DNA of 38,657 nucleotides from positions 1 to 38,657 of the forward strand of contig CAVDWI010000002.1 in assembly GCA_963612485.1 (NCBI GenBank), read 5' to 3'. Positions 1-38,657 of the stretch are shown piece after piece (position 1 is the first letter of the stretch; every line of letters starts with the position of its first letter). The position numbers and the translations under genes were made by a program. The notes under the pieces are model-generated. The model was not told the origin of the DNA. It saw only the letters and a list, made by a program, of their open reading frames with translations, and ran no database searches. The DNA comes from Barnesiella intestinihominis (GTDB taxonomy: Bacteria; Verrucomicrobiota; Kiritimatiellia; RFP12; UBA1067).

Positions 1-170
1 CCCCCGCGGGAGGGACGCAACTTGTTGCGTCCGCGTCCCCCGGTCGCAGTAAACTGCGACCCTCCCGTGCGTCCGCGCCCCCCGCGGGAGGGACGCAACT
101 TGTTGCGTCCGCGTCCCCCGGTCGCAGTAAACTGCGACCCTCCCATGCATCCGCGCCCCCCCGGCTTTGC
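1..170. repeat. GC-rich palindromic mosaic repeat (REP/BIME-like), two tandem 78-bp units; may continue beyond the window start
   Basis: Unit starting CGCGGGAGGG recurs at 5 and 83 (period 78) with only two G>A differences (67/70 vs 145/148 region). Each unit holds hairpin GGACGCAAC-TT-GTTGCGTCC (13-32, 91-110) and hairpin GGTCGCAG-TAAA-CTGCGACC (42-61, 120-139). Reverse complement matches modules at 4403-4456 and 4765-4926. Confidence 0.85.
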
Positions 171-218
171 CACATTACGCGATCTCGAACCAGTTGTAGC
201 TGTGGCGGAAGCCGCCCC

Positions 219-1046
219 TCAATCCGTCAGGCCGAGCAGACGTATGGCGTTCGCGGCGAAAAGCGCGTCCCAGTCCGCTGGCACGCGGACGGATTTCACC
301 CACGAAACGGCTTCCGCGTAGTTCACCCACGGGAAGTCCGTGGCGAAGAGGATGCGATCCGTCGGCCAGCCGCGCAGGAGGCGAACCTCCTCGTCGCGGT
401 GCCAGTCGCGGTGGAGGGCGGACGTGTCGATGTAGCAGCCGAGCTCCAGCAGTTCGTCCGTCGCATGCGCGGGATAGCCCGCACAGCCGCCGAGATGTGC
501 CGCGATGAACTTCAGTCCATGGACGTTGCGGAGAAGCGTCGCGATTTCGGCGGGTCCGCACGCATCCGCCCGGTCGGGATAGCCGAGGTCGAGTCCGGCG
601 TGGCATTCCACGACAAGTCCGAGGTCGGCAACCGAACGGAACATCGGCCACACGGCGGGATCGGCGAGCGAGAAGTCCTGATAGTAGGGATGGAACTTGA
701 CGCCGCGAATGCCGGCGGCGGCGATGGCGCGCAGGTGCGGAACCAGTTCGGGGTCCTTCGGATGAACGGACGCGAACGGAATGATCCGCCGCCGGGCGCG
801 TTCGCCGAGTTCGCCGTTCGCAATCTGCAGGGCCGTGCGGAGAATCACGTTGAACTGGGCGGGCTTCGTGGCAATCGGGCACATCACGGCGCGATCCACC
901 CCGGCGAGTTCCATGCTGTCGAGCTGGTTCTCGAGCGTTCCGTCCCCAACGGGCCAGAGCACTCCCTCCGTCGCACGGCTCATCTGCGCAATGGCACGCG
1001 CCGCCACAATTCGGGGGAAATTGTGCGAATGGACGTCGATAATCAT
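219..1046 (-). CDS. Amidohydrolase-family (Amidohydro_2-like TIM-barrel) metal-dependent hydrolase
   Basis: 275-aa ORF. N-terminal MIIDVHSH (HxH metal motif) and C-terminal FATDFPW motif. ATG at 1046 lies 7 nt after the fucO stop. Confidence 0.75.
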   Translation of the reverse strand: MIIDVHSHNFPRIVAARAIAQMSRATEGVLWPVGDGTLENQLDSMELAGVDRAVMCPIATKPAQFNVILRTALQIANGELGERARRRIIPFASVHPKDPELVPHLRAIAAAGIRGVKFHPYYQDFSLADPAVWPMFRSVADLGLVVECHAGLDLGYPDRADACGPAEIATLLRNVHGLKFIAAHLGGCAGYPAHATDELLELGCYIDTSALHRDWHRDEEVRLLRGWPTDRILFATDFPWVNYAEAVSWVKSVRVPADWDALFAANAIRLLGLTD

Positions 1047-1052
1047 ATTGCC

Positions 1053-2198
1053 TTACGCGAGGGAGAGGTAGAGTTTCTCGATGTCCTTCACCGAGCAGTC
1101 GCGGGGATTGCCGGGGCGGCACGCATCGGCATACGCCGATTCGGCGAGGAACTTCACGTCTTCCTTCTTCAGCACGCCCTTCAGGTTCGTTGGGATGCCC
1201 ACGTCCTTCGACAGTTTCTCAACCGCCGCGATGGCGGCCTTGCGGGCTTCGGTAAGCGACATCTTCTCCACGCCCTTCACGCCCATTGCCGTTGCAATCG
1301 CACGATACTTGTTGCCCGTCTTCGGGGCATTGAACTTCATCGCCGTCGGCAGCAGAATCGCACACGCCTTGCCATGCGGCATGTCGTAGAGGGCCGAAAG
1401 GCCGTGCGCCATCGAATGGTCGATGCCAAGCCCCACGTTCGAGAAGCCCATGCCCGCGACATACTGGCCGAGCGCCATGCCCTCGCGGCCGGACGGCTTG
1501 TTCGCCACCGCGTCGCGCAGGTGAAGCGAAATCAGGCGAATCGCCTCAAGGTGCATGAAGTCCGTCATCGGACACGCCGCCTTTGTGATGTAGCCCTCGA
1601 TCGCGTGGGTCAGCGCGTCCATGCCCGTAAACGCCGTCAGCCCCTTCGGCATCGACGCCATCATCTCGGGATCGACGAACGCGACGACGGGGATGTCGTG
1701 CGGATCGACGCAGACGAACTTGCGGTGCTTCTCGACGTCGGTGATGACGTAGTTGATCGTCACTTCCGCCGCCGTGCCGGCCGTCGTCGGGACGGCGAGA
1801 ATCGGCTTGGACGGCTTCGTCGTCGCCGCGCACCCCTCGAGCGAGCGCACGTCTGCGAACTTCGGGTTCGCCATGATGATGCCGACCGCCTTCGCCGTAT
1901 CCATCGAACTGCCGCCGCCAATGGCAATGATCGAATCAGCCTTCGCCTTCCTGAACGCCTTCACGCCGTCCTTCACGTTCTGGATGGTCGGGTTCGGCTT
2001 GATTTCGGAATAGACCGCATACGCGACCTTCGCCTTGTCGAGAAGCGAAGTCACCTTCTTCGTCACGCCGAACTTGATGAGGTCGGGATCGGAGAATACA
2101 ATCGGCTTCTTCAGTCCCCGCGCCGCGAGTTCGGTGACGATTGCCGCAATCGCGCCCGCACCGTGATAGGAGGTTTCGTTGAGGATGATTCGATTCAT
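1053..2198 (-). CDS. fucO: Lactaldehyde reductase / 1,2-propanediol oxidoreductase (iron-containing alcohol dehydrogenase)
   Basis: 381 aa, colinear with E. coli FucO as recalled. Shared motifs: ILNET..GxGA, IAIGGGS..DTAKA, ADVRSLEG, PTTAGTAAEVTINYVITD, RKFVCVDPHDIP, GMGFSNVGLG, GNPR near the C-terminus. Confidence 0.85.
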   Translation of the reverse strand: MNRIILNETSYHGAGAIAAIVTELAARGLKKPIVFSDPDLIKFGVTKKVTSLLDKAKVAYAVYSEIKPNPTIQNVKDGVKAFRKAKADSIIAIGGGSSMDTAKAVGIIMANPKFADVRSLEGCAATTKPSKPILAVPTTAGTAAEVTINYVITDVEKHRKFVCVDPHDIPVVAFVDPEMMASMPKGLTAFTGMDALTHAIEGYITKAACPMTDFMHLEAIRLISLHLRDAVANKPSGREGMALGQYVAGMGFSNVGLGIDHSMAHGLSALYDMPHGKACAILLPTAMKFNAPKTGNKYRAIATAMGVKGVEKMSLTEARKAAIAAVEKLSKDVGIPTNLKGVLKKEDVKFLAESAYADACRPGNPRDCSVKDIEKLYLSLA

Positions 2199-2219
2199 TT
2201 GCTTATTCCTTTCGTTTGG

Positions 2220-2696
2220 TTAAAAGACAAGCCAGACCAGCAGCCAGTTGACCGCCAGCGAGTAGAGATTGGCGAGAAAGTCGTCAATCACAATGCCGCG
2301 CCCGCCGGGGATGGACTGCAACTGCCGCGCCGGCGGCGGCTTGACGATGTCCATCGCACGGACGACGCAGAAGAAAACCAGCATCGACCACCATGGGAGC
2401 GAAAGGAGCGGAATGCCGACGAACGAAATCGGGTAGAGCATCCACTCGTCCGCCGTAATCCGCCCGTCGTCCTTGATGCCGAGGGTCTTCTCGGCGCGGT
2501 CGCAAATCGGAATCGCCGCGAGGGTAAGCAGAAGGCAGAGCGGAATCTGCGCCCACGCCGGGAGGAAGGCAAGCGCATAGGCAAGCGCGACACCCGGCAG
2601 ACTGCCGAACGTCCCGGGCGCGAACGGGGCGACAAGCCCCAGCCCGAACCCGGACGCGACAAGCAGATTCAACTTCTCGAACTTCGCTCCACCCAT
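2220..2696 (-). CDS. pgpA: Phosphatidylglycerophosphatase A
   Basis: Motifs SGFGLGL..APGTFGSLPG and DDGRITADEW plus hydrophobic segments match the PgpA family. ATG at 2696 (TTG alternative at 2699) abuts the symporter stop at 2700. Confidence 0.8.
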   Translation of the reverse strand: MGGAKFEKLNLLVASGFGLGLVAPFAPGTFGSLPGVALAYALAFLPAWAQIPLCLLLTLAAIPICDRAEKTLGIKDDGRITADEWMLYPISFVGIPLLSLPWWSMLVFFCVVRAMDIVKPPPARQLQSIPGGRGIVIDDFLANLYSLAVNWLLVWLVF

Positions 2697-2699
2697 CAA

Positions 2700-4223
2700 T
2701 TATTCGGTGATTTCGCCGTCCTTGAGACGCTTGAAGTAACTCCGCGTCTCCGCCACAACAACGCCCGAAAGCGCAATCAGGGCGATCATGTTCGGCACGG
2801 CCATCAGTCCGTTGAAGATGTCGGCGATTCCCCACACGGCGGAAATCGTCATGTAAGGCCCGATGAACACGGCGAGGATGTAGAGCCAGCGGTAGACGAA
2901 CACGGGGCCCATCCGCCCGTTCGTCAGGTATTCGAGGCAGCGCTCCGAATAATAGTCCCAGCCGAGAATCGTCGTGAAGCCGAAGAGCACGAGCGAAATC
3001 ATCACGAGCGCGTCGGTGACGACCGCCGGGAGGAACGGGATGCCCACGGCGAACGCCTTCATCGTCGCCTCCGCGCCCGTCGCGGCGCTCGCGCAGTAGA
3101 GTTCGGAAACGCCCTTGAACGATTCCGCCGAAACGGGCTGGCTCGTCATGGTCAGCGCAAGCCCCGTCATCGAGCAGACGATGATCGTGTCGAGGAACGT
3201 GCCGGTCATGGAGACGAGACCCTGACGCACGCACTCCTTCGTCTGCGCCGCCGCCGCCGCGATTGGCGCGGAGCCGAGACCCGCCTCGTTCGAGAAGATG
3301 CCGCGCGCGATGCCCTTCTGCATCGCCACGATGATCGCGCCGACGACGCCGCCCGCCGCCGCCTGGAAGCCGAACGCGCTCTTGACGATCGTCAGGAACG
3401 CCCCGGGGATCGCCTTGTAGTTGTAGCACACGAGGATCATCGCGAACGCCACGTAGAGGACGACCATGAGCGGGATCACCTTCTCGCTCACCTTCGCGAT
3501 GCGCTTCAGTCCGCCGATCAGCACGAGCCCGACGACGACCGCGAGAATGACGGACGCGATCACGGTCGACCAGCTGTAGGCGTTGCCGAGGATCGTCACG
3601 GCGCATTCCGTGTTCGGGTCGAAGAACTGCTTGATCGAACCGCAGATCGAGTTCACCTGCGAGAACGTGCCGATGCCGAAGAGGCCGACGCAGCACCCGA
3701 AGAACGCGAAGATGCAGGCGAGCCACTTCCACCGCTTGCCCATGCCGCGCTCGATGTAGTAGAACGGCCCGCCGAGAACGTGACCCGTCTCGGGGTCGTG
3801 GTCGCGGTATTTCACCGCGAGCAAGCCCTCGGCGTATTTCGTCGCCATGCCGAAGAGCGCGGCAACCCACATCCAGAACAGCGCACCGGGACCGCCCGCC
3901 ACGTACGCCGTCGCCACGCCCACGATGTTGCCCGTGCCGATTGTCGCCGAAAGCGCCGTGCAGAGCGCACCGAAACTCGTCACCTCGCCCTTCGCACCGT
4001 GCTCGACCTTCTCGTTCTTGAACATATACCGGAGCGCACGCGGCAATTGGATGAATTGCATTCCGCCCAGTCTGATTGTCAGGAAGATTCCCCCGAAGAG
4101 AATCAGTATAATAAGGAGTGGAACGGGGAATCCCCCGACCTCGAATGAGGTGCCCCAAACCTTGTCGTCCACAAGATTCACGTAGTCCGTGAATCGATCC
4201 AGCCACGTCGCCGTCGCCAACAT
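2700..4223 (-). CDS. Alanine/glycine:cation symporter (AGCS family)
   Basis: 507-aa polytopic ORF with LSATIGTGNIVGVATA..GGPGALFWMW, the AGCS signature. Preceded by a glycine riboswitch. Confidence 0.9.
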   Translation of the reverse strand: MLATATWLDRFTDYVNLVDDKVWGTSFEVGGFPVPLLIILILFGGIFLTIRLGGMQFIQLPRALRYMFKNEKVEHGAKGEVTSFGALCTALSATIGTGNIVGVATAYVAGGPGALFWMWVAALFGMATKYAEGLLAVKYRDHDPETGHVLGGPFYYIERGMGKRWKWLACIFAFFGCCVGLFGIGTFSQVNSICGSIKQFFDPNTECAVTILGNAYSWSTVIASVILAVVVGLVLIGGLKRIAKVSEKVIPLMVVLYVAFAMILVCYNYKAIPGAFLTIVKSAFGFQAAAGGVVGAIIVAMQKGIARGIFSNEAGLGSAPIAAAAAQTKECVRQGLVSMTGTFLDTIIVCSMTGLALTMTSQPVSAESFKGVSELYCASAATGAEATMKAFAVGIPFLPAVVTDALVMISLVLFGFTTILGWDYYSERCLEYLTNGRMGPVFVYRWLYILAVFIGPYMTISAVWGIADIFNGLMAVPNMIALIALSGVVVAETRSYFKRLKDGEITE

Positions 4224-4234
4224 GAGTACTTTTA

Positions 4235-4346
4235 CTACCTTTCCGTCCTTTTGCCTGAGAGATTGCCCGCGACCCTTTTCGCGAACTTACACCTTCGGCA
4301 CCCGACACCATGTCGGGCTTCTCCGGACACCGCATCTGCGGTACTC
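4235..4346 (-). promoter_or_regulatory. Glycine riboswitch, single aptamer, in the 5' leader of the AGCS symporter
   Basis: Minus-strand transcript reads ..CCGGAGAAGCCCGACAUGGUGUCGGGUGCCGAAGGUGUAAGUUCGCGAAAAGGGUCGCGGGCAAUCUCUCAGGCAAAAGGACGG.. It contains the conserved GGAGA, (C)CGAAGG and CUCAGGCAAAAGGAC cores (plus-strand 4319-4324, 4292-4298, 4245-4259). Hairpins lie between them: CCCGACA/UGUCGGG and CGCGA/UCGCG. Confidence 0.75.
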
Positions 4347-4352
4347 TTCTAT

Positions 4353-4361
4353 ATTATACCA
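4353..4361 (-). promoter_or_regulatory. Extended -10 promoter element TGGTATAAT (drives riboswitch + symporter)
   Basis: Plus strand ATTATACCA is TGGTATAAT on the minus strand, in an AT-rich patch about 7 nt upstream of where the riboswitch sequence begins. Confidence 0.6.
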
Positions 4362-4402
4362 AATTTTTCGTTGCTTCAGCAGCGGTGCCGTTTTGGGCTG
4401 TA

Positions 4403-4456
4403 GGGGGGGGCGCGGACGCACGGGAGGGGCGCAGTTTACTGCGACCGCTCCCCCCT
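4403..4456. repeat. GC-rich REP-like module, opposite orientation to copies at 1-170
   Basis: GGGGGGGGCGCGGACGCACGGGAGGGGCGCAGTTTACTGCGACCGCTCCCCCC. The 25-nt core GGGAGGGGCGCAGTTTACTGCGACC (4422-4446) recurs exactly at 4775-4799 and 4901-4925. Confidence 0.85.
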
Positions 4457-4476
4457 CTGGAAGGCCCCTCACTGAT

Positions 4477-4592
4477 GGTCAAAACAAACATCACTGATGT
4501 TTGGGGTAAACATCACTGATGTTTGGGTCAAACATCAGTGCACTTTGGGTCAAACATCAGTGCACTTTGGGTCAAACATCAGTGATGTTTTT
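4477..4592. repeat. Five tandem about 22-bp repeats with internal palindromes (iteron- or operator-like array)
   Basis: Units start at 4477, 4503, 4525, 4547 and 4569. Consensus is GGGTCAAACATCAsTGATGTTT. Units 1, 2 and 5 carry the palindrome AACATCA(C/G)TGATGTT. Units 3 and 4 are identical and carry AGTGCACT instead. The array ends in a T-run. Confidence 0.9.
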
Positions 4593-4696
4593 TAGCCCAA
4601 TAAATAAAGGGGTTGCGGCGTGTGAAGCCAGAAGTCGTTTTTTCGCGTTTTTCGTGAAAAATGACAAGTTATCGCATTTCAGTTCGTGGTTTTTCC

Positions 4697-4743
4697 TTAA
4701 TTTGCAATTTTCATCGGTTTTAATCATTAATCTGCAATTTTCA
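4697..4743. repeat. 17-bp direct repeat pair TTAAT(T/C)TGCAATTTTCA in an AT-rich segment
   Basis: Copies at 4697-4713 and 4727-4743 with one mismatch and 30-bp spacing. Confidence 0.85.
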
Positions 4744-4764
4744 AATCTCTCTTACACAAGAAGG

Positions 4765-4926
4765 GCGGGGTAAGGGGAGGGGCGCAGTTTACTGCGACCG
4801 GGGAGCGCGGACGCAACAAGTTGCGTCCCTCCCGTCGGGAACGCGGACGCGCGGGAACGCGGACGCACGGGAACGCGGACGCACGGGAACGCGGACACAC
4901 GGGAGGGGCGCAGTTTACTGCGACCG
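4765..4926. repeat. GC-rich REP/BIME-like mosaic including a 4 x 16-bp tandem array
   Basis: Order: core hairpin module (4775-4799), GGACGCAACAAGTTGCGTCC hairpin (4809-4828), four tandem 16-mers GGGAACGCGGACGC(G/A)C at 4837-4900, then a second core module (4901-4925). Same modules as 1-170 in reverse complement. Confidence 0.85.
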
Positions 4927-4991
4927 AAACCGGGCGCACGGGTCTGGCGACACCCGACCGAGCCACTTGGTAAACTTCAATCGATTCCCTA

Positions 4992-5020
4992 TTGCGCTTC
5001 GGTGTCAGATTGTGTATAAT
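4992..5020 (+). promoter_or_regulatory. Candidate sigma-70 promoter of mraZ with flanking direct repeats
   Basis: TTGCGC (4992-4997), 17-nt spacer, TATAAT (5015-5020). The ATG at 5032 is only 11 nt downstream. GTGTCAGA occurs at 5002-5009 and 5022-5029, flanking the -10. Confidence 0.55.
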
Positions 5021-5031
5021 AGTGTCAGAAA

Positions 5032-5517
5032 ATGTCAAAGGTAGGCAAACAGATTGTCGCGGAGTCGACGGGCACAACATCGGGCGTCCTTGTGGGGCGC
5101 GTCGATCATGCGCTTGACCCCAAGAAGCGGTTCACCATTCCCAGCGAATGGCGAGCGGTGATGGGGAATCCCGACTACGTGTACGTGATGCCGGATGCTG
5201 AAAATCGCTGCCTGAATCTCGTGCCGAAGGCCGAGATGGAGGCGCGGCTTGAGAAGCTTCGCGAGAAGGCGCTCTTTGATCCGGCGCTGAACCGCGCGCT
5301 TCAGACCATCGGCGAGAACTCTGAACAGCTTCCCCTTGACATACAGGGCCGAATCCGCGTCTGCGACAAGCTCCTTCGGTTTGCGAACTTGACGACGACG
5401 GTTGCGATGGTGGGTTCGGTTCGCATGATCAAGTTGTGGGATCCGGCTGCGCTGGGCGCGGCGGAGACGGTGGATCAGGCGAGCCTCGCGGCGGCGCTCA
5501 ATTCCGTTGGGTTCTAA
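5032..5517 (+). CDS. mraZ: Transcriptional regulator MraZ
   Basis: 161 aa with two MraZ-type repeats carrying DxxxR motifs (DPKKRFTIP, DIQGRIRV). First gene ahead of rsmH. Confidence 0.9.
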   Translation: MSKVGKQIVAESTGTTSGVLVGRVDHALDPKKRFTIPSEWRAVMGNPDYVYVMPDAENRCLNLVPKAEMEARLEKLREKALFDPALNRALQTIGENSEQLPLDIQGRIRVCDKLLRFANLTTTVAMVGSVRMIKLWDPAALGAAETVDQASLAAALNSVGF

Positions 5518-5520
5518 CCG

Positions 5521-6426
5521 ATGTGCCACGTGCCCGTATTGCTGAACGAGACGATTGAGCGGCTTGAGGTCAGGCCGGGCGGGCGGTATGTCGATGGTAC
5601 GCTCGGGCGCGCTGGGCACGCGCGGGCGGTCGTCGAACGCGGCGGACTGGTTCTCGGGATCGACCGCGACGAACAGGCGATTGACGAGGTTGCCGCGCTC
5701 GGGCTGAAGAACCTGAAGGCGGTTCGCGGCAATCACGGTGACTTGAAGAAGGTGGCAAATGAAAATGGATGGGACGAGGTCGATGGGATTCTGCTGGACT
5801 TGGGTGTGTCGAGTCCTCAACTGGATGAAGCCGGACGTGGGTTCAGCTTTCTCCGCGAGGGACCCCTTGACATGCGGATGGATCGGTCGGGCGGCGTAAG
5901 CGCGGCGGACTTGGTCAACGGCGAAAGCGAGGAGCGTCTGGCGGAAATCTTCCGCGACTGGGGCGAAGAGCCGCAAGCGCGGCGAATCGCACGAGCGATT
6001 GTGAAGGCGCGTGAAGAGGGCGTGCGCTTCCGGACGACGAAGGAACTGGCGGACTTCATCGAACGTCTGGTCGGGCGGCGCGGCGCCCATCATCCGGCGA
6101 CGCGCGTCTTCCAGGCGCTGCGCATGGAGACGAACGACGAGATGGGCGAACTGCGGCGGGCGTTGGAAGGCGGGCTCGAGCTGCTCAGGCGCGGCGGGCG
6201 ATTCGCCGTCATCACCTTCGAGAGCATCACTGACCGCGCGGTGAAGCAGTTCTTCGCCGCGCATGCCGGGCGCAATGTGTCGCTTCAGCAGGGAGGTGTC
6301 GAATGGCGCGGCGAACTGCCGAAGGTCGGCATCGTGACGAAAAGGGCGGTTGTCGCCGCCGATGAGGAACTTGAGGTAAATCCGCGGGCGAGGAGCGCGA
6401 AACTCCGCGTTGCGGAAAAGGAGTGA
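5521..6426 (+). CDS. rsmH: 16S rRNA (cytosine1402-N4)-methyltransferase
   Basis: HVPVLLNE, DGTLGRAGH, DLGVSSPQLD, GFSF and RVFQALR..NDE motifs, with dcw synteny. Confidence 0.93.
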   Translation: MCHVPVLLNETIERLEVRPGGRYVDGTLGRAGHARAVVERGGLVLGIDRDEQAIDEVAALGLKNLKAVRGNHGDLKKVANENGWDEVDGILLDLGVSSPQLDEAGRGFSFLREGPLDMRMDRSGGVSAADLVNGESEERLAEIFRDWGEEPQARRIARAIVKAREEGVRFRTTKELADFIERLVGRRGAHHPATRVFQALRMETNDEMGELRRALEGGLELLRRGGRFAVITFESITDRAVKQFFAAHAGRNVSLQQGGVEWRGELPKVGIVTKRAVVAADEELEVNPRARSAKLRVAEKE

Positions 6427-6431
6427 AAAAA

Positions 6432-6833
6432 ATGAGAAAGAACCGTAAGAGGTCGAAGAAAATGTCAGTCATGCGGTCGCACTCGGTGCATGTCTGCGCG
6501 GTGATTATGATGCTTTTCGTGATGGTAATCGTCAATCTGCTGGCGTCGTCGAGTTGCGACCAGCTCATGAAGTCGATTGGCGAGAAGGAGCGCCAGCTCC
6601 TGAAACTGGAGGACGAATACGTCCGCGAGAGTGCGCGGTGGGAAGGGATGCTGACGGCGAAGAACATCGAGCGGGCGCTTGCCAGCCGTGGCATGGCGAT
6701 GCACACGCCGCGCGCGGCGCAGATTATCCGTATGGGAGCGGACGGTCAGCCGATGCCCGGCCAGTTCTCCGTCGCCCGTGCCGAACAGCGCGCGAAGACG
6801 CGCATGACGGCGTACAACTCAAGAGCTCGCTGA
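6432..6833 (+). CDS. FtsL-like small bitopic cell-division protein
   Basis: Basic N-terminus, one TM segment (VCAVIMMLFVMVIVNLLA) followed by a helical KERQLLKLEDEY stretch. Sits between rsmH and ftsI. A GTG at 6423 overlapping the rsmH TGA is an alternative start. Confidence 0.6.
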   Translation: MRKNRKRSKKMSVMRSHSVHVCAVIMMLFVMVIVNLLASSSCDQLMKSIGEKERQLLKLEDEYVRESARWEGMLTAKNIERALASRGMAMHTPRAAQIIRMGADGQPMPGQFSVARAEQRAKTRMTAYNSRAR

Positions 6834-6845
6834 TGGAATGGCGTG

Positions 6846-14207: not shown

Positions 14208-15848
14208 ATGAAAAATGCGAATGGACAGGTTCTGTTTCCGCCGCCGGGGCGGACACCGCGTGAAGATACGGCGGCGGTGATGAAGTTCTACAAACTGCCG
14301 AAGTCGTTTCCGCCGGAAGTGCTGGCGGAAGCGAAGCGCGTCGGTGAACGGCTGAAGTCACCGGGAAAGCGGCTCGACCTGCGAAAGAAGTTCATCTTCA
14401 CCTGCGATCCGCAGACGGCGCGGGACTATGACGACGCGCTGAGCCTTGAGAAGGATCGACAGGGGAATCTCGTCCTTGGCGTGCACATTGCCGACGTGTC
14501 GCACTTCGTCCTGCCGGGGACGGCACTTGACCGCGAGGCGTACAAGCGCTCGACGAGCGTCTACCTGGCCGACCGCGTAGTGCCGATGCTGCCGGAGGAA
14601 CTCTGCAACGGCGTGTGCTCGCTTGTGCCGAACGAAGACCGCCTCGCGTTCTCCGTCTTCATGACGTTCAACGACAAGGGCGAAATGGTCAAGCGCACCT
14701 TTGCGAAGTCCGTCATCCGCTCGAAAGTTCGCTATACCTACGAAGAGGTGATGGCGATAATCAAGAGCGGCAAGCCTGCAAAGGGCGGCAGGACGGCGCT
14801 CAGGGTCGTCACGGGAATCAACGCCCTCGCGCAGCAGCTTCGGAAGCGGCGTTTTGCCGCCGGGGCGCTCGACCTCGAGGTGCCCGAGGCGGAGATCGTG
14901 CTGAACGACGCGGGCGAGATGACAGGCATCGTGACGCGCCCCTACGACGAATCGCACCAGATGGTCGAGGAGTGCATGGTCGCCGCGAACGAGGCGGTGG
15001 CGAAGGAACTGTGGACGAAGGGAATCAAGATTCTCGCCCGTCTGCACGAGCCGCCGGACCCCGAGAAGATCCTGATGCTCCGCGCCGACTTGCGCGGGCT
15101 GGGCGTGAAGATGGGGAACATCGAGAACCCGAAGGTCTTCGCCCAGTTCCTGAAGTCCATCAAGAAGAATCCGCTTTACCCGACGCTGTCGGTGATGGTG
15201 CTGCGGTCGATGAAGCGGGCGGTCTATGATGCGACGGCGATTGGTCACTTCGGCCTGGCGAAGCAATACTACGCGCACTTCACCTCGCCGATTCGCCGCT
15301 ATCCCGACCTCACGCTCCACCGCCAGCTGGCGGCGTATCTCGCGAAGAAGGACTGCCGCGTTCCGCCGAAGACGCTCCAGCGGTGGGCGGAGCACACGAG
15401 CGCGATGGAGGAAGTCGCGGCAGAAGCGGAGCGCGGGCTTCTCGAAATCAAGAAATACCGCCTGATGGAAGCCGAGCTCAAGTCGCCCGCGAAGCCCGAA
15501 TACGATGCAGTCATCTCGAAATGCACGCCGTTCGGGTGCTTCGTCGATATTCCCGAACTCGCGATTTCGGGTCTTGTGCACATAAGCGTGCTGTCGCGGC
15601 GGTTCGTGAACTACAATGAGTCCGACCATTCGCTTTCCGCGCCCGACGGCAAGAGCTGGCGCATCGGCGACCGTATGAAGGTGAGGGTCGCGAGCGTCGA
15701 TTTCCGTCTGCGGCGGATTGATTTCGTTCCGGCGGACGATTCGCGGGAGATCGGTCGAAAAGACCGTCCGTTCCCGCATAAGGGAAAAAACATCAGGAAA
15801 CACTTTAAGAGGAAAGAAAGACATGGATCTGAACATTCTGATCAATAG
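14208..15848 (+). CDS. RNase II/R-family 3'-5' exoribonuclease, RNB + S1 domains only (no N-terminal cold-shock domains)
   Basis: RNB motifs begin about residue 55 (DLRKKFIFTCDPQTARDYDDALS, HIADVSHFV, STSVYLADRVVPMLPE, HFGL..YAHFTSPIRRYPDL). C-terminal S1 (GCFVDIPELAISGLVHIS) and a basic tail. Only about 50 aa precede RNB. Confidence 0.85.
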   Translation: MKNANGQVLFPPPGRTPREDTAAVMKFYKLPKSFPPEVLAEAKRVGERLKSPGKRLDLRKKFIFTCDPQTARDYDDALSLEKDRQGNLVLGVHIADVSHFVLPGTALDREAYKRSTSVYLADRVVPMLPEELCNGVCSLVPNEDRLAFSVFMTFNDKGEMVKRTFAKSVIRSKVRYTYEEVMAIIKSGKPAKGGRTALRVVTGINALAQQLRKRRFAAGALDLEVPEAEIVLNDAGEMTGIVTRPYDESHQMVEECMVAANEAVAKELWTKGIKILARLHEPPDPEKILMLRADLRGLGVKMGNIENPKVFAQFLKSIKKNPLYPTLSVMVLRSMKRAVYDATAIGHFGLAKQYYAHFTSPIRRYPDLTLHRQLAAYLAKKDCRVPPKTLQRWAEHTSAMEEVAAEAERGLLEIKKYRLMEAELKSPAKPEYDAVISKCTPFGCFVDIPELAISGLVHISVLSRRFVNYNESDHSLSAPDGKSWRIGDRMKVRVASVDFRLRRIDFVPADDSREIGRKDRPFPHKGKNIRKHFKRKERHGSEHSDQ

Positions 15849-16935
15849 ATTCGACATCACGGGGCGGCTCGTGTCGCTTCAGCCGTTCGGCAGCGGCAAC
15901 ATCAACGACACCTACCTCGCCATCTACCGCAACACGTTCACCGAGACGCAGGTGATTCTCCAGCGCGTGAACCGCGCGGTGTTTCCCCAGCCCGAGATCA
16001 TTATGGCGAACATGCACGAGATTGCGAAGCACTGCCACGAGAAACTCGAGGCGGATGCCGAGGCGGGACGCGACGACCGCGTGTGGCAGATGCCGCAGAT
16101 TGTCAAGACGAAGGACGGCGCGGATTACGTGACGGACGAGGATGGCGAGGTGTGGCGCGTGATTACGCGCATTATGTCCGCCCACGCCTTCGACATGGCG
16201 CAGGGACCCGAACACGCCCTTGAGTGCGGTGCGGCGCTCGGTCACTTCCACTACCTTGTCTCGGACATGAACCCGGCGAGTCTCCGCGACCCCCTGCCGG
16301 GCTTCCACATCACGAGCGGCTACCTGAAGGCCTATGACAGGACGCTTGAGAAGGCTTCGGCGAAGGCACTTGTCGGCGCATCGATGGAGGCGAAGCGGCT
16401 CGCCCGCTTCATCGAGGATCGCCGCGACCTCGCCCTCGCCCTCGAACAGGCGGAGGCGCGCGGCGAACTGCGCAAGCGGATGTTCCACGGCGACCCGAAG
16501 GTGAACAACATCATGATTGACGACGTGACGGGCAAGGGCACGGCGATGATCGATCTCGACACCGTCTCGCCCGGGCTCATTCACATGGACTTCGGCGATG
16601 CGCTCCGCTCGATTTGCAACCCCGCCGGGGAGGAGGAGACGAACCTCTCGAAGGTCGTCTTCGACGAAGACCTCGCGACAGCGTTCTGCAAGGGCTACAT
16701 GCGCGAGGCGGGGGCGTTCCTGACGGACGCCGACCGCGCCTATCTCTACGACTCGATTCGGCTTCTGCCGTTCGAACTGGGGCTTCGCTTCTTCCAGGAC
16801 TACCTGAACGGCAACGTCTACTTCAAGACGAAGCAGCCCGAACAGAACCTGAACCGCGCCCGCGTGCAGTTCCGCCTCTGCGAGTCCATCGAGGCCCGCG
16901 AGCGTTCGATTCGCGACGTGCTGAACCGCCTGTAA
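15823..16935 (+). CDS. APH-fold sugar kinase, N-acetylhexosamine 1-kinase (NahK)-like
   Basis: FGSGNINDTY, HGDPKVNNIMID, IDLDTV.PG, DFGDALRS and C-terminal FFQDYLNGNVYFK..NLNRARVQF match recalled NahK-family motifs. The ATG at 15823 overlaps the RNase tail by 26 nt. Confidence 0.65.
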   Translation: MDLNILINRFDITGRLVSLQPFGSGNINDTYLAIYRNTFTETQVILQRVNRAVFPQPEIIMANMHEIAKHCHEKLEADAEAGRDDRVWQMPQIVKTKDGADYVTDEDGEVWRVITRIMSAHAFDMAQGPEHALECGAALGHFHYLVSDMNPASLRDPLPGFHITSGYLKAYDRTLEKASAKALVGASMEAKRLARFIEDRRDLALALEQAEARGELRKRMFHGDPKVNNIMIDDVTGKGTAMIDLDTVSPGLIHMDFGDALRSICNPAGEEETNLSKVVFDEDLATAFCKGYMREAGAFLTDADRAYLYDSIRLLPFELGLRFFQDYLNGNVYFKTKQPEQNLNRARVQFRLCESIEARERSIRDVLNRL

Positions 16936-16938
16936 TCC

Positions 16939-17676
16939 ATGCACCGACTGCTTGCGGAAACCTCTGCGCTCGAAGACGAGCCGCCGCTTCTCCCGGCGGC
17001 GGCGGCGAAGCACCTGCGCGTTCTGCGTCCGAAGGACGGCGAACCGGTCGAACTCTTCGACGGAAAGGGGCGTTCGCGCATCTACTTCTATGACGCGGCG
17101 CGGCGGGAACTGACCCGGCCGGGCGAACTCGCCGTGCATCCCGTGCGCCCCGCGCTCGTGCTCTTCGCCTGCGTGACGAAGGGTTCGCGCTGGGACTGGA
17201 CGATCGAGAAGGCGACGGAACTCGGCGTTTCGCGCATCGTGCCCGTCATCTCCGACAGGACAATCGTGCGCATTCCGAAAGCCGAACGCGCGGCGAAGCG
17301 TGAACGCTGGACGCGCATTGCCGAGGATGCGGCACGGCAATCCGACGCGAAGTGGATTCCGGAGATTGACGAACCCGTCGATTTCAAGGAAGCGCTCGCC
17401 CTCGTCGCCGAAACAAACTGCCTCGTCGGAGCGTTGACGAACCCGCCACCGCCAACGATTCTCCGCACGCTTGAGGCGCGGCACGAGACGCTCTTTTCGG
17501 GCAAGCCTCCGGCCGTGTTCGTGGGACCTGAAGGTGACTTCACCCCGGACGAACTCACCGCGCTCCTTGCGATTGCGACCCCCGTCAGTTTCGGCGCGGC
17601 GATTCTTCGCGCCGAGACGGCGGCGATCTACGGCGTGAGCCTCGTGAAGGCGATGCAGGATGCGAAGGTCTCGTAA
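16939..17676 (+). CDS. rsmE: 16S rRNA (uracil1498-N3)-methyltransferase
   Basis: HLRVLR, KGSRWDW.IEKATELGV, RW.RIAEDAARQS, VGPEGDFT.DE and LRAETAAIY motifs. Confidence 0.88.
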   Translation: MHRLLAETSALEDEPPLLPAAAAKHLRVLRPKDGEPVELFDGKGRSRIYFYDAARRELTRPGELAVHPVRPALVLFACVTKGSRWDWTIEKATELGVSRIVPVISDRTIVRIPKAERAAKRERWTRIAEDAARQSDAKWIPEIDEPVDFKEALALVAETNCLVGALTNPPPPTILRTLEARHETLFSGKPPAVFVGPEGDFTPDELTALLAIATPVSFGAAILRAETAAIYGVSLVKAMQDAKVS

Positions 17677-18260
17677 TGTACGACCTCGTTGAGATATTCG
17701 AGTCGATGCAGGGCGAGGGCCGCAATTCGGGACGTCCCTGCGTATTCATCCGTTTCGCCGGGTGCAATCTCGCCTGTCCGTGGTGCGACACCGACCGGGC
17801 GCGGCACTTCTCGCTTTCGCTCGACGACCTCGTGAAGGAAGTCGGTGGATTTCGCGCAAGGAGCGTGATTCTCACGGGCGGCGAGCCAACGCTCGTCGGC
17901 GAAATGCCCGAACTGATCGCCGCGCTGAAGGCGAAGGGCTATTGGATTGCCGTCGAGACGAACGGGACGAATGAGCCGGACTGGCTCGGATTTCTCGACT
18001 ACGTCGCCTGTTCGCCGAAGGCGGAGTTCCCCGACCGCCTCGCGCTCACGCGGGCGGACGAAGTGCGCGTCGTCGTCTCGTCCGAGACGGTCACCGATTT
18101 CTGCAAGTCCGTGCGGCGCAGGATTGCCGCGACGGATTACTACGTTTCACCGTGCGAACGCGACGGAGCGATCGACTTCGCCACCGCAAAGGCCGTCCTC
18201 TCGGAGTTGGACGGCTGGTCGCTTTCCGTGCAACTGCACAAGATACTCGGTTTTCGCTAA
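17676..18260 (+). CDS. queE: 7-carboxy-7-deazaguanine synthase (radical SAM)
   Basis: EIFESMQGEG..G.PCVFIRFAGCNLACPWCDT is the QueE N-terminal signature. TAATG overlap with rsmE. Confidence 0.88.
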   Translation: MYDLVEIFESMQGEGRNSGRPCVFIRFAGCNLACPWCDTDRARHFSLSLDDLVKEVGGFRARSVILTGGEPTLVGEMPELIAALKAKGYWIAVETNGTNEPDWLGFLDYVACSPKAEFPDRLALTRADEVRVVVSSETVTDFCKSVRRRIAATDYYVSPCERDGAIDFATAKAVLSELDGWSLSVQLHKILGFR

Positions 18261-18271
18261 ACCCACTTCCC

Positions 18272-20503
18272 ATGTTCAGATCTCTGACTGTCGTTTACCT
18301 GCATAAGCCAAGCCGCGTGGACTCAAAGCGTCTACCCGTTATCGAATACGGCCTTGCCGACGCCTTCCGCGAGTTCTGCCGAGAGACGTTCGACATGCGC
18401 GGTCCGCAGGACTATCCGCCGCTTCGCCTGACGGCGACGAACTCGGTGGAGGGGCTCGCGAAGACGCTCTTCACGAGCGGCGGTTCACGCGGCGTTTTGA
18501 CGGAACTCGGTCGCGCCTGCTGCCTGTTTCTCATCGACGACGACTTCATCGGACAGTCCGTCGCGGGCAAGGACTTGCGCGACTGGCTGAAGCTCTTCTT
18601 CCCGGCGATTCCGAAGGTCGTTCTCACGCATCCCGGACGCGGCGACATCGCGCTTCCGGCGCGGCGGTGGATCAAGAAGGATGCCGTCGTCTTCGAGCGT
18701 CCGTCGAAGCACCACGAGCGCATCGTTCATCTCTTCAAGAGTTTCTGGATGCCGCGCTTCGCGACCGCCCTGCGCCAGTACGTGCAGGTGAAGGCGGGGA
18801 CGAACTGGCATACGCCGGGACACAACGGCGGCCGCGCCTTCGAGGATTCGCCGTTCCTCGCCGGCTTTTACGCGGCGTTCGGCGGCACGATCTTCCGCAC
18901 CGACCTCTCCGTCTCGGTCGAGCCTCTCGGCGACCTTTCCAGCCCCGAGGCGCGAACGCCGCTTTCCGAGGCGCAGAAACTGACGAGCGAAATTTTCTGC
19001 TCGGCGCAGAGTTGCTACGTCACGAACGGGACATCGACCTCGAACAAGGCGATGCTGATGACGCTCCTGCGGCCGGGCGAAGTCGTCCTCATCGACCGCA
19101 ACTGCCACAAGAGCGTCCACCACGCCGTCGTCACGTCGGGGGCCGTGCCGCGCTATCTGCCCGCCCACTGGAATGCGAGTCTCGGCGTGTGGGGGCCCGT
19201 TGCGCTGGAGGATGTGAAGAAGTCGCTGGAAGCCCACGTCGCCTCCGAGGCGGAGCGTCCGCGTCTCCTGATCCTCACGACCTGCACCTACGAGGGAATC
19301 CTCTATCCCGTGTGGGAGATTGCGCGACAGTGCGAGAAGGCGGGTGTGTTGTTCTATGCGGACGAGGCGTGGGCGGCCTATCTGAACTTCCATCCCTACT
19401 ACACGTTCGGGCGCGGGGGCGGCGACGCCGTGCGCTACAACGCGGTGAACGAGACGTGCGGGGCGCATTTCGCGGTGCAGTCCACCCACAAGACGCTCGC
19501 GGCGTTTTCGCAGGCCTCGATGATCCACGTCTCGACCCGCTTCAAGCAACTTCTCGAGGACGACTCGTCGCCGTCCTTCCGATGGCTGCGCCGCCGCTTC
19601 GCGCTGCACGGGCGCGGCAGTTACGAGAAGTTCTCCCACGACCTCCACGAGTTCCTGCGCTACTGGCACTCGACGTCGCCCCATTATCCCTTCCTTGCGG
19701 CGCTGGACGTGGCGGGCGTTCAGATGCGCCTCGAGGGTCTGAAGGTCATCGACGAGCGCATCCGCTGGGCGGCGGCGTTCCGCAAGCGCGTGGCGGACGA
19801 ATGCGGACTGCCGGAGAACGCCTGTTTCGCCGGGCTCGACGAAATCGCCGGAAAGGGCTTCGACTGGCGTGGGCAGGGCTACATGAAGGATCCGCTCAAG
19901 ATCGTCCTCATGCTCCGTTCGCCAAAGGCGTGCGCAACCTTCCGCAAGATGCTTCTCAAGGCGCACATCCGCTGGGAAAAGGCGAGCGCGACGACGATTC
20001 TCTTCCTCGTCACGGCGGGGACGGTGGAGGAGCATTTCGAGTATCTCTTCCGCGTCTGCCGCCAGTACAAGCGGCTCATCGGTTCGCCCGCCGCGTCCGC
20101 ACGGTCGAACGGCCGCCGTGAGAAGTGCGCCGCGCAATCCGTCATTGAGGCGGTTTCGGGTCAGGCCGTCGTCCTGCCGCACGACGCCGCGCTCTGCGAC
20201 GGCGAACTCGTGCCGATTGACGAAGCCGAGGGACGCATCGCCTCGCAGTTTCTCGTTCCGTATCCGCCGGGCATCCCCGTCTTCATCCCCGGCCTTCGCA
20301 TCACGAAGCCCATGATTCGGCTCATCCACGACGTGATATCGACGGACGGGGCGGGGGCGGTGCACGGTCTCTTCTGCCGCGGCGGACACGCCCCCTATCT
20401 CGTCGAAGTCCTCAATAAGGATGAGGAATCCCGCGTTCGAACGCTTGGCGAACAGCCACATGGGAATATGATAAAATCTCCGTTCTCCAACCGTGACAGG
20501 TAA
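18272..20503 (+). CDS. Fold-I PLP-dependent Orn/Lys/Arg decarboxylase (large biodegradative-type architecture)
   Basis: About 743 aa with an N-terminal wing domain. NWHTPGHNGG and STHKTLAAFSQASMIHV (PLP lysine) motifs. C-terminal domain with YPPGIP. Confidence 0.85.
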   Translation: MFRSLTVVYLHKPSRVDSKRLPVIEYGLADAFREFCRETFDMRGPQDYPPLRLTATNSVEGLAKTLFTSGGSRGVLTELGRACCLFLIDDDFIGQSVAGKDLRDWLKLFFPAIPKVVLTHPGRGDIALPARRWIKKDAVVFERPSKHHERIVHLFKSFWMPRFATALRQYVQVKAGTNWHTPGHNGGRAFEDSPFLAGFYAAFGGTIFRTDLSVSVEPLGDLSSPEARTPLSEAQKLTSEIFCSAQSCYVTNGTSTSNKAMLMTLLRPGEVVLIDRNCHKSVHHAVVTSGAVPRYLPAHWNASLGVWGPVALEDVKKSLEAHVASEAERPRLLILTTCTYEGILYPVWEIARQCEKAGVLFYADEAWAAYLNFHPYYTFGRGGGDAVRYNAVNETCGAHFAVQSTHKTLAAFSQASMIHVSTRFKQLLEDDSSPSFRWLRRRFALHGRGSYEKFSHDLHEFLRYWHSTSPHYPFLAALDVAGVQMRLEGLKVIDERIRWAAAFRKRVADECGLPENACFAGLDEIAGKGFDWRGQGYMKDPLKIVLMLRSPKACATFRKMLLKAHIRWEKASATTILFLVTAGTVEEHFEYLFRVCRQYKRLIGSPAASARSNGRREKCAAQSVIEAVSGQAVVLPHDAALCDGELVPIDEAEGRIASQFLVPYPPGIPVFIPGLRITKPMIRLIHDVISTDGAGAVHGLFCRGGHAPYLVEVLNKDEESRVRTLGEQPHGNMIKSPFSNRDR

Positions 20504-20504
20504 A

Positions 20505-21002
20505 ATGAAAAAACAAGCGAATACGATTTCAAAGACTTCGTCCTGCGCCCAGCGCGGGCTCAAGGTGTCGGCAAAAACCCGCTACGGACTGCGCATTCTG
20601 CTCGATGTCGCCGCGCACACCCGCGATGCGAAGCCGCGCTCGATTGCCGAGATCTCCAAGGCGCAGCGCATTTCGGAGAAGTTCATCTCTCGGCTCGTCA
20701 TTCCCCTGCGCGAAGCGGGGCTGATTCGCTCGGTGCGCGGTTCGGGCGGCGGCTTTCGTCTCGCACGCTCGACCGAAGACATCACCCTGCTCAAGGTCGT
20801 CGAGACGATGCAAGGTCCTCTCGCCATCCTCGACTGCCTGTCGGATGCGGAAAACAGCTGTCCGCGCAAGCCAAACTGCCTTGCGCGGCAGATCTGGTCG
20901 GATGTCAACACCGGATTTATGAACGTGCTTGCCCGCGTCACCCTTGCGAAAATCCTCGACCGTTCGCCCGATGAGGCCGCCGCGATGGACTTCTGCATCT
21001 GA
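20505..21002 (+). CDS. Rrf2-family transcriptional regulator with a putative Fe-S ligand triad
   Basis: SAKTRYGLRILLDVA wHTH start and GGGFRLAR motif. Cys triad C-x7-C-x5-C (DCLSDAENSCPRKPNC). Start is uncertain: ATG 20505, or an internal GTG nearer the Rrf2 core. Confidence 0.8.
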   Translation: MKKQANTISKTSSCAQRGLKVSAKTRYGLRILLDVAAHTRDAKPRSIAEISKAQRISEKFISRLVIPLREAGLIRSVRGSGGGFRLARSTEDITLLKVVETMQGPLAILDCLSDAENSCPRKPNCLARQIWSDVNTGFMNVLARVTLAKILDRSPDEAAAMDFCI

Positions 21003-21087
21003 CAGATGCCCTCCGAGAGCCTCTTGCGCGTCCATTTCGTCCCTCTTCGCGACAGTTTGCGTCGAGACTCGTCTCCGTCAGGGTCTC

Positions 21088-21246
21088 CTACTCCATGACG
21101 AACACGGCGGAGAGGATGCGTCCGAGCCAGCGGTGACGCGCCCACCCCCAGCAGAACGGCAGCGCGGCGCAAAGGAATGCCGCCGCGTGGTTCGGGTTCG
21201 CGAACCCGAACCCCTGCCGCACCCACTCTCCGCACGTGAATTCCAT
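21088..21246 (-). pseudogene. Possible remnant of an O-antigen ligase/polymerase-like membrane protein (52 codons)
   Basis: MEFTCGEWVRQGFGFANPNHAAAFLCAALPFCWGW.. resembles the G.F.NPNH.A..L...LP motif, which normally sits internally in Wzy_C/O-antigen ligase proteins. The ORF is short and lies at the GC-rich/AT-rich junction. Confidence 0.25.
21189..21212. repeat. Perfect 24-bp palindrome GGTTCGGGTTCGCGAACCCGAACC
   Basis: Self-complementary over all 24 nt. Read directly from the sequence. Confidence 0.95.
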
Positions 21247-21276
21247 GGATAACTTTCTTGGCAATATCGGCAGCGG

Positions 21277-21564
21277 CTATTTTAATTGACGCGACCTATT
21301 CGCCCGAAAGACAATTTCTCTCATGTGCGTTTCAAGATTGCCAAGATAGGCATCCATTTCAGAGGAATGCTTTGACTCCAAGTCGCGCAATTCTCGAGGA
21401 ATTGTTTTTGCACAAATGAGTATGGACTTGTTCCGTTCGCTTCGTTTCCGGCTGTGCAGAAGCATAGAAGTTCCAAAGCCAGCACAGAAAACAAACAGAA
21501 AAGCGACAACCATGAAACATATCCTTCTCATAACGACTTCTTTTCCCACAACCATTTTTGCCAT
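21277..21564 (-). CDS. Candidate immunity protein (small, N-terminally membrane-anchored) for the upstream Rhs-tip toxin
   Basis: 95 aa, AT-rich, 19 nt downstream of the toxin stop on the same strand. One hydrophobic segment (ICFMVVAFLFVFCAGFGTSMLL) followed by a charged soluble part. No family recognised. Confidence 0.55.
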   Translation of the reverse strand: MAKMVVGKEVVMRRICFMVVAFLFVFCAGFGTSMLLHSRKRSERNKSILICAKTIPRELRDLESKHSSEMDAYLGNLETHMREIVFRANRSRQLK

Positions 21565-21583
21565 TGAAGGCCGAACTTGTCAC

Positions 21584-22219
21584 TCAAATGCCGATTGATG
21601 GAGTTTGGCGTAAGAATTCCGGAACTACTGCAAATTGTAGACGTTTCCACTCGTAAGCAGTATTTTTTAAGATTCTCATAATCTCCGAAGAGTTGCTATC
21701 CTCATCGTCAAGACAAATACACCCATGCGACGCAGAGGCCGGAGCAATGACCAGTCGAATATGTGTCCTAACAGCCCCATTTGGACCTTCAGCTATGTCA
21801 TCAAGTTTACTGTCGCCTGCATACCACAACTGGAATCTTTCCGCACCTGGATGTGCAATTATATACCAAAGACCCAATGGCAAAACGCCACTTGCTATCC
21901 ACTGATGAGCAAGATTCATATCGCCAGAATAGGCAGTAACCCCAAGCATTTTCCCAGTCTTATCATCCCTCATTGCAAACACCGCATCTGAAATCTTAAA
22001 TACACATCGAGCATACGCACCATATAAATCCACATAGTCCGTTACTCCATTCCTACAATATGCGAGTTGATTCCAGCCGTCGGGGTAGCCGAGCGGGTCG
22101 GCAGTCTGCCACTTGGCGAGGTCGGGGCGGTAGTTGCGGCAGAGGAACGCCCGCCCGAGGCCCTCGACGAGCGGCTTTTCCCCTTTGATGAACTTTTCAT
22201 TTGAGCTTTTCACGCCCAC
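21584..22219 (-). CDS. Orphan Rhs/YD C-terminal tip fused to a Tlde1/DUF2778-like (L,D-transpeptidase-fold) toxin domain
   Basis: FLCRNYRPDLAKWQTADPLGY..NQLAYCRNGVTDYVDLYG is the Rhs core-end motif (RxYxPxxGRWxxxDPxG...NxYxYxxNxPxxxxDPxG). The AT-rich CT follows, with GVLPLGLWYI and THIRLVIAPASASHGCICLDD (H...SxGC, YkuD/Tlde1-like). No Rhs core lies upstream. Start is uncertain: GTG 22219 or GTG 22213. Confidence 0.7.
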   Translation of the reverse strand: MGVKSSNEKFIKGEKPLVEGLGRAFLCRNYRPDLAKWQTADPLGYPDGWNQLAYCRNGVTDYVDLYGAYARCVFKISDAVFAMRDDKTGKMLGVTAYSGDMNLAHQWIASGVLPLGLWYIIAHPGAERFQLWYAGDSKLDDIAEGPNGAVRTHIRLVIAPASASHGCICLDDEDSNSSEIMRILKNTAYEWKRLQFAVVPEFLRQTPSIGI

Positions 22220-22228
22220 ATTATACCA
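22220..22228 (-). promoter_or_regulatory. Extended -10 element TGGTATAAT (minus strand) directly upstream of the Rhs-tip ORF
   Basis: Plus strand ATTATACCA. On the minus strand TGGTATAAT-GTGGGC-GTG places the second GTG (22213) 6 nt after the -10. Confidence 0.45.
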
Positions 22229-22281
22229 AAACTCACGGCGGAATTCCTCCCTTACCCTTATCCCGTTTTATAGAATCATTT

Positions 22282-22298
22282 TGTCCCATTTCGGGACA
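22282..22298. promoter_or_regulatory. Palindromic upstream activator site TGTCCC-N5-GGGACA (candidate enhancer-binding-protein site)
   Basis: Perfect 6-bp arms, centred about 50 bp upstream of the -24 element. An extra TGTCAC half-site is at 22303-22308. Confidence 0.45.
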
Positions 22299-22339
22299 GT
22301 TTGTCACATCCGCTCCGCCATATTCGGTCGATTTGCCGT

Positions 22340-22354
22340 TGGCACGGGCTCTGC
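22340..22354 (+). promoter_or_regulatory. Sigma-54 (-24/-12) promoter upstream of hsp20
   Basis: TGGCACGGGCTCTGC compared with the consensus TGGCAC-N5-TTGC: exact GG/GC spacing. Lies about 47 nt upstream of the hsp20 ATG, which has an AAAGGAG SD. Confidence 0.6.
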
Positions 22355-22400
22355 TCATTCGTTTGATGTTGAAACAAACGAAATGAAAGGAGTTCAAGAT

Positions 22401-22814
22401 ATGAACACATTGATGAATATGGATCCGTGGGGCTTTCTGGATGAGCTGTTCGATGCGAACAGCCGCGCATTCAGAAGCATGAGGGCTCGCGCCGCCGGAC
22501 GCTTCCCGCCCGTGAACGTGTTCTTGGACGATGACGCAGTGATTATCGACCTGGAACTGCCCGGAAAAACGGCGAAGGACGTGACGCTTACCCTCGAACC
22601 CCAGGCGGTCGTCGTGGCCGACAGGCCCGCCGAGGAGACCGACGCGAAGACCGGCAAGCCCGTCGAGACGCGCCCCGCATGGAGCCGCCGACTGGAACTG
22701 CCCTTCCGCGTGAACGCCGACAAGGCGAACGCGAAGTTCGAGAACGGCATTCTGCGCATCGAACTGCCGAAGGCGGAAGCCGACGGCGTGAGGCACATCG
22801 CCATTCAGGGCTGA
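22401..22814 (+). CDS. Small heat-shock protein (Hsp20/alpha-crystallin family)
   Basis: 137 aa. Alpha-crystallin domain with V.V.LPG..K.DV.. and FENGILRIELPK. SD AAAGGAG. Confidence 0.85.
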   Translation: MNTLMNMDPWGFLDELFDANSRAFRSMRARAAGRFPPVNVFLDDDAVIIDLELPGKTAKDVTLTLEPQAVVVADRPAEETDAKTGKPVETRPAWSRRLELPFRVNADKANAKFENGILRIELPKAEADGVRHIAIQG

Positions 22815-22850
22815 ACGTATACCATCTATAAGAAGGAAAGGAGACTCAAG

Positions 22851-23186
22851 ATGAACGAAGAGAAATTTGTGGTTCCGACAGCGGTGCTTTCGGAAAGGCC
22901 GGACGAATACGAACTCAGGATCGAAATCCCCGGCATTGGCAAGGATGAGACGGAGTTGCATGTCGAGGGCAAGACTCTCACGCTCAAGACGCACGCGAAA
23001 TACCAGAACCCAGCCGGGTTCAAGCAGGTCGCGGCGGAATTCGAGCGGCAGAATTACGCGATGAGCGCCGACTTGCCCGAACTTGCAAACCCCGCCGCAC
23101 TGACCGCGAAACTGGAGAACGGCGTGCTGACGGTCGTGGTGAAGAAACGCGCCGAAATGCAGGCGAAGAAGATCGAGATTCACTGA
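22851..23186 (+). CDS. Small heat-shock protein (Hsp20 family), short paralogue
   Basis: 111 aa. YELRIEIPGIGKDE..LHVEG..L and LENGVLTVVVKK. SD AAAGGAG. Confidence 0.8.
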   Translation: MNEEKFVVPTAVLSERPDEYELRIEIPGIGKDETELHVEGKTLTLKTHAKYQNPAGFKQVAAEFERQNYAMSADLPELANPAALTAKLENGVLTVVVKKRAEMQAKKIEIH

Positions 23187-23203
23187 TTGCAAATCCGTTC
23201 GCC

Positions 23204-23249
23204 AAAAGACCCCGATACGCCGCGTGGCGCATCGGGGTCTTCCTTTTTC
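23204..23249. terminator. Rho-independent terminator between convergent hsp20 and lysC
   Basis: Stem AAGACCCCGAT (23206-23216) pairs with ATCGGGGTCTT (23231-23241), followed by CCTTTTT. Confidence 0.8.
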
Positions 23250-23265
23250 AGACAGCGGATTTCGT

Positions 23266-24633
23266 TCAGCGGCCGAAGAACGCCTTGTAGAGGGCGCGAA
23301 CCGCCGCGTCGCGATCCTGCTGGCGGATGGCAATCATGAACGAGACTTCACTCGAACCCTGATTGACCATCGACATCGAAATGCCCGCCGAGGCGAGCGC
23401 GAGGCACGCCTTCGCGAACATACCCGGCGTATAGCACATGCCTTCGCCGACAATCATGATGATCGTGATGTCGCGCTCGACCGCCACGCTGTCCGGCTCG
23501 AGTTCGCGGCGAATCGACTGCACGACGCGGCGTTCTTTCTCCTTCGGGAGATTTACGCCCTTCACGACGACGCACTGCGAGTCCACGCCCGAAGGCATAT
23601 GCTCGTAGGCAATGTGCTCGTCCTCGAGAATCTGGAGAAGGCGACGACCGAAGCCGATGGCGCGGTTCATCAGGTATTTCTCGACGACGATGTTGCAGAA
23701 GTCGTCCTGCGAGGCGATGCCGACCACCGTGCCGGGCACGACCCGCCGCGACTGCACGATCATCGTGCCGGGTTCGGACGGATGGTTCGTGTTGCGGATG
23801 TTAATCGGGATTCGCGCCCGTACGGCGGGAATCACCGCGTCGTCGTTGAACACGCCAAAGCCCGCGTAGGCGAGTTCGCGCATCTCACGGTAGGTCATCG
23901 TCGGTATGCCCTCGCCGTCCTTCACTTCGGGGACGATGCGCGGATCGACCGGGTAGACGGAGTCCACGTCGGTGAAGTTCTCGTAGACGTCGGCGCAGAC
24001 CGCCGCCGCGAGAATCGAGCCGGTGATGTCGCTGCCGCCGCGCGGGAAGGTGGCGACCTTACCCTCCTTCGTATAGCCGAAGAAGCCGGGGTAGATGACG
24101 ATGCCGTCGAAGTTCGAGAAGGCACGGGAGAGCGTGGAGTAGCTGGACGGGTCGAGCGTGGCATCGCCGAACTCGCCCATCAGCACCATCCCCGTCTCAC
24201 GCGGGCTCGCATACCGCGCCTTGCGTCCGCGAGCCGTGAACGCGACCGCCACGAGTTTCGCATTGTCGTCCTCGCCCGCCGCCTTCATCAAGTCCATGAA
24301 CTCTGCCGCCGACAGCTGGTCGCGCTGGGCGAGACGGCTACGCAGGTCGTTCTCAATCTCGTGGACGATTTCGTCACCGAGCTTCAGTTCCGTCGCGATT
24401 CCCGCATAGCGCTCGACCACGGCCCCATAGGCGCGGTCGGTGTTCTCCCCCGCAAGTGCCGCGTTCGCGAGCGCAATCAGCAGATCCGTCACCTTCGTAT
24501 CGCCCGAATGCCGCTTGCCGGGGGCGGAAACGACCACGATTCGCCGCGTCGGATCCGCCAGAACGATGTCGATTACCTTGTTGAGCTGCGCCGCATTGGC
24601 GAGCGAACTACCACCAAACTTACAGACTTTCAT
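23266..24633 (-). CDS. lysC: Aspartate kinase
   Basis: MKVCKFGGSSL start and VVVSAPG. C-terminal ACT-like repeats. Adjacent to hom. Confidence 0.9.
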   Translation of the reverse strand: MKVCKFGGSSLANAAQLNKVIDIVLADPTRRIVVVSAPGKRHSGDTKVTDLLIALANAALAGENTDRAYGAVVERYAGIATELKLGDEIVHEIENDLRSRLAQRDQLSAAEFMDLMKAAGEDDNAKLVAVAFTARGRKARYASPRETGMVLMGEFGDATLDPSSYSTLSRAFSNFDGIVIYPGFFGYTKEGKVATFPRGGSDITGSILAAAVCADVYENFTDVDSVYPVDPRIVPEVKDGEGIPTMTYREMRELAYAGFGVFNDDAVIPAVRARIPINIRNTNHPSEPGTMIVQSRRVVPGTVVGIASQDDFCNIVVEKYLMNRAIGFGRRLLQILEDEHIAYEHMPSGVDSQCVVVKGVNLPKEKERRVVQSIRRELEPDSVAVERDITIIMIVGEGMCYTPGMFAKACLALASAGISMSMVNQGSSEVSFMIAIRQQDRDAAVRALYKAFFGR

Positions 24634-24665
24634 CGTTTTCTCGAATTCTCAAATGCCCTGCAATC

Positions 24666-25958
24666 TCAAAGGACGCGAAGCGCAACCGGCTCGCCGGCGA
24701 TCAGCCCCGACTTCGCGATTTCCGCGAGCGCCGCCGTCAGGTCGGCCGTCTTCGCCTCGTGGGTCAGCACGGCGACCGGGGCGAACCCGTCCGTCCCCGC
24801 CGCCTTCTGTGAGGCCGCCGAAATCGACACGCCGTGCGCACCGAGCGCCGTTGCAATCTGACCGAACGCGCCCGGCTTGTCCGTCACGTTGAAGCGCAGG
24901 TAGAAGGAGGATGAAATCTCACCCGCCGCACGGAGTTTGACCTTGCCCTCCGCATAGTTGGGGATGGCGCGGGCGTATCGCGTCTCGCCGTGCGCGAGGT
25001 TGCGGGCGATGTCGCCGATGTCGCCGACAACCGTCGAGGCCGTCGGCGCACGACCAGCGCCACGTCCGTAATACATCGTGTAATCGCTCATGTCGCCCTT
25101 CACCCACGCCGCGTTGAAGGCGTCGTTCACCGAGGCGAGCATGTGCGTCATCGGCACGAGCGTCGGCCCGACGCCGACCTCCACCTCGTCGCCGACACGC
25201 GCAACACGCGCAAGAAGCTTGATGCGGTAGCCGAAGTCCGCCGCGTAGCGGACGTCGTCCCCGGCGAGATTGCGGATTCCCTTCACGTCGACTTCCTCAA
25301 CCTTCGGCTGGAAGCCATACGCCAGCGCGGCGAGAATGCAGGCCTTGTGAGCCGTGTCGAAGCCATCGATGTCGAGCGAGGGGTTCGCCTCGGCGTAGCC
25401 GAGTTTCTGCGCGTCGCGCAAGACCTCGTCAAACGGCAGCCCCTCGTTCTCCATCCGCGTCAGAATGTAGTTGCACGTGCCGTTCAGGATGCCGTGGATG
25501 GATTCGATCCCGTTCCCGGCCAGGCCTTCGCGGAGAACGCGGATAATCGGGATGCCGCCGCCGACGGAAGCCCCGAAGTAGATGTCCACGTTGTTCTGAG
25601 CCGCCGTGTCGAAGATTTCCTTCCCGTATTCCGCCAGCAGTTTCTTGTTCGCCGTCACCACGCACTTGTGGTTGGCGAGGGCGTCAAGAACGAATGTCTT
25701 GGCGATGCCCGTGCCGCCAATCGTCTCGACGACAATCTGCACTTCGGGGTCGGCAATCACGCTCTTCGCGTCCGTCGTCAGCACGCCCTCCGGCACGGGG
25801 ACCCCGCGATCCGTCGTAATGTCCAGGTCGGCAATCTTCCGCAAGACAATGTCCACGCCGAGACGCTTCGCCATGACGTCGCGGTGCTTCAACAGCCCGT
25901 CCGCGACACCTGCGCCAACCGTCCCGAATCCGAGTATACCAACGCCAATCTGCTTCAT
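24666..25958 (-). CDS. hom: Homoserine dehydrogenase
   Basis: GILGFGTVG NAD-binding loop, a catalytic-domain body recognised as homoserine dehydrogenase, and a C-terminal ACT domain. Confidence 0.9.
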   Translation of the reverse strand: MKQIGVGILGFGTVGAGVADGLLKHRDVMAKRLGVDIVLRKIADLDITTDRGVPVPEGVLTTDAKSVIADPEVQIVVETIGGTGIAKTFVLDALANHKCVVTANKKLLAEYGKEIFDTAAQNNVDIYFGASVGGGIPIIRVLREGLAGNGIESIHGILNGTCNYILTRMENEGLPFDEVLRDAQKLGYAEANPSLDIDGFDTAHKACILAALAYGFQPKVEEVDVKGIRNLAGDDVRYAADFGYRIKLLARVARVGDEVEVGVGPTLVPMTHMLASVNDAFNAAWVKGDMSDYTMYYGRGAGRAPTASTVVGDIGDIARNLAHGETRYARAIPNYAEGKVKLRAAGEISSSFYLRFNVTDKPGAFGQIATALGAHGVSISAASQKAAGTDGFAPVAVLTHEAKTADLTAALAEIAKSGLIAGEPVALRVL

Positions 25959-26038
25959 CTGTATGAATCCTTCTTTCCGTCAGAAAACGGCATATTTTAC
26001 TCTTTTTCGCCGAGCAAAGTCAATGCGTTCACAGAATA

Positions 26039-26047
26039 TGGTATAAT
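26039..26047 (+). promoter_or_regulatory. Extended -10 element TGGTATAAT for etfB (leaderless geometry)
   Basis: Exact TGGTATAAT. The ATG at 26054 follows after 6 nt and there is no SD. Confidence 0.6.
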
Positions 26048-26053
26048 ATCGCC

Positions 26054-26920
26054 ATGAAAACGAGCATTTCAGGTCGCGAAGGCGGCTATAACTGCGTGGT
26101 CTGCATCAAGCAGGTACCCGATACGAAGAAGGTGACGGGCGAGGCCATGAAGGCCGATGGCACGATCAACCGTGCGGCATTGCCCGCAATTTTCAATCCT
26201 GAAGACCGCAACGCCCTCGAGGCGGCGCTTCGCGTGAAGGAAACCTACGGCGGAACCGTGACGGCGATTGCGATGGGGCTTCCCGCCGCATGCGCGATCC
26301 TCCGCGAGGCCCTGATGTGCGGCGCGGACAAGGCGTATCTCGTGACCGACCGCAAGGCGGCCGGTTCCGACACGCTGGCGACGAGCTACATCCTCTCTCA
26401 GGCCGTGAAGAAGTTCAATCCCGACCTCGTTTTCTGCGGACGGCAGGCGATTGACGGCGATACCGCCCAGGTGGGGCCGCAGATTGCCGAGAAACTCGAC
26501 TTCGCCGCGATTACCTACCTCGAGGGGCTTGAACTCGACGGGGACTGCGCGATTGCGACACGCGACATCGGCACGGGCATCGAGAAAGACCGCGTGAAAC
26601 TGCCCGCGCTCTTCACCGTGACCGAGAAGTTCGGCGAGCTGCGTCCGTTCGACGTGAAGCGCGTGATGAAGTACAAGAAGGCAAAGGCGGCCGTCGAGAA
26701 CGGTGGCACGGCGCTCGAGGGCGACCTCGCAATCGGGCAGCTTTCGTGCGACGACATCGGCGCGGAGGCCGACCGCTGCGGCTTCGCGGGCAGTCCGACG
26801 AGCGTGAACAAGATCGTGTCGGTCGTTCTCGCGGGCGGCGACTACAAGGAATATTCCGCCGATGACGCGGGCGTCAATGCGCTGGTGGGCGAACTCATCG
26901 CCGACCACACCATTGGATAA
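26054..26920 (+). CDS. etfB: Electron transfer flavoprotein beta subunit
   Basis: CIKQVPDT motif and an EtfB-like body. Followed by etfA. Confidence 0.9.
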   Translation: MKTSISGREGGYNCVVCIKQVPDTKKVTGEAMKADGTINRAALPAIFNPEDRNALEAALRVKETYGGTVTAIAMGLPAACAILREALMCGADKAYLVTDRKAAGSDTLATSYILSQAVKKFNPDLVFCGRQAIDGDTAQVGPQIAEKLDFAAITYLEGLELDGDCAIATRDIGTGIEKDRVKLPALFTVTEKFGELRPFDVKRVMKYKKAKAAVENGGTALEGDLAIGQLSCDDIGAEADRCGFAGSPTSVNKIVSVVLAGGDYKEYSADDAGVNALVGELIADHTIG

Positions 26921-26930
26921 GGAGTGATTT

Positions 26931-27956
26931 ATGGATAGAGCACAAGGAGAAGTCTGGGTATTTGCCGAACAGGAAGACGGCAAGCTGAGCGACGTTCCGC
27001 GCGAACTGCTCGGGAAGGGGCGCGAACTCGCCGACAAGTTGGGCGTGAAGCTCGCGGCGGTTCTGCTGGGCAACGGGGTTGAAGGCCTCGCCGCGCAGCT
27101 GTTCGAAGCGGGGGCGGACAAGGTGCACCTCGTCGAAGACCCGAAACTCGCGGTCTTCCGCGGCAAGGCGTACCGCCACGCATTCGTTGAACTCATCAAG
27201 GAATGTTCGCCGCAGATCGTCATCTTCGGCGCGACGCACATGGGCCGCGACCTCGCGCCGGCCGTCGCCTCCGCACTTCGCTGCGGCCTGACGGCCGACT
27301 GCACCGACCTGCAGATCGGCGACTACGAGGACCGCAAGACGAAGGAGACCTTCCACAACGTCCTCCAGCAGATTCGTCCGGCGTTCGGCGGCAACATCAT
27401 CGCCACGATCGTGAACGCCCGCCACTGGCCGCAGATGGCGACCGTGCGCGAGGGCGTGATGAAGCCCCTCGACCCGAAGCCGGGCGCGACGGGCGAAGTC
27501 GTCCGCCACGACTCGCATCTCGCGGGCGTCGAGATTCCCGTTGAGGTTCTCGACATCGTGCGCCGCCATTCGTCCGTCAACCTGAAGGGTTCGCGCATCA
27601 TCGTCGCGGGCGGCGCAGGCGTCGGCTCGAAGGAGAACTTCAAGCTTCTCCACGACCTCGCGGACGCGCTGGGCGGGGCAGTCGGCGGCAGCCGTGCGGC
27701 GGTCGATCTCGGCTACTGCGAGCACGAGCGCCAGATTGGGCAGACCGGCGTCACCGTTCGCCCCGCGCTCTTCATCAGCTGCGGCATTTCGGGTGCGGTT
27801 CAGCACCTCGCGGGTATGCAGGATTCGGCGAAGATCATCGCCATCAACACCGACAAGGACGCGCCAATCTTCAAGGTCGCGCACTACGGCATCGTCGGCG
27901 ACCTGAACGTCGTCATTCCGAAAATGATCAAGGCCATCAAGGGAAAGGCCCAGTAA
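26931..27956 (+). CDS. etfA: Electron transfer flavoprotein alpha subunit
   Basis: C-terminal FAD motif AVGGSRAAVD...QIGQTG..V.P.L.ISCGISGAVQHLAGM. Confidence 0.9.
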   Translation: MDRAQGEVWVFAEQEDGKLSDVPRELLGKGRELADKLGVKLAAVLLGNGVEGLAAQLFEAGADKVHLVEDPKLAVFRGKAYRHAFVELIKECSPQIVIFGATHMGRDLAPAVASALRCGLTADCTDLQIGDYEDRKTKETFHNVLQQIRPAFGGNIIATIVNARHWPQMATVREGVMKPLDPKPGATGEVVRHDSHLAGVEIPVEVLDIVRRHSSVNLKGSRIIVAGGAGVGSKENFKLLHDLADALGGAVGGSRAAVDLGYCEHERQIGQTGVTVRPALFISCGISGAVQHLAGMQDSAKIIAINTDKDAPIFKVAHYGIVGDLNVVIPKMIKAIKGKAQ

Positions 27957-27957
27957 G

Positions 27958-29709
27958 ATGAGTAATTTCTACAAGGACAATGCGGACATCGCCGCGACGA
28001 TTGACGCGCTCGACCTGAGCGAAGTCGCCGAACTCTTCGAGGAGGGCTTCCGCTTCACGAAGGAATACGATTTCGCCCCCGTCGATTCGGCGGACGCGAT
28101 CGACAACTACAAGCGTGCGCTTGACGTGTGCGGCGACGTGGCGGGCAACCGCATCGCGGCGACCGCCGAGGAGACCGACAAGGTCGGCAACGTCCTCAAC
28201 GAGGACGGCAGCGTGACCTACGCGCCGGGCATCGACCTCGCCATCAGGCTCTACGGCAAGACGGGCATTCTCGGCGTGACGATCCCCTACTACCTGGGCG
28301 GGCTCAATATGCCCTGCACGATTCTCACCGCCGCGAACGACATCGTCTCCCGTGCGGATGCCTCGCTGATGAACATGTTCGGTCTTCAGGGCATTGCCGA
28401 GACAATCAACATGTTCGCCTCCGAGGACATCAAGAAGCAGTATATTCCGAAACTCGTTTCGGGCGAGTATACGGGCGCGATGGTGCTCACCGAGCCGGAC
28501 GCCGGTTCCGACCTGCAGAGCGTCAAGACGATGGCCTACCAGGACGAGAACGGCAACTGGTTCGTGAACGGCGTGAAGCGCTTCATCACGAACGGCTGCG
28601 GCGACGTGCTTCTCGTGCTGGCCCGCACCGAGCCGGAGTTCTCCGACGGGCGCGGACTTAGCTGTCTGCTCGTCGAGAAGTGTCCGCAGGTGAAGGTTCG
28701 CCGCCTTGAGCACAAGCTCGGCATCAACGGCTCGCCAACCTGCGAACTCGTCTTCAACAACGCCCCGGCGAAACTGATCGGCCAGCGCAAGCGCGGACTG
28801 ATCACCTACGTGATGGCGCTCATGAACGGTGCGCGCGTCGGCATTTCCGCGCAGGGCACGGGCATTGGCGAGGCCGCCTACCGTGCGGCGCGTGACTACG
28901 CCGCGAGCCGCCGCCAGTTCGGCCAGACGATCGACTGCTTCCCGGCGCTCCGCGAACTCCTCTCCGATATGTCCGTCGATCTGCAGGCGGCCCGTGCGCT
29001 CGCCTACTATTCGTCGAAGTGCGTGGATATGGAGACGGGTCTGACGCGCAAGTTCGAGGGTCTGAAGGGTTCGCCCGAAGCCCCGGCGGTGCGTACGCGC
29101 ATGAAACGCTACTCCGCCTTCAACAAGATGCTCACGCCGATGGCGAAGTATTACGCCTCCGAGATGTCCATGCGCGTCTCGAACGGCGCGGTTGCCGTGC
29201 TCGGCGGTTCGGGCTACATGAAGGACTACCCCGTCGAGCGGTATCTGCGCGATGCGCGAATCACCACGATCTACGAAGGAACTTCGCAACTTCAGGTGAT
29301 CGCCGCGATTGCCGGCGTGATGGGTGGACTCGTGAAGGACGTCGTCGCCGACATTCTCGAGGGCGTTGACCTCAGCGAACAGCTCAAGGGCAAACTCGCC
29401 GAAGTCGAGAAACTCAACGGCGAACTCGAAGCGGCGGTTCAGTATGTCCACGGACACTCCGACGGCAAGGCCTACCACGACCTCCACGCCCGCAAGCTCG
29501 TGGACGCGGCGATTGCCGTGATTGTCGCGGCGCTTCTCATCCGCTTCGCGGCGAAACTGCCCGAAAGCGCGAAGGAAGTCGCGCTCGACTACTGGATGGC
29601 GACGCGCTTCCCGACGGTTCGTGCGGAACTCGAGAAGGCGACGAGCGGCTACACCGCCCCCGTCGGGCTCTTCGAGAAGCTCGCCCCGGCGGTCTCACTC
29701 GCCGACTGA
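27958..29709 (+). CDS. Acyl-CoA dehydrogenase, long form with C-terminal extension
   Basis: LTEPDAGSD, ITNG and TTIYEGTSQLQ motifs. 583 aa. Start is 1 nt after the etfA stop. Confidence 0.88.
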   Translation: MSNFYKDNADIAATIDALDLSEVAELFEEGFRFTKEYDFAPVDSADAIDNYKRALDVCGDVAGNRIAATAEETDKVGNVLNEDGSVTYAPGIDLAIRLYGKTGILGVTIPYYLGGLNMPCTILTAANDIVSRADASLMNMFGLQGIAETINMFASEDIKKQYIPKLVSGEYTGAMVLTEPDAGSDLQSVKTMAYQDENGNWFVNGVKRFITNGCGDVLLVLARTEPEFSDGRGLSCLLVEKCPQVKVRRLEHKLGINGSPTCELVFNNAPAKLIGQRKRGLITYVMALMNGARVGISAQGTGIGEAAYRAARDYAASRRQFGQTIDCFPALRELLSDMSVDLQAARALAYYSSKCVDMETGLTRKFEGLKGSPEAPAVRTRMKRYSAFNKMLTPMAKYYASEMSMRVSNGAVAVLGGSGYMKDYPVERYLRDARITTIYEGTSQLQVIAAIAGVMGGLVKDVVADILEGVDLSEQLKGKLAEVEKLNGELEAAVQYVHGHSDGKAYHDLHARKLVDAAIAVIVAALLIRFAAKLPESAKEVALDYWMATRFPTVRAELEKATSGYTAPVGLFEKLAPAVSLAD

Positions 29710-29730
29710 ACCTGAACGGCAACGCAAGAA

Positions 29731-29767
29731 GCAAGAGGACGGGGATTCCCCGTCCTCTTGCTTTGTT
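29731..29767. terminator. Rho-independent terminator after the acyl-CoA dehydrogenase gene
   Basis: GCAAGAGGACGGGG (29731-29744) pairs with CCCCGTCCTCTTGC (29748-29761), followed by TTTGTT. Confidence 0.85.
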
Positions 29768-29822
29768 CAAACCCCCACACACATAAGATGGCACTTCTCG
29801 CAGCCGCCTGGAGTTTCCTGCC

Positions 29823-31658
29823 TCAAAGGGAGACGCTGAGTCCGCAGACTTCGGGTTTGAGCGAAATGCCGAAGCGGAAATAGACGCGATTGTGCATGAG
29901 CCGGGCGAGCGCGAGGAAGTCCGATGCGGTAGCATCCGCCCCCGAAACGATGACATTCGCGTGTTCCGACCAGACCGTCGCGCCGCCGACGCGCAAATCC
30001 TTCGCCCCCGCCGCCTCGAGAAGCCGTCCCGCGAAATCGCCGGGCGGATTCTTGAAGACGCTTCCCTTCGTCCCCGGCGGAAACCGCTTTCGCCGCGACA
30101 GGTAGTCCGCCGCGTCCGTTGCCGCCGCATTGTCGGACAGGGGCTTCAGCACGAAGTCCTGAATCTCGCCCGTGATGTCCGAATGGCGGTAGGCGAAGCC
30201 GCAGTCCTCCGCCGAACGCCAGACGCCATCCACCTTGACCCGCGCAATCACTTCGGAAATCGAATGACCGAACGCGCCCGCGTTCATGCGGATCCAGCCG
30301 CCGACCGTGCCGGGAATGCCGGCCATCCACGGAATGCCGAGACTTGCGCCCGGCTGACCCGCGGGTCCCTCGGTCTTCACGTAGACCTCGCCCGTCTGAA
30401 GGTCGCTCTTCCACGTGTTCGATCCCGCGCCAATCCAGATTCGCTTCTCGGTCGGGGGCATCCACGACCGCACGAGCGGCGCGAGGTCGATGATGTCGCC
30501 CGCGCCGAGCAATAGCGCAATGTCCCCTTCTCGCATCACGAGCCGAGCATGACCCCACGCCTCCTTGCACGAACGCGCCAACTTGACGGGCACGCCCCGT
30601 GCGCGGCATTCCGCGTAGAGATCCGCAATGTCGCCCCCCTCCACGGGTTTCTCGAACGCCGCGTAGGTCGGACAGAGAATCACCTCGTCCGCCCCGGCGA
30701 ACGCGGCGGGGAAGTCAGCGAGCAGCGCCTTCGTGCGCGAATAGCGGTGCGGCTGGAAAAGAACGCGCAACTTGCCTCGACAGACTGCCCGCGCCATTGA
30801 AACCGCGCAAGCCATTTCCGTCGGATGGTGGGCGTAGTCGGTGTAGACCCCCTCGCGCAACTTCTGGAAACGGCGGTCGGGGAGTTCCGCGACGACACGC
30901 GGCAGAACCGCCGCGATGGCGTCCGCCGAATGGCCGCGCCGCAGGGCGACTTCAACGGCGGCGCGGGCGTTCTTCCTGTTGTGCGGCGCGAGGTTCAGCA
31001 ACTCGACGAAGCCGAGCGGCGGCAGAGTTTCGCTTTCGATGACCGTTCCCGCCTGTTCCTTCGCCGTCGCGTAGCAGGCGGCATACGCCTCGGGCGTCTT
31101 GAAATGGTCGGGGTGGTCGTATTCGCAGTTCGTGACGACGAGCGTCCGTGCGTGGTAAAGTGCGAGCGTGCCGTCGCTTTCGTCCGCTTCCACGACCAGC
31201 ACGGGCGGACGCGCCGCCGGGCCTTCGCACCCGGCGACGGGGAACGCCCCCGTTTCGCCGCCGATCGCCCACTCGACGCGCTCGCCGAGGGCGAGCAGGA
31301 GTTTCGCCGCGAAGGTCGAGGTCGTCGTCTTGCCGTGCGAACCGCAGACGGCGACAGCGTCACATCCGTTCACGACTTCCGCGAGCATTTCGCCGCGAAA
31401 GCGCAGGATGCCGCGTTCGGCGGCCTCGCGGCGTTCGGGATTCGCCTGCGGCACGGCGGGGGTCATCACCACGCAGTCCGCGCCCGCGACGTGTTCCGCC
31501 GCATGGCCGAACCGCACGGGGATGCCGAACCCCTCAAGCCACTTCGTGCGTGGCGTCGGGCGCAGGTCGCAGCCCGACACCTCGTGCCCGCGCTCCTTCA
31601 TAAGGAACGCGAGCGCGGCCATCCCGACGCCGCCGATGCCCGTGAAGTGAACCTTCAC
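29823..31658 (-). CDS. murC: Fusion protein: UDP-N-acetylmuramate-L-alanine ligase (MurC) + UDP-N-acetylenolpyruvoylglucosamine reductase-like (MurB) C-terminal module
   Basis: Residues 1 to about 398 are MurC: FTGIGGVGM, GSHGKTTT, EADESDG, DYAHHPTE. Residues about 403-611 are MurB-like: GAGSN, GIPGTVGG..MNAGA.G, F.YR.S, GS.FKNPPGD.AG.L.E, GGA.V...HAN..V, G..L.PEV. One continuous 611-aa frame. Confidence 0.85.
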   Translation of the reverse strand: MKVHFTGIGGVGMAALAFLMKERGHEVSGCDLRPTPRTKWLEGFGIPVRFGHAAEHVAGADCVVMTPAVPQANPERREAAERGILRFRGEMLAEVVNGCDAVAVCGSHGKTTTSTFAAKLLLALGERVEWAIGGETGAFPVAGCEGPAARPPVLVVEADESDGTLALYHARTLVVTNCEYDHPDHFKTPEAYAACYATAKEQAGTVIESETLPPLGFVELLNLAPHNRKNARAAVEVALRRGHSADAIAAVLPRVVAELPDRRFQKLREGVYTDYAHHPTEMACAVSMARAVCRGKLRVLFQPHRYSRTKALLADFPAAFAGADEVILCPTYAAFEKPVEGGDIADLYAECRARGVPVKLARSCKEAWGHARLVMREGDIALLLGAGDIIDLAPLVRSWMPPTEKRIWIGAGSNTWKSDLQTGEVYVKTEGPAGQPGASLGIPWMAGIPGTVGGWIRMNAGAFGHSISEVIARVKVDGVWRSAEDCGFAYRHSDITGEIQDFVLKPLSDNAAATDAADYLSRRKRFPPGTKGSVFKNPPGDFAGRLLEAAGAKDLRVGGATVWSEHANVIVSGADATASDFLALARLMHNRVYFRFGISLKPEVCGLSVSL

Positions 31659-31675
31659 ACCCGCGCCCCGTCCTT

Positions 31676-38657: not shown

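Follow-up and report, generated by a model that had tools for sequence, protein, structure and literature searches.

Gene content of the locus

The window, by which we mean the whole 38.6-kb stretch of DNA that was analysed, carries on its reverse strand a 211-codon open reading frame (ORF) that begins with GTG and is followed, after a gap of 19 nt, by an ORF for a 95-aa protein (Table 1). GC content drops from 60-68% in the flanking DNA to 40-48% across positions 21277-22060. An Rrf2 regulator gene lies on one side of the pair and two Hsp20 genes on the other, and to the right of the Hsp20 genes, aspartate kinase and homoserine dehydrogenase genes were identified by eye from their translations. 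Pfam scans of 20 of the roughly 28 high-confidence ORFs in the window returned housekeeping functions throughout (PBP, MraW, MurC/MurB, RNase II, ETF and acyl-CoA dehydrogenase among them), with no secretion-system gene in these 20. An earlier, sequence-only reading of this DNA had proposed a stand-alone Rhs toxin tip and its immunity gene, situated alone between an Rrf2 regulator and heat-shock genes. The sequence features that it described are all present, and the location that it gave was borne out by the adjoining Rrf2 and Hsp20 genes.

Table 1. Coordinates of the features in and around the slot between the Rrf2 and Hsp20 genes.
Feature	Position	Strand	Basis or remark
Rrf2 regulator gene	20493-21002	+	
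27-nt direct repeat, left copy	21033-21059	+	Brackets the slot; pair also in L007
Variable low-GC cargo, ~1.1 kb	21104-22190	-	Rhs tip, toxin domain, small-gene remnant, 95-aa gene and gene fragment
'frag', ~50 N-terminal codons of a Wzy_C-like membrane protein gene, cut at the flank	21104-21264	-	Amino acid identity
95-aa single-pass membrane protein gene, orphan member of a small-TM family	21277-21564	-	Three relatives
3'-end remnant of a '104-aa' small-TM gene, in another frame and overlapping the toxin tail	21528-21620	-	Nucleotide homology
Toxin ORF, 211 aa, GTG start	21584-22219	-	
Aberrant C-terminal tail (aa 194-211 plus stop) in place of the conserved strand	21584-21640	-	Conserved ending absent; low pLDDT
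Tlde1/YkuD-like toxin domain, aa 68-193, with S164-H165-G166-C167 and Val157	21641-22018	-	Homology and AF2 fold
Rhs core-end remnant, aa ~11-67, ending DPLGY-x18-DLYG	22019-22189	-	TIGR03696
Flank-derived 5' end of the ORF	22190-22228	-	Near base-for-base alignment with L007 10340-10380
27-nt direct repeat, right copy	22277-22303	+	~80 nt upstream of Hsp20
Hsp20 gene pair	22383-22814 and 22851-23186	+	Pfam

A hypervariable slot between Rrf2 and Hsp20

Alignment of close relatives identifies the interval between the Rrf2 and Hsp20 genes as a hypervariable slot, whose content differs between the window and the loci L005 and L007. The syntenic locus L007, from a GTDB representative that is filed as Gemmiger and probably mis-binned, matches the window over 20462-21106 (88% nucleotide identity) and over 22202-26025 (93%), and between these matching flanks it holds an unrelated low-GC gene for a 304-aa protein. 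Base-level pairwise alignment to L007 places the junctions of the window cargo at about 21103 and 22190. At L005 (90-93% nucleotide identity to the window where the two are comparable) the slot is occupied by 104-like, 82-aa and 305-aa genes that reach the Rrf2 stop codon. Pfam gave no informative family for the 304-, 305- and 324-aa proteins, and at the more distant Rrf2 loci L008-L010 the Hsp20 neighbour is absent.

The slot is bracketed by a pair of 27-nt direct repeats, and the same pair flanks the slot in L007 despite its different cargo. Such an arrangement could mark a cassette-exchange site, at which the repeats serve as recombination (att-like) sites and cargo is inserted as a unit, a reading with which later decay of that cargo would be compatible. 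The retention of the pair around differing cargo in the window and L007 argues for this, as do conserved inner ends of 45 nt and 87 nt that enclose a variable interior. However, no recombinase was found in or beside the slot, the left repeat is absent from L005, and the pair is known from two genomes only. The repeat also holds an inverted GTCCC-N5-GGGAC core close to the Hsp20 promoter and may instead be a duplicated operator, and we consider an exchange site improbable.

The Rhs core end and the toxin domain

Residues 28-67 of the 211-aa ORF (RNYRPDLAKWQTADPLGY...DYVDLYG) match positions 35-75 of 76 in TIGR03696 (Rhs_assc_core; E 3.6e-7), the C-terminal half of that model, and since only this half of the domain is present the score (30.6 bits) stays just below the curated cut-off of 32.5. 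The core-end motif that delimits the toxin tip, RxYxP...DPxG[LY]-x18-DxxG, is present, and its residues are invariant in our alignment A1. The core remnant of about 57 codons is 82-87% identical at the nucleotide level to four Rhs tip copies in the related locus L001, and 403 database proteins match the ORF at E<=1e-3, mostly via the Rhs tip alone. Pfam found no RHS/YD repeats (PF05593, PF25023) in the toxin ORF, tblastn with two Rhs shells recovered only the tip and the fragment 'frag' in the 38.6-kb window, and no full-length rhs gene lies within it. The half-match to TIGR03696 and the lack of repeats across the window agree with the earlier description of an Rhs C-terminal tip without its shell. 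An exact-protein look-up returned no record of the 211-aa product, in which neither a signal peptide nor a TM segment was found.

Pfam detected nothing in the toxin ORF as a whole, and the C-terminal domain (CT) of the window on its own scored 12.3 bits against PF10908 (Tlde1; E 0.23), below the gathering score of 30.1. Fourteen database proteins span the toxin domain at 41-54% identity (50-54% for P0001-P0004), and eight of them have a precomputed PF10908 match. PF10908 matched 12 of 13 aligned CT sequences, that of the window included (E<=1; best 9.2e-12), and YkuD matched four of the 13. A CT profile search gathered 611 representative clusters at E<=1e-3, several of them at the C-termini of proteins of 1269-1959 aa; a metagenome scan with the CT domain returned no relative. 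AlphaFold (AF2) modelled the CT alone with a pLDDT of 85.3 and a pTM of 0.81, and the nine best Foldseek matches of this model in the PDB were without exception chains from five cell-wall enzymes of the L,D-transpeptidase type: Pgp2, an Ldt of A. baumannii, Bd1075, a YkuD protein and DpaA. These matches are modest (query-normalised TM-score 0.39-0.56, probability 0.6-1.0, E 0.013-0.19), and a model of the full-length ORF gave the same fold result. The Tlde1a structure 7UMA was not among the fold matches, and a PDB sequence search with profiles A1 and A2 yielded the Rhs shell 7Q97 and marginal L,D-transpeptidase matches, without Tlde1a. Because its relatives match PF10908 and its model matches enzymes of the YkuD fold, the domain is probably Tlde1/YkuD-like, as had been proposed; transitive homology and a predicted fold support this placement, as distinct from direct family membership. 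The HMM check that the sequence-only reading had suggested was accordingly positive for the Rhs core end and, for the toxin domain, positive in the relatives but below the Pfam threshold in the window CT.

Active-site residues

The strings GVLPLGLWYI (aa 111-120) and H153-x10-S164HGCICL occur exactly as the sequence-only reading wrote them, and it had read H-x10-SHGC as catalytic. The motif of Tlde1a consists of H121, S128, H129 and C131 (PMC9638812). S164-H165-G166-C167 is equivalent to S128-C131 of that enzyme, and the S, G and C of SHGC are invariant in alignments A1 and A2. H153 is not conserved, being N, W or A in the nearest relatives, and the position of H121, where most of the family have 'RLH', is occupied in the window by Val157, 10 residues before Cys167; the motif as first drawn is thus not upheld. 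In the nearest clade (P0001-4, P0009, P0127 and P0130) the H121-equivalent position is V or T and SHGC is always kept, while nearly all other representatives have the His.

The two ends of the toxin reading frame

A terminal strand with the pattern [YF]G.[LI].V.E occurs in all 12 aligned homologs and is near-universal among about 150 representatives, and it is missing from the window ORF. AlphaFold places the substitute tail as the final strand at a pLDDT of 51-65. The stretch from 21620 onwards is homologous to the 3' end of a 104-aa gene and the 95-aa-type gene that comes next; nucleotide identity over window positions 21285-21620 is 93% to L005, 84% to L001 (8674-9011) and 82% to L006, and the peptide GILTPNSINRHLSDKFGLQWQKWLWEKKSL, up to its stop, matches the C-terminus of the 104-aa protein of L001. 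By these alignments the toxin tail comes from the 3' end of a different small gene, whose sequence is translated there in the wrong frame. The 104-aa homology at first seemed to reach 21689, which we discarded as alignment over-extension; it truly starts near 21620. We also set aside P0004/P0006 as a second case of a truncated tail: their difference is confined to the extreme end of a contig whose remaining sequence matches L001 at 91-99.7%, and is probably an assembly edge.

At the other end of the frame, a TGGTATAAT box (22228-22220) directly abuts the GTG start (22219-22217). The L007 segment that aligns with window 22190-22228 lies upstream of a different gene. Base-level alignment sets the right junction near 22190, which makes the TGGTATAAT box, the GTG and the first nine or so codons flank DNA, common to the window and to L007, which has no toxin. 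The TATAAT hexamer ends one base ahead of the GTG, so that a transcript from it would start inside codons 2-3, and neither this GTG nor the one at codon 3 is preceded by a Shine-Dalgarno sequence. Having no -35 element, the TGGTATAAT box went unreported in a scan for consensus promoters. The sequence-only reading had suggested that the toxin has its own promoter and may be expressed as a mini-toxin; a promoter-like box and a start codon that both belong to the flank, together with a 3'-truncated toxin, argue against it.

The downstream genes

In P0002 (L001), P0001 (L002) and P0009 (L015), the toxin gene is directly followed by a member of a family of about 148 aa, here called 148a; these three loci comprise all the closest homologs with readable downstream DNA. 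No trace of 148a was found in the 38.6-kb window. Pfam gave no informative family for the 104-aa proteins, the 148a/b proteins or the toxin tip CT1, which is of a different type (AMAYDP...). In L001, the sole locus that was read further upstream, CT1 is followed by a pair of 104-aa and 95-aa-type genes, and in L013 a CT1-type toxin is followed by a 98-aa small-TM protein.

Three relatives of the 95-aa protein were found (P0121, 89% identity; P0122, 73%; the L001 copy, 71%), and its homologs in L001, L005 and L006 come after a paralogous 104-aa gene. The 95-aa and 104/98-aa families are themselves related (hhalign probability 82%, E 1.1e-5). An amino acid identity lower than the nucleotide identity had raised the possibility that the 95-aa ORF is neutral, non-coding DNA. 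This is countered by a dN/dS of 0.23-0.58 (against 0.09-0.13 for Rrf2 and Hsp20), by which the ORF is a real protein-coding gene under purifying selection. Its product has one strong hydrophobic segment, at aa 10-28 (2.31 in a 19-residue Kyte-Doolittle window), and so does have the single TM segment ascribed to it; the charges on either side, +3 and +4, are compatible with either topology. The gene appears to belong to a small-TM family that accompanies a different Rhs toxin type, and its proposed role as the cognate immunity gene of the window toxin finds no support, given the 148a genes of the toxin's clade-mates and the position of the 95-aa homologs behind other genes.

These results bear on the possibility that the pair is a functional stand-alone module, in which a Tlde1-like mini-toxin with its own promoter is neutralised by a periplasm-facing 95-aa immunity protein. 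The ORF is intact and has its SHGC motif, and the small gene, which lies 19 nt further on, encodes a TM segment and shows purifying selection; moreover, in Salmonella internal promoters can drive orphan Rhs toxins, which can work as toxin-antitoxin modules (PMC7043789). Against such a module stand the flank origin of the start codon and promoter-like box, common to a toxin-less relative, a -10 hexamer that abuts the GTG with no Shine-Dalgarno sequence, the missing terminal strand, a clade partner of the 148a type with the 95-aa homologs sitting behind other genes, and TM-flanking charges compatible with either topology of the 95-aa protein. A peptidoglycan toxin without a signal peptide, besides, cannot get to its substrate from the cytoplasm. 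We regard a functional pair as very improbable.

'frag' and the arrays of Rhs tips

Between the 95-aa gene and the left junction lies 'frag', which encodes a peptide beginning MEFTCGEWVRQGFGFANPNHAAAFLCAALPFCWGW and is 68-69% identical in amino acid sequence to the start of a 710-aa Rhs ORF in L001 and of a 411-aa gene in L013. The latter, an intact high-GC membrane protein gene with a weak Wzy_C match (E 0.002), closes the array of Rhs tips in L013/L014. In the window 'frag' ends after about 50 codons, and L007-type flank resumes near 21103. Its perfect 24-bp palindrome (21189-21212) had suggested a non-coding repeat; we rejected this and take 'frag' to be coding sequence, because its AT-rich relative in L011 conserves the peptide but not the DNA. 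Copies of the 'frag' N-terminus also begin short Rhs ORFs in L001, L011 and L013.

In the gut-metagenome arrays of apparent Kiritimatiellae origin, we observed that each Rhs tip starts with a duplicated N-terminus of the neighbouring Wzy-like gene.

Origin of the cargo

Comparison of the DNA shows three truncated modules joined as a chimera, and a toxin that has no shell, terminal strand, canonical His or partner gene and takes the start of its ORF from the flank. The cargo, which extends from an Rhs tip to 'frag', corresponds to one unit of the arrays of the L001/L013 type, with internal deletions. We propose, with a probability of about 70%, that the cargo is a mosaic left over from an Rhs orphan-cassette array after partial deletion, and an ordinary product of decay.

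The source would be arrays of the kind seen in contigs apparently from gut Kiritimatiellae. One piece would comprise the final ~57 Rhs core codons and a Tlde1/YkuD-like domain, minus its last ~20 residues and the ~148-aa partner gene; a second, the last ~30 codons of one small-TM gene and the intact, paralogous 95-aa small-TM gene; and a third, the first ~50 codons of the Wzy-like membrane protein gene with which such arrays normally end. The 211-codon ORF would then owe its existence solely to a deletion that put the Rhs tip in frame with a GTG that the flank happened to offer. Lacking a shell, signal peptide and delivery domain, and incomplete in its fold, the product would presumably be neither delivered nor toxic to its host. 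With no signal or TM segment it would stay in the cytoplasm, if made at all, and as a peptidoglycan-directed enzyme has no substrate there it would be harmless, so that immunity would be unneeded. The 95-aa gene may have been kept as an orphan of the immunity type that guards against kin attack, a form of retention that has been proposed for orphan immunity genes in general (PMC3150448).

Several observations count against a remnant. The SHGC nucleophile motif and most residues that are invariant in the family are intact, the substitute tail is modelled as a strand (if at a low pLDDT of 51-65), the 95-aa gene is under purifying selection, and three loci are the basis for pairing this toxin clade with 148a. 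Furthermore, 211 open codons in DNA of about 45% GC suggest that the decay is recent or that the ORF is maintained.

The sequence-only reading had also raised the idea of a recombination cassette for a distant rhs locus. A silent reserve cassette of this sort, still usable by recombination, would fit the 82-87% nucleotide identity between the core remnant and Rhs copies in a related array, the arrays of such tips in related genomes, and the retention of core sequence upstream of DPxGL in orphan modules, a known feature of Rhs systems (PMC3150448). The 38.6-kb window has no rhs gene, however, and what recombination would bring in is a toxin truncated at its C-terminus and lacking its cognate partner gene. 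The idea is possible in principle, but it is weakened because the toxin domain is truncated and the partner gene missing, and we consider it unlikely.

Beyond decay of an array, Rhs tips of these gut bacteria, apparently Kiritimatiellae, may be handled as discrete units that run from the tip to a copy of the Wzy-like 5' end, so that each captured tip is given a start codon of its own, and the Rrf2-Hsp20 slot between its 27-nt repeats may be a second landing site at which such units are exchanged. This is a long shot; if true, it would amount to a cassette-capture system for polymorphic toxins, unlike C-terminal displacement behind a full-length rhs gene.

Comparison with known systems

The closest parallel among described systems is the orphan rhs-CT/rhsI module of Enterobacteria (Poole et al. 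2011, PMC3150448; for Salmonella, PMC7043789). Like those modules, the window cargo combines an Rhs core end (the DPxGL region) with a variable tip and a small downstream ORF, has a low-GC, foreign composition, and is without shell or delivery part. Unlike them, it does not lie behind a full-length rhs gene within the 38.6-kb window, its toxin is truncated at the 3' end, the adjacent gene is not the partner of that toxin, and the start codon comes from the flank. The segment would derive from the known orphan rhs-CT/rhsI class, with a Tlde1-type tip, and it lacks several features that define an intact module. It adds a damaged example to a well-known class of orphan Rhs toxin tips and carries little weight alone; its lesson is that an intact-looking pair of toxin and small gene can be a chimera of unrelated modules.

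The arrays of L001 and L013/L014, apparently of gut Kiritimatiellae, share the tip sequence, the small-TM family and the 'frag' boundary with the window, whose cargo equals one of their units. They differ in holding several units and ending in an intact Wzy-like gene, whereas the window has a single damaged unit at a different chromosomal place.

Tlde1a, a T6SS effector of Salmonella Typhimurium (PF10908; PDB 7UMA; PMC9638812), resembles the window domain in being a small, single-domain protein with an L,D-transpeptidase-like fold and SHGC, in the 10-residue spacing (position 157 to Cys167 corresponding to H121 to C131), and in that relatives of the window toxin match PF10908 down to E 9e-12. 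It is a free T6SS cargo, whereas the window domain is fused to an Rhs tip, falls short of the PF10908 cut-off (12.3 bits against 30.1), has Val for H121 and no C-terminal strand, and has neither a Tldi1-like partner gene nor T6SS genes in view in the window. The best structural matches of the predicted CT (Pgp2, 6XJ7; Bd1075, 7O21; A. baumannii Ldt, 8DA2; DpaA, 8IKR) differ from it in another way, as these YkuD-fold proteins are housekeeping periplasmic enzymes with accessory domains, at a sequence identity of 11-16%. Within the Tlde1-like toxins, we also noted a clade that is without the canonical catalytic His and always has the His of SHGC.

Rhs-tip arrays and the variable slot

Short open reading frames (ORFs) encoding Rhs tips were arranged in arrays at three gut metagenome loci (L001, L013 and L014), and no full-length rhs gene was found within 10 kb in L013/L014. 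The last gene of the array was an intact Wzy_C-like gene encoding 411 aa, whose N-terminus was duplicated clearly at the start of two of the four array ORFs and left a degenerate trace in a third; these Rhs tips therefore have a start codon of their own. In the window, a fragment of such an N-terminus contained a perfect palindrome, and because homology with L006, which carries a homolog of the small transmembrane protein gene, ended within it, the palindrome may be a deletion hotspot.

The slot holding the toxin gene in the window carried unlike cargo in the syntenic contig L007 (CAVFWY010000031.1), yet in each a 27-nt direct repeat pair (CATTTCGTCCC..TTCG.GACAGTTTG, with an inverted core GTCCC-N5-GGGAC) lay on both sides. 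The repeat could be an att-like site, or else a duplicated operator close to the Hsp20 promoter. Also common to both was a strong translation start just upstream of the toxin ORF that opened an ORF of only eight codons; this ORF may encode a leader peptide or may be a relic. Synteny ended immediately left of the Rrf2 gene. Though filed as Gemmiger sp., L007 shared 88-93% nucleotide identity with the window (65% GC), whose other relatives were Kiritimatiellae MAGs, and is probably a mis-binned contig.

Features of the window and related loci
Feature	Locus	Position	Strand	Remark
Sodium:alanine symporter gene	Window	2700-4223	-	
Glycine riboswitch aptamer	Window	4233-4336	-	50.5 bits
27-nt direct repeat	Window	21033-21059, 22277-22303		Flanks variable slot
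24-bp perfect palindrome	Window	21189-21212		GGTTCGGGTTCG/CGAACCCGAACC; in Wzy-like N-terminal fragment
GGAGGA-N8-GTG start	Window	22235-22250	-	Conserved flank
611-aa single ORF	Window	29823-31658	-	Mur ligase (MurC-like) domains, MurB C-terminal domain
27-nt direct repeat	L007	8853-8879, 10410-10436		Flanks variable slot
Rhs-tip array	L013 (also L014)	4215-12743		Gut metagenome
Rhs-tip array	L001	6306-16917		Gut metagenome

Toxin domains and other genes

Some of the Tlde1-like domains in alignments A1 and A2 had V, T or G at the 'RLH' position, where the catalytic histidine canonically lies. Since all nine listed proteins of this kind (P0001-P0004, P0009, P0127, P0130, P0157 and P0176) retained the histidine of SHGC, their sequences suggest an alternative Cys-His arrangement; one more member without the canonical histidine, P0181, had SDGC instead.

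Elsewhere in the window, the 611-aa ORF appeared to fuse the genes of two peptidoglycan-precursor enzymes, and the glycine riboswitch aptamer lay directly upstream of the symporter gene.
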